Shown one piece after another: positions 1 through 64,000 of a stretch of DNA of 64,000 nt; within the stretch, counting starts at the first letter, position 1, and each line of letters begins with the position of its first letter. Source of the DNA: an uncultured Candidatus Saccharibacteria bacterium (lineage in GTDB: Bacteria > Patescibacteriota > Saccharimonadia > Saccharimonadales > AWTP1-31); the NCBI GenBank assembly GCA_964629815.1, contig CAZVTA010000002.1, positions 66,096 to 130,095 on the forward strand. Direction: 5' to 3'. The translations under genes and the position numbers were made by a program. The notes below the pieces were generated by a model. That model saw only the letters and a list, made by a program, of their open reading frames with translations, searched no databases and was not told the origin of the DNA.

Positions 1-1
1 G

Positions 2-679
2 CCACCCGATGCACGTCTTATCAACCCGTATTCATCCAATTTTGAACCAATTAAAACACCGGTCGACGACCGAGGGATTATCGACATTGATCGTCTTATA
101 GATGACGTAAAAGCCACTGTAGATCCGTCATACGATTGGCCACTTGAAGCGAATGTCCACCACTTTTACTGGCCAGAGGCCAATTACATCGATACTATAC
201 GCCCAAAGGATCCGCTTGATTCCTTGCGGGTCTTTCGTGAATTATCTATTCATAGAGGCTACGTACCGCGTGTGTTCGAAAACTGGCTGCACCTCGTAAC
301 CGCTCCACCCGAAATACCCGATCGCGAAGTTCGACACTATCGTGTCGAGGCGTGGCTTGTTGCGCGCGATCTGTTTAGAATGGCACGCAAAACCATTGCC
401 TGCGAAAAAAATATAGACAAACGATACCGACAGATTAAAAGAAACCCACACATCCTAAAACCAGAGTTTGGTGGCGTCGATGTTATTGGCGAAGAAATCT
501 TGCTCGAAGCGTGGGACAAAAACTTCCGTGGCTACGAACAGCAACGGGCACGGCACAACCATATTCCACCAGAATTTCACTTAATCGACCTGGATAGCTC
601 TCCTGCCGAAGTTGCGAAAGAGCTTGGCAGAATGGTCGTGCCTCGGTCGCTACGACTCGTAAACCGCTGGGCGGCCTAG
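2..679 (+). CDS. hypothetical protein, 5'-truncated by window edge
   Basis: Translated by eye, the frame is open from base 2 (PPDARLINPYSS...) to TAG at 677-679. The track's TTG at 224 is only the first in-window start. No confidently nameable domain. Confidence 0.55.
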   Translation, partial: PPDARLINPYSSNFEPIKTPVDDRGIIDIDRLIDDVKATVDPSYDWPLEANVHHFYWPEANYIDTIRPKDPLDSLRVFRELSIHRGYVPRVFENWLHLVTAPPEIPDREVRHYRVEAWLVARDLFRMARKTIACEKNIDKRYRQIKRNPHILKPEFGGVDVIGEEILLEAWDKNFRGYEQQRARHNHIPPEFHLIDLDSSPAEVAKELGRMVVPRSLRLVNRWAA

Positions 680-680
680 C

Positions 681-2885
681 CTACCTTACATCGTCGATAG
701 GGCGATCCGGCGACTCGTCTGGCATATCGTCGTATACATCACCATCGTCGGCAGAACTGGCGCCATCACCACCAAAGACTTGGTCGACACTACTAACAAG
801 CACATCGCGCGGGCGCGATCCGTCTGCCGGGCTAATAATGCCCCGTTCTTCCATGGTTTCAATTAGCCGTGCAGCTTTTCCGTAACCTATACGTAACTTA
901 CGCTGCAGCAAGCTCGTGCTTGCTTTACGGGCCTGTATAACAACTTCTACAGCTTGCTTAAAGATTGGTTCGTCTGCTGAGTCTACATCTGCAACCACAC
1001 CACCACGTCCGTTAAGCTGCACAGGCATGCTAACCACTTCATCGTCATACGATGGATCGCGCTGTGCACGGATAAAGTCGGTTACCTTGAGCGTCTCTTC
1101 GTCGTCAATAAATGCACCCTGTATACGTACTGGCTTAGGCATTTCGGCAGTAGACAGCAACATATCACCTTTACCGAGCAGCTTCTCTGCACCAATCTGG
1201 TCGATAATGGTTCGAGAGTCTACCTGGCTGGTAGTCGTAAACGCGATACGAGCAGGCACGTTTGCTTTAATAAGCCCGGTAATTACATCGACACTTGGGC
1301 GCTGTGTTGCCAGTACCAAGTGGATACCCACAGCACGTGCCTTCTGGGCGATACGCACAATAAGTGCTTCTACGTCGCGAGCTGCTACCATCATCAGATC
1401 GGCCAACTCGTCGATTACAACTACGATGTATGGCATACCTTCTTCTTTTTTAATTGCGTTGTATTCGACAATATTACGCCGGTGAATCTCGCTGAGCGCT
1501 TTATAGCGTCGCTCCATTTCAGCAACCGTCCATTTGAGTGCACTAATACACTTTTCGGGCTCGGTTATAACCGGAGTAAGCAAATGCGGGATACCATCGT
1601 ATGGCTTTAGTTCTACCTGCTTTGGGTCAACGAGTATCAGTTTGAGGTCTGACGGACTATTGCGATACAAAAGGCTCGTTAAAATCGTGTTTATCATAAC
1701 ACTCTTACCAGAACCGGTCTGACCTGCAACCAAAACGTGTGGCATCTTGGCAAGGTTCTGAATAATAGGTCGGCCGGCAATATCTTTACCAACCGCAAAT
1801 GATAACGGCTCTTTGCTTGCGCCCCAATCTTGCGATTCGAGTAAGCTAACAATACGTACCGTGGCTGGCCTGAGGTTTGGCACTTCTATACCAACAAGCT
1901 TCTTGCCAGGAATTGGTGCTTCCATACGAATAGATTTTGCAGCAAGATCGAGTTTGACGTTGTCTTCGAGGGCGGTAATCTTGGTCAACTTAGTGCCAGC
2001 GGGTGGCTTAAGGGTATACTGCGTAACACTTGGACCAATATTCGCCCCTTCCATATCAACCGAGATACTGAAATTTTCGAACGTTTCGCGAATTATCTGT
2101 GCGTTACCTTCAACGTCGCCAGGATCTGCTTTATCTTGTTTGTGATTTAACAGATCAGTACCCGGTAACTTCCAGTTGGGGTCGCTTGCTACCGTTAGTG
2201 CGCTGTGGTCTTCTTTTGGTGCAAGTTTTTGCGCCGAGTTCTTAAGACTTGCCGACTTCATTGCAGCCCCATGATGCTCGATTGGCACACCCTCGTTGAG
2301 TTTGAACGCATGGTCGCCAGCCTTGGCACGAAGTGCCCCTAGGTCAGAATCTGCTTCGGGACGCTTAAACAGCGCACCAAGCTTGAGTATAACTTTGGGC
2401 GAGATTGCAAAGGCAAAGAAAAACGACAAGACCGCAAAGATAAAGAACATAATAGCAGCCGGTAACGGTGTTATGGCATTGAGCACTAGGTCTCCTATAA
2501 ATCGGCCAATATTGCCCCCTTTCCCTTCTACGACTTCGGGGCCAACTTTGGTGCCTAGTGCAATATGCAGCCAGCTGGCAGTTAAGAACAGTCCCGATAA
2601 CATGCTTATAAAATTACTAAGCGGTATCTGTCGATCTTCACTGGTAAACTTCAATATACCGAAATAGGTTAATGCTATTGGTGTAAGATACGCCCCCCAC
2701 CCAAATAGCCAATAGGCAGCCCCGAATAGCCCCTGCGGCAATGGCCCACCAGACCCAAACCCACCAAGAAGCAAGAACAATGCGAGCAATATCATAAGTA
2801 TTGCTCCAGCTAATGGCCAAAAGGCCGATCGCTGCTCTTCGGCTGGAGTTGGTTTTCTTCGTCTTGTTTGTTTTCGTTTTGCCAT
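681..2885 (-). CDS. ftsK: DNA translocase FtsK/SpoIIIE
   Basis: N-terminal TM helices. Walker A is GQTGSGKS and Walker B region is VVVIDELADLMM. C-terminal gamma wHTH reads LLQRKLRIGYGKAARLIETMEERGII. Confidence 0.93.
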   Translation of the reverse strand: MAKRKQTRRRKPTPAEEQRSAFWPLAGAILMILLALFLLLGGFGSGGPLPQGLFGAAYWLFGWGAYLTPIALTYFGILKFTSEDRQIPLSNFISMLSGLFLTASWLHIALGTKVGPEVVEGKGGNIGRFIGDLVLNAITPLPAAIMFFIFAVLSFFFAFAISPKVILKLGALFKRPEADSDLGALRAKAGDHAFKLNEGVPIEHHGAAMKSASLKNSAQKLAPKEDHSALTVASDPNWKLPGTDLLNHKQDKADPGDVEGNAQIIRETFENFSISVDMEGANIGPSVTQYTLKPPAGTKLTKITALEDNVKLDLAAKSIRMEAPIPGKKLVGIEVPNLRPATVRIVSLLESQDWGASKEPLSFAVGKDIAGRPIIQNLAKMPHVLVAGQTGSGKSVMINTILTSLLYRNSPSDLKLILVDPKQVELKPYDGIPHLLTPVITEPEKCISALKWTVAEMERRYKALSEIHRRNIVEYNAIKKEEGMPYIVVVIDELADLMMVAARDVEALIVRIAQKARAVGIHLVLATQRPSVDVITGLIKANVPARIAFTTTSQVDSRTIIDQIGAEKLLGKGDMLLSTAEMPKPVRIQGAFIDDEETLKVTDFIRAQRDPSYDDEVVSMPVQLNGRGGVVADVDSADEPIFKQAVEVVIQARKASTSLLQRKLRIGYGKAARLIETMEERGIISPADGSRPRDVLVSSVDQVFGGDGASSADDGDVYDDMPDESPDRPIDDVR

Positions 2886-2972
2886 AGACTACCCGCAATT
2901 ATAGCATCTGTTAGCATTAACAGAATAACTGTTGCCTATTATAGCTTTTTTTACAACGCGTGTCAAGATTCC

Positions 2973-5048
2973 TTACTTTGGGTCTTGGTTGAGGAGCTTC
3001 GCGCGCATCTCCTGGAAACGCCTCTGTACTTCGTCGGCCTGGTCCTCTACTTTGGGTTCTGCTGTTTTAGGGTTCTGCTGTTTACCGTTTCCACCCTGCT
3101 GGCCATTTTGCTGACGCCCGCCACCGGCACCACTCACTACATTTACCACTGGAATAACAATAGGGCTGCGCTGAGTTTGGTCGAATAAGAAGTGTGTAAC
3201 ATGTTCTCGCAGCTCCTGCTTAAATCTATCGAGATCGACACGACGATAGCGCTGTTGTACTGCTCGCTTCAACTCTGCGCGCAAACTTGTCATAAGCTCC
3301 TCGCTATCGCGCATATAGATGAATCCTCGACTAATAATATCGGGGCTCGTTAACAAAGCGCCTGATTTCTTATCGATTGTCAGCACGATAGCTACTAAAC
3401 CTTCTTCGCTAAGCATAACGCGGTCTTTTACGACCACACCGCTCACAACTGCTCCCGTCTGATCGACAAGCAAGCTACCATGTGGCACTTGACCAGCCTC
3501 TTGATGCCCGTTTTCGTCAAAATACACGCTGTCACCATTGTTGAGTAACAAGACATTGTTCCTGTTCCAGCCTTCTTCGATTGCTATCTCAGCATGATAC
3601 TTACGTCGAAGCGCACCGGCGTGCACCGGCAAGACATATTTTGGTCGAATAATATGCATCATCTCGCGCATTTCGTCTCGGCGAGCGTGACCAGACACGT
3701 GTAGTGGGCCGCAGCCGTCAATTTCGTGGGTTGGATGCCTGAAAAGATGCACGCCAAGTTTGGCAAGGTTGTTGCCAATCATGTCGTAGCGAATTTCGTT
3801 TCCGGGAATTGGCGATGAGCTTACTACAACTGTATCGCCCGGCTTAAGCTTAATGTACTTGTGTGTACCTTCGCTCATTTTCTGCAAGGCTGCATTTGGT
3901 TCGCCTTGTCCGCCAGTGGCCATCACAAGAATTTTTTCATCTGGTATATTGGCGATGTCGCGCATAGCCATGAACGTACCCTTTGGTACCTTTAAAATTC
4001 CTTGACGAACTGCAATTTCTGCATAGCTCATCATGCTACGCCCATCGAGTGCAACTTTTCGACCGGCGGCAACAGCCGCGTTTACGATCATCTGGATTCG
4101 GTTCATATTACTCGAAAACACCGCACAGAATATACGTCCGTGAGACTGCTCTATAACATCATGAAAACTTTGCTGCAAGGTATGTTCGGTTGGCGTACGA
4201 CCTTCTGAGTCGGAGTAGCTACTCTCGGTTAGCAGCAACATGACTCCTTCGTCACCAAGTTGCTTTAGCCTTGATATATCACTTGGATGATGGTCGAGTG
4301 GTTCTGGGTCGAGGCGAAAATCACCCGTTGCGATAATGCGCCCAACGGGCGTATCGATACATACCGACGATGCCTCGGGGATTGAGTGTGTGATACGAAT
4401 AAGTTCGATGGTAAATACCCCAACCTTCAAGCGTTCGTGGCCATCCATATTCATCACCATTAGCTTGGGCGTAAACGTTTCCGTGCCTGCAGGAAGATCT
4501 TCAAACGTCTTTTCCACGACGCCAAGAGTAAAGCGCGATCCGTAAATTGGTGCAGGAAACATTGGCACAATGTGCTTTAGGCCGCCTATATGGTCAAGAT
4601 GGCCATGTGTTATAACATAGCCCTTAATCTTATGCTTTATGGTTTCAAGGTACGAAGGGTCAGCAATTTCGTAGTTAATACCCGGCAAATCAACGCCAAG
4701 ATTGTTACCGCAATCGAGAATAATCGCATCGTTCTGATACTCAATAATTGCCGTGTTCTTCTCACCAACATCGTCGAGACCCCCAAGGAATGTTAATTTG
4801 AGCTTATCGAATGCATCGGTAATTTTATTGGCTCGACGTGCTTCTTGAGGCTTATTTGCTGCCGATGCATACTGGCTGACAAGTTTGTGTGCATCGTCGG
4901 CATTGCGCTTTTGAGCGCGAATTGCAGCACCACGCGAAGCGGCACGAATTGGCGTTGGGCCGCTGATTGGTCGGCCTTTGCCCTGTTTATTATTCTGGTT
5001 GTTTCGTTGCCCATTTTTATTCCTTGGGCTTTGTTTTGGTTGTTCCAT
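2973..5048 (-). CDS. rnj: ribonuclease J (metallo-beta-lactamase/beta-CASP) with basic low-complexity N- and C-terminal tails
   Basis: HGHLDHIGG motif and overall RNase J layout. I prefer the ATG at 5048 (MEQPKQ), which follows AAAGGAAAAT, over the track start at 5087, which would overlap the UDG gene. Confidence 0.9.
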   Translation of the reverse strand: MEQPKQSPRNKNGQRNNQNNKQGKGRPISGPTPIRAASRGAAIRAQKRNADDAHKLVSQYASAANKPQEARRANKITDAFDKLKLTFLGGLDDVGEKNTAIIEYQNDAIILDCGNNLGVDLPGINYEIADPSYLETIKHKIKGYVITHGHLDHIGGLKHIVPMFPAPIYGSRFTLGVVEKTFEDLPAGTETFTPKLMVMNMDGHERLKVGVFTIELIRITHSIPEASSVCIDTPVGRIIATGDFRLDPEPLDHHPSDISRLKQLGDEGVMLLLTESSYSDSEGRTPTEHTLQQSFHDVIEQSHGRIFCAVFSSNMNRIQMIVNAAVAAGRKVALDGRSMMSYAEIAVRQGILKVPKGTFMAMRDIANIPDEKILVMATGGQGEPNAALQKMSEGTHKYIKLKPGDTVVVSSSPIPGNEIRYDMIGNNLAKLGVHLFRHPTHEIDGCGPLHVSGHARRDEMREMMHIIRPKYVLPVHAGALRRKYHAEIAIEEGWNRNNVLLLNNGDSVYFDENGHQEAGQVPHGSLLVDQTGAVVSGVVVKDRVMLSEEGLVAIVLTIDKKSGALLTSPDIISRGFIYMRDSEELMTSLRAELKRAVQQRYRRVDLDRFKQELREHVTHFLFDQTQRSPIVIPVVNVVSGAGGGRQQNGQQGGNGKQQNPKTAEPKVEDQADEVQRRFQEMRAKLLNQDPK

Positions 5049-5076
5049 ATTTTCCTTTCTTATTAGAAGAGATTTA

Positions 5077-5667
5077 TTATTGTTCAATTTGTTTTGCTAT
5101 AACGGGAACTCGAGCGAAGTCGTCCATGAGGACTGCCCGCATACTACCGTTATAGAGTGCTGCTGCAGGATGATAGAGCGGTAAAATAACCCACGTCTGC
5201 TGTTTTCCCTGCACCATTACTTGTATGCGTTTGGGTTGGCCATGAATGGCGCTAATCTGTAAACCCGGCAGGAAGCAATTAGTACTATGGCGACCCAAGG
5301 TAACAATTATCTTGGGGCTAATCGCTGCTAGCTGAGCATACAGAAATGGCAAGAACGCCTCTTTTTCTTCGGGCAATGGATCCCGATTGTTAGGGGGGCG
5401 ATACTTGACTATATTGGTTATGTAAATGTCCGAGCGGTCTAGGTCTACACTCGCAAGCATTTCATCTAGAAATTTTCCCGCAGCTCCAACGAATGGCTTG
5501 CCGTGCAGATCTTCGTTTTTACCTGGTGCTTCGCCAACAAATACGATGTCTGCGTCGGCATTACCCGTGCCGAATACCAGTTGTGTGGCCTGTTTGGCCA
5601 AATCTGGACAGATATTTTTTTTGAGAATATCTGCCTTAATTTGGTCAAGAAGCGCTTGCTTATCCAT
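5077..5667 (-). CDS. uracil-DNA glycosylase, family 4-like (Fe-S ligands missing)
   Basis: Motifs GEAPGKNED, PFVGAAGKFLD, YITNIVKYRPPNNRDP and HPAAAL match the family-4 UDG signature. The usual cluster cysteines are substituted (see findings). Confidence 0.85.
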   Translation of the reverse strand: MDKQALLDQIKADILKKNICPDLAKQATQLVFGTGNADADIVFVGEAPGKNEDLHGKPFVGAAGKFLDEMLASVDLDRSDIYITNIVKYRPPNNRDPLPEEKEAFLPFLYAQLAAISPKIIVTLGRHSTNCFLPGLQISAIHGQPKRIQVMVQGKQQTWVILPLYHPAAALYNGSMRAVLMDDFARVPVIAKQIEQ

Positions 5668-5854
5668 GGCGACGAATCGATCGAACGATTCTATATACCC
5701 CTAATCCAAAACATAGCAAGGTGCCAAAATATTGTTGCAAGCTACCGGTGTCTATTGCTCGAAGCGCCAATACATATGACACAACCAACAACAACCCACC
5801 AGTAACTACATACCCTATTCTCGATTGCATTAGTTGTGTGGCGCGGTGTTTCAT
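5660..5854 (-). CDS. small hypothetical membrane protein (2 predicted TM)
   Basis: 64-aa ORF with two hydrophobic stretches. It overlaps the UDG start by 8 nt in the same orientation. No homology recognised. Confidence 0.35.
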   Translation of the reverse strand: MKHRATQLMQSRIGYVVTGGLLLVVSYVLALRAIDTGSLQQYFGTLLCFGLGVYRIVRSIRRHG

Positions 5855-5893
5855 TTGCTACATCTAATTTTCGAAGTCATTTGCGATACTAGA

Positions 5894-8029
5894 CTATTTG
5901 TTTCCCTTTTCACGAGCTGCTGCCTTCATACTCAATTGTAACCTACCACGGTCGTCGATGGCCACTAGTTTTACGGTTACACGATCACCTTCTTTAACCA
6001 CATCACTCGGCTTGTTAACGCGCTCTTCGCTCATCTCGCTCACATGCACCAGACCATCTTTGCCAGGTAGAATCTGCACAAAAGCACCAAAGTCCATAAC
6101 ACTAACAACAGGAACGTTTTCGTAAATTTTTCCAACTTCTGGCTCGGCAACAATAGTCTGGATCCATTGTATCGCCGCATTAATGCTTGCGCCATCGGGG
6201 CTCGCAATCATAACAGTGCCGTCGTCTTTGATGTCGATTTCTGCGCCAGTTTCAGCGGTTATCTTTTGGATCGTCTCGCCACCCTTGCCGATAACTTCTC
6301 GGATTTTGTCTGGATTAATCTTTATGGCTTCAACACGAGGAGCGTACTGGCTCATTTCTTTTCGTGGGCCATTAATAACACTAAGCATGTGATCTAATAT
6401 CTTGGCACGGCCGATTTTACCTTGCTCTAGTGCTTTGGCTAAAGTTTCTACCGGCAGACCATGTACCTTCATATCCATTTGTAGTGCCGTGATACCTTTT
6501 TCGGTACCAGTTACTTTAAAGTCCATGTCGCCTGCAAAATCTTCTGCATCGGCAATATCGCTCAAGATGAGTGGCTTGTCACCATCGAGCATTAAGCCCA
6601 TTGCAATACCACTAACCGGACGAACCAACGGTACACCGGCATCCATAAGTGCCAAACAGCTGCTACACGTTGCGGCCATACTTGTACTACCGTTTTGGCT
6701 CATGATCTCTGTTACTGAACGAATGGTGTACGGAAATACGTCTTCGCTTGGAATAACCGGCAATAACGCACGCTCGGCGAGCGCACTATGCCCAATCTCA
6801 CGTCGACCTGGGCTACCAAGTCGCTTAATCTCGCCAACGGTGTAGCCAGGAGCATTGTAATGGTGCATGTAGCGCTTCTCGGTGTCACGCTCCATTGTAT
6901 CAATAAGCTGCGCGTAGCTAGTAGGCGCAAGGGTAACAATATTCATAGCCTGAGTTAGGCCACGGGTAAATATGCTTGAGCCATGAGCACGAGGCAAAAA
7001 GCCAACCTGACTCGACAATGGTCGAATTTCGTCTAGCTTTCGGCCGTCGGGGCGAATATTTTCTTCGACAATGCCCTTGCGTACATCTTTATGCAGGCAA
7101 AGCTGGAATGCATCGTCGTATTCTCGTTTTAGATCCGCAAAATCATCGCCAAACTCTTCCTCAAAGTGTGCATGCATTTGTTCACGCAGTGCTTTTACGA
7201 GATCGTTCCGTTCAGGATATGGCGCACGTAGTCCTGCTCCGAGTTTTCCCTCGAGCCATGTATCAACACGCTGCTGAATATCTTCGTCTGGCAACGTTAA
7301 CTCATACTCTTGCTTGGTTACACCGACTTTTTTAACGAGTTCTTGCTGCAGCTTAATGGCAGGCTGGATTGCCTTGTGTCCAAATGCAAGCGCTTCAACA
7401 ATTGTCTCTTCGTTTACTTCGTTAGCGCCGGCCTCAACCATCATAATGGCATCTTCTGTACCTGCAACTACGAGGTCTAATGGACCCTCGTCATAATCTT
7501 TAGTGGCTGCAAAAGCCTGCAACTTACCGTCAACCATAGCGACTCGAACACCCGCCACAGGACCATCAAATGGGGCACCAGTTAACATAAATGCCGCGCT
7601 CATGGCAATCATTGCGATAGCGTCAGGGCGGAAGTTTGGATCCATAGAAAGTACCGTAGCAACACCCTGAACTTCGTGTCGGTAGCCTTTTGGCCATAAC
7701 GGACGAATAGGGCGATCGATAAGTCGTCCAATAAGAATAGCGTCTTCGCTTGGACGGCCTTCGCGCTTAATAAAGCGGCTGCCACTGATCTTACCCGCTG
7801 CATACATTTTTTCTTCGTAATCTATGCTAAGCGGAAAATAATCAAAGCCCTGTATTGGCTTATCGCTCACCATTGCAGTGCCAAGCACTACGGTGTCACC
7901 GTAGGTTACCATGACACTCGCAGAAGTTCTAAAGCCGACCCTTCCAACTTCAAGCGTTAGCGTTTTGCCACAAAATTCGGTCTCTACTTTTGTTATTGTT
8001 TTACCTAATGGGTTAATGATATCTCCCAC
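5894..8029 (-). CDS. pnp: polyribonucleotide nucleotidyltransferase (PNPase)
   Basis: Two RNase PH-like halves, then KH (GKGGETIQKI) and S1 (GAFVQILPGKDGLVHVSE) domains. GTG start preceded by AAGGAAA. Confidence 0.95.
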   Translation of the reverse strand: MGDIINPLGKTITKVETEFCGKTLTLEVGRVGFRTSASVMVTYGDTVVLGTAMVSDKPIQGFDYFPLSIDYEEKMYAAGKISGSRFIKREGRPSEDAILIGRLIDRPIRPLWPKGYRHEVQGVATVLSMDPNFRPDAIAMIAMSAAFMLTGAPFDGPVAGVRVAMVDGKLQAFAATKDYDEGPLDLVVAGTEDAIMMVEAGANEVNEETIVEALAFGHKAIQPAIKLQQELVKKVGVTKQEYELTLPDEDIQQRVDTWLEGKLGAGLRAPYPERNDLVKALREQMHAHFEEEFGDDFADLKREYDDAFQLCLHKDVRKGIVEENIRPDGRKLDEIRPLSSQVGFLPRAHGSSIFTRGLTQAMNIVTLAPTSYAQLIDTMERDTEKRYMHHYNAPGYTVGEIKRLGSPGRREIGHSALAERALLPVIPSEDVFPYTIRSVTEIMSQNGSTSMAATCSSCLALMDAGVPLVRPVSGIAMGLMLDGDKPLILSDIADAEDFAGDMDFKVTGTEKGITALQMDMKVHGLPVETLAKALEQGKIGRAKILDHMLSVINGPRKEMSQYAPRVEAIKINPDKIREVIGKGGETIQKITAETGAEIDIKDDGTVMIASPDGASINAAIQWIQTIVAEPEVGKIYENVPVVSVMDFGAFVQILPGKDGLVHVSEMSEERVNKPSDVVKEGDRVTVKLVAIDDRGRLQLSMKAAAREKGNK

Positions 8030-8183
8030 AGATTTCCTTTCGGTTTTGCATCGCTCACAGAGTTCAAATATACCGTGCCGCTTGCGCTTCCCAGACGTGT
8101 ATATCTGTGCACTGCGCGCGATGTGTTAGTTGGTTAATGTGCACAAGCTAGAGTGCTCGCTGTGGAGCACAAAAGTCTATGCA

Positions 8184-8450
8184 CTAACGACGAATGCCGA
8201 GTTTAGCAATAAGATCTAGATATGCTTTGCTATCGTGGTCTGCAATGTAACGAAGCAAGCGGCGACGCTTACCAACCATTTGTAGTAGGCCACGTCGAGC
8301 TGCAAAGTCTTTTTTATTGACCTTAAGGTGCTCTGTTAATTCTTTAATTCGCTCGGTAAGAATACCAACTTGCACTGCGCTACTGCCAGTGTCTTTTTTA
8401 TCTGCTTGTAATTCGGCAATTACTGCCTGTTTTTTCTCACTTGTAATCAT
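8184..8450 (-). CDS. rpsO: 30S ribosomal protein S15
   Basis: 88 aa with typical S15 sequence (GSSAVQVGILTERIKELTEHLK...RRRLLRYI). Conserved rpsO-pnp adjacency. Confidence 0.95.
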   Translation of the reverse strand: MITSEKKQAVIAELQADKKDTGSSAVQVGILTERIKELTEHLKVNKKDFAARRGLLQMVGKRRRLLRYIADHDSKAYLDLIAKLGIRR

Positions 8451-8482
8451 ACGTTATGGGTATTCTAACAGATAAGCTCATC

Positions 8483-9172
8483 TTATGCAAGATTTTTTTC
8501 TAGCGACGCTTCCGGTGTACTCGCTTCGGCAATTGACCATTTGCCAATGCTTGTACGGCGAAGATTAGTTATGTATGCACCTGTACCTAATTTTGCGCCT
8601 ATATCTGCCACCAAACTACGAATATACGTACCGCTTGAAACTTTAGTGGTGAATGTCACCAAAGGATAGTCGTAATTAATGTCAGAAATTGAATAAATAG
8701 TTATCTTTCGGGGCTCTAACTTTACATCTTTTCCCTCTCTGGCAAGCTTATAGGCTCTTTTACCGTCGACCTTAATTGCGGAGTACACTGGAGGAACTTG
8801 GGAAATTTCACCGACAAAACTGCTCGCCACATCGTTAAGTTCTTCTGCGCTAGGCATTTTGTCGGATACCTTAGTTTTTTCGCCTTCTTCGTCTGCTGTG
8901 GTGCTTGTTTGGCCAAGTTTCAGCTCTACATCGTACACCTTATCGAGCTTCATAAACTCGTCTTGTCGCTTGGTCGCCTTGCCTACAAGCACAATGAGTA
9001 GCCCCGTTGCGAGTGGGTCGAGCGTACCAGCGTGGCCAACTTTTATTTTTTGACCAGTTTGTTTACGTAGATCTGATCGAATCTTCCCAACCACATCAAA
9101 AGACGTCCAACCTTTTGGCTTATCTATAAGAATTACGTCATCCATGCCTAACAGCGTAGCATATTCACACAA
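8483..9172 (-). CDS. truB: tRNA pseudouridine(55) synthase TruB
   Basis: Catalytic motif GHAGTLDPLATGLL, plus ILIDKPKGWTSFDVV. The true start may be the internal ATG at 9145 (MDDVILIDKP). Confidence 0.9.
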   Translation of the reverse strand: MCEYATLLGMDDVILIDKPKGWTSFDVVGKIRSDLRKQTGQKIKVGHAGTLDPLATGLLIVLVGKATKRQDEFMKLDKVYDVELKLGQTSTTADEEGEKTKVSDKMPSAEELNDVASSFVGEISQVPPVYSAIKVDGKRAYKLAREGKDVKLEPRKITIYSISDINYDYPLVTFTTKVSSGTYIRSLVADIGAKLGTGAYITNLRRTSIGKWSIAEASTPEASLEKNLA

Positions 9173-10984
9173 CTACGACGCAGTGGGTGGCATAAACGGT
9201 GGTGGCACAGGTGGTGGTGGCGTTGGGTTGCCTGACCCTGCTGTAGGATCTTTAGGCAGTTCACTGACTGGCTTTACAAGTTGTTCGGGAAATGCAGCTG
9301 CAGATGTTGGTTCAGGTGATTTGCCAAGATCTATCGGCTGTGCATTCAAAGATTGCACCGGTGCCGGCCGATCATTGGCGTCAGACAAATGCGCGTCGGC
9401 AACTGCCTTACGTGCATCGTCTGCAGCCTGAATGTGCGGACTATCCACCGATTCTTCTATTTGTGATAGTGTTTTTTCCGTATTCGACAATGGTTCTAGC
9501 GATTTTGCATGCGTCATACTATCAGAGTCTTTACTCGTCTCGGCCATTGGATTAACGCTTGGAGGTGTAACTTCTGGCTTATCGTTTGCGCTCAGAGGGC
9601 TGCCGAGTGTTGGTGGCTGCAAGATCATCTGTGACCCACCGGCCGATGGCGCCTGAGCTGGCTGCTGGGCTTCTTGTTTCTTCGCCTCTTCTACCCTGTG
9701 CAAACGTCCTTCGTCATCTATATGAATCTTATCAAGTGGGTCATATTCGCTTTCTTCGTTTTCGGCCTCTAGCTCTGAAAGCGATTTGCCGCTGTCAGAG
9801 TCGTCCTGCTTTGCTTGTGGTTCGTCTTTTGGCTCGTCTTCTTTATGACTAATTTCTAAAGAACCGTCTGCCTTTGACTTTTTTGCTTCGTTTTCTTTTG
9901 CGAGTTCGTTTAGTTTACCACTGTCAAAATCTTCTTCTTTTGGGATAGCCTTTGGCTCTTCGAGCTTATTAGCGACCAATTGCTGATTAGCGCCAGCCTT
10001 CATAAGCAAAGCCGAAACATTCATAGTATGAGGCGTTGTCTTGTCGTTGCTAAAACGCTCGGTTTCGGCCACAACACCCGTTAGGAACGCAGTTGCTACC
10101 TGTTCGTCAAGAACAGTTTTATTACCTTGAAGAGGCTCAATAATGCTCACAAGCATTTCACATAAGCTGCTGGCTTGGGGATCGAACCAATTAAGAGAGC
10201 CAATGTCAGCATTGTTTTTGTTATTAACCGTAATAACAACTGCATCGTGCAAAATCCTACCATGGGCGGTAATTGCTTCATCGAGCTCTTCGCGTTGATG
10301 CACGCCAATCGCTACGACAACATCAACATTAAAATCGCCTTGACTAAATTCTAGATCTTCTTGGCTTAAACTGGTGTGATACGGTGTTATAAATATTTTG
10401 ACAAACTGGTCCTCGACCTTGTATCGAAGCTTATCAGCCTTTGACTTGTCGAGAGCAATTATGAAATCGCGAAGGCTGTCAGTGGTTTTTTCGATAGTTT
10501 TTTCTGGCTGCAAGAACTCAATCGTACTAGGTACCGCACCACTAAATACTGCAGTAGCATGCTTATCGAGCTTGTTCAGCACTAACGTGGTGGCTATCGC
10601 AGAAGATAATTGATCAACTGACGGATTCTTGCTTACTGTTACCAGTACATTGTTGGCCTGCCGTAGTTTTTCGATAACCTCTTGCTGAACCGGGCCAGGC
10701 TGGTCGCCTGTTTGCGCCTGAGCCATCGGCATGGGCTGCTGAGGCAACAGTGTGTTAAGCGCACTCGGGTTTCCATGGTTTGTAATCGGCGGTACTAATG
10801 GCGCATTCTTATCTATTGGCATTTGTGGTGGCGGACTATACGGAACGAGTGGATCTGCCATGGGCTGCATGGGTTGTTGCCCACTCGAAGGCATCGGCGC
10901 ATTCAGCGGGGCGCCGACATCATTAGCAGGTCCAAGATTATTGGCTGGCGGTATATAGGGTTGTAGTGGTGCTGAGGGATCCAT
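9173..10984 (-). CDS. NrnA/DHH-fold-like protein with degenerate catalytic motifs, flanked by Pro-rich and K/E-rich low-complexity regions
   Basis: Residues ~101-340 align by eye with the NrnA DHH domain, but DHH reads NNK and the motif I/II/IV acidic residues are replaced. No DHHA1 domain. The stop abuts truB. Confidence 0.65.
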   Translation of the reverse strand: MDPSAPLQPYIPPANNLGPANDVGAPLNAPMPSSGQQPMQPMADPLVPYSPPPQMPIDKNAPLVPPITNHGNPSALNTLLPQQPMPMAQAQTGDQPGPVQQEVIEKLRQANNVLVTVSKNPSVDQLSSAIATTLVLNKLDKHATAVFSGAVPSTIEFLQPEKTIEKTTDSLRDFIIALDKSKADKLRYKVEDQFVKIFITPYHTSLSQEDLEFSQGDFNVDVVVAIGVHQREELDEAITAHGRILHDAVVITVNNKNNADIGSLNWFDPQASSLCEMLVSIIEPLQGNKTVLDEQVATAFLTGVVAETERFSNDKTTPHTMNVSALLMKAGANQQLVANKLEEPKAIPKEEDFDSGKLNELAKENEAKKSKADGSLEISHKEDEPKDEPQAKQDDSDSGKSLSELEAENEESEYDPLDKIHIDDEGRLHRVEEAKKQEAQQPAQAPSAGGSQMILQPPTLGSPLSANDKPEVTPPSVNPMAETSKDSDSMTHAKSLEPLSNTEKTLSQIEESVDSPHIQAADDARKAVADAHLSDANDRPAPVQSLNAQPIDLGKSPEPTSAAAFPEQLVKPVSELPKDPTAGSGNPTPPPPVPPPFMPPTAS

Positions 10985-11147
10985 TTTTTGTTTTGCTTCT
11001 TTTATCCAGAGCGTAGCATAAACGCTAACGCTTGTCTATTAGTTTACCGTATTTTGAGCTACACGTAACGCCCCTGCTTGAAAAGCACCCATGTTATCTG
11101 ATATAGTGTGTTTTTGATACAACAAACTAAACAGGATAACGATATCT

Positions 11148-11483
11148 ATGCCAATTATCAAATCTGCTAAAAAGCGTGTACGCGTAGCAAAGAAAGCTAC
11201 TATACGTAACAGCAAAACAAAACGCTCACTAAAGAGCGCGCTAAAAGCCTTTGCAGCCAGCTTCTCAAGTAAAGATGCTCAAAAAGCACAGAGTGCACTC
11301 GACAAAGCAGTGAAAAAAGGCGTGATTCATAAAAACAAAGCCGCACGCAAGAAAAAACAGCTTGCTGCCAAAGCAAAAGCAAATGGATCTAAGGCCACCA
11401 CTAAAAAAGCTGCTCTAAAAAAGACAGCAACCAAGAAACCCGTAGCAAAGAAAGCACCGGCAAAAAAGACAACCAAGAAGTAA
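11148..11483 (+). CDS. rpsT: 30S ribosomal protein S20 with Lys/Ala-rich C-terminal extension
   Basis: MPIIKSAKKRVRVAKKATIRN is the canonical S20 N-terminus. An extra ~30-aa KKAxxKK tail follows. Confidence 0.9.
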   Translation: MPIIKSAKKRVRVAKKATIRNSKTKRSLKSALKAFAASFSSKDAQKAQSALDKAVKKGVIHKNKAARKKKQLAAKAKANGSKATTKKAALKKTATKKPVAKKAPAKKTTKK

Positions 11484-11506
11484 AACTCTCGGTTACCATT
11501 CACGTT

Positions 11507-11537
11507 AAAAACCGCTATCACGCATAGCGGTTTTTTA
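11507..11537. terminator. bidirectional intrinsic terminator between convergent rpsT and holA
   Basis: AAAAACCGCTAT-CACGC-ATAGCGGTTTTTT: an 8-bp stem flanked by an A-run and a T-run. Confidence 0.6.
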
Positions 11538-12461
11538 TATCGCTGAAGAAAACTCGATAATAAACTCTCGGAGCGCCATGTCGGGGTTTACTGAAGTTGT
11601 CTTTATGCGTATATCAATTTGGCTAAGCGTATGTAGTGTATGAAAAAGCCGTTGCCTACTCAGCCTGTGCGACAAACCTTGGCTCTTGCGCAAAACGTAC
11701 GGATTTACTTTTGCCGTACGTGCAATATCATCGATGCTTTGGTTTTGGGCAACCGACAACAACGCAAGAATATGAAGCTGCCATGCTAGCATGCCGATGA
11801 TTGCTTGTGGTTCAACTTTTTGCTGACGTTGCTCGTCATATGTCGCAAGGGCTGGTTTGGTTTTACCGCTAAATATTTCTTCAACAAGCTGAAAAATAGT
11901 ACTCGAAGGGGTTTGTTCGGACAATTCATCGATAGAATGACGCGTTATTATCGAGTCGAAGTTCGCTAATTTTTGCAGCTCATTACTCAGCCGTTGCTGA
12001 TTGATCCCGACACGAGATACAAGATACTGTGCATCAGATCGGGCAATTGTCGCCCCCTGCTCTTTTGCAAAATCGACCATCCAAGCGACAAGCTCGTTGT
12101 CGTTCGGCTCGGCAAATTCATAAAATTCTGTTTTCTTTTTCAAGACCTTATACAAAGAACTGCGTTTATCGAATTTTGGCTCATGAATAATAACACTCAC
12201 GTCGTCATTCTCGATAGAAAGAACGTCTTCCATGTGTTCGATTAGCATTTTATTGCGCAATAAACCCTCTACTATAAGTAACCGTTTTTGGCTAAATAAC
12301 GAAACCGCCTGCAAACAGCTCTTAAGCTCGGCAACCGACATATCGGCCACATCGACATGCTCGACTTCGCCCTCTGGATTCTGCTGGCAAAAATTACTAA
12401 TAAGTGCGCGCAGCTTGGTACGCACGGCAAAACTGTTACTCCCCGACAATACCGTGATCAT
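11535..12461 (-). CDS. holA: DNA polymerase III subunit delta
   Basis: Size (308 aa), a general delta-subunit-like sequence and the conserved holA/rpsT convergent arrangement. No sharp motif, so confidence is moderate. Confidence 0.7.
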   Translation of the reverse strand: MITVLSGSNSFAVRTKLRALISNFCQQNPEGEVEHVDVADMSVAELKSCLQAVSLFSQKRLLIVEGLLRNKMLIEHMEDVLSIENDDVSVIIHEPKFDKRSSLYKVLKKKTEFYEFAEPNDNELVAWMVDFAKEQGATIARSDAQYLVSRVGINQQRLSNELQKLANFDSIITRHSIDELSEQTPSSTIFQLVEEIFSGKTKPALATYDEQRQQKVEPQAIIGMLAWQLHILALLSVAQNQSIDDIARTAKVNPYVLRKSQGLSHRLSRQRLFHTLHTLSQIDIRIKTTSVNPDMALREFIIEFSSAI

Positions 12462-12478
12462 GTAAACGTATTATACAG

Positions 12479-14149
12479 CTATACTGCGGTAAATTCTGAA
12501 CGACGGAGCGGAACAGGTGGTCGAGGATCTATACTGCGCCTCGTTGGTCGTACGGAACGCATAAAAGAACCGTTAAAACTAGGGTTATTTCGGAAATAGA
12601 ATTGCTTACCACCCACTTCTCTTCGAGTTACTGCCATTGAGGTATATGCGCCACCGTCGCATGCTTGCAACATTTTACAAAGCAAACGATAACTCTTAAT
12701 CATATCAATCGTCAAGACCATATCTTCTCCGTACATTTTGCGTAACACTTGGATAGCATGGGTATTAAAGGCGTCTTCTACATCCTCGCCACGTATATCG
12801 CGGCGGAAAACATACTCAGAACCTTCACCAATCATGCCAAGGATTAGTGTTTGGGTTCGTTCAGTAACTCCGAGTTCGTTCATAAAACGCTGTGCTTCAA
12901 TTTGGTTGTTGTCTTTCTGATAATCCCTACTACCAAGCGGTTTTCCAATATCATGCACCAGAAGTGCCAGTCGCATAGGAGCGAGCAGTGCCACCGGTAG
13001 ATTGTCGGCAAGACTCTCATCGAACATACGTAAGACTGTTTCAGTATGCTCACCAAGCGTGTACCGCTCCCAAACACCCGAATCCATGTCGAATCTATCC
13101 TCAAAACCGGGTACCTTTTTAGCAAGTTCAATAAGTCGCTCGGGTTTGGCATGCGCATCTTCGACAAGCACCCGGACTAGTTCATGGTTTTCGATAGACT
13201 CTTTGCCGGCAATACTCTCTAAATGTACAAATCTACCCAGTTTAGCGGCAATTTTCGCTCTCTTTTCTTGATAGAATTCGGGGGTATTAACACGCGACAG
13301 ATCAAACATGGAGTATGTTTCTACTGTTCTGCCGAGTGTAGCGGAGTTCATCATTTGACGAACGCCGACAACATGATTTTGCTCAAAAAATCTAGCTGCG
13401 TACTCTAAATTGACTGGTACGTCTACTGGCTGATTATTTGAATCCATTACTTTTATATCTGCAACGTTACTTTCATTAAGAAGCATGGTCTGTGCAATTT
13501 TTGTAGGATTAATCTCCATACACCGGCCGACGTTATAAACGCTTGCTACGTGTTGAACAAGGCCCTTGTCATACCCATTAAACGCTTCGTCATTTATGTC
13601 AGTGTAGCCAAAAAATGGTAATTGTTTTGAGCGTCTATAGCTATGTACTTCGGCAAACAAAGCAACATATTGGTCTTTGTCCTTAAAGTCAACAGGCGCT
13701 CCTTCGCTCGTTTTTGGCATTACTGTTCGTAACGCCGCTACATACTTCTTGTGTGACTCTGTATCAAGCTTACTTGGGTCAAAGGTCATGTCTAATACTC
13801 GTGCATCAGCATCTCGAGCTACGATATCATGAACCTGAACTTCCAAATTTGGGTCAGTACGGACCTTTTCGCGCACCCTCGCAGTCGCAAAATCTCGAGC
13901 ATCTTCTTCAGCGCCAGTATAGAGCGTTGTCCGTGCGTGGACATTCAGATTACCAGTCCGATCACCCCCATTATGAAAACTTGGCTCAACTTGCCACGGC
14001 TCACCTGGTCGCGCAGCACGACCATGGCTTAAATCGAGCTCAGAAACCATATGAAAAAGACCAAGTTCAGTAAGTGTCTGGAGTGCCTTATATTGCTCCG
14101 CCGACTCGAGACTACGCGAAAACTCTTGCCGTGTTTGAAATTCAGTCAT
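12479..14149 (-). CDS. HD-domain protein with large uncharacterised N-terminal region
   Basis: H...HD signature (YTLGEHTETVL ... LALLVHDIGKP) at about residues 385-420 of 556. The preceding ~350 aa show no recognisable motif. Confidence 0.7.
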   Translation of the reverse strand: MTEFQTRQEFSRSLESAEQYKALQTLTELGLFHMVSELDLSHGRAARPGEPWQVEPSFHNGGDRTGNLNVHARTTLYTGAEEDARDFATARVREKVRTDPNLEVQVHDIVARDADARVLDMTFDPSKLDTESHKKYVAALRTVMPKTSEGAPVDFKDKDQYVALFAEVHSYRRSKQLPFFGYTDINDEAFNGYDKGLVQHVASVYNVGRCMEINPTKIAQTMLLNESNVADIKVMDSNNQPVDVPVNLEYAARFFEQNHVVGVRQMMNSATLGRTVETYSMFDLSRVNTPEFYQEKRAKIAAKLGRFVHLESIAGKESIENHELVRVLVEDAHAKPERLIELAKKVPGFEDRFDMDSGVWERYTLGEHTETVLRMFDESLADNLPVALLAPMRLALLVHDIGKPLGSRDYQKDNNQIEAQRFMNELGVTERTQTLILGMIGEGSEYVFRRDIRGEDVEDAFNTHAIQVLRKMYGEDMVLTIDMIKSYRLLCKMLQACDGGAYTSMAVTRREVGGKQFYFRNNPSFNGSFMRSVRPTRRSIDPRPPVPLRRSEFTAV

Positions 14150-14192
14150 GTTTTTATTTTTTTATACATATACAGCGTACTGCTTGTACTCT

Positions 14193-15068
14193 TTATATGT
14201 CAACTGGTTGGCATTTTGGACATATATGAGTACCGCGACCGGCAACACGAATCTTGACCACAACCTCACCACAGCGCGGGCAGTTCTGACCTTCACGCCG
14301 GAATACTCGTGCAAAGCTCATATAGCTACCTTTTTTGCCTTTGGCGTTTACATAATTCCTATCGGTTGAACCGCCTTTTTCGATAGCAAGACGCAGTACG
14401 TATTGAAGTTCGGTATGTAATCGTTTTATTGCCTTGTCAGAAACGTCTTTAACCCGTTTCGATGGGTGTATTTTTGCTCCCCATAAACTCTCGTCGGCAT
14501 AAATATTTCCCACTCCTGCGAGAACCGTCTGGTCAAGCAACGCCGCCTTAATAGTAGTATTTGCGCGGCGTCGAAGTCGGTCTGTAAACACCTTGGCGGT
14601 AAATTCGTCAGATAGCGGCTCTGGACCAACTTTCTTAAAGAAATCAATCGAGGAAATTTCGATCGTCGGATATACCTTAACCCAACCAAATTTACGCTGA
14701 TCATTGAAAAACAACATCGCACTCTCTGACAGCTTAAAGACAACACGCGTACTTTTATCTGGCAACCGGCCAACCAGTGATTCGTTTGGATGGCCTGCAC
14801 CAAATGAATCATCGCGACCTCTATAGACAAGCTGACCAGTCATTTTTAGGTGTATAACAAGTGAATACTGCGTGCTGAGATCTATGAGTAGTACTTTAGC
14901 TCGTCGGCGCACATTCGTAACAGTGCTACCGATAACAAACTCATCGACATCTGTCCTGCTATTCGGAAACGTCTTCTCCCAGTCGCTATGTACAGCCTTG
15001 ATCTGCTTGCCAACTAATAAATCGACAAGGCCACGTCGTACAGTTTCTACCTCTGGAAGCTCTGGCAT
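14193..15068 (-). CDS. mutM: formamidopyrimidine-DNA glycosylase (Fpg/MutM)
   Basis: Starts MPELPEVETVRRGL (catalytic Pro2). C-terminal zinc finger is CPRCGEVVVKIRVAGRGTHICPKC. The start was moved from the track's 15236 to the ATG at 15068. Confidence 0.9.
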   Translation of the reverse strand: MPELPEVETVRRGLVDLLVGKQIKAVHSDWEKTFPNSRTDVDEFVIGSTVTNVRRRAKVLLIDLSTQYSLVIHLKMTGQLVYRGRDDSFGAGHPNESLVGRLPDKSTRVVFKLSESAMLFFNDQRKFGWVKVYPTIEISSIDFFKKVGPEPLSDEFTAKVFTDRLRRRANTTIKAALLDQTVLAGVGNIYADESLWGAKIHPSKRVKDVSDKAIKRLHTELQYVLRLAIEKGGSTDRNYVNAKGKKGSYMSFARVFRREGQNCPRCGEVVVKIRVAGRGTHICPKCQPVDI

Positions 15069-15107
15069 AGTATCTGTATTGTAACAGCGGTAGCGTATAC
15101 TATCCAT

Positions 15108-15347
15108 ATGATAGATTCCGTTGGTGACCTGTTGCACAATAGACGCCCCACAACGCCGCCCGAGATAGATCGTATCAAGCAGTACATAAAAAAACGATAC
15201 GACAAGACCGTTTCGGTTGAAATACACAAAAATCACATTAGCATCGTAACGCCCAGCGCAGCACTGGCGAATACGCTACGTCTTGATATGCCGCAAGTTC
15301 AAGCCGCTGCCGAATCTGATAAAAAAATTGTTATCAAGATCGGCTAG
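15108..15347 (+). CDS. small DUF721/DciA-like protein (tentative)
   Basis: 79 aa. The pattern ...HISIVTPSAALANTLRLDMPQVQAAA...KKIVIKIG resembles DUF721 family members. Divergent from fpg with a 39-nt gap. Confidence 0.45.
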   Translation: MIDSVGDLLHNRRPTTPPEIDRIKQYIKKRYDKTVSVEIHKNHISIVTPSAALANTLRLDMPQVQAAAESDKKIVIKIG

Positions 15348-15916
15348 GACTCAAGTATTCTCTCAATTTCCTCTTTGCACTGAATAAAGTCCTCGTAGAC
15401 TACCGCCTGCATGCCGACACGTTTTGCACCCTCGCAGTTATGCTCTCCGTCATCTACAAATATGCATTCTTTAGGTTTCACCGAAAGTTTTTCTGCAATT
15501 AATTCGAATATCGCTGCATCCGGTTTTATGAGCCCAACATTATGAGATAGAACAATTGCATCAAAGAGCCTCTGTTCTTCTGCAGACAAGAATACATCGG
15601 TCACCCAATCTGACCCTACATTGCTCAGCAAGCCAATTTTGTATGTTGGCTTTAGCGAGGAAATATACTCAAATAATCGCATGTTCTTTTGCATCTTACT
15701 CGAGTCGGTCAAAGTCTCTATGACCGCTGGCTCATGGCCCGTAAGTTCATGAATTGCTCGGCGATATTCAGCGAGCGTAATGCGATTAGCATCGTGCGCC
15801 CGGTTGAGCTCAGACGCTTCTGCTCGTTGTTCTTCCGGCAACGAAGTAATGAAATCTTTCCACAGCTCGGTTACCGTAAGCACACCAAAACAATCAAATA
15901 TAATCGCATTTATCAC
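15344..15916 (-). CDS. HAD-superfamily hydrolase (motif I reads DxF, haloacid-dehalogenase-like variant)
   Basis: Motifs IIFDCFGVLT, GLLSNVG, GLIKPD and FVDDGEHN correspond to HAD motifs I-IV. Confidence 0.8.
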   Translation of the reverse strand: MINAIIFDCFGVLTVTELWKDFITSLPEEQRAEASELNRAHDANRITLAEYRRAIHELTGHEPAVIETLTDSSKMQKNMRLFEYISSLKPTYKIGLLSNVGSDWVTDVFLSAEEQRLFDAIVLSHNVGLIKPDAAIFELIAEKLSVKPKECIFVDDGEHNCEGAKRVGMQAVVYEDFIQCKEEIERILES

Positions 15917-15935
15917 AGTACTACAGTACCGAAAA

Positions 15936-16523
15936 CTAGAACTCTACGCCAGAGACAAATTTTTGATAGTCAGGTATCTGTTTTTGGAACAGGTCGTTCA
16001 CAATACGAACATTTGCTGCACTTGTCCCTGTATTCTGGCATGTCGATGACCAGCTCGTAAACTTGATGTCACTATTGTCGATAATCTGGTAGATATAACG
16101 GTTTCCCAGTGGACATGAGCCCCTTACCTCTGTTTGCGTTACCTTCTTGCGCTCTTTGGTAAAGTTCTGCCTTGCAAGAGATCGCAAAAATACATCATAC
16201 GCCTGGGGATTATTGCCAAAAGAAGCACTTTTTATAACCTGACCTTCATAACCCTGTATAAGCTCTACATTTCGCGAGCCTCTGGCAACTGTAATCTTGA
16301 CCGATCGATGAATGTCGTCGCCGTTAACTTTACCGTCAAGCACAAATGAAACTCTGCTGTCTCGATCAATAAAATCATTTAACACAACTGCTTTTGGTAC
16401 AGTGCTCGTCTTTTTTTGTGTCTCTTTTTTACCGTCGCCACTAAATAGAACAATACCGAGCAATACTAATAAAAATATAACCGTAATAACAGTAATGATG
16501 CGTTTCTTATTCAAAGCAATCAC
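15936..16523 (-). CDS. hypothetical N-terminally membrane-anchored protein
   Basis: GTG start. TM helix IITVITVIFLLVLLGIVLF is followed by a soluble domain. No homology recognised. Confidence 0.6.
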   Translation of the reverse strand: MIALNKKRIITVITVIFLLVLLGIVLFSGDGKKETQKKTSTVPKAVVLNDFIDRDSRVSFVLDGKVNGDDIHRSVKITVARGSRNVELIQGYEGQVIKSASFGNNPQAYDVFLRSLARQNFTKERKKVTQTEVRGSCPLGNRYIYQIIDNSDIKFTSWSSTCQNTGTSAANVRIVNDLFQKQIPDYQKFVSGVEF

Positions 16524-16646
16524 CTCTTAATGGTAGTAATTATACCATAATTACTTTATTACAACAAGCACTTACTCGTCACTAAATGCAACTTCTAGAG
16601 CTTTACGCGTGAAGCCTTCTACTTAAAGTGGGTAATAACATATTTT

Positions 16647-17144
16647 TCATGTTCTCGTTTCTTCGATCAATTGACGACGTACATCCATAAGAATGATACC
16701 GAGATTATTTGCACCGTTATTACTGGCAATAGGGTCTACGCCCCAGAACGTATCTCCCCAATCGTTGCCTTCTACAATATCCTCTGTTCCGGTTGCAATA
16801 AGCTGTCTTGCAAGCTTAAAGTCTGCGCGAAACTTCTTTTCTACGGCAACCCTCATGAGCCCTATACGCGCTACTTCAGACTCGTCGACCAGCTCTGCAC
16901 CTTCAGACATTAGTTCGTATGCAAGCCGCTTTGCTGCCAAACCATCTTTATATGGTCTTGTGTCATCACAGGCACCACGCGCACTGGCAACCATACTGTG
17001 GCATTCTCTTTCTACAAACCGCTCTGCCATATACAGATGCTCCGAAGTAGGTACGTATAAACCGTGAGAAGTAGGAATGCGAACTCGTAATGGAAACATA
17101 TTACTCAGATAAAAATTTTCACCCCTAAATACCTCGATGGCCAT
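16647..17144 (-). CDS. NADAR (YbiA/DUF1768) domain protein
   Basis: FRGENFYLSNMFP, SEHLYMAERF, KF...LIATG and EGNDWGDTFWG...NNLGIILMDVR fit the NADAR signature. The start lies 2 nt after the polA stop. Confidence 0.8.
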   Translation of the reverse strand: MAIEVFRGENFYLSNMFPLRVRIPTSHGLYVPTSEHLYMAERFVERECHSMVASARGACDDTRPYKDGLAAKRLAYELMSEGAELVDESEVARIGLMRVAVEKKFRADFKLARQLIATGTEDIVEGNDWGDTFWGVDPIASNNGANNLGIILMDVRRQLIEETRT

Positions 17145-17146
17145 TT

Positions 17147-19807
17147 CTATAAGTCACCCCAGTTGTCACCTATGGTTACATCTACGTCAAGCTTAACTGG
17201 GAGCTCGTAAATTGTTTCCATAGTTTCTTTAAGAATTTTACCAACCGACTTTGCCTCATCCGCTGGGCACTCTACTAAAATTGAATCATGAACCTGCAGC
17301 AACTGCTTACAGCTTTTTGGCAATTTCTCGTCTACTGCAATCATGGCCATTTTCATTAGATCTGCCTCAGTTCCTTGGATGGGCATATTCATTGCAGCGC
17401 GCTCTGCAGCGGCGCGAACCGCAAAATTACTGGACTTTATGTCCGGCATAGGGCGGCGGCGACCAAATAACGTCTCGACGTAGCCGTCGGTTCGAGCCTT
17501 TTCTTTTAGCTCATTAAGATACTTGAGGAGCGGCTTTCGTACTTCGAAATACTTATCGATGAAGTGTCTTGATTGTTCATACGTCATGCCTGTTGCTGCG
17601 CTCAGACCGTGCGGGCTCATACCGTACAAAACACCAAAATTGATAACCTTTGCATCACGGCGCATAGATTTCGTAACGTCTTCAGGGTCTCGTCCATACA
17701 CCTGTGCCGCTGTCATTGTATGGATGTCTACACCCCTATTAAAGACGTCTATCATGTCTGAATCTTTGGCGAGTACAGCAGCCAAGCGCAGCTCGAACTG
17801 GCTATAGTCAGCGCTTACGAGTTTATTACCCTTACCAGCAACAAAGGCGGTACGAATGCGCTTACCGAGCTCGGTTCGCACCGGTATGTTCTGCAAATTC
17901 GGATCAGTACTGCTTAGCCGGCCCGTTTGTGCAATCGTTAAGTTAAACGAAGTATGTACACGCGAATGTTCGTCAACCATGATTGGTAATGTATCTATGT
18001 AGGTGTTTTTGAGCTTCGTTACTTCACGGTATTGCGTAATCATGTCGATGATAGGATGCGCGCCCCGTAATTTATCAAGCTCGCTTGCGGCGGTACTGTA
18101 GCCAGTTTTACCCTTCTTTATTCCCGCAGTTTCTAAATGAAGCTTATTAAACAAAATATCCGCCAATTGACTTGGGCTACTAATGTTGAATTCTTGATCC
18201 GCAAATCCATATATTTGCTGTTGATAGTCGCTGATCATGTCGTCAACCTGGTCTGCCATCATATGTAAATAGTTTGTATCGAGCAAAATACCTTCGTACT
18301 CCATCCGAGCCAATACCGGTATAACCGGCCACTCGATATTTTTTGCAAGCTTTGCAACAGATGGTATTTTTTTCAGCTCTACTTTTTGCTGAGCAGCCAA
18401 CATACGAATCACCGCAATAGTTTCTGCTTCTTGGCCATGAGCATCATTTTTATACTCCATATGAATATTCAAATCTTCTGCTGCAAGCTCCGACAAAGAC
18501 TGCTCACGACGCAAACTATTGATCAAAAACGCACCAATCAGCACATCGTGATCTATCTTGGCGGGATATATGCCGAGGCTATACATAACTTGTAGCGTTG
18601 CTTTTATGTCGTAGCCTGCAAGCGGTGTTTTTTCGATAATATCGCCAAACTTTGCTTGTATAGATTCTTTACTCAGCGCCTTTACATCTAGTGTAATAAC
18701 ACTATCATCACCAAAAGACAGGCTTAGCGTCTGGGGTTTTTGCCCATGCGGCTTTTCACTAACAGAATGTACAAATATTGCTTCGCACGCAGGAATCGTA
18801 AGCTCTTTTAATGCATCTTCTGTATTTATATTCAGATTTTTGCCGACCACTAACTTTTGGTGATTACGTTTTGCGTCGACCGACTCGGGTACATGCATAT
18901 ATTCGGGCAACTGGCGCGCAAGCGTTCTAAATTCAAACTTTTCAAGTGTCTCGCGAACGCGCATTGGGTCAAGCGTATGGACATTGAGCGCCTTAAGATC
19001 AAGCTTCACTGGCGCGTCAGTCCAAATTGCTGCCAGCTTTTGACTTAAGTACGCTAAGTCTTTGCCGGCTTCTAGTTTTTTTCGAACAGAGTCTTTAACA
19101 AGCGCAAGGCTATCATATACACCGTCGAGTGATTTGAATTGTTTTAAAAGCTCAATCGCCCCTTTCTCCCCAATACCAGGAACACCCGGAATATTATCTG
19201 AGCTATCGCCTTTCAACGCTTTTAAATCTAAAAATTGGCTCGGTAGTAAACCGTATTTTTCGGTAAAGCTTTCTGGATGATACAGTTCTATGTTGCTTAA
19301 GCCCTTTTTGAGTGCATACACATTTACGTGCAGGTCAACAAGCTGCAGCATGTCCATATCCGACGTAATCAGCATGGTTTTTATATCTTTTGCAGTTGCT
19401 TGCACAGCCAAAGAGCCCATAATGTCATCTGCTTCATAATCGTCAAGCTCATACAGTGGCCAACCAAATGCATCGAGCAGCTCATGAAGTAAAGGTATCT
19501 GATCATAAAAATCTTGTGGAGGTGGCTTACGCCCCGCTTTATATTCTGGATACATTGCAAGGCGTTTTCGAATATTCGTCTTGGGCTTATCCCATGCAAC
19601 ACACACGTAGTCTGGCTGCAGTCGTTTTATTACTTCGAGCGCCATAACAGCAAAACCATATACACCACCAGTCGGTGTACCATCTTTTGTGCTCAGTCCG
19701 GGCATTGCATAGTAGCCACGATAGAACACACTCTTGCCATCGATTATGGCCAAAGTCTTGCGATTACTCACCTCTGTCATACTAACAGTATACGCTATAC
19801 GGTTCAT
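17147..19807 (-). CDS. polA: DNA polymerase I
   Basis: 5' nuclease domain ([26 protein letters not shown]). Pol motifs A ([15 protein letters not shown]), B ([16 protein letters not shown]) and C ([11 protein letters not shown]). Confidence 0.95.
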
Positions 19808-21072
19808 GAACTAGGCACATCTAGGAATCTACCACGTTGACCCTTATAATGACGGCGAAGTTTTGATAGTGCTTTTGCCTCAATTTGGCGAATACGCTCA
19901 CGACTAACATCAAACTCTTTGCCAATCTCCTCAAGGGTCATACTTTCTACACCCAAGCCAAAACGACGCCTCACCACATACAACTCTCGCTCATCAAGCA
20001 CAGATTTCAGTTCTTCGCCTACAGGTTTTGTCATCAAGAAAGTCTCAAGTTCTTCAAAATCCGCGGCAGCCTGAGTATCTGGTATACGTTCGCCAAAAGA
20101 AAGCGAATCTGGCGAATCATCGAGCGGCGCATCGAACGAGGCCAATGAACCCTTCTTCCAGACCAACAATTGTACTAGCTTGTCAGTACTCAAGCCAACC
20201 ATAAACGCAACCTCCTCGAGTGTATATTTTCTGTAATCTCCTGTACGGGGATCACGTATTGTTGCACCAAGTAATCTTGTTGCTGCATTTAGCACCTCCC
20301 CAGAATGCACTGGCAAGCGAACAGTCCGTCCTGTATTGGCTATTCCACGTGTAACTGCTTGGCGAATCCACCAGGTTGCGTAGGTACTAAATTTAAAACC
20401 CTTACGGTATTCAAACTTATCTATAGCGTGCTCCAGGCCAAGATTACCTTCTTGGATTAAGTCCATTAAAGGAAGACCCATGTTCTGGTACCGCTTAGCT
20501 ATCGATACAACAAGTCTAAGATTCGCATTTATAAAACGCTGCTTCGCTTCGTCTGCACGTACCACCTGCTTCTCAAGAGCCCTTCTCGTCTGTGCATCAA
20601 GTGCTTTATCAGATCCTAGCTTTATACGTGCTTCAGCGCCTTCGTTAATTAATTTCGCGAGTTCAACCTCCTGCCCTTTAGTGAGTAGTGGATACTTTCC
20701 AATTTCATCAAGATATATTCTTACCGGATCGATGTTCTCACTATTGTCTTCCGCTCGAGAGCCTTTTGACTGTCGTGTCGTTTTTTTAATTGCTATAACC
20801 GGCTGAAGAACAGCATCAACTGTTCGTCTGCCTAGACGAGCTTCTCTTCGGGCACGCGCACTTTCAAGACGAACACTACGCGGAGGCAAGTTATCACCAC
20901 TCCGACTTACTACCGGCTCGATTACTTCACCAGTGGCCACGTGGTGCACGTCTTCTTCAAATGCATACAGCGCATCCACTTGCTCTGCATCTAATTCAAC
21001 GCCGTACTCTAACGCGCCATTTTCGCTTGCCTCAGCTACGATTGGCTCATGCTCAGGATTTATAACTGACAC
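19804..21072 (-). CDS. RNA polymerase sigma-70 family factor (second group 1/2-like paralogue)
   Basis: Regions 1.2-4.2 are present ([55 protein letters not shown]). The TGA stop overlaps the polA ATG (ATGA at 19804-19807). Confidence 0.9.
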
Positions 21073-21244
21073 AATAGCTCCTTGTCATTGGTGATATAAA
21101 TTGTAGAATCTAATGTACCATTTCTACAACAATGATTATAAAAATTACAAACTGCTATACTCTGCGCACAGAAATAACCCGCCGAAAATCTATTTCAATG
21201 TAATAATTAACTTGGATTATGTAAGCGTTGCATATGATACATCT

Positions 21245-21814
21245 TTAGGCCAGAATACTTTGCAGTCGTTCCGTGACTTCTTGTTTGAATGCTTCTATAT
21301 CACTACCGTTGTTCTCGATAATAACGTCTGCGCGCTCTTTGACGGCAGACATGTTCAGCGTGGCGGCATCGCCAACCGGATGCATTTCGCGTTCTTCTTC
21401 GGCAATAAATTGTTCAAATGTTTTTTTGTCTTCTATCCGACCTCGGTCGTTCGCAGATATTCGGTCGAACCGAACTCTTGGATCTGCGTCTACCCATATA
21501 ACAGTGCCGCCGAGTTCGTGCACCTTGTCTGCCTCACCCGGATGACGTAAGCTGCCAACCACAAGTCCCTTATGAGTGTTTTTGTCAAAAAGCTGTACTG
21601 CTTTATCGACAATAGCCGACATACCGTACTCTCTTCGCCACTCGGCACTCAGATTAGCCTTGTTTTCTCTTTCGTGCGATAGTCCGCGCTTAGTTAGCTG
21701 GTCGCCCAGCATTTTTGTTGCATCAGCATGTAAAAAGCCAAAAGACTCCGCAAGCACATGCGCAATCGTATCTTTACCAGAGCCATTTGTACCCGATAGT
21801 CCGATAATTACCAT
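21245..21814 (-). CDS. P-loop nucleotide kinase-like protein (dNMP-kinase/CoaE-like)
   Basis: Walker A is GLSGTNGSGKDT, and the size is 189 aa. Substrate not assignable from sequence. Confidence 0.6.
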   Translation of the reverse strand: MVIIGLSGTNGSGKDTIAHVLAESFGFLHADATKMLGDQLTKRGLSHERENKANLSAEWRREYGMSAIVDKAVQLFDKNTHKGLVVGSLRHPGEADKVHELGGTVIWVDADPRVRFDRISANDRGRIEDKKTFEQFIAEEEREMHPVGDAATLNMSAVKERADVIIENNGSDIEAFKQEVTERLQSILA

Positions 21815-21822
21815 AGAGATCC

Positions 21823-22950
21823 CTACTTTATATAGTCGTGCAGTTTTTTAGCATCTTTATGTTTGCGTAGTTTGGCAAGTGCCTTTGCTTCAATTTGGCG
21901 AATACGCTCACGGGTGACATTAAACTCTTGGCCTACTTCTTCAAGCGTATGACTTTTGCCATCTTCAAGCCCAAAGCGAAGCTTCAGTATTTTCTGTTCT
22001 CGCTCGGTTAGAGCACCCAGCATATCTTTGACATGCTCTTTCAATAGCTGCCCTGTAGCCGATTCTTCTGGGCTTACCGTATCTTCATCTTCAATAAAAT
22101 CACCAAGCACACTATCTTCTTCGTCGTCACGCACACTGGCATCAAGACTTGAGATATCTTGTTTAATCTTCATAATGTGCTCAACTTTTTCAACTTCGAT
22201 TTCCATCGCCTTGGCAATCTCTTCATTCGTTGGCTCTCGGTTGAGTTCTTGTGTGAGGCGGCGCTGTGTTCGTAGCAACTTGTTGATGGTCTCGACCATA
22301 TGCACCGGAATACGAATTGTTCGTGCTTGGTCGGCAATTGCTCGTGTGATTGCTTGGCGAATCCACCAGGTTGCATAGGTACTAAATTTAAAACCCTTGT
22401 CCGGGTCAAATTTCTCAACCGCACGCAAAAGACCGGTATTTCCCTCTTGGATTAAGTCTAGAAGATCCAAACCTCGACCAACATAACGCTTCGCAATACT
22501 CACTACCAAACGCATATTAGCCTCTGCCATTTTGTCTTTGGCATCCTTCTCTCCCGCAACCACTCGTTTTGCAAGCTCTAGCTCTTCATCTGCCTTTAAC
22601 AGAGGTATCTTACCAATTTCACGCAAATACAATCGTACCGAATCATCAGCGACATCATCTAGATAAACCTGGTCATTCAAGACAATCTCTTCACCATCTT
22701 CTGCCGACCAGTCATCATTACCATCTCCATTTGGTCCACCAGTAATTTTTATACCGTTGTCGGCGAGTTCGGTGTACAGCTTATCGAGAATATCTGCGTT
22801 GTCTGGGGTATCTGCAATAACCGCAGAAATATCACGTTGATCAATTTTGCCATCTTTTTTCGCTTTTTTAAGTAGCTCGTCTTTAACCACTTCAAGCGAC
22901 GGAACTGGTTCTTCTGCTGGAGTTTTTGACTTCTTACCGGGCATGCACAT
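21823..22950 (-). CDS. rpoD: RNA polymerase primary-type sigma factor
   Basis: [48 protein letters not shown] and [24 protein letters not shown]. Lies immediately downstream of dnaG, as in the classical MMS arrangement. Confidence 0.9.
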
Positions 22951-24700
22951 TCTCCTTTACGGTTTTTAGTAGTACGTCCATTTTCTTTGCTGCCGCGAGT
23001 AGCCGGTGCATATCTTCTTCGTTAGCAGTCTGCATAGCTGCGGCAATTTTATTTTTTATATTTTTTACATATGTCTCTATCAGCCGGAGTTGTAAGCGCG
23101 ATACTTCATATCGCAGCTCTACTACATCGAGGGTCTGATAGTACTCTTCATACAATAATTTTAAAATTGTACCATATTCGTCTAGTTCAGGCAAAAGCAC
23201 TCCTGTGCTAGTATCAGCCACATTAAAGCTTTCGTTTGCCTTGAGAAAATTAAGTAATTTCCCCGCTCGCTCATCGGGTAGCATTTCGGGCGTTACAACA
23301 TACATAAACGATCTCAAGCTTGGCAACACATATATCAGCGCTATGAACTGATTTTGTGCTCGCGCCAGCTCCGCGTTTGTTTTGGGTACGTGTTTTGTTT
23401 TTATTATTTTTTTCTTTGAGGATACTTGTGCTTTTGCTTGGGTCATTTTTTGGTGCAATGCATCAACATGTACCCCAAGCATGTGTGCTATTTCTGTTTC
23501 ATAATGGCTACGCTCTACCGTGTCGGTAATTGCCTGAATAAGCGGCGCAACTTGGTCGCTAAATTGGCGCTTGCCTTGCGCGGTAGATATATCAACGAGG
23601 CTTTTGTATCGATCGATAATCCAGTCAATGGCATACTGGTTTTTATGTACTACATCCCTCCAGACTTCCGGACTTTTTTTGACAAGTTCGTCGGGATCTT
23701 TGCCATCAGGAACAGTAATCATACTCAAATTAACGCCAACTTTGCTCGCAATAGGTATCGCCCGTTCGGTAGCCGTAAGCCCGGCTCGGTCTTGATCGAA
23801 CGCCAAACGGACATCTGAAGTAAAGCGCCCAATCGTTTTTAAATGTTGCTCGGTTAACGCAGTCCCTGCCGTGGCAACAACATTAAGAACTCCAGCTTGG
23901 TGACTCGCAATTACATCTAAGTTTCCTTCTACAACAACCGCGAAGTCATCTTTCCTCATTTGATCTTTCGCTAAGTGCAAGCCAAATACATGGCGACTTT
24001 TGTCATATAGGGCGGTAGCGGGTGTATTGATATATTTCGGTGCATTCTTATCATCATTTAGCAATCGAGCCGTAAAACCAACCACATTACCCGTTTGATC
24101 CATGAGTGGCACCATAAGCCTTCCCCGAAACATATCACCCATCCCCCGGTAGCGCTGGGTAGCCAAGCCTGCTTTTTTAAGCTCATCAACGGAGTATCCT
24201 TTTTTCTTTAAGAATACCACCAAAGCATCATCAGAGTCGGGAGAATATCCAAGACGAAACGTCGTTGCCGTCTCTTTGGTATATCCGCGCTTGTTAAGAA
24301 CATACTCGAGCACAGTTTTGTTTTTCGATAGGTGCAACTGATAGAATTTTGTTGCTAGCTCCAGAGCACTAAGAAGCCGTTCTTTTTGTTTGCTACCTGT
24401 TCCAGGTTTGGTGTTTTTATATGTATCAAGATCAACTCCTGCTTGCCGCGCCAACTGTTCAAGAGCTGCTCGAAAATCTACGCCTTCGACTTCCATAACA
24501 AAACTAAACATGTCGCCACCCTTACCACTGCTAAAGTCGTGCCATATCTGCTTTTCAGGGCTTACCATCAAACTAGCGGTTTTTTCATTGCTAAACGGGC
24601 TCAGGGCTTTAAAATTTCGCCCCGAACGTTTGAGCTCAAGATATTGACTTACCACATCTTCAATACTCAAACGACCTTTAATGTCTTCAACCGCATCCAT
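22934..24700 (-). CDS. dnaG: DNA primase DnaG (zinc-ribbon ligands substituted)
   Basis: N-terminal primase zinc-ribbon-like segment ([30 protein letters not shown]). TOPRIM segment reads [16 protein letters not shown] and FDQDRAG. Overlaps the rpoD start by 17 nt. Confidence 0.9.
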
Positions 24701-24756
24701 AGCTATAGTCTATAGCTAGTGTGATAAACCTGAAAGCATAAGTATCTTATTTAGGA

Positions 24757-25155
24757 CTAGGCCGCATTGCCTAATGTAGTTCTATCAATCAAAGCACCAA
24801 GAGCCTTGTCTCCAACTGCCTTTGCGACCGATGTACTTTCGGTACCACGCCGTCTTCGTTCGACAGAACCATCTGGGTTCTTTACATCATACTCCATGTT
24901 CGTTGCTGTCCTTCCTGTGGTTTTATTAACCCTGGTTGACAGATCGGTTCCCCCGTCAGTTTCATGCCTAAAACTTACAGCACTAGGACTTTCAGACATT
25001 CGCGTATTCAGTCCATTACCCACACCAACCGTCTCTGACGTGATCCCAAAATCACTAGACACTGTGCCATCTGCACCGTTTCGGACAAGTTCTTTTGCTA
25101 CACTAAACTGGGTTTGTGCTGTGTCAATTGGATTTTGCTGTATTTGCTCGCTCAT
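24757..25155 (-). CDS. hypothetical protein (T/S/G-rich, soluble)
   Basis: 132-aa ORF in a gap between confident genes. No motif recognised. Confidence 0.5.
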   Translation of the reverse strand: MSEQIQQNPIDTAQTQFSVAKELVRNGADGTVSSDFGITSETVGVGNGLNTRMSESPSAVSFRHETDGGTDLSTRVNKTTGRTATNMEYDVKNPDGSVERRRRGTESTSVAKAVGDKALGALIDRTTLGNAA

Positions 25156-25271
25156 AGTTTTTTTGTTTCCTTTATTTTTGCAAAACTACACCTAGTTTAT
25201 CATGCTCGTGCTTTTTTGTCAATGCCATGGCCTGAGCTTAGATATATTCGATTACAAAAACTGCTACAATA

Positions 25272-25880
25272 GTGCTTATGCAGCCTGAACAACCGAATTC
25301 CAATCCATACGATTTCATATTCAACGCGCCAGAGCAACCTAAACAATCTCGTTTTCCGGTGCCGCGCGGTAATTCAATTAAAAGCCGGGTTCTACTCGTT
25401 GTAGGCGGCATCGTAGCTCTTATTGTCGTTGTGATTCTTGTACTTTCCTTGCTCGGAAGCGGTGATAAGGCAAATGCAAATAGATTGCTCGAGATAGCAC
25501 AAACGCAGACTGAAATTATTCGCATAGCAGATGGTGCTCGCACCAAAGCCCGTAGCAAGGCCGCACTTAACCTTGCAACCAATGTCAGTGCAACCATCTC
25601 TTCCTCGCAACAAGCAATCATTCCACTCGTAAAGGATGCAGGCCTAAAGACAGACACAAAGCAGTTAGCACTGAAACAAAACAGTAGCACTGACAAAACA
25701 CTTCAGGCAGCGAGCGAGAATGGTCAATATGACCAAGCATTTCAGGAAGAGATCATGAAGGAAGTCACTGCCTACAAGCAACTCCTTAAAGACACATACC
25801 AAATAAGTACTAAAGAAAAGCAAAAAAATGTGCTAAACACTGCTTACGAAAACGCAGCCACCCTCTTGAGTGAAGATTAA
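25272..25880 (+). CDS. hypothetical N-terminally anchored protein
   Basis: A short Pro/Gln-rich cytoplasmic head, then TM VLLVVGGIVALIVVVILVLSLL, then a helical ectodomain. GTG at 25272 or ATG at 25278. Confidence 0.6.
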   Translation: MLMQPEQPNSNPYDFIFNAPEQPKQSRFPVPRGNSIKSRVLLVVGGIVALIVVVILVLSLLGSGDKANANRLLEIAQTQTEIIRIADGARTKARSKAALNLATNVSATISSSQQAIIPLVKDAGLKTDTKQLALKQNSSTDKTLQAASENGQYDQAFQEEIMKEVTAYKQLLKDTYQISTKEKQKNVLNTAYENAATLLSED

Positions 25881-26218
25881 AAATCTGGTGTTTCTGCGGC
25901 TGTTTTTGTAACAAGATTATAGCTGTGTCGAATAAGGTCTTGCACTTCTTCCCAACTAAGCTGACCAGTCAACACAATTGTATTCCAATGCTTCTTGTTT
26001 AAATGATAGCCCGGCATAACAGTTTCGTATTTTTCGCGCAGGAGCGTCGCGAGACGCGGATCGCATTTAAGACTTATCCGCACCGGCGAAGACTTCTCTG
26101 TCAATAAAGCGAACATCTTGTCGCCCGCCTTGTATACCGCCACACCCTCGCCAAACGGATAGTCTAACACCGCGTTGGGCATAGATAAGATATAGTCCTC
26201 TACCTGTTTATGATTCAT
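25877..26218 (-). CDS. MmcQ/YjbR family protein
   Basis: Pattern YPFGEGVAVYKAGDKMFALL ... PGYHLNKKHWNTIVL is typical of the YjbR family. Confidence 0.7.
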   Translation of the reverse strand: MNHKQVEDYILSMPNAVLDYPFGEGVAVYKAGDKMFALLTEKSSPVRISLKCDPRLATLLREKYETVMPGYHLNKKHWNTIVLTGQLSWEEVQDLIRHSYNLVTKTAAETPDF

Positions 26219-26762
26219 TGTCCGTTAAAACACTTAAATAATGTTGCAACTCAGCAATGCTTGCCTGAATATCATCAAAAGCGCGGTGCACTTCTTTCTT
26301 CTCAAACACAACACCATATTTACCCTGCATCACGATTTTCAAGCTACTTACATCAAGCATTCGATAGTGCAGCTTCACATCTAGTTCGGGCCAATAACGC
26401 TTAATAAACAAACGATCATTCCATATTGAGTTGCCAGCTAACACTACCGGCTCAGCCCCAAAATGTTCCTTGAGAAGTACGATCAACTCTTTTTCAACTT
26501 CCTCAATATCTTTTCCGTCATCAAGTCTGTGTAGAAAATCATCTCGATTGTGCGGATATTGCTGCCACCAGTTGTTTGCCTGCATACGCTTAACCACGAC
26601 ATCTCGTGGCTGCCTTACACGCGCCTCATAACTAGCAAGTGTCTTGAAGTTAAAGTCTGTTATTTCGGCCGCTATCTCAAGGATGACGTCGTTTTGGGTA
26701 TCAAGACCAGTCATCTCAAGATCCACCCAGAGCAGTTTTGTTGGTATGGCGTTCTTGTTCAT
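26208..26762 (-). CDS. orn: oligoribonuclease
   Basis: DEDDh exonuclease motifs LLWVDLEMTGLD, AGNSIWNDRLF and HRAFDDIQASIAEL. 184 aa. Confidence 0.85.
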   Translation of the reverse strand: MNKNAIPTKLLWVDLEMTGLDTQNDVILEIAAEITDFNFKTLASYEARVRQPRDVVVKRMQANNWWQQYPHNRDDFLHRLDDGKDIEEVEKELIVLLKEHFGAEPVVLAGNSIWNDRLFIKRYWPELDVKLHYRMLDVSSLKIVMQGKYGVVFEKKEVHRAFDDIQASIAELQHYLSVLTDNES

Positions 26763-26818
26763 ATCGGTTATTGTACCAGATAATTTCTTATACGCCCCCG
26801 TCTATACCCTACTAGAAC

Positions 26819-27451
26819 CTATATGATTAGTTCTACGTCTTCTTTCGTCCGTCGCACTTTCGGCATTTCTGCAAATTTATCATCGGCTCGGTATCCAAAG
26901 GCAATTGCATACACACTTGCTAAGTTCTTGCTTTTTAAATCGAGGATTTCATCATACTTTTCCCTGTTAAAGCCCTCCATAGGACCAGTATCAACACCCA
27001 ACAGCGCAGCAGTTTCAACCATAATACCAAGCGGAATATACGTTTGTCCTGAAACCCATTTATCTAACTGTGCATCGTCAAGGCTTGCGATAAAACCACT
27101 TACCATATCTTCTAGTCCCTTCAACGACTCTTTGTTAACATTTTGTGTTTTTGCTGTCCGCGAGATGAGATCACGCGTTAATGCTTCTCGTGCATCTGTT
27201 CGTTTGGCAACCACAACATAGTGCGAAGCGTCAATAATTTTGGGCAGACCACTTGCTTCATCGTGCAAGCGCTGGCGAACCGCTTTATCTTGCACAAATA
27301 CAAACTTCCATGGCTCGACACCGAAAGGGCTAGGCGCCAATCGTGCTGATTCAAGTATGGTCTGAAACACATTTTCATCAAGTTTTTTTGAGATATCAAA
27401 TTGCTTCACAGCATAACGCCAGTTAAGGGCTTTGATAATATCTTTCTGCAT
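26819..27451 (-). CDS. nitroreductase-family NAD(P)H oxidoreductase
   Basis: LNWRYAVKQFD and ARLAPSPFGVEPWKFVFV are typical nitroreductase-fold signatures. Confidence 0.8.
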   Translation of the reverse strand: MQKDIIKALNWRYAVKQFDISKKLDENVFQTILESARLAPSPFGVEPWKFVFVQDKAVRQRLHDEASGLPKIIDASHYVVVAKRTDAREALTRDLISRTAKTQNVNKESLKGLEDMVSGFIASLDDAQLDKWVSGQTYIPLGIMVETAALLGVDTGPMEGFNREKYDEILDLKSKNLASVYAIAFGYRADDKFAEMPKVRRTKEDVELII

Positions 27452-27525
27452 AGAAACTCCTGTGCTATACTTTTTATAGTAACAAAGCTAATATTACTCT
27501 GAGTTACTATACTTTGTAAAGTGCT

Positions 27526-27846
27526 ATGAAAAGATTATTCTCTCTCGAACCAAAATCAGGATGTATTGCCCAAGCATCAACTATACTTGGCAATAAATGG
27601 ACTGCCCTGCTATTGCGTGATCTCGCAACAGGAACGAAACGCTTTTGCGAACTAGAACGATCACTTACAGGGATCAGCCCTCGTACATTATCTCAGCGAC
27701 TTGACGATCTTGTTGATAATGAAATAATTACAAAGCACGTCTTCAATGAGGGTGCGCCACACACCGAGTACGGCCTCACCGACAAAGGAAAGGACCTATT
27801 GCCAATCCTGAAACAGATGGCGCATTGGGGGGCCAAATATAGCTAA
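27526..27846 (+). CDS. HxlR-family transcriptional regulator
   Basis: [13 protein letters not shown]...[29 protein letters not shown]. Divergent from the nitroreductase gene, a classic HxlR pairing. Confidence 0.85.
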
Positions 27847-28235
27847 GCCTTAGTTTTTTTCGATTTAAAATTGAGGCTTACTGAATTTATACAATATCGC
27901 TGCCCTGTTGGCTGATCATAGGCGTCGTCGAACAGATGACCCAAATGACTTTGGCATTGTGCACATACAACCTCCGTTCTATGAAGGCCATGAGAATTAT
28001 CATCGACCAGTTTTACAGCCCCTTTAGATATAACGTCAAAAAAGCTGGGCCAGCCGCTTCCACTGTCGAACTTTGTATCACTGCTAAACAACTCGGCACC
28101 ACACGCAGCACAAACATACATACCACGCCCTGCATTATGAAGCAACTTACCCGTAAATGGCTGTTCTGTGGCTTTTTCTCGCAATACCGCGTATTGTTCG
28201 GGCGTAAGTTTTTTCCGCCAATCTTGGTCCTTCAA
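27843..28235 (-). CDS. msrB: peptide-methionine (R)-S-oxide reductase
   Basis: [26 protein letters not shown] and [19 protein letters not shown]. Confidence 0.92.
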
Positions 28236-28238
28236 GAA

Positions 28239-28577
28239 TTATTTTTCCTTTTTCTTATCAAGTTTATCGAGCTTTAGACCGTGAACTATATAGTAAATTA
28301 CCGCAGCGGTAGCAAGTAGTGTAATGAGTGAAGATAGTATAGGGCCCCAACCAATAATCAACTCACGGCTCGATGAAGCACTCTTCCTTACAATCACCCA
28401 TTTTGATCCATTCAAGTTTGTACCACCCAAAATAAAGCCGACGATAGGATTAATAAAACCATCGACTATCGCCTTAACCGAAGAGCCAGCAGCAGTTCCA
28501 ATTGCAAGACCAATAGCCAAGCCTACCACTCCTTGTTCACGCACAAAATCCATAAATCCTCTGAGCTGTCTGTTCAT
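28239..28577 (-). CDS. mscL: large-conductance mechanosensitive channel
   Basis: FMDFVREQGVVGLAIGLAIGTAAG...INPIVG, with two TM helices. 112 aa. Confidence 0.85.
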   Translation of the reverse strand: MNRQLRGFMDFVREQGVVGLAIGLAIGTAAGSSVKAIVDGFINPIVGFILGGTNLNGSKWVIVRKSASSSRELIIGWGPILSSLITLLATAAVIYYIVHGLKLDKLDKKKEK

Positions 28578-28586
28578 ATAGTCTCC

Positions 28587-28994
28587 TTACCCAGCAATTT
28601 TGTTATACAAAGTATACGCAATATACGATACGGTGGTGCTCAGGACTGTTCCCCAGAGCAAATCAATTAGCACTATTTTGAGCGGAAAGCCTTTTAGAGT
28701 TGCATAGTTAGTTAGGTCATAGGTTGCGTATGTTACAAACCCAAAAAATGCTCCGGCAAATAACAGGCTATTCATGTCGCCACTTTTAAGTGTTGGTGCA
28801 ATCACAAAATAGATGAGGCCCGCGATAAAAACCAGATAGAACAAGACTGCTGCACTCCATTTTACATTGTTGGTCATAAGACCTTTCAGTTCTGTTGCAT
28901 ATAAATTCTTTGCAATAAATCCCAGCCATAACGCATCTAGGGCAACGAACGCCCCCGTGGTTATTGCATACAATGTCGCATAATTTATTTTCAT
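28587..28994 (-). CDS. DUF2177-like integral membrane protein
   Basis: Four hydrophobic helices. The pattern DALWLGF...LY and ATYDLTNYATLKGFP resembles DUF2177. Confidence 0.6.
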   Translation of the reverse strand: MKINYATLYAITTGAFVALDALWLGFIAKNLYATELKGLMTNNVKWSAAVLFYLVFIAGLIYFVIAPTLKSGDMNSLLFAGAFFGFVTYATYDLTNYATLKGFPLKIVLIDLLWGTVLSTTVSYIAYTLYNKIAG

Positions 28995-29020
28995 ATACCC
29001 TCCTTAATATTTTTAGTGTA

Positions 29021-29719
29021 CTACGTTTGGTGTAAATATTTTGTTCGTTTTTCCGAACTTAATCGCTCTATCGCATAACGCAGCATCGTACGCGGCATTT
29101 TGTGTGCGTACGTATCTAAAAAGTTACAGAGAACTACCTCATCGCGTTTACCGACTTCTCGCAGCATCCAGCCCGTTGCCTTATGAATATAATGATGCGA
29201 ATCGTGTAGGTTTTGCTTTGCGAGACGCAATGTCCATGCAAAGTCATGGTATTTAATAAATTCTCCGGCTGCCAATATTGCAATCCGACGTTCCCAAATG
29301 TTTGTGCTTTTACTAAGTGATACCAATACACTTCGGTCTTTATCGTATATAAAATTACCAACAATATAACTCGCTGAGGAGTCGACTAAATCCCAGTTAT
29401 TAATCCATTTTGTGTTTCTTAGGTACAGGTCGTAAATTAGCTGCTTTACTGTCTGATCACCAGCCTGATACTGGCGAACCCATATGAGCAGTGCTGTTAA
29501 CCGCTCTTCGTGATAATTTGAATGCAACAACTCTAGGACATCTTGCGGAGTCAAAGCAGTATAGAACTGTTTTACTATTTTTCTTTGGTTAGGAACAATA
29601 ACACCCAAGAAATCATCCGTATCACCTGGCTCAAGCTTGAAAAACTTCGGAAGGAATGCTGCTTTATCTGGATTGCTATATTCGCGCAGCTGTTGCCTTA
29701 TTTCATGTACAACAGACAT
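29021..29719 (-). CDS. DNA alkylation repair protein (AlkD-like HEAT-repeat glycosylase family)
   Basis: NPDKAAFLPKFFK, HEERLTALL, NNWDLVDSSA, WERRIAILA and GWMLREVGKRD match the AlkD/AlkC-type family. Confidence 0.8.
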   Translation of the reverse strand: MSVVHEIRQQLREYSNPDKAAFLPKFFKLEPGDTDDFLGVIVPNQRKIVKQFYTALTPQDVLELLHSNYHEERLTALLIWVRQYQAGDQTVKQLIYDLYLRNTKWINNWDLVDSSASYIVGNFIYDKDRSVLVSLSKSTNIWERRIAILAAGEFIKYHDFAWTLRLAKQNLHDSHHYIHKATGWMLREVGKRDEVVLCNFLDTYAHKMPRTMLRYAIERLSSEKRTKYLHQT

Positions 29720-29724
29720 TGTCT

Positions 29725-31398
29725 CTACATCATTTCTGGCGCTTCAATGCCGAGCAAAGAGAGGCCATCCTTCAATACTGCAGCATAACGATGCACAAGG
29801 TAATATCGCTCTGCTTGTCGATCGTGTCCAACCACCCTGTTTGCTTCATAAAATCGATTGAACGCCTGTGCCAACTCATATAAATACGCACAGATAATGT
29901 GTGGTGCGATGTCATGTATAGCCTTCGAAATTACCTCATCGTATTCAGTAAGCTTTACGGCAAGCACTCGTTCTGCAACATCGAACGAAGCTGGAATGCG
30001 TACCTTCTCTTCTTGTACTTTTGTCAGAATGCTTTGTGCTCTGGCATGCGCGTATTGCAAATACGGGCCACTATTACCTTCTAGCGCAACCGAATCATTT
30101 GGGTCATATATAATATCACCCCCGATACGGTTTTTTGCAAAAGCATACTTTATCGCAGCCAAAACAGTACTCTCATTAGTATTTTTTTCCAGGCTTTTGG
30201 CCGCCATCCTCGCCGCATCGATAATATCAAGCGCCGACACTACATTACCTTTTCGTGAGCTCATCTTTACTCCACCGGCTAACTTCACTACCCCATGCGT
30301 TATGTGTCTTGTTCGCCGAACAAGTTCTGGTTCGAATTCGGATACGCTGGCGAGCACCACCTGCATATATTGGTCTTGTTCGTTAGCCGTAACAATTATT
30401 GAGCCATCGTAAGCGTAATCATTCCACTTGGCTTGAATAAGGCCAACCTCTTTTGCCTCATAGGTAGGCAAGCCTTCCGAGTTAATGAATACTCTGGTAT
30501 GAAGGCCTTTTTGCTCGCCATCATAGATGACAGCACCCTGGCTTTTTGTATATACACCTTTCTGAAGCTGCTGCTCGATCGTCATAACGCCAAGCTGCGT
30601 TACTTCGCTCTCTGGAATAAATCGATCAAAAGGATCAACCTGAAGCTGCTCATACAATGTCTTAAAATACGCATAGCTCCATTCTCGACACTGCCAATAA
30701 ATTTTGGCAAAGGCCGAGCTTTTATCCCCGTCAACATGCAAGGCGTACACTTTTTTGTTATACGCAATTATTTCTTCTTTGCTTGTTACACTGTCTTCAT
30801 ATGCAGTATTGCCTTCAACATATCGCTTCCCGAGCCAATCCGCCCGCTTTGTCTTAGGAATATCCTGTAGTTTATCTGGGTATTCGCCGCCGAACTCACG
30901 CACTATTGCCCACATAGTTTTGGCAACATGCAAACCAACATCACCACCATAGTTTATGCGCACAACTTTTGCCCCGCTCCTTTCCACGAGACGAGCGATA
31001 GTATTTCCAACAAGCGTTGTATATAAATGGCCTGCATGAAGCGGCTTAAACGGATTTGGATCCGAATATTCAACCAACACCACTTTGCCTGCTTCGGAGG
31101 CTTGGGTAGTTTGTTTCTGTAACCGCTCGATGAGCCATGTATCACGCATGCGAATATTAATAAAACCCGGCCCCGCCACAGAAACATCTGCAACATCTTG
31201 TACACATGCATCTTTTATTTTTAACGCCAACGTATCTGCAATTTCTCTTGGATTTTTCCCAAGATTTTTTGCAAGCTGCAAGGAAATATTAGTCGCAAAG
31301 TCGCCAAACTGAGGGTCGGTACGAACAACATCAACGTTTGCTTTGACAACAAACACATCATGGACGACTTTCTCTATGCATTTCTGTAAATTAATCAT
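29725..31398 (-). CDS. argS: arginine--tRNA ligase
   Basis: Class I HIGH variant (PLHAGHLYTTLVGN) and an MSSRKGNVV (KMSKS-like) motif. C-terminal anticodon-binding DALR-type region. Confidence 0.93.
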   Translation of the reverse strand: MINLQKCIEKVVHDVFVVKANVDVVRTDPQFGDFATNISLQLAKNLGKNPREIADTLALKIKDACVQDVADVSVAGPGFINIRMRDTWLIERLQKQTTQASEAGKVVLVEYSDPNPFKPLHAGHLYTTLVGNTIARLVERSGAKVVRINYGGDVGLHVAKTMWAIVREFGGEYPDKLQDIPKTKRADWLGKRYVEGNTAYEDSVTSKEEIIAYNKKVYALHVDGDKSSAFAKIYWQCREWSYAYFKTLYEQLQVDPFDRFIPESEVTQLGVMTIEQQLQKGVYTKSQGAVIYDGEQKGLHTRVFINSEGLPTYEAKEVGLIQAKWNDYAYDGSIIVTANEQDQYMQVVLASVSEFEPELVRRTRHITHGVVKLAGGVKMSSRKGNVVSALDIIDAARMAAKSLEKNTNESTVLAAIKYAFAKNRIGGDIIYDPNDSVALEGNSGPYLQYAHARAQSILTKVQEEKVRIPASFDVAERVLAVKLTEYDEVISKAIHDIAPHIICAYLYELAQAFNRFYEANRVVGHDRQAERYYLVHRYAAVLKDGLSLLGIEAPEMM

Positions 31399-31419
31399 CA
31401 GAGGTAATTGTACCGTTTT

Positions 31420-32112
31420 TTATCTGTTATGGCCAGGCTTTGATGGGCGCACAGTATAGGCGCGCATGGTCGCCCAAAACAAGCCATAGCTTGTGGAAAT
31501 AATTGCAGCGAAAAGCAGTGTGGTTGCATACGTTTGTTGATGCGCAGAAGGGTTAATAAACCGTTCAGACACGTCATACACCAGACCAACGGGATTTGTC
31601 ACAATATCCCACGAGTTCCATCGAAGAAAACGTCCTAAGTAAATTGCATAACCAGATAGCAGGATACATATTGCGAGTGCAACATCGGCATACTTTGTTT
31701 TCACTGTTCTGCGCAAAAGCATATGAAACTCGTACAAACTCACGCAGCCAATCCAAAATCCGCTCAACGTAAACTGCAGAAGCATTGCCATATCAAAAAA
31801 AAGTGTTCGGTCAGATGCATCTTGAAGGTGAATTAAATCGGTTGCTATATAAAAGGTGTTAGGCAAAAAACCTACAAACAATACCGCAAGAAGAACCGCT
31901 ACAAGCGTTTTAGTGCCCTGACGACTTGCATATTCTTTCAGTAAATATACCAATACCAACGGTATCCACGCTAAAAACAAATTCCAATTGAGATACCAGT
32001 AGTTCAACGAGTCAAACACGAAAGATCGAACAACAAACAAGATCGTGCCAAGCATACTAGAAGCGAGCAAAATCCCCACCACACGCTTATTTATCATGTC
32101 ACTATTATACAC
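31420..32112 (-). CDS. DUF1361-like integral membrane protein
   Basis: NLFLAWIP, FLPNTFYIATDLIHL and YLGRFLRWNSWD fit the DUF1361 signature. Confidence 0.65.
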   Translation of the reverse strand: MYNSDMINKRVVGILLASSMLGTILFVVRSFVFDSLNYWYLNWNLFLAWIPLVLVYLLKEYASRQGTKTLVAVLLAVLFVGFLPNTFYIATDLIHLQDASDRTLFFDMAMLLQFTLSGFWIGCVSLYEFHMLLRRTVKTKYADVALAICILLSGYAIYLGRFLRWNSWDIVTNPVGLVYDVSERFINPSAHQQTYATTLLFAAIISTSYGLFWATMRAYTVRPSKPGHNR

Positions 32113-32147
32113 TGGCTGCTCACCTACTTGGGTTATACTAATACATA

Positions 32148-32783
32148 ATGAAATACCTAGAGCGGCTCATCGACTCAATTCGCAAGCCAATTAAGCGAGG
32201 GCTGGAGCTTATTGCTCGACTACTACACACCGTATCGCGCGGCAAAATCTCGCCAAACGCACTTACGTTCATCGGACTTGCTATGCATGTTCCTATAGCC
32301 ATACTCATCGCAAGCAACCAACACCGCATACTAGCAGCTATTTTGCTTGTCATATTTGGGCTCTTTGATAGTCTGGATGGATCTTTGGCGCGACTACAAA
32401 ATAAAGCAAGTAACGCCGGTATGTTACTCGACGCATCAACGGATCGTATCAAAGAAGTACTACTGTACACAGGTGTTGCTTTTGCATTTTCTCGGTCGCA
32501 TCTGACATATCACACACCATGGATTGTCGCAGCCGTTGGTGTATCAATAATTGTAAGTTACATCAAAGCCAAGGGTGAAATGGCAGCCAAGAACTCTCCA
32601 CTCACACCAAACGAGCTGAACCGACTATTTCAAGATGGCATTATGCGCTTTGAGGTGCGCATGGCGATATTAGTACTTGGACTGCTCACCAACCAACTAC
32701 TTGCCGCCATTATTGTCATTACTATTGGTGGATCAATTACCATGATTGAGCGACTCATTCTCATTACCAACAAACTACGCTAA
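32148..32783 (+). CDS. CDP-alcohol phosphatidyltransferase family protein
   Basis: Perfect DX2DGX2ARX8GX3DX3D motif (FDSLDGSLARLQNKASNAGMLLDASTD). Multi-pass membrane protein. Confidence 0.88.
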   Translation: MKYLERLIDSIRKPIKRGLELIARLLHTVSRGKISPNALTFIGLAMHVPIAILIASNQHRILAAILLVIFGLFDSLDGSLARLQNKASNAGMLLDASTDRIKEVLLYTGVAFAFSRSHLTYHTPWIVAAVGVSIIVSYIKAKGEMAAKNSPLTPNELNRLFQDGIMRFEVRMAILVLGLLTNQLLAAIIVITIGGSITMIERLILITNKLR

Positions 32784-33433
32784 TGTATAAAATCGATCTT
32801 CACACCCACTCATCCGCATCGCCAGATGGAGGCATACCAGACGAATCATACCGCATGCTTATTGAAAGCAAGATACTCGACTATATCGCCGTAACAGACC
32901 ACAACCGCATCGATACCGCATTACGTTTACAGCAACAAATCGGTAAACAGATTATTGTGGGCGAAGAAATTATGTGTGCAGAAGGCGAGCTGATTGGTCT
33001 ATTTCTTAAAAAACCAATCAAAGCCGGCATGTCTGTGCAGGCGGCTGCAGCAGCCATAAAAGCGCAAGGCGGGCTTGTCTACGTACCACATCCGTTCGAA
33101 ACAGTTCGGAGCGGTATCAGCTCGTCGGTACTCGAATCCATAAAAGAGATGGTTGATATTATCGAAATTAACAATGGCCGCGCGCTTTTTCAAAACAAAG
33201 GCCCCACTGCAGTCGTATGGTCACGGCTTAATCACATCCCTGGAGCAAGTAGCAGTGACGCTCACGGCAAACACGGTATCGGCACATCCTACAGCATCAT
33301 TGCCGACAGACCAACAGCAGCAAATCTTGGCCACCAATTATCGCAAGCAAAACATCACGCCGAACGACCACCATTTTACAGTTTGCTGTATCCAAAATAT
33401 AATCGATTACGTAAGATGCTAAGGCTTTCATGA
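32783..33433 (+). CDS. PHP-domain metal-dependent phosphoesterase
   Basis: IDLHTHSSASPDG, IAVTDHN, VYVPHP and SSDAHG are PHP histidine/aspartate motifs. The start overlaps the upstream stop (TAATG). Confidence 0.8.
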   Translation: MYKIDLHTHSSASPDGGIPDESYRMLIESKILDYIAVTDHNRIDTALRLQQQIGKQIIVGEEIMCAEGELIGLFLKKPIKAGMSVQAAAAAIKAQGGLVYVPHPFETVRSGISSSVLESIKEMVDIIEINNGRALFQNKGPTAVVWSRLNHIPGASSSDAHGKHGIGTSYSIIADRPTAANLGHQLSQAKHHAERPPFYSLLYPKYNRLRKMLRLS

Positions 33434-33981
33434 ATACACTTATTTTTGCACTACTTTTTTTCCTGCCCGCTGGCATAGCTAACGCAGCACCGGTGTTTGC
33501 AAATAAAATTCCGCTGCTTAATCGGTGGAAGACTCCCATTGACCTTGGCCAATCCTATCGTGGCAGGCGTATCTTGGGCCCAAACAAAAGTATGCGCGGG
33601 TTGGTTTTTGGGACGTTAATGGGCGGCGTGAGTGCTTCGCTTATTGTTGTTGCCTTTCCGGGCTATGGCTTCGTAAGCACAGACATCGTACCCTTCGTAC
33701 CAATCGCCGAAAGTTTTTTGTTCGGCACAATGATCGGCTTTGGTGCATTATGGGGGGACGCAGTCGAAAGTTTTTTCAAACGCCAAAAAGGTGTAGCATC
33801 GGGAGAAAGCTGGTTTCCTTTTGACCAGATTGATTATATACTCGGCGGGCTACTGTTTAGTCTGCCCTTTACGCAACTTGCCCTTCGGACGTACCTAACC
33901 ATCTTTTTATTATTTTTTGGATTACACCTGGTGTCGAGCTACATTGGTTTTTTGCTCAAGCTCAAAGAAAAGCCTATTTAG
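33430..33981 (+). CDS. CDP-archaeol synthase (CarS/DUF46)-like membrane protein
   Basis: Full-length similarity by eye to archaeal CarS: FFLPAGIANAAPV, TPIDLG, RILGPNKSMRG, FGALWGDAVESFFKRQKG and C-terminal LKLKEKPI. ATGA overlap with the PHP gene. Confidence 0.75.
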   Translation: MNTLIFALLFFLPAGIANAAPVFANKIPLLNRWKTPIDLGQSYRGRRILGPNKSMRGLVFGTLMGGVSASLIVVAFPGYGFVSTDIVPFVPIAESFLFGTMIGFGALWGDAVESFFKRQKGVASGESWFPFDQIDYILGGLLFSLPFTQLALRTYLTIFLLFFGLHLVSSYIGFLLKLKEKPI

Positions 33982-34417
33982 TTTTTGCCAATTTAGCACG
34001 TTGAATATAGCGCTCCATTGGTACCGCTGCCACATAGCGAGCGACGACATCAAGTGGCAAGTCATCGAGCTTTTTAAATCGAACACAGCTTTTACCCATA
34101 TCGAGTTTTTTGCCTGTCGCTTTATACTCTGCGATAAACGTGTCCTTCAGTGATTCGTCAGCATATACACACATAAGGTACAACGCCATGTAGTTTTTTT
34201 GATTTGCTAAAGCTACATACGATAATGGCTGTTTATTGTATGTGTCTGGGTACACACTAAGCGGAACCTGATACACAATCATACCCCAGTTCATCGCCTC
34301 CTCGTAACCTGTAGGCAAGCTTTTTAGAATTACCGACCGAACTGCTTGTATGGCCGACCTTCTGTCATCGGGTAGCGCGGCAATATACTGCTCTACCGTC
34401 TGCACGTCCGACTTCAT
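33974..34417 (-). CDS. DUF1801 (YdhG-like) domain protein
   Basis: VEQYIAALPDDRRSAIQAVRSVI...MGKSCVRFKKLDDLPLD follows the DUF1801 pattern. Confidence 0.65.
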   Translation of the reverse strand: MKSDVQTVEQYIAALPDDRRSAIQAVRSVILKSLPTGYEEAMNWGMIVYQVPLSVYPDTYNKQPLSYVALANQKNYMALYLMCVYADESLKDTFIAEYKATGKKLDMGKSCVRFKKLDDLPLDVVARYVAAVPMERYIQRAKLAKTK

Positions 34418-35442
34418 GCTAATTCAGCTTTAAGTTTTTCGACCAGATCAACTGGTGTTGGATTCACACCATTAAGCAGCGCTAGATAAATGCTGATAAA
34501 GTCGTTGTGAATTGTTGTCCAAATAAGTTGTTCGAGCACTGTCTCTCCTTCGGGTCGAATCACAATAGGCGCTGGGCGCTTACCCGACAATAACTTTTCG
34601 CTGACTTCAAAACGACGCTGCACACGGTCGTGCTCTAGATCTGAACGAATCTCTACGATAGCAAATGGTTTTTGCGTTGGGTGACTACTCCATCCAATAA
34701 ACTCATTGTGGTTGAATTCTGGATATTGGTTTACCCAGGCAAGATTTTTTGCGTTCTCGTTCAAGCAAATCTTAAACTTGTTCGCAACGGGAAACATTTT
34801 CGGTCCACTATACACAATCGCCGTCTTGCCCATTAGCTCGAGCGCTATTTGCTTTGGTGCATTGGCATGCACTGGCACCTCTGCTGTCCACGCCGTAACT
34901 TTATCTTTTACCCATCTGGCGACCGTAGGCAACATTGCTTTACTACCCTTCTCTACTAAACCAAGTGGCTCAAGCATTTCAACGAATGCTACCAAAAAAT
35001 ACAAAGAGGTCATACGCGGCTGAATACCCCCAGGAATAACAAACAGTGGGTACTTCTTTTCTTTGGCTCTTTCGAGCAGTTTTCCGCCAGCAGATATTAC
35101 TACAATTTGAGCACCACGCTCTTCGGCAGCAGCAAGCGCAGAGAGTGACTCTTCGGTATTGCCAGAATAACTCGATGCAATAAATAATGTATTCTTATCG
35201 ACATAGTTTGGAATATCGTAATTACGAGATATTTCAAAAGGAACCGTAAGCCCTGGCCAAGACTGTAAAAACACTCCTGGTAAAGCCGAACCGCCCATAC
35301 CCGACAGTACAACATTGGCAATCTTTTGCTTTACCGTAAATTTTACCCCAAAGCTATATTCAAGCTGTTGCCACTGTTTTTCTATAACACCCAGAGCGTC
35401 TTGTGGATCTTTTTGGTGTATAAATTTCAAATCGTCGAGCAT
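34414..35442 (-). CDS. bifunctional phosphoglucose/phosphomannose isomerase (SIS domain)
   Basis: VVLSGMGGSALPG, ASSYSGNTEE and ISAGGKL, in a PGI/PMI-type layout. The start was set to the ATG at 35442, which follows AGGAGA. Confidence 0.8.
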   Translation of the reverse strand: MLDDLKFIHQKDPQDALGVIEKQWQQLEYSFGVKFTVKQKIANVVLSGMGGSALPGVFLQSWPGLTVPFEISRNYDIPNYVDKNTLFIASSYSGNTEESLSALAAAEERGAQIVVISAGGKLLERAKEKKYPLFVIPGGIQPRMTSLYFLVAFVEMLEPLGLVEKGSKAMLPTVARWVKDKVTAWTAEVPVHANAPKQIALELMGKTAIVYSGPKMFPVANKFKICLNENAKNLAWVNQYPEFNHNEFIGWSSHPTQKPFAIVEIRSDLEHDRVQRRFEVSEKLLSGKRPAPIVIRPEGETVLEQLIWTTIHNDFISIYLALLNGVNPTPVDLVEKLKAELA

Positions 35443-35548
35443 GATTTCTCCTGTTTTATACGTATTAGTAGTATAGCGCACTAAAGGCTGCTTGGCGCTG
35501 TTGTTACAGTATGGTATAGTGCTTATGAATAGAGTTTAATATCTAGGG

Positions 35549-36121
35549 GTGGACATGTTTGACGACGCTACACAAACCAACAATGATCAATCAGCTCAAC
35601 CTGTACTAAGTGCTCCTGCTGTTGTGCCAGATGCACCCGCAGCAGCACCTACACTACCGAGTACGAATGACCCAGTAAGCGCACCTGCAGAGCCCGCTAT
35701 CGTACCTGATCCTACGATGTCGAGCGCCCCAATTGCACCTGAACCTACTACCGATATATCCGAGCCAAGCATGCCGAGCGAGCCTACCTTTAATACCACT
35801 CCCGTAGCAGCAGATCTACCCAATACCGATGCAAACGAAATGCCTTCCTTAGAAAATACGACTCCCAGCGGCGACCTTATGGATATCAAAAAACAAGCCT
35901 TGCAGAGCCTTGCGCCTCTTGTCGGCAAGCTAGACCAGTCGCCAGAAGAAAAATTCCGCACCACAATGATGATGATTCAAGCCAGCGACGACCAATCCAT
36001 GCTTAAAGACGCCTTTGAAGCGGCGCAGAATATTAGCGACGACAAAATGCGCGCTCAAGCACTACTCGATGTTATTAACGAAGTTAACTACTTCACCCAG
36101 AAGAATAAAACCGTCAATTAA
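35549..36121 (+). CDS. hypothetical protein, Pro/Ala-rich N-terminus with helical C-terminal domain
   Basis: 190-aa ORF. GTG at 35549 or ATG at 35555. No motif recognised. Confidence 0.55.
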   Translation: MDMFDDATQTNNDQSAQPVLSAPAVVPDAPAAAPTLPSTNDPVSAPAEPAIVPDPTMSSAPIAPEPTTDISEPSMPSEPTFNTTPVAADLPNTDANEMPSLENTTPSGDLMDIKKQALQSLAPLVGKLDQSPEEKFRTTMMMIQASDDQSMLKDAFEAAQNISDDKMRAQALLDVINEVNYFTQKNKTVN

Positions 36122-36546
36122 AGATCTAGATCTGGTCCGGTACGAACAAGGTTCGGTTGACTCGGGTTGTTTGCAGTAGACGAAGAGCTATTCGCGTTAT
36201 TGCTATTCGCACTGCCAGCACCGTTATTGTTCGCATTACGATCAGTGGGATCGGTCTGTTTGGTAGTATCACCTGGCAACTCAGTTGGCTTTTGCTCGTT
36301 TGTGTTTTTGTTATCGGTTTGAACCGTAGTTGGCTGTTTTTTGTCGCCTTGGGTGATCTTGCGCCAAGCCCATCGGCCGCCAAAGAAAATACCCAAAAGC
36401 ACAATTACCGATATAAGGAGCGACAGAAACGCAATGAGCCAAGCAACACCCATACGCTCGCGCTGTTCGGCACGATAATATTCCTGCACTTCTGCTGGTA
36501 CGGGTCGTTCAGATCGTTTTTGTCGTCGTAAAGGCCAACCTGCCAT
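36118..36546 (-). CDS. hypothetical N-terminally anchored protein with N/T/S-rich tail
   Basis: A basic head, then TM VAWLIAFLSLLISVIVLLGIFF, then a low-complexity ectodomain. Confidence 0.55.
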   Translation of the reverse strand: MAGWPLRRQKRSERPVPAEVQEYYRAEQRERMGVAWLIAFLSLLISVIVLLGIFFGGRWAWRKITQGDKKQPTTVQTDNKNTNEQKPTELPGDTTKQTDPTDRNANNNGAGSANSNNANSSSSTANNPSQPNLVRTGPDLDL

Positions 36547-36605
36547 AACAAACTCCGGTTAGTTAAAAACTATTATACCGTATTGTAGAATTATTAGCAA
36601 TTTTG

Positions 36606-37202
36606 TTAGAAATCTTCGTCGAAGCGAACTTCGTCTGCACGCTCGCCTGAAAGACGACTCAAATTTTCACTATGTTCATACAGACTCACAAGATCCGCAA
36701 CAGTAGGTATACGATCATCCGGCTCGCCAACTTTTGCTGCATACTCGCGTATACCGTCTTGCAGTGTAGTTACTACTAGTCTTTCATCCATCAGGCTCGT
36801 ATCATCGTCGGGCAATTTATCATACTGCATATCGTCTGCACGCATTGCTCGAAAATCCATTTCTAGTTTGTGATTGTTCGTCGTAGTAACAAGCAGTGTT
36901 ACATGAGCAAATTTTCTTTTCGGACCGCCCACATGCCCCGTGTTTTCCATTTCACCATGATCACGCGCAAAAACAACAGAAAGGTCTTGTTCATCTACTA
37001 CACCTCTTGATAGCATGCCAGCTGCAACAAACTGCAATTCTGCCATGCAGCTCGCCGAATGTTCTTTCAGCGAATCCTCAAGAGACCACTTGCTTTTGTC
37101 GTAACCTGGAGCAAGAGCAATAAACTTTTGGTGATCACTGCGAGCTGAGGCAAAAACTGCTTCTTCGGGAGATATGGCTTCTTTGTGCTCTATGCTGTCC
37201 AT
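36606..37202 (-). CDS. hypothetical acidic protein
   Basis: 198-aa ORF downstream of groEL and its terminator. No motif recognised. Confidence 0.55.
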   Translation of the reverse strand: MDSIEHKEAISPEEAVFASARSDHQKFIALAPGYDKSKWSLEDSLKEHSASCMAELQFVAAGMLSRGVVDEQDLSVVFARDHGEMENTGHVGGPKRKFAHVTLLVTTTNNHKLEMDFRAMRADDMQYDKLPDDDTSLMDERLVVTTLQDGIREYAAKVGEPDDRIPTVADLVSLYEHSENLSRLSGERADEVRFDEDF

Positions 37203-37234
37203 ATCTGTAAAGTATCACACCTGAGCATATTGGT

Positions 37235-37263
37235 AAATAAAGAGAGCCACTACCGTGGCTCTC
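37235..37263 (-). terminator. intrinsic terminator after groEL
   Basis: On the minus strand, GAGAGCCAC-GGTA-GTGGCTCTC (9-bp stem) is followed by TTTATTT. It lies 28 nt past the groEL stop. Confidence 0.6.
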
Positions 37264-37290
37264 ATACGTGCTCGGACCAAGCCGTAAACA

Positions 37291-38931
37291 CTACATCATG
37301 CCCATGCCACCGCCCATACCGCCGGCTACAGGAGCTTCTTTTTCTGGTATGTCTACCACTAATGCACCCATGGTCATACTCGTACCCGCAATACTAACCG
37401 CGTTTTGAATCGCTTCGCGCGTAACTCGAACTGGGTCGACCACACCAGACACCTTCAGGTCTACCAGTTTTGCTGGGTCATTGACGTTAACACCAAAGCC
37501 AGCTTTCGCTGCTTTGACCTGTGGAAGCCATTCATCGGCATTAAGCCCTGCATTGCCCATGAGAATGCGGAATGGTTGTTCAAGGGCGTTGCGTAGTAGC
37601 GTTGCACCCGCTGCCGCAGAATCATGCCCCGTAACCTTTATACCGCTCGCAAGGTTAACTAGCGTTACACCACCACCAGGTACAATACCTTCGTCGAGCG
37701 CGGCCTTAACTGCAGCAACTGCATCGTCCACACGGAATTTCTTCTCTTCTATTTCGGTCTCGGTTGCACCACCAACTTTGATAACCGCAACTTTGCCCTG
37801 CAATGCTGCTCGGCGTTTTTCGCGGTCTTCGCGGTCGTATTCGCTCGTTGCAGACTTAATTTGTTCGTTAATTTGCGCAATACGTGACTTAAGTGCGGCA
37901 GCACTACCCGCACCTTCAATGATGGTAGTCTCATCTTTAGTAACAATAACTTTTCGCGCAGAACCAAGCATGTCGAGCTCTACATCCTCAAAGCTTGTGC
38001 CTTGATCTTCGCTAACCACTACACCACCCGTAAGAATCGCAATATCTTCTAGACGGTCGGCCCGTTTGTCACCGAAACTTGGCGCTTTGACGGCGATTGC
38101 GTTAAATACACCTTTAAGTTTGTTCAAAATGAGCGTTGCAAGTGCCTCGCCTTCGACATCTTCTGCGATAATCACAAGGTCTTTCTTGCCAGCTTGTGCA
38201 CATTTTTCGAGTACCGGTAGAAATTCTTGTACAGATGTAATCTTTTTGTCGGTAATTAAAATGAGTGGTTTATCGTATACAGCTTCCATGCGCGTTGTAT
38301 CGGTAACCATATATGGGCTGACAAAGCCTTTGTCCATGGTAAAGCCTTCAACAACTTCACTTTGCAAGGTTAACCCCTGGCCTTCTTCTACGGTTACTAC
38401 ACCATCCTTACCAACTTTTTCGATAACACCAGCAATAAGCTTACCGATTTCTGCATCGCCCGCACTAATGGTCGCAACCTCGGCTACACGCGTACTCTTA
38501 CCTTTTACGTCTTCGGCAATGGAGCCAAGCTTCTTAATTACGTCTTGTGCAGCTGCTTCGAGCCCTTTGCGCAGTAGCATGGGGTTGTGGCCGGCGGCAA
38601 TAAGCTTGTTGGCCTCATTAAGAATATGATACGTCAGCACTGTTACAGTTGTCGTACCATCACCGGCTACGTCGTTCATCTTATTGGCGGCTTGCTTGAT
38701 AAGTTCTGCGCCAACGCTGTAACCTAAGGTTTCGTCATCTGCTTCGGCTATCTCAACCCCCTTGGCGACGGTTACGCCATCGTGTGTTACGGTTGGGCCA
38801 CCGTACGACTTACTAATAACTACGTTGCGACCTTTTGGTCCCATGGTTGTCTTTACTGCATTGTATAAAATTTCTGCACCCGCGAGCACTCGTCGGCGCG
38901 CATCTTCGTCATAAAATACTCGTTTAGCCAC
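37291..38931 (-). CDS. groL: chaperonin GroEL
   Basis: Unmistakable GroEL sequence (AKRVFYDEDARR...GDGTTTVTVL...) with a C-terminal GGMGGGMGMM tail. Confidence 0.97.
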   Translation of the reverse strand: MAKRVFYDEDARRRVLAGAEILYNAVKTTMGPKGRNVVISKSYGGPTVTHDGVTVAKGVEIAEADDETLGYSVGAELIKQAANKMNDVAGDGTTTVTVLTYHILNEANKLIAAGHNPMLLRKGLEAAAQDVIKKLGSIAEDVKGKSTRVAEVATISAGDAEIGKLIAGVIEKVGKDGVVTVEEGQGLTLQSEVVEGFTMDKGFVSPYMVTDTTRMEAVYDKPLILITDKKITSVQEFLPVLEKCAQAGKKDLVIIAEDVEGEALATLILNKLKGVFNAIAVKAPSFGDKRADRLEDIAILTGGVVVSEDQGTSFEDVELDMLGSARKVIVTKDETTIIEGAGSAAALKSRIAQINEQIKSATSEYDREDREKRRAALQGKVAVIKVGGATETEIEEKKFRVDDAVAAVKAALDEGIVPGGGVTLVNLASGIKVTGHDSAAAGATLLRNALEQPFRILMGNAGLNADEWLPQVKAAKAGFGVNVNDPAKLVDLKVSGVVDPVRVTREAIQNAVSIAGTSMTMGALVVDIPEKEAPVAGGMGGGMGMM

Positions 38932-38942
38932 TGTCAGCCTCC

Positions 38943-39212
38943 TTATTTCACTGTTGCAATAATATTGTTACGGAACAAAATAATGTATTCAGTCTTTTCG
39001 ACTTTTACGGTTGTTGATTCGTACTCATTCTTGTAGATTACGCGGTCACCGTTTTTGACCTCTTTTACGCCGCTACCTGTGGCCACCACAACAGCGATCT
39101 TTGGCTTTTCTTGGGCGTTACCCGGTAGATATAGTCCACTGGCTGTTTTGTTGGTTGCTTCTTCGGCCTGCACCACTACATAGTCGGCCATTGGCTGGAT
39201 TGGTACACTCAT
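38943..39212 (-). CDS. groS: co-chaperonin GroES
   Basis: IQPMADYVVVQ...ASGLYLP...GDRVIY. The start was set to the ATG at 39212, preceded by AGGAGGAAGAC. Confidence 0.93.
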   Translation of the reverse strand: MSVPIQPMADYVVVQAEEATNKTASGLYLPGNAQEKPKIAVVVATGSGVKEVKNGDRVIYKNEYESTTVKVEKTEYIILFRNNIIATVK

Positions 39213-39239
39213 GTCTTCCTCCTGTGTTAGTTTCAAGCG

Positions 39240-39266
39240 TTAGCACTTCAAAATGTTGAGTGCTAA
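39240..39266. promoter_or_regulatory. CIRCE operator (HrcA-binding inverted repeat), promoter-proximal copy
   Basis: The minus strand reads TTAGCACTC-N9-AAGTGCTAA, one mismatch from consensus TTAGCACTC-N9-GAGTGCTAA. It lies 28 nt upstream of the groES ATG. Confidence 0.8.
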
Positions 39267-39269
39267 CAT

Positions 39270-39296
39270 TCAGCACTCATAATAGCCAAGTGCTAA
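39270..39296. promoter_or_regulatory. second CIRCE-like operator overlapping the putative -10 box
   Basis: The minus strand reads TTAGCACTT-GGCTATTAT-GAGTGCTGA, one mismatch per arm. The spacer contains TATTAT. Confidence 0.65.
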
Positions 39297-39307
39297 ATTT
39301 GATGCAA
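39279..39307 (-). promoter_or_regulatory. putative sigma-70 promoter of groESL
   Basis: On the minus strand, TTGCAT (39302-39307), a 17-nt spacer, then TATTAT (39279-39284). Confidence 0.45.
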
Positions 39308-39326
39308 GTGTTCTGTACTCTTCGAA

Positions 39327-39881
39327 CTAAAAACGTTCGATACGACCAGAAAACAACGCAATCGTTTGCGGTTTCTTCTGGCCGCCACTTCGAATAATAG
39401 TCTGTGGAGAAACCTGTGTATTCAATGCGAAACCAAGCATCCGTGGTGGCAAATTTACCTTTCTGGTCGTTGTTTTACCAAGTGCAAACTCTTTTTCAAG
39501 AACAATCGATCCGATACCTACTCCTACAATAATCAGGCCGCGCTTTTCAATGGTTCTTGGTAATTCACCCGTGCTAAGCTCAAACGTATCGGGTACCCAC
39601 TGTCGGCCGTGCGGCATAACTCGGTCAACTGCGGTTATGAGTCGTAGTAAAACATTGGCCGCTTGTTTTCCTGCATCCGAACCTTCTTCCAGCAATGCAC
39701 CGTACAGTTCAGTAAAATTTGAGGCATGGTCAATATGAACCGTTTCGTCGTGGCGCGCGAACAGTGCTGATGGCAACTCCATTATATTCTGCTGTAAATG
39801 AGTTTCAGGTGTTACTGGCACAGTATTATTCCTTATTCCTATTGGACTTTGTATTATACCGAACTCCGTGCATCTAAGCAC
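39327..39881 (-). CDS. hypothetical protein
   Basis: 184-aa ORF lying 7 nt downstream of the AlkB-like gene. An alternative start is at 39782 (MELPSALF). No motif recognised. Confidence 0.5.
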   Translation of the reverse strand: MLRCTEFGIIQSPIGIRNNTVPVTPETHLQQNIMELPSALFARHDETVHIDHASNFTELYGALLEEGSDAGKQAANVLLRLITAVDRVMPHGRQWVPDTFELSTGELPRTIEKRGLIIVGVGIGSIVLEKEFALGKTTTRKVNLPPRMLGFALNTQVSPQTIIRSGGQKKPQTIALFSGRIERF

Positions 39882-39888
39882 AAACGTC

Positions 39889-40473
39889 TTACTTTAAACC
39901 GAGCGCTATGCTGTATCGAACCGCTTTGGGCGAGGGGTTGCTGAGTCGATGCCAGCAAGCAATACTCGCGATATTTGGACCAGCTAGCCCAACGAGGCTA
40001 CGCGGCGGGATCTGTAGTTTATGAGTATTTATTGGTTCGCCGTCGTCGGAAAACTTTGGTATTCCATCTACGTTGGGCCGATACACCTCGGTCATACTCG
40101 GAAGCCATACTGCTGTGGTAAGCGACAAGGTTGTGTTCTCGTCAAAATGCCCTACGCCTTTGTAACCTGGTGATTGTGCGTTAATACCGATCTGCCGTGG
40201 TGCTAGTCCGGTTGCCTCGCGTGCCCAAAAACCCAGAGCTCGCACAAATCGAGCAGCAAACTCTGGCAGCTGCAGATAGTCTTTCCGATAATCAAAGGCA
40301 GTAAATGGTCGCTCTCCCGTAAATGCCAATGAAAGCTCTTCGTATAGCTTCCGCTGCATACCTTCTTCGAGCCAGCCAGGATTTAAAGCATAGCCAGTCG
40401 TCAAAGCCTCGGTTGCCGTAAACTGAATACCTGCAACCTGTTCTGGGTTAAATATCTCACCAAACATCGTCAT
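39889..40473 (-). CDS. 2OG-Fe(II) oxygenase superfamily protein, AlkB-like (tentative)
   Basis: INAQSPGYKGVGHFDEN provides an HxD. A distal H (ACWHRLS) and RYSIALG echo the AlkB pattern INxYxPG..HxD...H...RxS. Confidence 0.5.
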   Translation of the reverse strand: MTMFGEIFNPEQVAGIQFTATEALTTGYALNPGWLEEGMQRKLYEELSLAFTGERPFTAFDYRKDYLQLPEFAARFVRALGFWAREATGLAPRQIGINAQSPGYKGVGHFDENTTLSLTTAVWLPSMTEVYRPNVDGIPKFSDDGEPINTHKLQIPPRSLVGLAGPNIASIACWHRLSNPSPKAVRYSIALGLK

Positions 40474-40528
40474 GATAGGTATATTATATCACTTTTTTAA
40501 TCTATGTTCAATCTGATACAATCTGGTT

Positions 40529-41416
40529 ATGCCTAAAATTAACCAGCACGTACTTATGTCTGGAGTAGACTATTTCGACGACGGCTTTGCTATAAACCCA
40601 TACATGAACGATCAAATACCAGTTGATATCGCCAAAGCCCGCGAAGAACACCAGCAGATAAAAAAACATCTTGAATCTATCGGCGTAACGGTAACTACCG
40701 TATTGCCGCCAAAAGACTGCCAAGATGGCGTGTATACAGCAAACTGGGCACTTGTTATGAACAACAAAGCTGTTATGAGCCGCTTACCAAACAAGCGCCA
40801 ATACGAAGAACCGTATGCGCTACAAACACTCACCAAGTTAGGTAAAGATATTGTAACCGTTCCAAACAATTGGCGCTTTAGTGGTCAGGGCGATGCCCTG
40901 CCCTGTGGGAACGATCTGTTTGTAGGGTCGAATTATCGTACCGATTGGCAGGTACACTCATTTCTAGCAGACGAACTCGGATGCAACGTTATCAGCTTAC
41001 AAACCCGCCCCAAGCGAACGCTGCACGGTTTTGGCCAACGTGTCATCAACCCCACCACTGGCTGGCCAGACAGCTTTTACTACGATATCGACCTTGCGCT
41101 CGCAGTACTGCGCGCGCCCGAAGGCGAAAAAAAAGGCTTGATAGCTTGGTGTCCGGCGGCTTTTACCCCAAAAAGCCGTGCCCTGCTTGCCCGGTACGAC
41201 GGTGTTGATAAAATCGAAGTCAGCCGCGAAGAGGCTACCCAGGGCTTTGCCTGCAACCTGGTTTCAACCGGGGATGCAGTTGTTATGAGCGCCAAGGCGC
41301 CCAAACTAAAAGCAGAGCTCGAGAAGCGTGGCTTTACCGTACTCACACCCCACATAACCGAACTTGCAAAGGGTGGCGGTTACATCCGCTGCACAACCCT
41401 TACGATTGACCAATAG
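40529..41416 (+). CDS. amidinotransferase/DDAH-fold (guanidino-group modifying enzyme superfamily) protein
   Basis: C-terminal GGGYIRCTTLTI contains the superfamily's nucleophilic Cys context. 295 aa, so too short for canonical ArcA. Confidence 0.7.
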   Translation: MPKINQHVLMSGVDYFDDGFAINPYMNDQIPVDIAKAREEHQQIKKHLESIGVTVTTVLPPKDCQDGVYTANWALVMNNKAVMSRLPNKRQYEEPYALQTLTKLGKDIVTVPNNWRFSGQGDALPCGNDLFVGSNYRTDWQVHSFLADELGCNVISLQTRPKRTLHGFGQRVINPTTGWPDSFYYDIDLALAVLRAPEGEKKGLIAWCPAAFTPKSRALLARYDGVDKIEVSREEATQGFACNLVSTGDAVVMSAKAPKLKAELEKRGFTVLTPHITELAKGGGYIRCTTLTIDQ

Positions 41417-41743
41417 CTAGTCTTCTGTCTCTTGCTCAACAAGATATGGCAACAGGTCTTTGGTTGGCGTTTGGCGTAGCTGGACAATATGACTCGGTAA
41501 TATTTCATCCTGCGGAACTACATATGCCGTTTCTTCCAGATCTGGGTCATAATCACTATCTTCTTCGTTCATGGTTCGCTGCATATGTAACGGCAACGAC
41601 TCCACACTAATTACATACTTCTTGTTGTTGCGAACAAGCAATATGTCCACGCCAAGCATCTTTGTACCACTGGCGTTAAAGGACAACACATCAAAATCTT
41701 CGTCGAATAATCTTTCAAAACCAGATTGCGGGGGGAGCTCCAT
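41417..41743 (-). CDS. hypothetical small acidic protein
   Basis: ORF immediately downstream of 41745..42299. I chose the ATG at 41743 (MELPPQSG) to avoid a 26-nt overlap. Confidence 0.45.
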   Translation of the reverse strand: MELPPQSGFERLFDEDFDVLSFNASGTKMLGVDILLVRNNKKYVISVESLPLHMQRTMNEEDSDYDPDLEETAYVVPQDEILPSHIVQLRQTPTKDLLPYLVEQETED

Positions 41744-41744
41744 A

Positions 41745-42299
41745 CTACCTCTTCTTACCATCAGCACCATAGTTCTTTTTTGATCTTGCAGTAATCACCG
41801 CAGCAGCTTCACCCTGTTTCTTATGACCAGCGATTGCCAAACGTAGAACTGTAGGAAGTTCGCCTTCTTTATCGGATGGAAGTACTGTAAAGAACAATCG
41901 CGGCGCATCACGACCGCTTTTACTGACTTTAAAAATTGGCGTCGCAGACAATTCGTCTGGCACGTGGTCGATGTTTGGGTGTTGATCGCCCCTCAGTACA
42001 CTTGCAATCGCCTTAAATAATCCCTGCTCTGCATTCACCGAGCTCTGCAAATCAACACCATTAGCCAACTTAGAAAGTGTATTATTCGCACCAATCAGAC
42101 TTCCGTAGTTAAACTCTTCCCCTTCAGCGAGTTTTACTTTTGAGGTTGAGACTTCAAACTTTTCTTCTTTTATCCATGGAAAGGCTTCTCTAGAAGCAAC
42201 TACAGATGGACCAGCTGTAACTGTTTCAATACCAAGATCTGGTCGTTGAAGTTCAGTAGTATTTGGCGTAGGAGTTTCTGTTTCAGGATTTGTTGTCAT
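41745..42299 (-). CDS. hypothetical protein with weak RelE/ParE-like C-terminal pattern
   Basis: 184 aa. The C-terminal IFKVSKSGRDAPRLFFTVLP...VLRLAIAGHKKQ loosely resembles the RelE/ParE toxin core. No firm assignment. Confidence 0.5.
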   Translation of the reverse strand: MTTNPETETPTPNTTELQRPDLGIETVTAGPSVVASREAFPWIKEEKFEVSTSKVKLAEGEEFNYGSLIGANNTLSKLANGVDLQSSVNAEQGLFKAIASVLRGDQHPNIDHVPDELSATPIFKVSKSGRDAPRLFFTVLPSDKEGELPTVLRLAIAGHKKQGEAAAVITARSKKNYGADGKKR

Positions 42300-42371
42300 A
42301 GATATATATTAGCATAACTTTAGCATTTTGTCTATATTGCTTTATTTTCAATTTTGTGCTAATGTATATTC

Positions 42372-42641
42372 ATGGAAACTCCTGACCTAAGAACACCAAC
42401 ACCAAAACAACAAGAGCTGCTCGCAAGTGTAGCCGAGGGTAATCCTCGCGCACAAGAACTGCTTGGCTGGTTAGGAGCGCACGAAGTCCGCAGTGCAATT
42501 GAAAGCGCTCGTGACGATATTGGTGTACCAGATGTCGGAACACCTGAGTTTGCAGCAATGATTGCTCGTGTTCGCGCAGAGAGAACACCCGAAGAAGTTC
42601 AAGCATACGAAGACGATGTTATTAAATCGCTCGAGTTCTAA
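42372..42641 (+). CDS. hypothetical small protein
   Basis: 89-aa ORF divergent from 41745..42299. Acidic and helical. Confidence 0.45.
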   Translation: METPDLRTPTPKQQELLASVAEGNPRAQELLGWLGAHEVRSAIESARDDIGVPDVGTPEFAAMIARVRAERTPEEVQAYEDDVIKSLEF

Positions 42642-42645
42642 ATAG

Positions 42646-44007
42646 CTATTTGCGCGTTTTTATAGCTTTTTGGGCGACCTTGACTTCGTCGTAGTCGCGC
42701 TTAACCACGCGGCGCGGATCTGAATCGTTTTGTACTTCGCTACGGTATTTTGCTGCATCTGGCCCATTGGTTAGAATAGATTTTTCGTGGCCTTTACCAA
42801 GTAGCACCACCAAGTCACCTTTTTGCGCTTTATTTATTGCAAACGCCACTGCGTCTTCTCGTTTGTGAATCAAGAATAGGTCTTTGTCGAGCTGCTTGCC
42901 TGCCTTGGTAGCACCGTCTGCTATGGCCTGTAGTATTTCTTGCCCATCGATATCTCGATCATCTTCTTCTGTTGCAATGACAATATCGCAATACTTACCC
43001 GCAATCGCACCCTGTGCGGCTCGTTTGGCTTCGTCGCGTCGGCCAGCACTGCCAAACACAGCGATCATGCGCTTTTTAGCGAGCGGCCGCAGTTCTTTAA
43101 ACAGTTTTTCAAAACTTTCTGGCGTGTGTGCGTAGTCTACAATTACTTCAAAATCTTGCCCTTCATCGACGCGCGTCATACGGCCTTCGACATTTTTGAG
43201 TGAGGCAATCCCCTGCTCTATTTGTGTGTCGCTCAGCCCAACCGCCAAACCAACCCCAACCGCAGCCAACGAGTTATATACATTAAAGCTACCTGGTAGA
43301 TTGCACGTAATATGCAGGTCCCTGCTCTCATACGAGACTGTATACCTACTGCCCGCGGGAGTCAGCGAAACGTTTTTGGCACACAAATCGCCTTCTTTAG
43401 TACTGTACGTTATAGGGTGAGCAATGTCGGACGCAAAATAATGGCCGACTGGGTCATCAATATTAACAATGCCCGTTCGTAAGCCTTTCTTGTTTGCACT
43501 GGTCTGCTTAAAGAGCATTCGTTTGGCATCGCGATACCGTTCGAATGTTCGATGATAGTCTAGGTGCTCGTGACCAAGATTAGTAAATACAGCCACGGTA
43601 TACGGAACCCCCCATACTCGATGCTGAGCCAAAGCATGGCTTGTCGTTTCGAGCACCACCCACTCGGCACCTGCATCGCGCACTTTTTGTAGGGTTCGCA
43701 CCAGCGAAGCCGCACCCATGGTTGTCAGCCGCGTTGGGTTTGGCTGCGGACCCTTACCGTCGCCAAAGTCAACCGATATGGTCGTGATCATGGCAACTTT
43801 ATAACCTGCATTCCGCAACATTTGTGTAATAAGCGTACAGGTAGTTGTCTTGCCATCGGTGCCAGTTACACCAATAACCTTTAGATTTTTTGCAGGAAAA
43901 CCACCCTTTGCCTGTGCTAACACCGCCTCTGCCCAGTGACCATACGGCTCGATTGTACGGAACAGCGAAACCGGAACAACTTTTTTTACAATCGACCGAA
44001 CATCCAT
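42646..44007 (-). CDS. murE: Mur ligase, MurE-like, with shortened N-terminal domain
   Basis: VIGVTGTDGKTTT, ETTSHAL, NLGHEHLDYH, VDYAHTPESF and FGSAGRRDEAKR parallel MurE motifs. The P-loop begins at residue ~47, against ~110 in E. coli MurE as I recall it. Confidence 0.8.
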   Translation of the reverse strand: MDVRSIVKKVVPVSLFRTIEPYGHWAEAVLAQAKGGFPAKNLKVIGVTGTDGKTTTCTLITQMLRNAGYKVAMITTISVDFGDGKGPQPNPTRLTTMGAASLVRTLQKVRDAGAEWVVLETTSHALAQHRVWGVPYTVAVFTNLGHEHLDYHRTFERYRDAKRMLFKQTSANKKGLRTGIVNIDDPVGHYFASDIAHPITYSTKEGDLCAKNVSLTPAGSRYTVSYESRDLHITCNLPGSFNVYNSLAAVGVGLAVGLSDTQIEQGIASLKNVEGRMTRVDEGQDFEVIVDYAHTPESFEKLFKELRPLAKKRMIAVFGSAGRRDEAKRAAQGAIAGKYCDIVIATEEDDRDIDGQEILQAIADGATKAGKQLDKDLFLIHKREDAVAFAINKAQKGDLVVLLGKGHEKSILTNGPDAAKYRSEVQNDSDPRRVVKRDYDEVKVAQKAIKTRK

Positions 44008-44039
44008 AGCATATACCTCATTTGTTTGAATCTATTATA

Positions 44040-44067
44040 AACGAAAACCGGCCCGTTTGTGGGCCGG
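44040..44067 (-). terminator. intrinsic terminator after the 99-aa ORF
   Basis: On the minus strand, CCGGCCC-ACAAAC-GGGCCGG is followed by TTTTCGTTT. Confidence 0.6.
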
Positions 44068-44094
44068 CATGCTACAAAAAGCTCTTAGTATGCT

Positions 44095-44394
44095 CTATTT
44101 GGTCATTTCTTGTGCGGACTCTTTTATCTGTGCAATTAACGCATTAATTTGGTCAGTAAATAGAGTCTGCTGATCAGGAAATTTTTCGTGAAGCCACTTG
44201 TCTGCATGTTCGGGACTCTCTTTTAGGACTGTATCAAATTCAGCCAACTGCTCATCGTCCAGCCTATCCGCCATAGTCATCATTACGCGTCTTTCGAGTG
44301 TATTCACAAATGACTGATACGCCATATCTTGAACATTTTGTGCAGCATTTGCGAGTCCAAGTTGTTCTATGATTTGCTCTTTTGTGTATTCCAT
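44095..44394 (-). CDS. hypothetical small helical acidic protein
   Basis: 99-aa ORF with its own terminator. No motif recognised. Confidence 0.55.
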   Translation of the reverse strand: MEYTKEQIIEQLGLANAAQNVQDMAYQSFVNTLERRVMMTMADRLDDEQLAEFDTVLKESPEHADKWLHEKFPDQQTLFTDQINALIAQIKESAQEMTK

Positions 44395-44462
44395 GGTGTT
44401 TATTTTTCCTTTTACCTTTTATATTGCTAGTTTACTACAAGTACTAGTCACGTATTGTAAGG

Positions 44463-46388
44463 TTATTGATCGACGCCCGCGAGATCGAGAAGGTAGTTAA
44501 TTTCTTCTGGTCGAGTATAAATATCTCCATTTGGACCAACTATTGAGTTGATCCGGCCGCTACCAGGACCATTTGGGGTTTCCCCGTTGACGACAAAGCC
44601 TCTGCCGCGCAAGATGTTTGCTCGGTCTAATATTGTAGGCGTTGCTCGGTCGGCACCAACCTTATCGGCGAAATGAGTCCAAGGATATCGATTATCTGCC
44701 ACTATGCCTTCACCAGCACGTGGGCTTGTTGAGCCTGGTGTTCCAGCTGGAGTATTGCCACCACTAGTTGACCCACTCGCACGTGTACCTATACCGCCAG
44801 TTCGTGTACCACTACCTGCTGTGCCCGTTGTATTGCCACCTGTTCTCGCTACAGGAGTCTTACCGCCACCACCAAACCACTCGTTAAAGAAGTATGCGCC
44901 CGTACCGCCGGCTACGGCACCGATAGCAGCACTGCCAATCATACGTCGTTTATTTCGACGATTATTTCTTGTTGTCAGTTCATCCACACCCTCAGTAATA
45001 TGATCTGCCTGTGTCACTTCGCTAGCTTGGTCCAATATTCCAAACCGTGCATTGTCAGCAGCAAGTTGTCGTGCATTTTGTGCTTGAGCAACTCTTGCTG
45101 CATCTGCTTCCTTATTAACTTTCGCACCCATTAAACCACGGGCCACGCCACGGGCCACGCCAGCACCAGCTACTACACCAGCAACCGGGCCAAGCAATAC
45201 AGCCCCGACGGCTCCCATTGCCATTCCAGGAATAAGCCCTGCGACCCCCATCGTTGAACTCTTTACTACGTAACCCTTAACGCCGCGCTGTCGTGCCCAA
45301 AAATCGTAAAAACGACTTAAGCCTTTTCCTTTGCTTGCTTCAATCTGTGACTGAGTAATAAGCTCTGTAATTTGCTCAAGTTCTTTGAGGTTTCCGACTA
45401 CACCAAACTGTCGAACAGTCTCTTCATCTGCCCCTAATTCACGCATACGCGCAGCAACGTTCTCACCAACGGCTGTAACTGCCATTTCATAGGCTTCGCG
45501 AGCAGCATTGAGTCGCTTCTTGTGACCAAATGAAACGCCACGTCGTTTTGCGCTTGCACGAACGTATTCCGCGCGAGCAATCTGTAAGGCATTCCATAGC
45601 TCAGGAGAAACCGCTTCAATAAGCTGTGGTAATTCTTGCGTTTGATCTATTTCATCTTCGTCTTCTGGAGTCTGATTCACATCTTGGTCTTCATTGCCAC
45701 CATTAATACTTTTGTCAATTTGATCGTAATATTCATCGGTTACGTTATAGCGTCCACGAAAATCATCTACAAGATCACTCAGCTCATTAAGAGCTTGCTG
45801 ATAGTCATTGAAGTTATTTGCTTTCTTTGCATCTCGTGCACGCAAAACAACATCACGAAGATTATCCATATCTTTCTGGAACTCATCATATGAATTCTGT
45901 TCTTCGGATTTTTCCATGTCAGGAACGGCAGCAAGTCTATCCCATAGACTCTGGCTACTATCAGTTTCTGGGTCGTTCACAGTTCGTAGTGCATCCTTGC
46001 GTGCAATAAAGCTATCAAGAACTTGTCGCTTTTCTTCGTCAGTTTCTCGATCGGTGCGGTTTGCAACGCGGTCCATGATTTCGTCCTGAACATCACCAGC
46101 AGTAGTCTTATCGCCTGCGTCTTCAGCCTCGGCCCATTTACGAATGAGCACACTGTTATGCATTTTGCTATAGTCAGTACTCTCCAGGGTGTCCTGCTCG
46201 TGTGTGCTCTCGCCAGCTTCAGTTGGACGCTTTTCAAGATACGCATCAAAATCATCTAGTGTGTGGTCGCTCACCGTAGCAGTATCTCCTACCCAACCTT
46301 CAGCACGACGTAAATCGCGCATAGTTGCCGATACGCTCATGGCGTCGGTAGGGTTTTGATTGACTGATTGTGGGGCTTGTTCGCTCAT
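44463..46388 (-). CDS. hypothetical large protein (acidic N-terminal half, Gly-rich TM segment, G/T/S-rich linker, C-terminal globular domain)
   Basis: 641-aa uninterrupted ORF. Central GVAGLIPGMAMGAVGAVLLGPVAGVVAGAGVARGV. No enzymatic motif recognised. Confidence 0.6.
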   Translation of the reverse strand: MSEQAPQSVNQNPTDAMSVSATMRDLRRAEGWVGDTATVSDHTLDDFDAYLEKRPTEAGESTHEQDTLESTDYSKMHNSVLIRKWAEAEDAGDKTTAGDVQDEIMDRVANRTDRETDEEKRQVLDSFIARKDALRTVNDPETDSSQSLWDRLAAVPDMEKSEEQNSYDEFQKDMDNLRDVVLRARDAKKANNFNDYQQALNELSDLVDDFRGRYNVTDEYYDQIDKSINGGNEDQDVNQTPEDEDEIDQTQELPQLIEAVSPELWNALQIARAEYVRASAKRRGVSFGHKKRLNAAREAYEMAVTAVGENVAARMRELGADEETVRQFGVVGNLKELEQITELITQSQIEASKGKGLSRFYDFWARQRGVKGYVVKSSTMGVAGLIPGMAMGAVGAVLLGPVAGVVAGAGVARGVARGLMGAKVNKEADAARVAQAQNARQLAADNARFGILDQASEVTQADHITEGVDELTTRNNRRNKRRMIGSAAIGAVAGGTGAYFFNEWFGGGGKTPVARTGGNTTGTAGSGTRTGGIGTRASGSTSGGNTPAGTPGSTSPRAGEGIVADNRYPWTHFADKVGADRATPTILDRANILRGRGFVVNGETPNGPGSGRINSIVGPNGDIYTRPEEINYLLDLAGVDQ

Positions 46389-46610
46389 AATTTCCTTCTT
46401 AGTTACTTATGGCACCGTACGCTTGCGTTTCGGGCAAGGTATTTCGCAATAACATTACTCTATCAAATTTTTTGTTATTTGTCAATGTTGTTATGCTTTA
46501 GTATTCTTTGCATCTCCAACGAGCAATAGTAGCACAACTATCTATCAGAGAAAGTACTAGCGTTTACCCTTATATAGCACTCTTGCACTATCTGATATAC
46601 AATATTCCCC

Positions 46611-47672
46611 ATGAACGTTCTGGGAATAGAAACCAGCTGCGACGAAACAAGCGCAGCAGTAGTTAAAAATGGAGACACATTGCTGTCTAACGTCGTCGCG
46701 TCTTCGCTAGATTTGCACGCCCAGTACGGTGGTGTTATTCCAGAAATTGCTGCACGCAGCCATATTGAAAGCATAATGCCAGTTATCGAAGAAGCGCTAT
46801 CACAAGCAGCATGCAGTTGGGACGATATAGATGCTATTGCCGTAACGTACGGCGCCGGGCTGGGTGGCTGCCTGCTTGTTGGCGTGCTTGCAGCTCGTAC
46901 ACTTGCCATTACGAAACTAAAACCACTTTATGCTATAAATCACGTCGAGGGGCATGTGTATGCTAACTTCTTGACTAAAACCGCGCTTCCAAACTATTCA
47001 CTCCCACACCAACAGCCTGAATTCCCTATTCTTGCGCTTATCGTGAGTGGTGGCCATAGCCAACTAGCACTCTTTAAAGATCACTTCGATTACACACTGC
47101 TTGGCCAAACCCACGACGACGCCGTTGGCGAAGCGTTTGATAAGGTCGCAAAGATACTTGGACTTCCCTACCCTGGCGGGCCCAGCATAGGCTCCATCGC
47201 TACAAGCGGCAATCCTCACGCCTACACCTTTCCCAAAGCCAAAATGGCTAATAAATACGACTTTAGCTTTTCTGGCCTCAAGACGGCCGTTTTACGGGCC
47301 GTACAGACCCAATGTGGTAAAACACACGACTTTCCATCGTTTGAGCTTGCCAAGCTACTCAGCGACGCTCAGAAAGCAGATTTTGCTGCAAGCTTTCAAC
47401 GCATAGCCGTAGAGACTGTTGTAGACAAAGCTGTTCATGCATTTGAAGAGTTTCGACCCACCAATGTGGTTATCGCTGGTGGTGTTGCAGCAAGCCCCGA
47501 ACTTCGTCGCCAGTTAGCAGAGAGACTCCCTTGCTCTATTGAATATACCGACCCAAAGCTTTGCACAGATAACGGCGCTATGATCGCAACTCTTGGCTAT
47601 TTCAAAGCTAAACTCAACCAACCCACATCAGACCCCTATTCTCTCGAGATAGAGCCAAATTTATCAATGTAG
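46611..47672 (+). CDS. tsaD: tRNA N6-adenosine threonylcarbamoyltransferase
   Basis: VLGIETSCDETSAAVV, HVEGHVYAN, SGGHSQL and CTDNGAMIA. Confidence 0.93.
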   Translation: MNVLGIETSCDETSAAVVKNGDTLLSNVVASSLDLHAQYGGVIPEIAARSHIESIMPVIEEALSQAACSWDDIDAIAVTYGAGLGGCLLVGVLAARTLAITKLKPLYAINHVEGHVYANFLTKTALPNYSLPHQQPEFPILALIVSGGHSQLALFKDHFDYTLLGQTHDDAVGEAFDKVAKILGLPYPGGPSIGSIATSGNPHAYTFPKAKMANKYDFSFSGLKTAVLRAVQTQCGKTHDFPSFELAKLLSDAQKADFAASFQRIAVETVVDKAVHAFEEFRPTNVVIAGGVAASPELRRQLAERLPCSIEYTDPKLCTDNGAMIATLGYFKAKLNQPTSDPYSLEIEPNLSM

Positions 47673-47673
47673 G

Positions 47674-48057
47674 TTAAATACGCTCGTATTTATCGGCATG
47701 TTGCGCTGGTAGCAAGCCAGTAACGGTATATACGTACTTCTGGCGGAGTACTTCTGCGTCACGATGATACCGTCCAATTTCGCGAGATATCCTGCTATTT
47801 GTTTCGTTTGCCGTTGGTGATCCATGGCCATTCATCGTCATAGCAATTGCTTGTCCACCCAGACCCTCGAGAATAAGTCGCATAGCTTCCCAGTTACTTA
47901 TCTCTTTAGTCTTCCCCGTTTCGCCAATATCAACTATTCCAGATGGTGCGGCCAGTTCTGCACGTGTAAATTCACCTATCTTCACTCGCTGGTATGTACC
48001 GTTTTGAATGTTTGATGGCTCGGAATGATTGTTCATTTCAGCAGAGAATAATAGCAT
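47674..48057 (-). CDS. hypothetical protein
   Basis: 127-aa ORF convergent with tsaD. No motif recognised. Confidence 0.45.
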   Translation of the reverse strand: MLLFSAEMNNHSEPSNIQNGTYQRVKIGEFTRAELAAPSGIVDIGETGKTKEISNWEAMRLILEGLGGQAIAMTMNGHGSPTANETNSRISREIGRYHRDAEVLRQKYVYTVTGLLPAQHADKYERI

Positions 48058-48078
48058 ATTACTTATGCTTTGTCAATA

Positions 48079-48108
48079 TTGCTTATGACAGATTCCACTT
48101 GTTATAAT
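48079..48108 (+). promoter_or_regulatory. putative valS promoter
   Basis: TTGCTT (48079-48084), an 18-nt spacer, then TATAAT (48103-48108). This would give a ~145-nt leader. Confidence 0.35.
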
Positions 48109-48258
48109 GTGTTCGAAAACAAAAACGTGCAAAAAGCAGAATGGGCGGGCAACGTTTTAGGGTACACAATACATGCCTTTGTATTGTGTTTATGCTTTTT
48201 CACGTGAATTTTTATCTGTTATTGGTGTAATTCTACAGAGGTGGTACACTAAGTAATT

Positions 48259-50814
48259 ATGAGTTTTGAAAAATCCTACGAGCCAGCTAAACACGAGCGC
48301 GACATTTATCGCCTATGGGAAAACCAAAAGGCATTCAGCCCCAGAAACAGGGGAAGCAAAAAGAGTTTTAGTATCGTAGTTCCACCGCCAAATGCCAATG
48401 GAGACCTGCACATCGGTCATGGCCTTACGCTTGCAGTAGAGGATATTGCTGTTCGTTATCACCGCATGAAAGGTGAATCCGCCTTACTGCTTCCAGGGGC
48501 CGATCATGCTGGCTTTGAAACACAAGTAGTGTACGAAAAATACCTCGCCAAAGCAGGGAAAAGCCGTTTCGATTTTAGCCGCGAAGAACTATACAAACAG
48601 ATATGGGACTTTGTTGCTACCAATAAAGACAACTACCAAGACCAATTCCGCAAGCTTGGTGCTAGCGTCGATTGGGATAGATATGTCTTTACTCTTGATA
48701 AAAAAATCGTAAATCGGGCTTACGATACCTTTAAAAAAATGTGGGACGATGGGCTAATTTACAGAGGTGAGCGACTTGTGAATTTCTGTACTTACCATGG
48801 AACCGGATTTGCAGATATTGAAGTTGACTATAAGCAATCCAAGGGTCACTTATGGCACATTCGTTATCCGCTCACCAGCGGAGAAGGGGAGGTTGTTGTT
48901 GCAACGACTCGCCCAGAAACCATGTTGGGAGATGTTGCAGTCGCTGTTCATCCCGAAGATACACGATACAAAAAGCTCGTCGGTAAAACTGTTACGCTAC
49001 CACTGACAAACAGGGAAATCCCCATACTTGCTGATGACTTCGTAGATATGGAATATGGTACGGGCGCTGTTAAAATAACGCCAGCTCACGATCAAAACGA
49101 CTACGATATGGCCGAACGTCATGATTTGCCAAAAATTAGTGTTATTAGTCACGAAGGCACCATTACGCACGACGCGCCCGAACAGTTTGTCGGCCTCGAC
49201 GTACCAGCAGCACGCGACAAGATAATCAACGAACTATCTGATAGTGGTTATCTCATTAAAACTGATGAAATTGAGCACAGTGTTGGCCATTGCTACAAAT
49301 GCGGTACTGTTATCGAGCCGTTGTTGCGCGAACAATGGTTTATCGACGTAAAACCACTCGCAAAAAACGCCATAAAGGCCCTCAAAAACAAAGAGATCAC
49401 GTTTTATCCCGACCAAAAACGTACACAGCTCATCACCTACCTCGAGAATCTTCGCGACTGGAACATCAGTCGTCAGATAGCTTGGGGAATTCCTATTCCA
49501 GCCTTTCAGAGCTCGGAAGATCCGAGCGAGTGGATCTTTGATACTCGGGTCGAACAAGAAACGATAACTGTCAACGGAGTGGTATATCACCGCGACCACG
49601 ATGTGTTTGACACCTGGTTTAGTAGCTCAAGTTGGCCATACGCGACACTTGATTTCCCGCATGGTGAAGATTTTGCAAAGTTCTACCCACTGAGCGTCAT
49701 GGAAACGGGTGCCGACATCTTGTATCCATGGGTAAGCCGCATGATAATGTTTGGCCTGTATAACACCGGTAAAATACCATTCGAAAACGTCTACCTACAT
49801 GGCCTTGTTCTTGACCCGCATGGTCAGAAAATGAGCAAAAGCAAGGGTAACGTTGTTAATCCTATGGACAAAGTTAATGAATTTGGCTCAGACGCATTTC
49901 GTATGGGCATTATTGCAGGCCAAAGCGCCGGCAATAATCAGCCGTATGCTGAAGACAAGGTTGTGGGTGCGCGCAACTTTTGCAACAAGCTTTGGAATTT
50001 AGGTCGTTACATCTCGGAAAATACACATAACAGCGAATCACCGACAGCAGCACCTACGTCATTGGCAGATCACTGGATTTTATCACGACTCAACAGCTGT
50101 ATTACTGCCGTCTCCGCCTATCTCGACGACTATCGTTTTGGCGAAGCATATGAAACACTCTATCACTTTGTATGGGACGATTTTGCAGATTGGTACATAG
50201 AATCAAGCAAGGCAGACCTAAATGCGACAACGTTGCAGTTTGTGTATCAAAATATCCTTTTGCTTGCACATCCATTTGCACCTTTCGTTACTGAAGCAAT
50301 CTGGCAAAAACTTGGCTGGAGCGAAGAGCTCCTGGCAATCAGTTCTTGGCCACAGAGCAAAGCAGGGGACAGTAAAAAAACGAAAGAGTTTGAACGGCTT
50401 CGTACGGTCGTTCAAGAATCGCGACGGCTCTGCACGGCTGTGGGCATTAAAAACCCCATACTACAAACGGCGTCCGACCTTATCATTGATAATAGTGCGC
50501 TGGTACAAAAACTTGCGGGGCTTGCGAAAATCGAACAAACAGAGAAGGGGAATGGGCTTCGGCTGGCAACGCCCGAATTAGCATGGCTCGATATTCCACC
50601 AGAGACTATTGCCCATTACAAGACTGATCTCGAAGAAAGGGCACAGGCCATTCAAATGCAAATCGATCGTTTAGAGGCGCGACTATCTAACGTGTCTTAC
50701 ACCAAGAACGCACCAGCTCATATTGTTGCGCAAACCCAAGATGAATTAGCGAACACAAAACGAACATTCAATATCATTGCATCTGAGATTAAACAGATAA
50801 CTACAGGCCAATAA
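48259..50814 (+). CDS. valS: valine--tRNA ligase
   Basis: PPPNANGDLHIGH (HIGH), KMSKSKGN, a CP1 editing domain and a C-terminal coiled coil. Confidence 0.96.
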   Translation: MSFEKSYEPAKHERDIYRLWENQKAFSPRNRGSKKSFSIVVPPPNANGDLHIGHGLTLAVEDIAVRYHRMKGESALLLPGADHAGFETQVVYEKYLAKAGKSRFDFSREELYKQIWDFVATNKDNYQDQFRKLGASVDWDRYVFTLDKKIVNRAYDTFKKMWDDGLIYRGERLVNFCTYHGTGFADIEVDYKQSKGHLWHIRYPLTSGEGEVVVATTRPETMLGDVAVAVHPEDTRYKKLVGKTVTLPLTNREIPILADDFVDMEYGTGAVKITPAHDQNDYDMAERHDLPKISVISHEGTITHDAPEQFVGLDVPAARDKIINELSDSGYLIKTDEIEHSVGHCYKCGTVIEPLLREQWFIDVKPLAKNAIKALKNKEITFYPDQKRTQLITYLENLRDWNISRQIAWGIPIPAFQSSEDPSEWIFDTRVEQETITVNGVVYHRDHDVFDTWFSSSSWPYATLDFPHGEDFAKFYPLSVMETGADILYPWVSRMIMFGLYNTGKIPFENVYLHGLVLDPHGQKMSKSKGNVVNPMDKVNEFGSDAFRMGIIAGQSAGNNQPYAEDKVVGARNFCNKLWNLGRYISENTHNSESPTAAPTSLADHWILSRLNSCITAVSAYLDDYRFGEAYETLYHFVWDDFADWYIESSKADLNATTLQFVYQNILLLAHPFAPFVTEAIWQKLGWSEELLAISSWPQSKAGDSKKTKEFERLRTVVQESRRLCTAVGIKNPILQTASDLIIDNSALVQKLAGLAKIEQTEKGNGLRLATPELAWLDIPPETIAHYKTDLEERAQAIQMQIDRLEARLSNVSYTKNAPAHIVAQTQDELANTKRTFNIIASEIKQITTGQ

Positions 50815-51688
50815 CCTCGTCTTCAGATAACTGTCGGCGTTTAAGACCCCTAATGTATTCCTTTTGCTCGGCCAAATAAAACAACAGGTCTTCATCATTA
50901 ATATGATTGATACCCGTTAATTCTCGAACTTCTTTCATTTTACGCGCTGCAGCATCGAGCACATCATCATCGAGAGCATCACCCTCACGAAAGTCGTCTT
51001 CTTTGGGGAACATCCATTCATTTCTAATACGGTATGTCATCTCGTCAACAAAAGTACCTATTATTTCTTGGTCTTTTAATGGGAGGTGTAGTGCAGTTCT
51101 TGAAGCGAGCCGCATAAATCTAGACATATTGTGCGTAGCCAATAAGCCTCCCATTAGATGATAGTAGACATCATGGCCATGAGACCATTCAGAAATAACC
51201 AATTGCCCCCTTGAAGCGTGTTCTAGATATGGTCGTAATTTTGTGCGTTCTTTATCAAAAAACGCAACCGGCAGGAGTCCTCCGTAACTATCCTCACCAT
51301 TAAGTCTGCGTAGCACCACAAATCCGTTCACAAATGAATCAAAACCCACTTCTTGTATCTGATCTTCTATTCTCGACACTGTGGAGCGGTAAGTGCTGAT
51401 TGGGGCATACTCTGGCAGAGGATACGCTAGTTTACTTTTGGGCAGGCTAAACAGGTCATACGCACGCTGTGCATCAGCGATATCTTCAGCAGAAACACTT
51501 TCGACAATATCTTTCGAACTATCAATATCAGTAACCCATCTGGGGCCATTGAAAACTAAGCTTTCAGGTTCCGCTATATTTGTACGTAGCGCCAACGACA
51601 AGTAGGGATAGTAGGCACGCTTCTCTGGCAATACTTCATCGATAACCATGTCGCCGTAGCCGGCTGTCGAGGAAAATATTTCAGGCAT
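50801..51688 (-). CDS. hypothetical protein
   Basis: 295-aa ORF whose 3' end overlaps the valS 3' end by 14 nt (convergent). No motif recognised. Confidence 0.55.
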   Translation of the reverse strand: MPEIFSSTAGYGDMVIDEVLPEKRAYYPYLSLALRTNIAEPESLVFNGPRWVTDIDSSKDIVESVSAEDIADAQRAYDLFSLPKSKLAYPLPEYAPISTYRSTVSRIEDQIQEVGFDSFVNGFVVLRRLNGEDSYGGLLPVAFFDKERTKLRPYLEHASRGQLVISEWSHGHDVYYHLMGGLLATHNMSRFMRLASRTALHLPLKDQEIIGTFVDEMTYRIRNEWMFPKEDDFREGDALDDDVLDAAARKMKEVRELTGINHINDEDLLFYLAEQKEYIRGLKRRQLSEDEVIGL

Positions 51689-51739
51689 AAAAAATATAAT
51701 ATCATATTTTTATCATATTAACAATAATCGTAAGCGTGT

Positions 51740-52603
51740 CTATTGTGACTTAAGCGCTTCTTTAACGCGCTTGGCGGACTGTGCAGCATCGTAGTCGTTA
51801 AACCACATAACATGCCAGCCAAGTTCTTGGGCTGGGATCAAATTTGCGCGCGAATCATCAATTAACAAAATCTCGCTTGCGGGCACACCGGCACGATCTG
51901 ATGCTATCTCGTAGATAGCCTTATCTGGTTTTATGACACCAACCTCTGAAGAATCGATAATCGCTTTATACGCTACGTCTGGTAGCAGCTTTGCTTTCTT
52001 CATGTCGTCAATAAAGCCCATGCCAATATTACTGAGTAGTCCTACATCGTATACATCCGCAGCCCACGCTACCACTTCGTGCATCTCTCGAATCGGATCA
52101 ACCGCTTTAAGATAGTACGACTGCCAATCAATTGCCGCAACGCCAAGACGCTTAGCAAACAGCTTATTAAATTCTTTGGGAGATATTTTTCCTAAACATA
52201 CATCGTCGTTATATTGCCAAAAGGCCGTCTCGACAATATCGGGCATAACCCCAGTATCTTTGGAGATTGCTGTAAATGCACGATGAAAAAAACGCACCAA
52301 ACAGCCGTTGATATCGAAATATACGAAGCTAACGCCACTTTTGGTCTTTTTACGAGAGGGGGCGCTTCTGGTACGCCCCACAAGATCATCTAGCGAAACA
52401 TCAAGCACGTCGGCAATCTGCTTAATAGTAAAAATAGAAGGGGATCTTATCGCACCACGCTCAATTTTTGCAAGCGTAGAATAGCTGAGATGCGCCTTTT
52501 GACACATCTGCTGCTGCGTAAGTCCGGCACGCTGGCGCGCAGTCTGCAAGAGCTGTCCCAACCCCTTTTCGTCCATAGCCATATAATACCAGTCCCCGTA
52601 CAT
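51740..52603 (-). CDS. XRE-family HTH domain fused to HAD-superfamily hydrolase domain
   Basis: N-terminal LGQLLQTARQRAGLTQQQMCQKAHLSYSTLAKIERG. C-terminal HAD motifs FVYFDINGCLV, GLLSNIG, VIKPD and LIDDS. The start may be the internal MAMDEKG. Confidence 0.75.
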   Translation of the reverse strand: MYGDWYYMAMDEKGLGQLLQTARQRAGLTQQQMCQKAHLSYSTLAKIERGAIRSPSIFTIKQIADVLDVSLDDLVGRTRSAPSRKKTKSGVSFVYFDINGCLVRFFHRAFTAISKDTGVMPDIVETAFWQYNDDVCLGKISPKEFNKLFAKRLGVAAIDWQSYYLKAVDPIREMHEVVAWAADVYDVGLLSNIGMGFIDDMKKAKLLPDVAYKAIIDSSEVGVIKPDKAIYEIASDRAGVPASEILLIDDSRANLIPAQELGWHVMWFNDYDAAQSAKRVKEALKSQ

Positions 52604-52631
52604 TTTTGCGACCGTTTAATACAGCAGCCGA

Positions 52632-52808
52632 CTAGTCGGGCACAACGGTTACGAATATAGTCAAAAAGACAATAAAAGCGATTGCGCCGACCACGCCTGC
52701 GGCGGTTAAGGAGCGTTGTGTCAGGCCTCCGGTTTGGCGCATTGATTTGTTATACACCCATCCACTAACACCAAGTGCAAACACAAGCGCGATAAATGCT
52801 TTACTCAT
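52632..52808 (-). CDS. small hypothetical membrane protein (58 aa, below the track's length cutoff)
   Basis: My translation is MSKAFIALVFALGVSGWVYNKSMRQTGGLTQRSLTAAGVVGAIAFIVFLTIFVTVVPD*. It has two hydrophobic helices and fills the gap between the HIT and XRE-HAD genes. Confidence 0.3.
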   Translation of the reverse strand: MSKAFIALVFALGVSGWVYNKSMRQTGGLTQRSLTAAGVVGAIAFIVFLTIFVTVVPD

Positions 52809-52823
52809 ACTACGTAGTATACG

Positions 52824-53225
52824 CTAGAACTTTAGGCTTGCAGCAATTTCTGCTAATTTAGCACTGTCCTCGACGTGGTTCGGATCGGGATGATGCAAAA
52901 ACTCTTCAATTGTATCGAACGGAAAAACGTGCACATGAGCATGCGGCACCTCAAGCCCAGCAACCATCATACCAACTCGCGTTCGCTTAAACACTTCGTC
53001 GATTCGCTTCGCTACTTTTTTGACTGTTGCCCAAACCGCCGCATAGTCTTCGTCCGACAAGTCTTCAATATGGTCTACCTGTTTTTTTGGCACCACAAGC
53101 GTATGACCCGGTTGCGTCGGAATAATAGTAAGGAACGCCAGCGATTTATCGTCTTCGTATACTTTGTGGCACGGTATTTCGCCATTTATAATCTTCGTAA
53201 AAATCGAATCTTCCATGTACCACAT
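52824..53225 (-). CDS. HIT-family (histidine triad) protein
   Basis: IFTKIINGEIP and the triad HAHVHVFP. The start could be the ATG at 53216 (MEDSIF). Confidence 0.88.
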   Translation of the reverse strand: MWYMEDSIFTKIINGEIPCHKVYEDDKSLAFLTIIPTQPGHTLVVPKKQVDHIEDLSDEDYAAVWATVKKVAKRIDEVFKRTRVGMMVAGLEVPHAHVHVFPFDTIEEFLHHPDPNHVEDSAKLAEIAASLKF

Positions 53226-53267
53226 TATAGCCTATAGCATGCAAAACAATTCGGTTACAATATAGTT

Positions 53268-54344
53268 ATGCTGCAAAAAATCGGGCGAACAATTGGATAT
53301 AGTGCGCTCAATATTCTCACAATTATCACCCTCATAAGTGGCGTTGTGTTCACGAGTATTACCGCAAATAATGTTAAGTCCTGGCTTGCGTCAAGCAACC
53401 TATATAATGACGCCGTGTATTCCACTATCTCGTCAGAATACATAGAGTCGCTTGATACGGGTATTGAAAAATCCATACTTACCACAGCTTTTACTCAAGC
53501 GTTTCCACCGTCTTTTGTTCAAAAAAGTTCGGAAACAATTGTAGATAGCACATTTTCGTGGTTACAAGGCAAGACTCAAACGGTCGAGTTCACTATTGAC
53601 GTGACCGAACCAAAGACCCAGTTCGCACAAGCGTTAAGTTCGTATGCTATCGAACGATATAACAAGCTACCGGCTTGCCCCAACCGCAGCCTACCAAAGT
53701 CAACCGATCCGCTCAAAATAGACTGCCGACTACCTACTGGACTTCTCAGTATTCAATCCGAAGCCAAGAAATACGAAGAAACAATAAAAAACAGTCCGAA
53801 TTTCTTTCCAGGTAATGCGATTACCTCAAAGAATATAGATGCATTAAATCCAGACAAAAATCCATACAATTACAGCCAGCTACCCCAAGCTTATCAAAGA
53901 ATTTCACTCGTACCTTTTGTGCTCGCTGCACTCGTCTTAATTATTTATGGTTGGTGGGGTTTATTGAGCAAAGACAGGCGAAAGCTCTTTACCAGAGCAA
54001 GCATAAATATATTGTTCACGAGCATGTGCGCTGCGGTTATCTTCGCATTGAGCGTAACCAGTCTACGCGCTTTACAGGAAGAAGCACTCAAGAATACCGA
54101 GCTTGCCCCACAGCTCAAAACCGACTTTCTCAAGCTATTCGATGCGGTTATGGCAACATGGACAAAAAATATATACATAGTCGCGGGCATGCTGGCTGGC
54201 GCTGCACTTATGGTGCTCGCTTATCTATATTTTACCCGGACAAAAAACCCAGAGCCCCAAAAGACTGGTACCGAAAATGCATTACAGGACGCAAAAGCTA
54301 AGTTTCAAGTCGCCGTCAAAAATAACAAAGAGACGAAACAATGA
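53268..54344 (+). CDS. hypothetical membrane protein
   Basis: 358 aa, with one N-terminal and three C-terminal hydrophobic helices around a soluble domain. No motif recognised. Confidence 0.6.
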   Translation: MLQKIGRTIGYSALNILTIITLISGVVFTSITANNVKSWLASSNLYNDAVYSTISSEYIESLDTGIEKSILTTAFTQAFPPSFVQKSSETIVDSTFSWLQGKTQTVEFTIDVTEPKTQFAQALSSYAIERYNKLPACPNRSLPKSTDPLKIDCRLPTGLLSIQSEAKKYEETIKNSPNFFPGNAITSKNIDALNPDKNPYNYSQLPQAYQRISLVPFVLAALVLIIYGWWGLLSKDRRKLFTRASINILFTSMCAAVIFALSVTSLRALQEEALKNTELAPQLKTDFLKLFDAVMATWTKNIYIVAGMLAGAALMVLAYLYFTRTKNPEPQKTGTENALQDAKAKFQVAVKNNKETKQ

Positions 54345-54583
54345 GCGACGAAAAAAAGGCCAGTCTTGGCTCAGAAACTACATACCAGCCTTTTCCAGAT
54401 AAAATGCCTCGAGATGAGGCTCCCAAAAAACGATTAGGTGTCGGCTATACAGCTTTGGACATATTAGGTGCCGATGATGCCTTTGATTTCGTGCAACAAC
54501 GGCATGATGCCGCCGAACAACGAAGACAAGAAGTGATTAGAACTGTCGGACATAGAACAATTTGGTCAATTATTCCTCATTAA
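54341..54583 (+). CDS. hypothetical small protein
   Basis: 80-aa ORF whose ATG overlaps the upstream stop (ATGA). Confidence 0.4.
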   Translation: MSDEKKASLGSETTYQPFPDKMPRDEAPKKRLGVGYTALDILGADDAFDFVQQRHDAAEQRRQEVIRTVGHRTIWSIIPH

Positions 54584-54635
54584 ACAGCAGTTCTAGTAAC
54601 TATCGAAGAGCAACAGTGTATGGTACACTACGCCA

Positions 54636-54830
54636 ATGGTTGAAGCATATCACGAGAGGTTTCGCTCCTTTAAGCCACGGCCAGTTACACGATTTGATGA
54701 AATTGTTGGAAAAGAGGAAGCGGCAAGAGTTGGTCGGGAGCTGCTTCTGTGGATGGATCACGACTACGAGGATAGTAGCAATCCTATTCCTCCCAATACA
54801 GAAATCGAAGAACCAAACACCAATCTATAA
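54636..54830 (+). CDS. hypothetical small acidic protein (weak call)
   Basis: 64-aa ORF. It looks more protein-like than the overlapping 54562..54834 frame. Confidence 0.25.
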   Translation: MVEAYHERFRSFKPRPVTRFDEIVGKEEAARVGRELLLWMDHDYEDSSNPIPPNTEIEEPNTNL

Positions 54831-54894
54831 CTAGAAGATCGTATCATCTACCCTAAGCGGCGACAAGACGTCAGCTTCACGTTATACAAACATT

Positions 54895-54984
54895 TGGCGG
54901 AAGAGGTGGGATTCGAACCCACGGTACCCGTGAGGGTACAACGCTTTTCGAGAGCGTCCAGTTCAACCACTCCTGCACTCTTCC
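54895..54984 (-). tRNA. tRNA-Ser(CGA), type II with long variable arm, CCA encoded
   Basis: Hand-folded. Acceptor GGAAGAG/CTCTTCC, anticodon stem ACGCT/AGCGT, loop CTCGAAA, variable arm GTACCC-TCAC-GGGTAC, T arm GTGGG-TTCGAAT-CCCAC, then G-CCA. Confidence 0.9.
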
Positions 54985-55251
54985 GTATACGCTGTTAGTA
55001 TACCCGTTACGCTGCAATCAATCTACTGATTTGGTACAGCCACTTGCTCAGCTATTTCGTCAACATGCGTATAAAACTGCCCCATAGAGTCTAGCTGGGC
55101 AATAACCACGTTTAACAATAGACATAGCGGCAACACCAACATAACGAGCAACACTACCATGTACTTCATCTTCGGTATTGTACGCAATTGATGGGTGTTT
55201 GCAAGCATAGACACTATGGCACTGTGCGTCAGATGTTGCTATAGTGCTTGC

Positions 55252-55653
55252 ATGGACCCAGAACAACAAACACCTCAGCAAAACATAGCCCCATCGGCAA
55301 CAAATTCCACTCAAACACAGACAGCGCCTACAGCCAACCAAACATCCAGCACCGCAGATACTAAATCGTTCGATCTATATGAATGGGCGTACCGCATTGG
55401 TTTTGCAACCATATTTCTTGTTAACGCAATATACGCCGCAATCCACCCCGAAGATTTTGTAAAGCTTCTAGAAAATAACATTGTTGCGTCCAAAATCGGG
55501 TTTGCCAATCAAATGGTCATGTTTACCGCTGTTAATGATCTAGTGCTTGGAATATTAATTCTGACAGGCTGGAAAAAACGACTCGTAAATGCGTGGGCAG
55601 GCATATGGCTTATACTGGTAGCCGGCCTCAAGCTCATGAATCTTGTATTTTAA
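55252..55653 (+). CDS. hypothetical membrane protein (Q/T-rich head, ~3 TM)
   Basis: I chose the ATG at 55252 (MDPEQQ) rather than the track's upstream start. Hydrophobic helices follow. Confidence 0.55.
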   Translation: MDPEQQTPQQNIAPSATNSTQTQTAPTANQTSSTADTKSFDLYEWAYRIGFATIFLVNAIYAAIHPEDFVKLLENNIVASKIGFANQMVMFTAVNDLVLGILILTGWKKRLVNAWAGIWLILVAGLKLMNLVF

Positions 55654-56243
55654 TCTTGGCTAACACATTTAATGAACTTTGCTATACGTCGCTTTCCCAA
55701 AGTTATAGCATAGGCAATTGCAATAACATGGCCAGGGATGGGCAGTGTAGTCTGCGCTGCAGAATCGATAATCGTATCTTCGCGGGGCACACGGGCATCG
55801 TGCAAAGAGTTGACCGATAGTATCGGCATATCAACACGACCAAGCATTTCTAGACTCTTCGGCAAAAGACGTAACGATGCAGCAAATGCAGGATTGTGTA
55901 CAAATACGGGGTCCGAGAAATTAGCGTGCCTAATTTTACCGCAAACTGAGACAACACAGCGCACTTTATCTATTCGCGCGGCAGCAGCATTCAATACTAT
56001 GCCCGCACCAGCACTCGCACCAATAAGCGCCACTTTTCCGGAGCTCACACTGAGCTCATCAATTCGCGTTAGGAGTTTTTCGAGTTTGTTTTCAAACGGC
56101 TCATCATCCGCCCAGCCCACGGCATGATATTCAAGATCGATTCCGTGTTTGCTCCAAGTCTTAACAGCCTCGTCCTGACCCAGCGTTCGATCATCGCCCA
56201 GTCCTGGCACATATATTCCCGGGATATTACTTCTTTCGCTCAT
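55650..56243 (-). CDS. alpha/beta-hydrolase fold protein
   Basis: Nucleophile elbow LIGASAGAG (GxSxG). Candidate Asp (LHDARV) and His (PGHV). Confidence 0.65.
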   Translation of the reverse strand: MSERSNIPGIYVPGLGDDRTLGQDEAVKTWSKHGIDLEYHAVGWADDEPFENKLEKLLTRIDELSVSSGKVALIGASAGAGIVLNAAAARIDKVRCVVSVCGKIRHANFSDPVFVHNPAFAASLRLLPKSLEMLGRVDMPILSVNSLHDARVPREDTIIDSAAQTTLPIPGHVIAIAYAITLGKRRIAKFIKCVSQD

Positions 56244-56365
56244 AACAACACTATACCAGCAACCATACGGCTTGTGACATCATCTAAATAACGTAGAAAT
56301 ATTACCAGAAAAGAGTCGGCTCATATTTTGGTGCAGTATATTAACAAAGTCAGAAGCTCTATGAA

Positions 56366-57118
56366 CTAGAACACTTCTGGGTTCGCTTTTATTAATTGCT
56401 CAACAAACCCTTTTAGCTCTGTTTTATTATTTGTAAAGGCTTCTTCGCATAACTTTTTATCTTTTTCGTCCATATAACACGCAGTATCGTCGTAGTGTTT
56501 TTTTGATATCAATAATGCAAAATCTTTCTCTTTATTTGCGATCAGAAGACCAGCTTTATAACGTGCTTCATAAACATATGAGAAATCTACTAACGTCTTA
56601 CCCGCAATCACTATTTTTTCTGACCGACAGCTCGTATCGTCGCTCGCGTATTCTTCGCCATTTTCAGTTTTTACAGTCGTTTTGGAGAGCGTATTATCCT
56701 TCACATCATATTTGCAAGGGTTGAAGAATCCACCGCGGTACTGGATAACGGGGTTTGTTAATTCAAAGATGTGAAGATCGTATGTTTTTAGGCTAGCCAT
56801 ATAGCCGCCATTTGTATTATTCACGTCCGTTTGTCTTTTTAGGCTAATCTCACCTTCGCTATCAGGAAAGTAGATGTTTCCAATTTTTGTTTCTTTTTTA
56901 GACCAGCCTGCCGGAATAACTGCCTTGTTTTTAGATTGAGCGTTTTCCTTTTGATTATTTGGCGAAACATTCGAAGTTTGGGCAACATCACCGTTCGCTT
57001 TACCTTTACTCTCCCATACCTTCCAACCAGCGAGCCCAACAACACTAATTGCTAGCACCACTAAAGCCACAATAAATACATGTGCTAGCCCCGACTGATT
57101 ACTCTTGATTTTCATCAA
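56366..57118 (-). CDS. hypothetical N-terminally anchored/secreted protein with four Cys
   Basis: TM/signal VFIVALVVLAISVVGLAG. GGGGG-type SD before the ATG at 57115. No motif recognised. Confidence 0.6.
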   Translation of the reverse strand: MMKIKSNQSGLAHVFIVALVVLAISVVGLAGWKVWESKGKANGDVAQTSNVSPNNQKENAQSKNKAVIPAGWSKKETKIGNIYFPDSEGEISLKRQTDVNNTNGGYMASLKTYDLHIFELTNPVIQYRGGFFNPCKYDVKDNTLSKTTVKTENGEEYASDDTSCRSEKIVIAGKTLVDFSYVYEARYKAGLLIANKEKDFALLISKKHYDDTACYMDEKDKKLCEEAFTNNKTELKGFVEQLIKANPEVF

Positions 57119-57326
57119 CGCCCCCTTAATTACTTACTCAAAAGTATGCATTAATGTACTCAAAATAAAAAGACTCCTGGAGTGGTCTTTTTACAGAAAT
57201 AATCATTTATTGCATCCGGCAGCATGCGCTTCACTTACACGGATTTCGCTTTTCAGTGTAAACTCCTGCACGCTCAACCCTGTACGAACCTTTACGGTTC
57301 GGGTTCGCAGAAGCGAATCTACCAAA

Positions 57327-57350
57327 TTAAAAACCCTCCTTTTGGAGGGA
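57327..57350 (-). terminator. intrinsic terminator after tRNA-Arg
   Basis: On the minus strand, CCCTCC-AAAA-GGAGGG is followed by TTTTT. It begins ~9 nt past the tRNA 3' end. Confidence 0.6.
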
Positions 57351-57358
57351 TCTTAATT

Positions 57359-57435
57359 TGGTACACCCGGCAGGATTCGAACCTACGACCTTTGGCTCCG
57401 CAAGCCAACGCTCTATCCAGCTGAGCTACGGGTGC
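57359..57435 (-). tRNA. tRNA-Arg(GCG), CCA encoded
   Basis: Hand-folded as GCACCCG-TA-GCTC-AGCTGGATA-GAGC-G-TTGGC-TTGCGGA-GCCAA-AGGTC-GTAGG-TTCGAAT-CCTGC-CGGGTGT-A-CCA. The body resembles bacterial tRNA-Arg. Confidence 0.9.
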
Positions 57436-57509
57436 ATACTGTACGACTTAGCGCAAAAGAACAGGGGTTATTGTATCATTTTTTATCTGTTATGCCTAGT
57501 GGTCAATGG

Positions 57510-58235
57510 TTATTCTGCTAGATACTGACGCGCAGCAGTACCGACAACACCAACCAACTGCTCGAGATCGTATGGTCGATGACCAGCTGAATCAAACATC
57601 TCGTACGCATCTAGAGCCAATACAAGATCATCTTGCGCAACTTCGGCATCAAATATAATTTCTTCACCTTGCGGACTCCCAACGAACACTTCTAAGTCAG
57701 CGTATTGAACACCTCTTTGAGCATTGTTTCGTAGCAACTGACCTAGTTCACTCACCGCGCATTCCGTACCAAGTAAATGAAGTCGTTTAATAAAAGAGGG
57801 ATCAACACCCAAAATAGCTCGACCAATGCCACCCTCGCTAACAAGTTCCGGCCTTATCAACGCCAGATTATAATTATTCAGATAAGACCATCCGTTGATT
57901 GAGTCCAACAATAAACCCAGTCCATTAACACCCGATATTTGCTCAAACACCTCTGATCTTTTACTATCATCGGTTGCAAGACCTATGCTGTCACATACCG
58001 TTCCGCCGATCACTCTGGCGAATCCGTTTTCATGAATTGATTCACGCTTATAGTAAGGTGACCTGTCGCGCATTACATCGACTATACCGGCACGCATTAA
58101 CCAACCAGGCAATAACACCTCGCTATCGGCTTCACGCAGAATATCTAGCAGGGATTCAGCATGTCGTTGCTGTTCAGCATCTAGGCCAACAAGCTCATTG
58201 GCTGCCGGCAATTCAAAGGAAGGCACAAAACTCAT
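57510..58235 (-). CDS. hypothetical protein
   Basis: 241-aa acidic ORF between tRNA-Arg and the transposase. No motif recognised. Confidence 0.55.
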   Translation of the reverse strand: MSFVPSFELPAANELVGLDAEQQRHAESLLDILREADSEVLLPGWLMRAGIVDVMRDRSPYYKRESIHENGFARVIGGTVCDSIGLATDDSKRSEVFEQISGVNGLGLLLDSINGWSYLNNYNLALIRPELVSEGGIGRAILGVDPSFIKRLHLLGTECAVSELGQLLRNNAQRGVQYADLEVFVGSPQGEEIIFDAEVAQDDLVLALDAYEMFDSAGHRPYDLEQLVGVVGTAARQYLAE

Positions 58236-58332
58236 AACGGTAGTTATTTTACAATATTTTTAAATTCAAGTCAATATCTGGTACTGCTGACTATCCCTTT
58301 ACAGCATGTAGTCTTTGTAATACACTGGTAGC

Positions 58333-59190
58333 ATGAAGTTTACTGTAAGGCACTTCAACGAACGCTTTCCAGATGATGATACCTGTCTGGGCTATATGTT
58401 CGAACGTGCTTACGGCGATCTCCCAGCCTGTACCAAGTGTGGTGTGGCCAATCCCAGCTACTACCGCGTCCGAGGTCGTAAATGCTATGAATGTAAAGAC
58501 TGCGGCTACCAAGTGCATCCTCTTGGTAATACTATTTTTCACAAGTCTTCTACATCGCTTCGTGACTGGTTCTATGTCATCTATTTGTTTTCTGTTTCAA
58601 AGAATGGCGTATCAGCCAAAGAAGTAGAACGACACTTAGGCTGTACCTACAAAACTGCCTGGCGCATTACCAAACAAGTTCGCACCCTTATGCTGCAAGA
58701 TGATAGCCCACTGTCTGGTGTAGTCGAGACTGACGAAACCTACATAGGTGGCCGTGAACGAGGCAAAAACATCTCTACTCAGAACAAAGCAGTCGTTTTT
58801 GGTATGGTTGAACGCGACGGCAATGTAAAGGCCGAACATGCTCCCACGGCAGGGGCTCGAGTACTACTACCTAAACTTCAAGCTAATATTGCACCTGGTA
58901 CAGTTGTCTACAGTGACCAAGCACGAGTCTACCGAAGCCTACACCGTATCGGCTATTACCACGATAGCGTCAATCATAGTGTTGGCGAATATGGCCGTGG
59001 CATTGTCCATACCAATACAATTGAGGGCTTTTGGTCTCAACTTAAACGCTCAGTGGACGGAACCTATCACTGTGTTAGCGCGAAGTATCTTCAGTTGTAT
59101 CTGAATGAGTTTGTGTATCGCTATAACCATCGGAAGAGTCCGGCGATTTTTCCTGGCTTGATTGCTTCGGCCGCGCGGAGCGTTCAATAA
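58333..59190 (+). CDS. IS1595-family (ISXO2-like) DDE transposase
   Basis: N-terminal zinc ribbon (CTKCG...CYECKDCG) and an HTH region. DDE context is VETDETYIGG, VYSDQARVY and HTNTIEGFWSQLKR. Confidence 0.88.
   Translation: MKFTVRHFNERFPDDDTCLGYMFERAYGDLPACTKCGVANPSYYRVRGRKCYECKDCGYQVHPLGNTIFHKSSTSLRDWFYVIYLFSVSKNGVSAKEVERHLGCTYKTAWRITKQVRTLMLQDDSPLSGVVETDETYIGGRERGKNISTQNKAVVFGMVERDGNVKAEHAPTAGARVLLPKLQANIAPGTVVYSDQARVYRSLHRIGYYHDSVNHSVGEYGRGIVHTNTIEGFWSQLKRSVDGTYHCVSAKYLQLYLNEFVYRYNHRKSPAIFPGLIASAARSVQ
58333..59190 (+). mobile_element. IS1595-like insertion sequence (only the transposase ORF is delimited; ends undefined)
   Basis: Intact transposase ORF. I could not find terminal inverted repeats or target duplications by eye, so the element boundaries are unknown. 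Confidence 0.5.
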
Positions 59191-59290
59191 CTTTATTGAA
59201 AACCTGTTCAGCATTATCGTTCTTCTGGTCGTCAGGTAGCTTATCTATAAAGGCTTGGCGTTCTTCGTCTGTTAGGGGGTCTTTTGACAT
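59075..59290 (-). CDS. hypothetical small acidic ORF overlapping the transposase 3' end antisense (weak)
   Basis: MSKDPLTDEERQAFIDKLPDDQKNDNAEQVF... Its last ~38 codons run antisense through the transposase C-terminus. Confidence 0.2.
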   Translation of the reverse strand: MSKDPLTDEERQAFIDKLPDDQKNDNAEQVFNKVIERSARPKQSSQEKSPDSSDGYSDTQTHSDTTEDTSR

Positions 59291-59439
59291 GCACTTAGTA
59301 TACCGTACCCGCATAAAACAAGCCCAAGCTGTACTCTTTAAATCCCCACTAAGGCACAGGGTACTTTGTGATTGCCCTCAAACTGTTACCAATTTACTTT
59401 TACTTTCTCTACTTTTATATATACATATAGGAGAAAAAC

Positions 59440-60225
59440 ATGAAAAGGGCGGAGACGAGAGCAAGATACAAAATTAGTCCTTCACAAACAGCAATACTAC
59501 AAGCATTATTAAAATACCGATTCCTAACAACAGACCTACTAGCTGAACTATTAAAGAAAGATCGATCAACAATATACGAGAGATTAGCAGTACTAGTAGA
59601 TCAAGGATATGTGGCCAAGAAATATAAGAGTACTTATAGGATAGATAGACGGCCAGCTACCTATTATCTAGCCCCTGCTGGTATACGCTACCTAAAATCA
59701 CGAGATATCCCTCGAACCCAGATTCACTACAAAAACAAAGACTTTACAGAACGCCAGATAGACGAATATTACCGCTATCCCAGATTTAGCCTGTGCATAC
59801 ACCGTAACTATCCCCAGACCTTCCGAACCTACACCAAATACCAGCTTGACCCAGAAACGTACCTTAGCCCTATGCCATGGCTATTATTCACTCCGGACAA
59901 CGAAGATGCACCAGAACTATTCATGGAATACATCCCAGCCGGAGAACAAAGCTGGATTATCCGTAAACGCATCAACCAACATATCGAGTATTCCGAAGAA
60001 ACTGACTACCGCTATCCATATCTGCTTCTGGTGGCTGGCAATGACAATACCGAGAAACGCATCATTAAGATGTCAACCGACCTAATGTGGGACTCAGAAC
60101 TATATACTACTACTGAAGAGCGTCTGCTGAGCGGCAAGAAAAACATATGGTTGCGGCCAGTTGAAGTGGATTGGGATGAGGAGCTGATTTATCACGGGTT
60201 ACCGCTTGAGTTTGACAAGAAGTAA
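59440..60225 (+). CDS. replication-relaxation-like winged-helix protein (tentative)
   Basis: N-terminal SPSQTAILQALLKYRFLTTDLLAELL...STIYERLAVLVDQGYVAKK matches the plasmid/ICE Replic_Relax pattern. The region is visibly AT-richer. Confidence 0.5.
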   Translation: MKRAETRARYKISPSQTAILQALLKYRFLTTDLLAELLKKDRSTIYERLAVLVDQGYVAKKYKSTYRIDRRPATYYLAPAGIRYLKSRDIPRTQIHYKNKDFTERQIDEYYRYPRFSLCIHRNYPQTFRTYTKYQLDPETYLSPMPWLLFTPDNEDAPELFMEYIPAGEQSWIIRKRINQHIEYSEETDYRYPYLLLVAGNDNTEKRIIKMSTDLMWDSELYTTTEERLLSGKKNIWLRPVEVDWDEELIYHGLPLEFDKK

Positions 60226-60386
60226 GTCTGCTTACATTTGTTGCGTTATGCAATGTTTTCTATTGAGAGCTTGTCCTGGTTCTAAAGATAAGTTCGTCAT
60301 GCTACGGCAAAATAACATGTTGAATCTCAGAAAATATGATAAAATAACCTCAAGCACGTTCATAAGTAAACAGTGGGGAACAAAAA

Positions 60387-62417
60387 GTGAAAAAAATAAA
60401 GTATGCATTTCTTACTACCGCCCTAGCAATGGGGTTTTTAGTTGTTGGTGTTTTGGCCCGAGCGCCACACACCGTCCATGCTGCAGACAATGATTTTAGT
60501 AATGGCATCACGGTAGATAGCACTGGTGATGGAGCGGATAATAATATCGGTGATGGCATTTGCGATGACGGCTCAGGTAATTGTACATTGCGGGCGGCTA
60601 TTGAAGAGTCCAACGAAAATAGCGGAGCAGATGTTATTGAATTTAATATTGCAGGTAGCGGAGTGCAGACTATATCGCCAGCCTCCTCATTGCCTACCAT
60701 TACCGAACAGCTTAGTATTCTAGGGGATACGCAACCGGGCGCAACTTGCGGAGATGCCAACATATCGCGAAGCTTGCTGATAGAGCTTAATGGGAGTCTA
60801 GCTGGTGCTTCAAACGGGCTACATTTTGATGGTTCCTCAAACACAAATGTAATTCGCGGAATGGTAATAAATGGGTTTACGGGTGTTGCCATTGACGATC
60901 AATCAACTGGAAACTCCATATTTTCTTGTAACTATATTGGCACCAATGCACTTGGTACAGACGATCAAGAGAATACGGACGGTATAAGTATTGGGTCTGG
61001 ATCAAATAATTCGAGGGTTGGCGGTACGGCAAATACAGCTCCAGGTGGGCATTGTCGAGGTGATTGTAATCTACTATCCGGTAATGTATCCAGTGATCTT
61101 ATGGTATTTGCTGATGACGTATCAATTTTAGGAAACTACATTTGTACCAATTATGCTGGCACCGGTAAAGTCAATTCCCCTAACAGACAGGGGAACCCTG
61201 CAGTTTATTTTGAGACTGGATCGGATAATAATAGTATCGGAAACGGTGCGCCTGCTGGGAGAAATATAATTTCTGGATGTACGCACACGGTGGGAAGTGA
61301 CGCATCAGAAGGCTTGCAGATTAATGGCAATAATAATTCAGTTAAGGGCAACTATTTTGGTGTGGATACAACTGGGTTGTTGCCACTAGGCTCTGATGGC
61401 TCTGGGATAGTAATAACAACTAACGGTTCATCAGCCATAAATAATATTGTTGGAGGGACAACCCCATCAGAAAGAAATATTATTAGCAGCAATGGCTCTT
61501 TTATTGGCGCCCCAAACCTTACGCTATTATCACTCTCTGCCCACCAAGTCAGTGAGAATATTGTTACCGGCAATTACATTGGTACCGACAAAAATGGTAA
61601 TGTCAACAATGCGTTTCAGAGAAGTCCCGGTGTAGGATCTATTGGCAATGCTTCAAACAATATGATTGGTGGCACGGTAGCGGGTTCGGCCAATTTGATA
61701 GCGGGTAATTCGATCGGAATATTTGTATTTGGGATAAGTGCGTTCGGTTTCTTACCGAATGCCAACACTTACTTTGGTAATATCGTCTATGACAATAGCA
61801 CTTTACCGATTGACATTTCTGACGATACTAATGGCGACTTTGCACCGGAGACTGGTGCGGGGGTCGATGTACTAGATGCGGGAGACTCCGACACTGGTCC
61901 GCAGAATTTTATTAACTGGCCAACAATAACGGCTACCTTGCCAGCAACCAACTCGACTTCGATAACCTACGATTTAGATATAAACGATAGTGAAGCTAGT
62001 GTTACTGGCTATAGAGTTGATTTTTACGCCAACGAAGCAGTCCATGCCAGTGGTCACGGTGAAGGAAGATATCATATCGGTCACGACATTATCAGTGGCG
62101 ATGTAAATGGTCGAACCTACGTAGCAGACACTAGTAGCCTGCCAAGTGGTACTTACCATATTTCATCTACAGTTACAGAAATTGACGGGAGTAGTGATGG
62201 CTTTGGAAATACTAGCGAATTTGGTAGTGTGTTGTCAGCAAGCATTGTGTCGAATGGTTCCGGGAGTGCTCCAAACGCAGGAAATAGCTCAAACCAAGGT
62301 GGCTTGGTAAATACTGGACAAGATAGTACATTGCTTTCTGCGCTTTCGTTGTTGGTGCTAATAACTGGCATATTGATAATGTTTATAAAAAAACGAAGAC
62401 AAACTGCATACAGATAA
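60387..62417 (+). CDS. secreted parallel beta-helix repeat surface protein with C-terminal LVNTG sorting signal
   Basis: Signal peptide ending VHA-AD. Contains the CTLRAAIEESN (CSLREA-like) motif and many G-N/S-rich beta-helix repeats. Ends LVNTG + TM + KKRRQTAYR. Confidence 0.8.
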   Translation: MKKIKYAFLTTALAMGFLVVGVLARAPHTVHAADNDFSNGITVDSTGDGADNNIGDGICDDGSGNCTLRAAIEESNENSGADVIEFNIAGSGVQTISPASSLPTITEQLSILGDTQPGATCGDANISRSLLIELNGSLAGASNGLHFDGSSNTNVIRGMVINGFTGVAIDDQSTGNSIFSCNYIGTNALGTDDQENTDGISIGSGSNNSRVGGTANTAPGGHCRGDCNLLSGNVSSDLMVFADDVSILGNYICTNYAGTGKVNSPNRQGNPAVYFETGSDNNSIGNGAPAGRNIISGCTHTVGSDASEGLQINGNNNSVKGNYFGVDTTGLLPLGSDGSGIVITTNGSSAINNIVGGTTPSERNIISSNGSFIGAPNLTLLSLSAHQVSENIVTGNYIGTDKNGNVNNAFQRSPGVGSIGNASNNMIGGTVAGSANLIAGNSIGIFVFGISAFGFLPNANTYFGNIVYDNSTLPIDISDDTNGDFAPETGAGVDVLDAGDSDTGPQNFINWPTITATLPATNSTSITYDLDINDSEASVTGYRVDFYANEAVHASGHGEGRYHIGHDIISGDVNGRTYVADTSSLPSGTYHISSTVTEIDGSSDGFGNTSEFGSVLSASIVSNGSGSAPNAGNSSNQGGLVNTGQDSTLLSALSLLVLITGILIMFIKKRRQTAYR

Positions 62418-62418
62418 T

Positions 62419-63975
62419 ATGAAAAAATCTTTCCACTTAAAAGGGCGGGGTTGGGTTGCAAAAGCACTTCTCTTACTTGTGACCTTATCTTGGGTATTGA
62501 ATGCTGGTCATAACGGAGTTGCGCTTGCATCAACCGACTCATTACTTGCGGAAGCATCAATTCTATTGAAATATTCAGCCTTACCCACAGATTGGAGCGA
62601 TGGTGATGACTGGGTTAATAGTGGGGCTGCAGGATCAGCACTTAACGCAAAAAGCTCAGCTACTTCTAGTAATGCTCATAATCAGAAGACTGCGGTTGAA
62701 TACGTTACGGCGAGTAATTCATCTCCAGCAGGGCTGAGGACTAATTTCCCCCCGGACCATGTGGCCTACTACGGCCTATACATACCGAATTCACAATACT
62801 TTGATATACCCGATACAGGTGGTGTTACAGTAATGGCCGATATTACCCCCCTTAACCCAAACTTGACAGCTAAGATAGCCTATAACTACCCGTTGTCTGA
62901 CTTGCCTTTAAGTGGTAGGGGTTGGGTTATGGAAAACGTAGTCGGAGTGCCAAACGGCAATCTAATAACCGCAAGTAATTACATTCCTCAAGGCAGTAGC
63001 GGCCTAGAGCATCCAGAGGGTTTTGCGGCTGCACTTTATCCTAAGCTCCTGCCAGAACGACAGACGGTAGCTTTTCGATTTGATCGTGATGCAAAAACCT
63101 GGCATATATTTAAGAATGGCACAAACGTTACAGGTGTCTCTGGTTTAGGGGGTGTGCCGGAAGGTTTTGACAGTGTTCTTAGCGAGGGAGATTTATTATT
63201 TGGTCCAGGTTATATCATGCATAATTTCGTCGTCATTAATCGCGCCATTAGCGACTCCGAGATGTCTCAGTTAAACAGCCTGTTAAATGATGAGACATGC
63301 GTGTTAGCTTCATTACACAGCAAAGACTGCGACGTAGATCGAGACGGGGCATCGGACTATGATGAGTCTCAGGGCTCAAACAATGGTGATATTAATGACG
63401 ATGGTATTCCAGACAAAGACCAACCCCATGTCGTCTCGTATGGCTATTCCGGCAAAAGGCTTTCCATGATTGCGCCTATCGATCTAAAAATTACCGATTT
63501 GCAAACTAATGAGCTGCCAAGCCAAGTAGTGTCAAACGCTGATTACGACTTTCCTTTCGGCAGTACAAAATTTTCCGCAAGGGTTGTTCCGGGCTCAAGT
63601 AAAAGTTTTAGTATATATTTCTTGACCGATTTAGCGACCGACAAAGTGTTTCCCAAGAAGGTAAACAACAATAGCGGAGCCATCTCTCAACTTAGTAACG
63701 CAACAGTTAACGAAACAATAATCGGAACCGATAGATATATAAAAGTTGACTACATGGTTACCGATGGGGGCCTGAATGACGAGGACAATGAAATTAACGG
63801 AATCATAATAGATCCTGTAGTGCTAGCCGTAACCAAGAATGTGTCTACAAAAGACAACAACCTAGCCAACACCGGCCAAAACGGTAAACCATTGGTCACC
63901 ATAGCAAGCCTAGCGATTGTCGGTGGTATTGGTAGTCTGTTTGTTATACGTCGTCAGACTAAAGCAAAAAGGTAG
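62419..63975 (+). CDS. secreted LamG/ConA-like lectin-fold surface protein with Asp-rich Ca-binding-like segment and C-terminal LANTG sorting signal
   Basis: Signal peptide, then a LamG-like tail (LLFGPGYIMHNFVVINRAISDSEMSQL). DCDVDRDGASDYDE...NDDGIPDKDQ follows. Ends LANTG + TM + RRQTKAKR. The start is 1 nt after the upstream stop. Confidence 0.75.
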   Translation: MKKSFHLKGRGWVAKALLLLVTLSWVLNAGHNGVALASTDSLLAEASILLKYSALPTDWSDGDDWVNSGAAGSALNAKSSATSSNAHNQKTAVEYVTASNSSPAGLRTNFPPDHVAYYGLYIPNSQYFDIPDTGGVTVMADITPLNPNLTAKIAYNYPLSDLPLSGRGWVMENVVGVPNGNLITASNYIPQGSSGLEHPEGFAAALYPKLLPERQTVAFRFDRDAKTWHIFKNGTNVTGVSGLGGVPEGFDSVLSEGDLLFGPGYIMHNFVVINRAISDSEMSQLNSLLNDETCVLASLHSKDCDVDRDGASDYDESQGSNNGDINDDGIPDKDQPHVVSYGYSGKRLSMIAPIDLKITDLQTNELPSQVVSNADYDFPFGSTKFSARVVPGSSKSFSIYFLTDLATDKVFPKKVNNNSGAISQLSNATVNETIIGTDRYIKVDYMVTDGGLNDEDNEINGIIIDPVVLAVTKNVSTKDNNLANTGQNGKPLVTIASLAIVGGIGSLFVIRRQTKAKR

Positions 63976-64000
63976 TAAATAGTGACTGTAAGTAGGCGCA

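Follow-up and report, generated by a model that had tools for sequence, protein, structure and literature searches.

A 603-codon open reading frame next to truB in a Saccharibacteria genome raises the question of whether a phosphoesterase-like protein that appears to have lost its catalytic residues is a decaying relic, an enzyme in another form, or a protein that has been put to a different use. The initial annotation of this locus, which lies in the 64,000-nucleotide stretch of DNA analyzed here (the window), proposed a catalytically dead but retained DHH protein whose gene abuts truB, and also recognized a canonical orn gene further along; a check of the reading frames and an NCBIfam search confirmed both gene assignments. 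We assign a probability of roughly 60% to the reading that the gene product is a non-catalytic descendant of NrnA-type DHH proteins, which Saccharibacteria as a whole have retained for a structural role as adaptor or scaffold. The gene and its relevant neighbors are:

9173..10984, minus strand: whole ORF (603 amino acids and a stop codon), belonging to a degenerate DHH family found across Saccharibacteria
8483..9172, minus strand: truB, immediately downstream of the degenerate-DHH ORF and followed by rpsO and pnp
26208..26762, minus strand: Orn, a canonical oligoribonuclease (NCBIfam NF003765, 149.5 bits versus a cut-off of 106), given for context only

The neighborhood in Saccharibacteria follows the order fpg-holA-(rpsT)-X-truB-rpsO-pnp, wherein X is the degenerate-DHH gene, and this arrangement is kept in 68 of 82 loci. 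In 42 of these 68 loci no more than 50 bp separate the degenerate-DHH gene from truB, and in 11 the distance exceeds 600 bp; the two genes are probably part of one operon. A genome scan used LRDFIIALD and KADKLRYK as family signatures. The protein from the window carries the insertion with these signatures, has an N-terminal core followed by a motif-bearing tail, and is encoded in the rpsT<->X->truB arrangement that typifies the family. A search for a second DHH gene, which covered only these 64 kb of the organism's genome, found none.

Homology of the head to DHH proteins, originally proposed from alignment by eye, is borne out by profile and structure comparisons. Residues ~93-344 are a genuine NrnA-type DHH domain, with the following landmarks:

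9953..10708, minus strand: residues 93-344, comprising the degenerate NrnA-type DHH domain and a linker helix (Pfam, PDB, AlphaFold2 and Foldseek)
9977..9994, minus strand: GANQQL, residues 331-336, nearly invariant, where the DHH domain ends and the linker starts
10322..10537, minus strand: family-specific region, residues ~150-221, with the nearly invariant DSLRDFIIALDKSKADKLRYKVE plus a beta-hairpin, and holding D179

The Pfam DHH profile (PF01368) matches residues 112-304 over its entire length with an E-value of 9.7e-5, a score below the gathering threshold (23.1 versus 28.1 bits), and 56 of 65 family members match it at E<=0.01, the best at 1.3e-7. Searches with phmmer against the PDB align the window protein with SH1221 of S. 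haemolyticus (3DEV; 2.7e-8) and with TmPDE (2e-7), and a family profile strengthens the match to SH1221 (1.4e-15) and recovers S. aureus NrnA (7.7e-12). The core was modeled by AlphaFold2 with pLDDT 83 and pTM 0.85, and Foldseek matches it to TmPDE with a TMq of 0.61 (E=4.6e-12) as well as to NrnA, GdpP and family II PPase. Each of the 49 structural matches at E<=0.001 is a DHH protein, which places the protein in the superfamily defined by an N-terminal alpha/beta domain with a five-stranded parallel sheet.

The closest relatives of the head in both sequence and fold are thus the two-domain DHH-DHHA1 proteins NrnA, Pde2 and TmPDE (COG0618, K06881; 5J21 for B. subtilis NrnA, 3DEV for SH1221 and 5O25 for T. 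maritima TM1595), with which it shares the second-shell motifs ASSxSE and GIVxxTxRFxxxNT. However, the protein does not belong to the NrnA family proper, which is defined by the DHH plus DHHA1 architecture with its GGGH and RxRxR elements. The NCBIfam NrnA model NF053633 (K06881) yields 25.9 bits against a 350-bit cut-off, and only over residues 253-343. As the initial annotation had noted, a DHHA1 domain is missing; Pfam detects DHH but DHHA1 in none of the 65 family members. In NrnA, DHHA1 binds the RNA substrate by using its RxRxR and GGGH motifs (PMC5593865), and these nucleotide-binding elements are therefore absent from the family. The degenerate-DHH proteins have gained a conserved insertion of ~45-50 amino acids and a disordered, motif-bearing tail of 240-590 amino acids. 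The region of M. smegmatis NrnA equivalent to GANQQL contributes to the dimer interface (PMC4081065), and by analogy GANQQL may have a role in dimerization of the degenerate-DHH protein.

To evaluate the catalytic site, we took the seven active-site residues of B. subtilis NrnA (BsNrnA) from published work (PMC5593865) and counted residues in the corresponding columns of 150 family representatives clustered at 50% identity. The remnants of the motifs are:

10607..10639, minus strand: motif I remnant TVSKNPSVDQL, residues 116-126 (HMMER alignments and column counts)
10301..10324, minus strand: DVVVAIGV, residues 221-228, strand beta3 in the AlphaFold2 models (pLDDT 96)
10217..10240, minus strand: motif III remnant VVITVNNK, residues 249-256 (HMMER alignments)
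10046..10084, minus strand: motif IV remnant LTGVVAETERFSN, residues 301-313, with Asp changed to E307 (HMMER and column counts)

Five or six of the seven residues are replaced family-wide. In motif I, where a competent DHH phosphoesterase carries His and DxD, the second-metal-site residues H20 and D24 have become S118 (Ser in 139 of 150) and S122 (Ser in 135 and Thr in 13, or 148 of 150), and only D26 is kept, as D124, which is invariant (150 of 150). The Asp-His-His of motif III is V253-N254-N255 in the window protein and (I/V)-N-x more generally: Ile or Val at 253, Asn at 254 in 118 of 150 representatives, and Thr, Asn or Val at 255. Histidine is found at 254 in a single representative of the 150 and falls outside the six most common residues at 253 and 255. 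The motif IV Asp (D156) is replaced by E307, a position held by Glu in 131 of 150 and otherwise by Ala, Gln, Thr, Ser or Val, within an invariant, NrnA-like T-x-R-F-x-N context. The alignments of motifs I, III and IV made by eye agree with those produced by HMMER, except that the reported change of DHH to NNK at residues 254-256, while correct as to the loss of DHH, is displaced by one position.

Motif II has two candidate positions. In both AlphaFold2 runs VVVAIG227 forms strand beta3, which puts G227, invariant in all 150 representatives, at the position of the catalytic Asp (BsNrnA D80), in agreement with the alignment proposed at first. HMMER pairwise alignment instead favors D179, which is likewise invariant, as the counterpart of the TmPDE motif II Asp. 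Ungapped BLOSUM comparison of the canonical beta3 segment with the family profile gives a near tie (10.1 versus 9.6, at profile positions 218 and 170), so model and sequence evidence permit either placement. If D179 does occupy motif II, then three of the four ligands of the first NrnA metal site survive, making metal or ligand binding possible. The claim that all catalytic motifs are substituted thus holds for most of these residues in the 150 representatives, but is overstated because D124 is invariant; moreover, the E307 change is conservative and D179 may be the motif II residue. The substitutions themselves are largely conserved across the representatives.

The family-specific region that contains D179 has pLDDT values of only 46-72 across both AlphaFold2 models, and in the second run, conducted with 150 sequences, residues ~153-222 still reach only 58-72. 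The most conserved segment is also the one modeled with the least confidence. Further invariant His and Asp residues are H142, H241, H246-D247, D173, D184, D235 and D293.

The head is flanked by two regions whose compositions, Pro/Gln-rich at the N terminus and K/E-rich and then Pro-rich at the C terminus, are as first described. This description nevertheless missed that the N-terminal region is clade-specific and that the C-terminal tail carries seven conserved motifs:

10709..10984, minus strand: N-terminal Pro/Gln-rich extension, residues 1-92, opening with a conserved MDPxxPLQPYxP
9176..9952, minus strand: C-terminal tail, residues 345-603, acidic, Pro-rich and mostly disordered (net charge -25, pI 4.5)
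9845..9868, minus strand: tail motif 1, DGSLEISH (consensus DGxLxIxH; 118 of 148 sequences)
9698..9730, minus strand: tail motif 2, KIHIDDEGRLH (consensus IxIDxxGxL; 98 of 148 sequences)
9584..9619, minus strand: tail motif 3, QPPTLGSPLSAN (consensus PPxxGGxLTAN)
9392..9472, minus strand: tail motifs 4 and 5, TLSQIEESVDSPH ... DDARKAVADA (ARxxV in 136 of 148 sequences)
9335..9361, minus strand: tail motif 6, PVQSLNAQP (consensus PIxALNAQP)
9185..9229, minus strand: tail motif 7, NPTPPPPVPPPFMPP (consensus DPxAPPPVPPPMMPP), near the C terminus (pLDDT 76)

Most homologs begin near residue 93, and the extension, including its first 12 residues, is common to proteins P0001 and P0002 and to loci L003-L012. 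As judged from these sequences, the 92-residue extension is a trait of one clade and not of the whole family. An internal start at M85 or M87 was ruled out, as close relatives have the extension from its first residues.

The C-terminal tail was surveyed in 148 sequences (147 representatives and the window protein), which have a median tail length of 360 amino acids, a median net charge of -41 and a Pro content of 20%. The seven short motifs occur in a fixed order, the last being the near-universal APPPVPPPMMPP. A PPPVPPP-like motif is present in 130 of 148 sequences, its median distance to the C terminus being 10 residues (range 2 to 309). No other ORF of the window or of 82 related loci (~0.75 Mb) contains the motif, and the window has no other strongly Pro-rich ORF. 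AlphaFold2 leaves the sequence past residue 344 disordered, mostly with pLDDT below 60, but predicts a small beta-hairpin for motif 2 (pLDDT ~79) and helices for motifs 4 and 5 (residues 506-533, pLDDT ~75). These local rises in model confidence coincide with the tail motifs. Pfam and NCBIfam searches with the whole protein gave no match on the tail.

Saccharibacteria have genomes of ~1 Mb or less, in which few conserved genes are likely to be dispensable. Relatives of the degenerate-DHH protein are encoded in the genomes of at least 587 Saccharibacteria species, and 1445 representative clusters match it at E<=1e-30. The median core identity across the 82 loci is 70%, compared with 57% for TruB, 65% for Fpg, 67% for S20 and 39% for HolA, although this comparison is biased because the loci were picked by similarity to the degenerate-DHH protein. 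Dozens of columns are invariant across the 150 representatives. In a dN/dS analysis against eight close loci, synonymous sites are saturated (pS 0.66-0.94), so only pN and pN/pS can be used; pN is ~0.10-0.16 in the core and ~0.41-0.50 in the N-terminal extension.

Fitness data are available for Southlakia epibionticum, in which SEML1_0073 is the apparent counterpart, as assigned by position, length and fold annotation without sequence comparison. Tn-seq classifies this gene as NE/GD/GD, with reads falling from 982 to 608 to 269 (PMC10633639 Table S1), an effect that corresponds to a growth defect rather than essentiality (PMC10633639). The same data set lists a canonical two-domain DHH phosphoesterase, SEML1_0394 (K06881), as essential and Orn (SEML1_0058) as non-essential (PMC10633639). 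Together with the conservation, these findings indicate that the degenerate-DHH protein is strongly constrained and contributes to fitness. The Southlakia data also weaken the earlier proposal that the nanoRNase role passed to Orn, because Southlakia keeps its essential two-domain DHH enzyme while Orn is dispensable; a history in which an NrnA-type gene was duplicated and one copy was given a new use is more likely. In Actinobacteria, nrnA (M. tuberculosis Rv2837c) sits in the rbfA/truB neighborhood.

The gene is thus not a relic. A decaying nrnA with little present function, made redundant by Orn, would account for the orn gene in the same window and for the substituted catalytic residues, but is effectively refuted by a core more conserved than TruB, Fpg or S20, by its invariant columns, by the fixed synteny in at least 587 species and by the Southlakia results. 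It is also very improbable that the C-terminal polyproline motif is a site of EF-P-dependent ribosome stalling by which translation of the downstream truB-rpsO-pnp genes is adjusted. Polyproline runs stall ribosomes lacking EF-P, the near-universal PPPVPPP typically lies close to the stop codon, and this stop adjoins truB in the window and is often within 50 bp of it elsewhere. However, the distance from motif to stop is as great as 309 residues, the gap to truB can exceed 600 bp, and in Southlakia two opposite-strand ORFs intervene between SEML1_0073 and truB. Stalling would also leave unexplained the conserved head, the six other motifs and the conserved flanks of the polyproline run (DPxA...MMPP).

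A more serious, though still unlikely, alternative is that the active site was remodeled and that the protein remains an enzyme or binds a metal or ligand, for example via a single-metal site formed by D124, D179 or E307, and N254. Alternatively, it could be a receptor that binds pAp, pApA, nanoRNA or some other phosphate compound without hydrolyzing it, the tail relaying the signal. The prevalence of D124, E307 and N254, the HMMER placement of D179 at canonical spacing from beta2, and the retention of the second-shell NrnA features NPSVDQL, ASSLxE and TxRFxN are consistent with this possibility, as are the many invariant His and Asp residues that otherwise have no explanation. On the other side of the ledger, neither the two ligands of the second metal site nor the two histidines of DHH survive, the RxRxR and GGGH elements are gone with DHHA1 (PMC5593865), N254 and E307 vary, and AlphaFold2 puts G227 rather than D179 at motif II. 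An adaptor or scaffold is likelier than an RNA-degrading enzyme because most of the catalytic residues and the substrate-binding domain have been lost and an acidic, motif-bearing tail is present. The original view of a retained but catalytically dead DHH protein accordingly fits the five or six replaced residues, the missing DHHA1 domain and the strong constraint.

For such a structural adaptor, the folded head would supply a conserved docking surface, perhaps as an NrnA-like dimer, and each tail motif would recruit a partner protein, which would make the whole a multivalent hub. Protein partners would be favored over direct nucleic-acid binding, which is unlikely because head and tail are both acidic. 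That the gene is consistently co-oriented with truB-rpsO-pnp and lies close to it suggests RNA or ribosome housekeeping as the likeliest process. A far more specific and correspondingly speculative version, which we consider improbable, holds that the protein is a hub specific to Saccharibacteria, in which the dead NrnA head, perhaps still sensing a small phosphate ligand such as pAp, pApA or nanoRNA through a remnant pocket, is tethered to seven docking motifs that assemble RNA-processing or ribosome-maturation factors, such as PNPase, RNase J and TruB. If true, this hub would amount to a degradosome-like scaffold that ultrasmall epibiotic bacteria have built around a pseudo-nuclease.

Two known systems invite comparison. 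CDC45 and inactivated archaeal RecJ homologs are degenerate DHH proteins inferred to be structural subunits (PMC3307487). The likeness to CDC45 and to the archaeal homologs (RecJdbd, arCOG00428/00432), a degenerate DHH fold under selection, is an analogy of principle and not of membership: they are members of the RecJ clade that all function in replication together with MCM/GINS, and the full-length forms (CDC45, arCOG00428/00432) have retained a DHHA1-like domain, whereas the protein described here groups with bacterial NrnA, has DHH as its sole domain, and has a motif-bearing tail and a truB-rpsO-pnp context. Its best relatives are NrnA, TmPDE and GdpP rather than RecJ, and bacteria are not known to have a CMG complex. 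The C-terminal half of RNase E scaffolds the degradosome, and there too a folded head of a nuclease family precedes a long disordered region with short, ordered, conserved segments; the degenerate-DHH gene, moreover, lies beside pnp and near rnj. In RNase E, however, the head is active and the tail is basic with RNA-binding segments, while the degenerate-DHH head is inactive and its tail strongly acidic. The two proteins share no sequence similarity.

Databases label the family ‘hypothetical protein’ or, misleadingly, ‘nanoRNase/pAp phosphatase’. We found no report of it in the literature on DHH or NrnA proteins of Saccharibacteria and Patescibacteria or on DHH pseudoenzymes, and the Southlakia study does not mention the SEML1_0073 family in its main text. 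Recognition of its members as pseudoenzymes corrects metabolic reconstructions that count them as nanoRNases, and adds a bacterial NrnA-clade example, which may be undescribed, to the few DHH proteins known to be inactivated. The tail motifs can be mutated in the existing Southlakia genetic system, and such mutants could reveal the partners of the protein and how RNA and ribosome housekeeping is organized in these epibionts.

The open reading frame (ORF) at 9173..10984 on the minus strand encodes a protein of 603 amino acids whose middle portion is homologous to DHH domains, with NrnA-type enzymes as its nearest relatives, as evident from profile, sequence and structure matches alike. Its sole Pfam match is DHH (PF01368; E 9.7e-5), which covers the full 125-position profile over residues 112-304, although its 23.1 bits fall short of the 28.1-bit gathering cut-off. 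The NCBIfam NrnA model gives a weak partial match (25.9 bits versus a cut-off of 350). The protein does not qualify as an active DHH enzyme or as an NrnA, and neither Pfam nor NCBIfam yielded a model dedicated to it. Searches of PDB sequences with phmmer recovered SH1221 (3DEV; 2.7e-8), the T. maritima PDE TM1595 (TmPDE; 2e-7) and NrnA entries, always with alignments confined to residues ~99-348, and a 65-member family profile improved the match to 3DEV to 1.4e-15, with S. aureus NrnA at 7.7e-12. Two AlphaFold2 models were used, one of the full protein and one of the core (residues 93-344) built with 150 sequences (pLDDT 83, pTM 0.85). Foldseek matched them to DHH-superfamily structures exclusively, TmPDE being best (4.6e-12, TMq 0.61), followed by B. 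subtilis NrnA, S. aureus NrnA, Rv2837c, GdpP, a D. radiodurans RecJ-like protein and family II pyrophosphatases. The DHH homology and fold that the initial annotation proposed from an alignment by eye are therefore borne out, and by descent the protein is a divergent branch of the NrnA-type DHH-DHHA1 enzymes.

The active site of B. subtilis NrnA (BsNrnA) comprises H20, D24, D26, D80, H103, H104 and D156, of which H103, D26, D80 and D156 bind metal 1 and D24 and H20 bind metal 2 (PMC5593865). Most of this catalytic machinery has been lost, and the substitutions recur across the family.

Equivalents of NrnA catalytic residues in the window protein, from HMMER alignments and column counts over 150 representatives at 50% identity
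BsNrnA H20: window S118; S in 139/150
BsNrnA D24: window S122; S in 135 and T in 13 of 150
BsNrnA D26: window D124; D in 150/150
D of DHH (motif III): window V253; I or V family-wide
BsNrnA H103: window N254; N in 118, S in 13 and T in 11 of 150
BsNrnA H104: window N255; T, N or V family-wide
BsNrnA D156: window E307; E in 131 of 150

The earlier claim that every catalytic motif is substituted holds for the H20, D24, DHH and D156 positions but not for the invariant D124. Likewise, DHH has indeed been replaced, but the triplet aligns with residues 253-255 rather than with NNK at 254-256. For motif II, both AlphaFold2 runs agree with the original alignment, placing invariant G227 at the Asp position after strand beta3 (VVVAI, 222-226; pLDDT 96), whereas phmmer aligns TmPDE VVVD-ASSPDRI with FIIALD179-KSKADKL, so that D179 occupies this position at exactly canonical spacing from strand beta2; ungapped scores for the G227 and D179 placements are nearly equal (10.1 versus 9.6). 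The DHHA1 domain, through which NrnA binds substrate via RxRxR and GGGH (PMC5593865), is absent from all 65 family members examined, and the chain beyond residue ~344 is predicted to be disordered. The protein is very unlikely to work by the canonical two-metal nanoRNase mechanism, although a residual single-metal or ligand site is possible.

Residues ~150-221, comprising the nearly invariant DSLRDFIIALDKSKADKLRYKVE and a hairpin, are the best-conserved part of the protein yet the least confidently modeled (pLDDT 46-72), a pattern that would fit a surface taking on order when a partner binds. A nearly invariant GANQQL marks the domain end, where the equivalent terminal helix and linker of M. 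smegmatis NrnA add to the dimer interface (PMC4081065). Among 148 sequences, the C-terminal tail has a median length of 360 residues and a Pro content of 20%. It is acidic (median net charge -41), as is the core (pI about 5). Seven tail motifs occur in fixed order (DGxLxIxH, IxIDxxGxL, PPxxGGxLTAN, TLxxxExxVxSPH, DxARxAV, PIxALNAQP and DPxAPPPVPPPMMPP). All are present in the window protein, and AlphaFold2 confidence rises locally at several. A PPPVPPP-like motif was detected in 130 of the 148 sequences, its median distance from the C-terminus being 10 residues, and in no other ORF in about 0.75 Mb of related DNA searched. The 92-residue Pro/Gln-rich N-terminal extension noted initially is real but limited to the window's own clade, where it opens with a conserved motif in at least 10 related genomes that may serve as an extra docking site:

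10949..10984, minus strand: MDPxxPLQPY(V/I)P start of the N-terminal extension, also in related loci L003-L012

A word-indexed search found 487 relatives, nearly all from Saccharibacteria, the top ones being 60-80% identical. Exhaustive profile searching yielded 1445 representative clusters at E<=1e-30; the 149 representatives listed are 488-850 residues long (median 608), almost all with the core at or near the N-terminus. A species-level scan (one genome per species; signatures LRDFIIALD and KADKLRYK) put the number of genomes with a relative at 587 or more, and its best 80 loci are all from Saccharibacteria except for a few apparently mislabelled bins. Mislabelling or contamination is the likely reason why the gene also turns up in bins assigned to Bacillota, Pristimantibacillus, Nitrosopolaris, Verrucomicrobiae or Binatia (loci L024 and L035; homologues P0018, P0063 and P0081).

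The gene order fpg-holA-(rpsT, divergent)-X-truB-rpsO-pnp, where X is the gene under study, is essentially invariant in 82 loci, and the X-truB gap is at most 50 bp in 42 of 68. Median core identity to the window is 70% (TruB 57%, Fpg 65%, S20 67%, HolA 39%, S15 75%, PNPase 78%), a comparison biased by the selection of loci for similarity to the degenerate DHH protein itself. Against eight close relatives, pN is 0.10-0.16 in the core, with synonymous sites saturated, and 0.34-0.50 in the faster-evolving tails.

Several neighboring ORFs, all on the minus strand, have unusual features. A 556-residue ORF between holA and fpg (12479..14149) matches nothing in Pfam or NCBIfam at a threshold as loose as E<=10 and carries an HD-domain-like signature (GEHTETVLRMF ... 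LLVHDIGKP); because a relative occupies this position in just 1 of 82 loci, it looks like a lineage-specific insertion in an otherwise fixed gene order. The RNase J ORF (2973..5087; 704 residues) has about 100 residues before its metallo-beta-lactamase domain, which could reflect either a genuine extension of the N-terminus or a start that the ORF lister called too far upstream. In the Fpg ORF (14193..15236), about 56 residues precede the glycosylase domain, which normally starts at the N-terminal catalytic Pro; relatives have 288-291 residues, and the true start is probably internal. The listed TTG start of truB (8483..9172), at 9172, is probably too early, as conservation of the TruB N-terminus (MDDVILIDKPKGWTS) sets in at codon 10. 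A start there leaves a gap of about 27 bp to the upstream gene, not 0, which still fits one operon.

The best-supported reading, with a probability of roughly 0.6, is that the protein is a non-catalytic DHH scaffold or adaptor. Its head would provide a conserved docking surface and possibly dimerise, while the acidic tail would offer its seven docking motifs to partner proteins; the operon context suggests a role in RNA or ribosome housekeeping. Of the proposed pseudoenzyme with interaction-prone tails, the catalytic loss stands, as do the strong constraint, the tail architecture and the gene context; the partners, the dimerisation and the process served are conjectural. A less probable alternative, which we consider doubtful, is that the protein still binds a metal or ligand, or acts as a sensor. 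It is highly improbable that the PPPVPPP-like motif is an EF-P-dependent stalling element controlling truB, since how far it lies from the stop codon and from truB varies. A functionless relic is effectively refuted by conservation; the family is large and under strong constraint.

An apparent counterpart, on the basis of position, length and fold annotation, is the Southlakia epibionticum gene SEML1_0073, a 1812-bp "hypothetical protein" gene that follows fpg and holA, is divergent from S20 and lies upstream of truB, with an AlphaFold/DPAM call of "DHH phosphoesterases" (e5o25B1, probability 0.997) (PMC10633639). It is mentioned nowhere in the main text of that paper; in the supplementary tables, its Tn-seq calls are NE/GD/GD (NE, non-essential; GD, growth defect; ES, essential), with insertions (22, 17, 10) and normalised reads (982, 608, 269) both falling. 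The window's Orn is bona fide, and no second DHH gene lies within these 64 kb, a fraction of the whole genome. However, the suggestion that the nanoRNase role passed to Orn is undermined, because Southlakia keeps a canonical two-domain DHH phosphoesterase with a C-terminal DHH-associated domain (SEML1_0394, K06881; GD/ES/ES), while its Orn (SEML1_0058) is NE/NE/NE; RecJ is also encoded (PMC10633639). Duplication of an NrnA-type gene and repurposing of one copy fits better than replacement of NrnA by Orn.

The pseudoenzyme concept has precedent: CDC45 and inactivated archaeal RecJ homologues are likewise DHH proteins retained as inferred structural subunits (PMC3307487), although these come from a different clade, have for the most part retained a DHHA1-like domain and act in replication. 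Database names of relatives range from "hypothetical protein" to "nanoRNase/pAp phosphatase". JGI uses "nanoRNase/pAp phosphatase (c-di-AMP/oligoRNAs hydrolase)" for members including homologues P0004, P0010, P0039, P0040 and P0072, and NCBI uses "DHH family phosphoesterase" for some. With catalytic residues lost and no DHHA1 domain present, the nuclease and phosphoesterase names are probably over-annotations, which could mislead metabolic reconstructions, for what is a widely conserved and testable pseudoenzyme.
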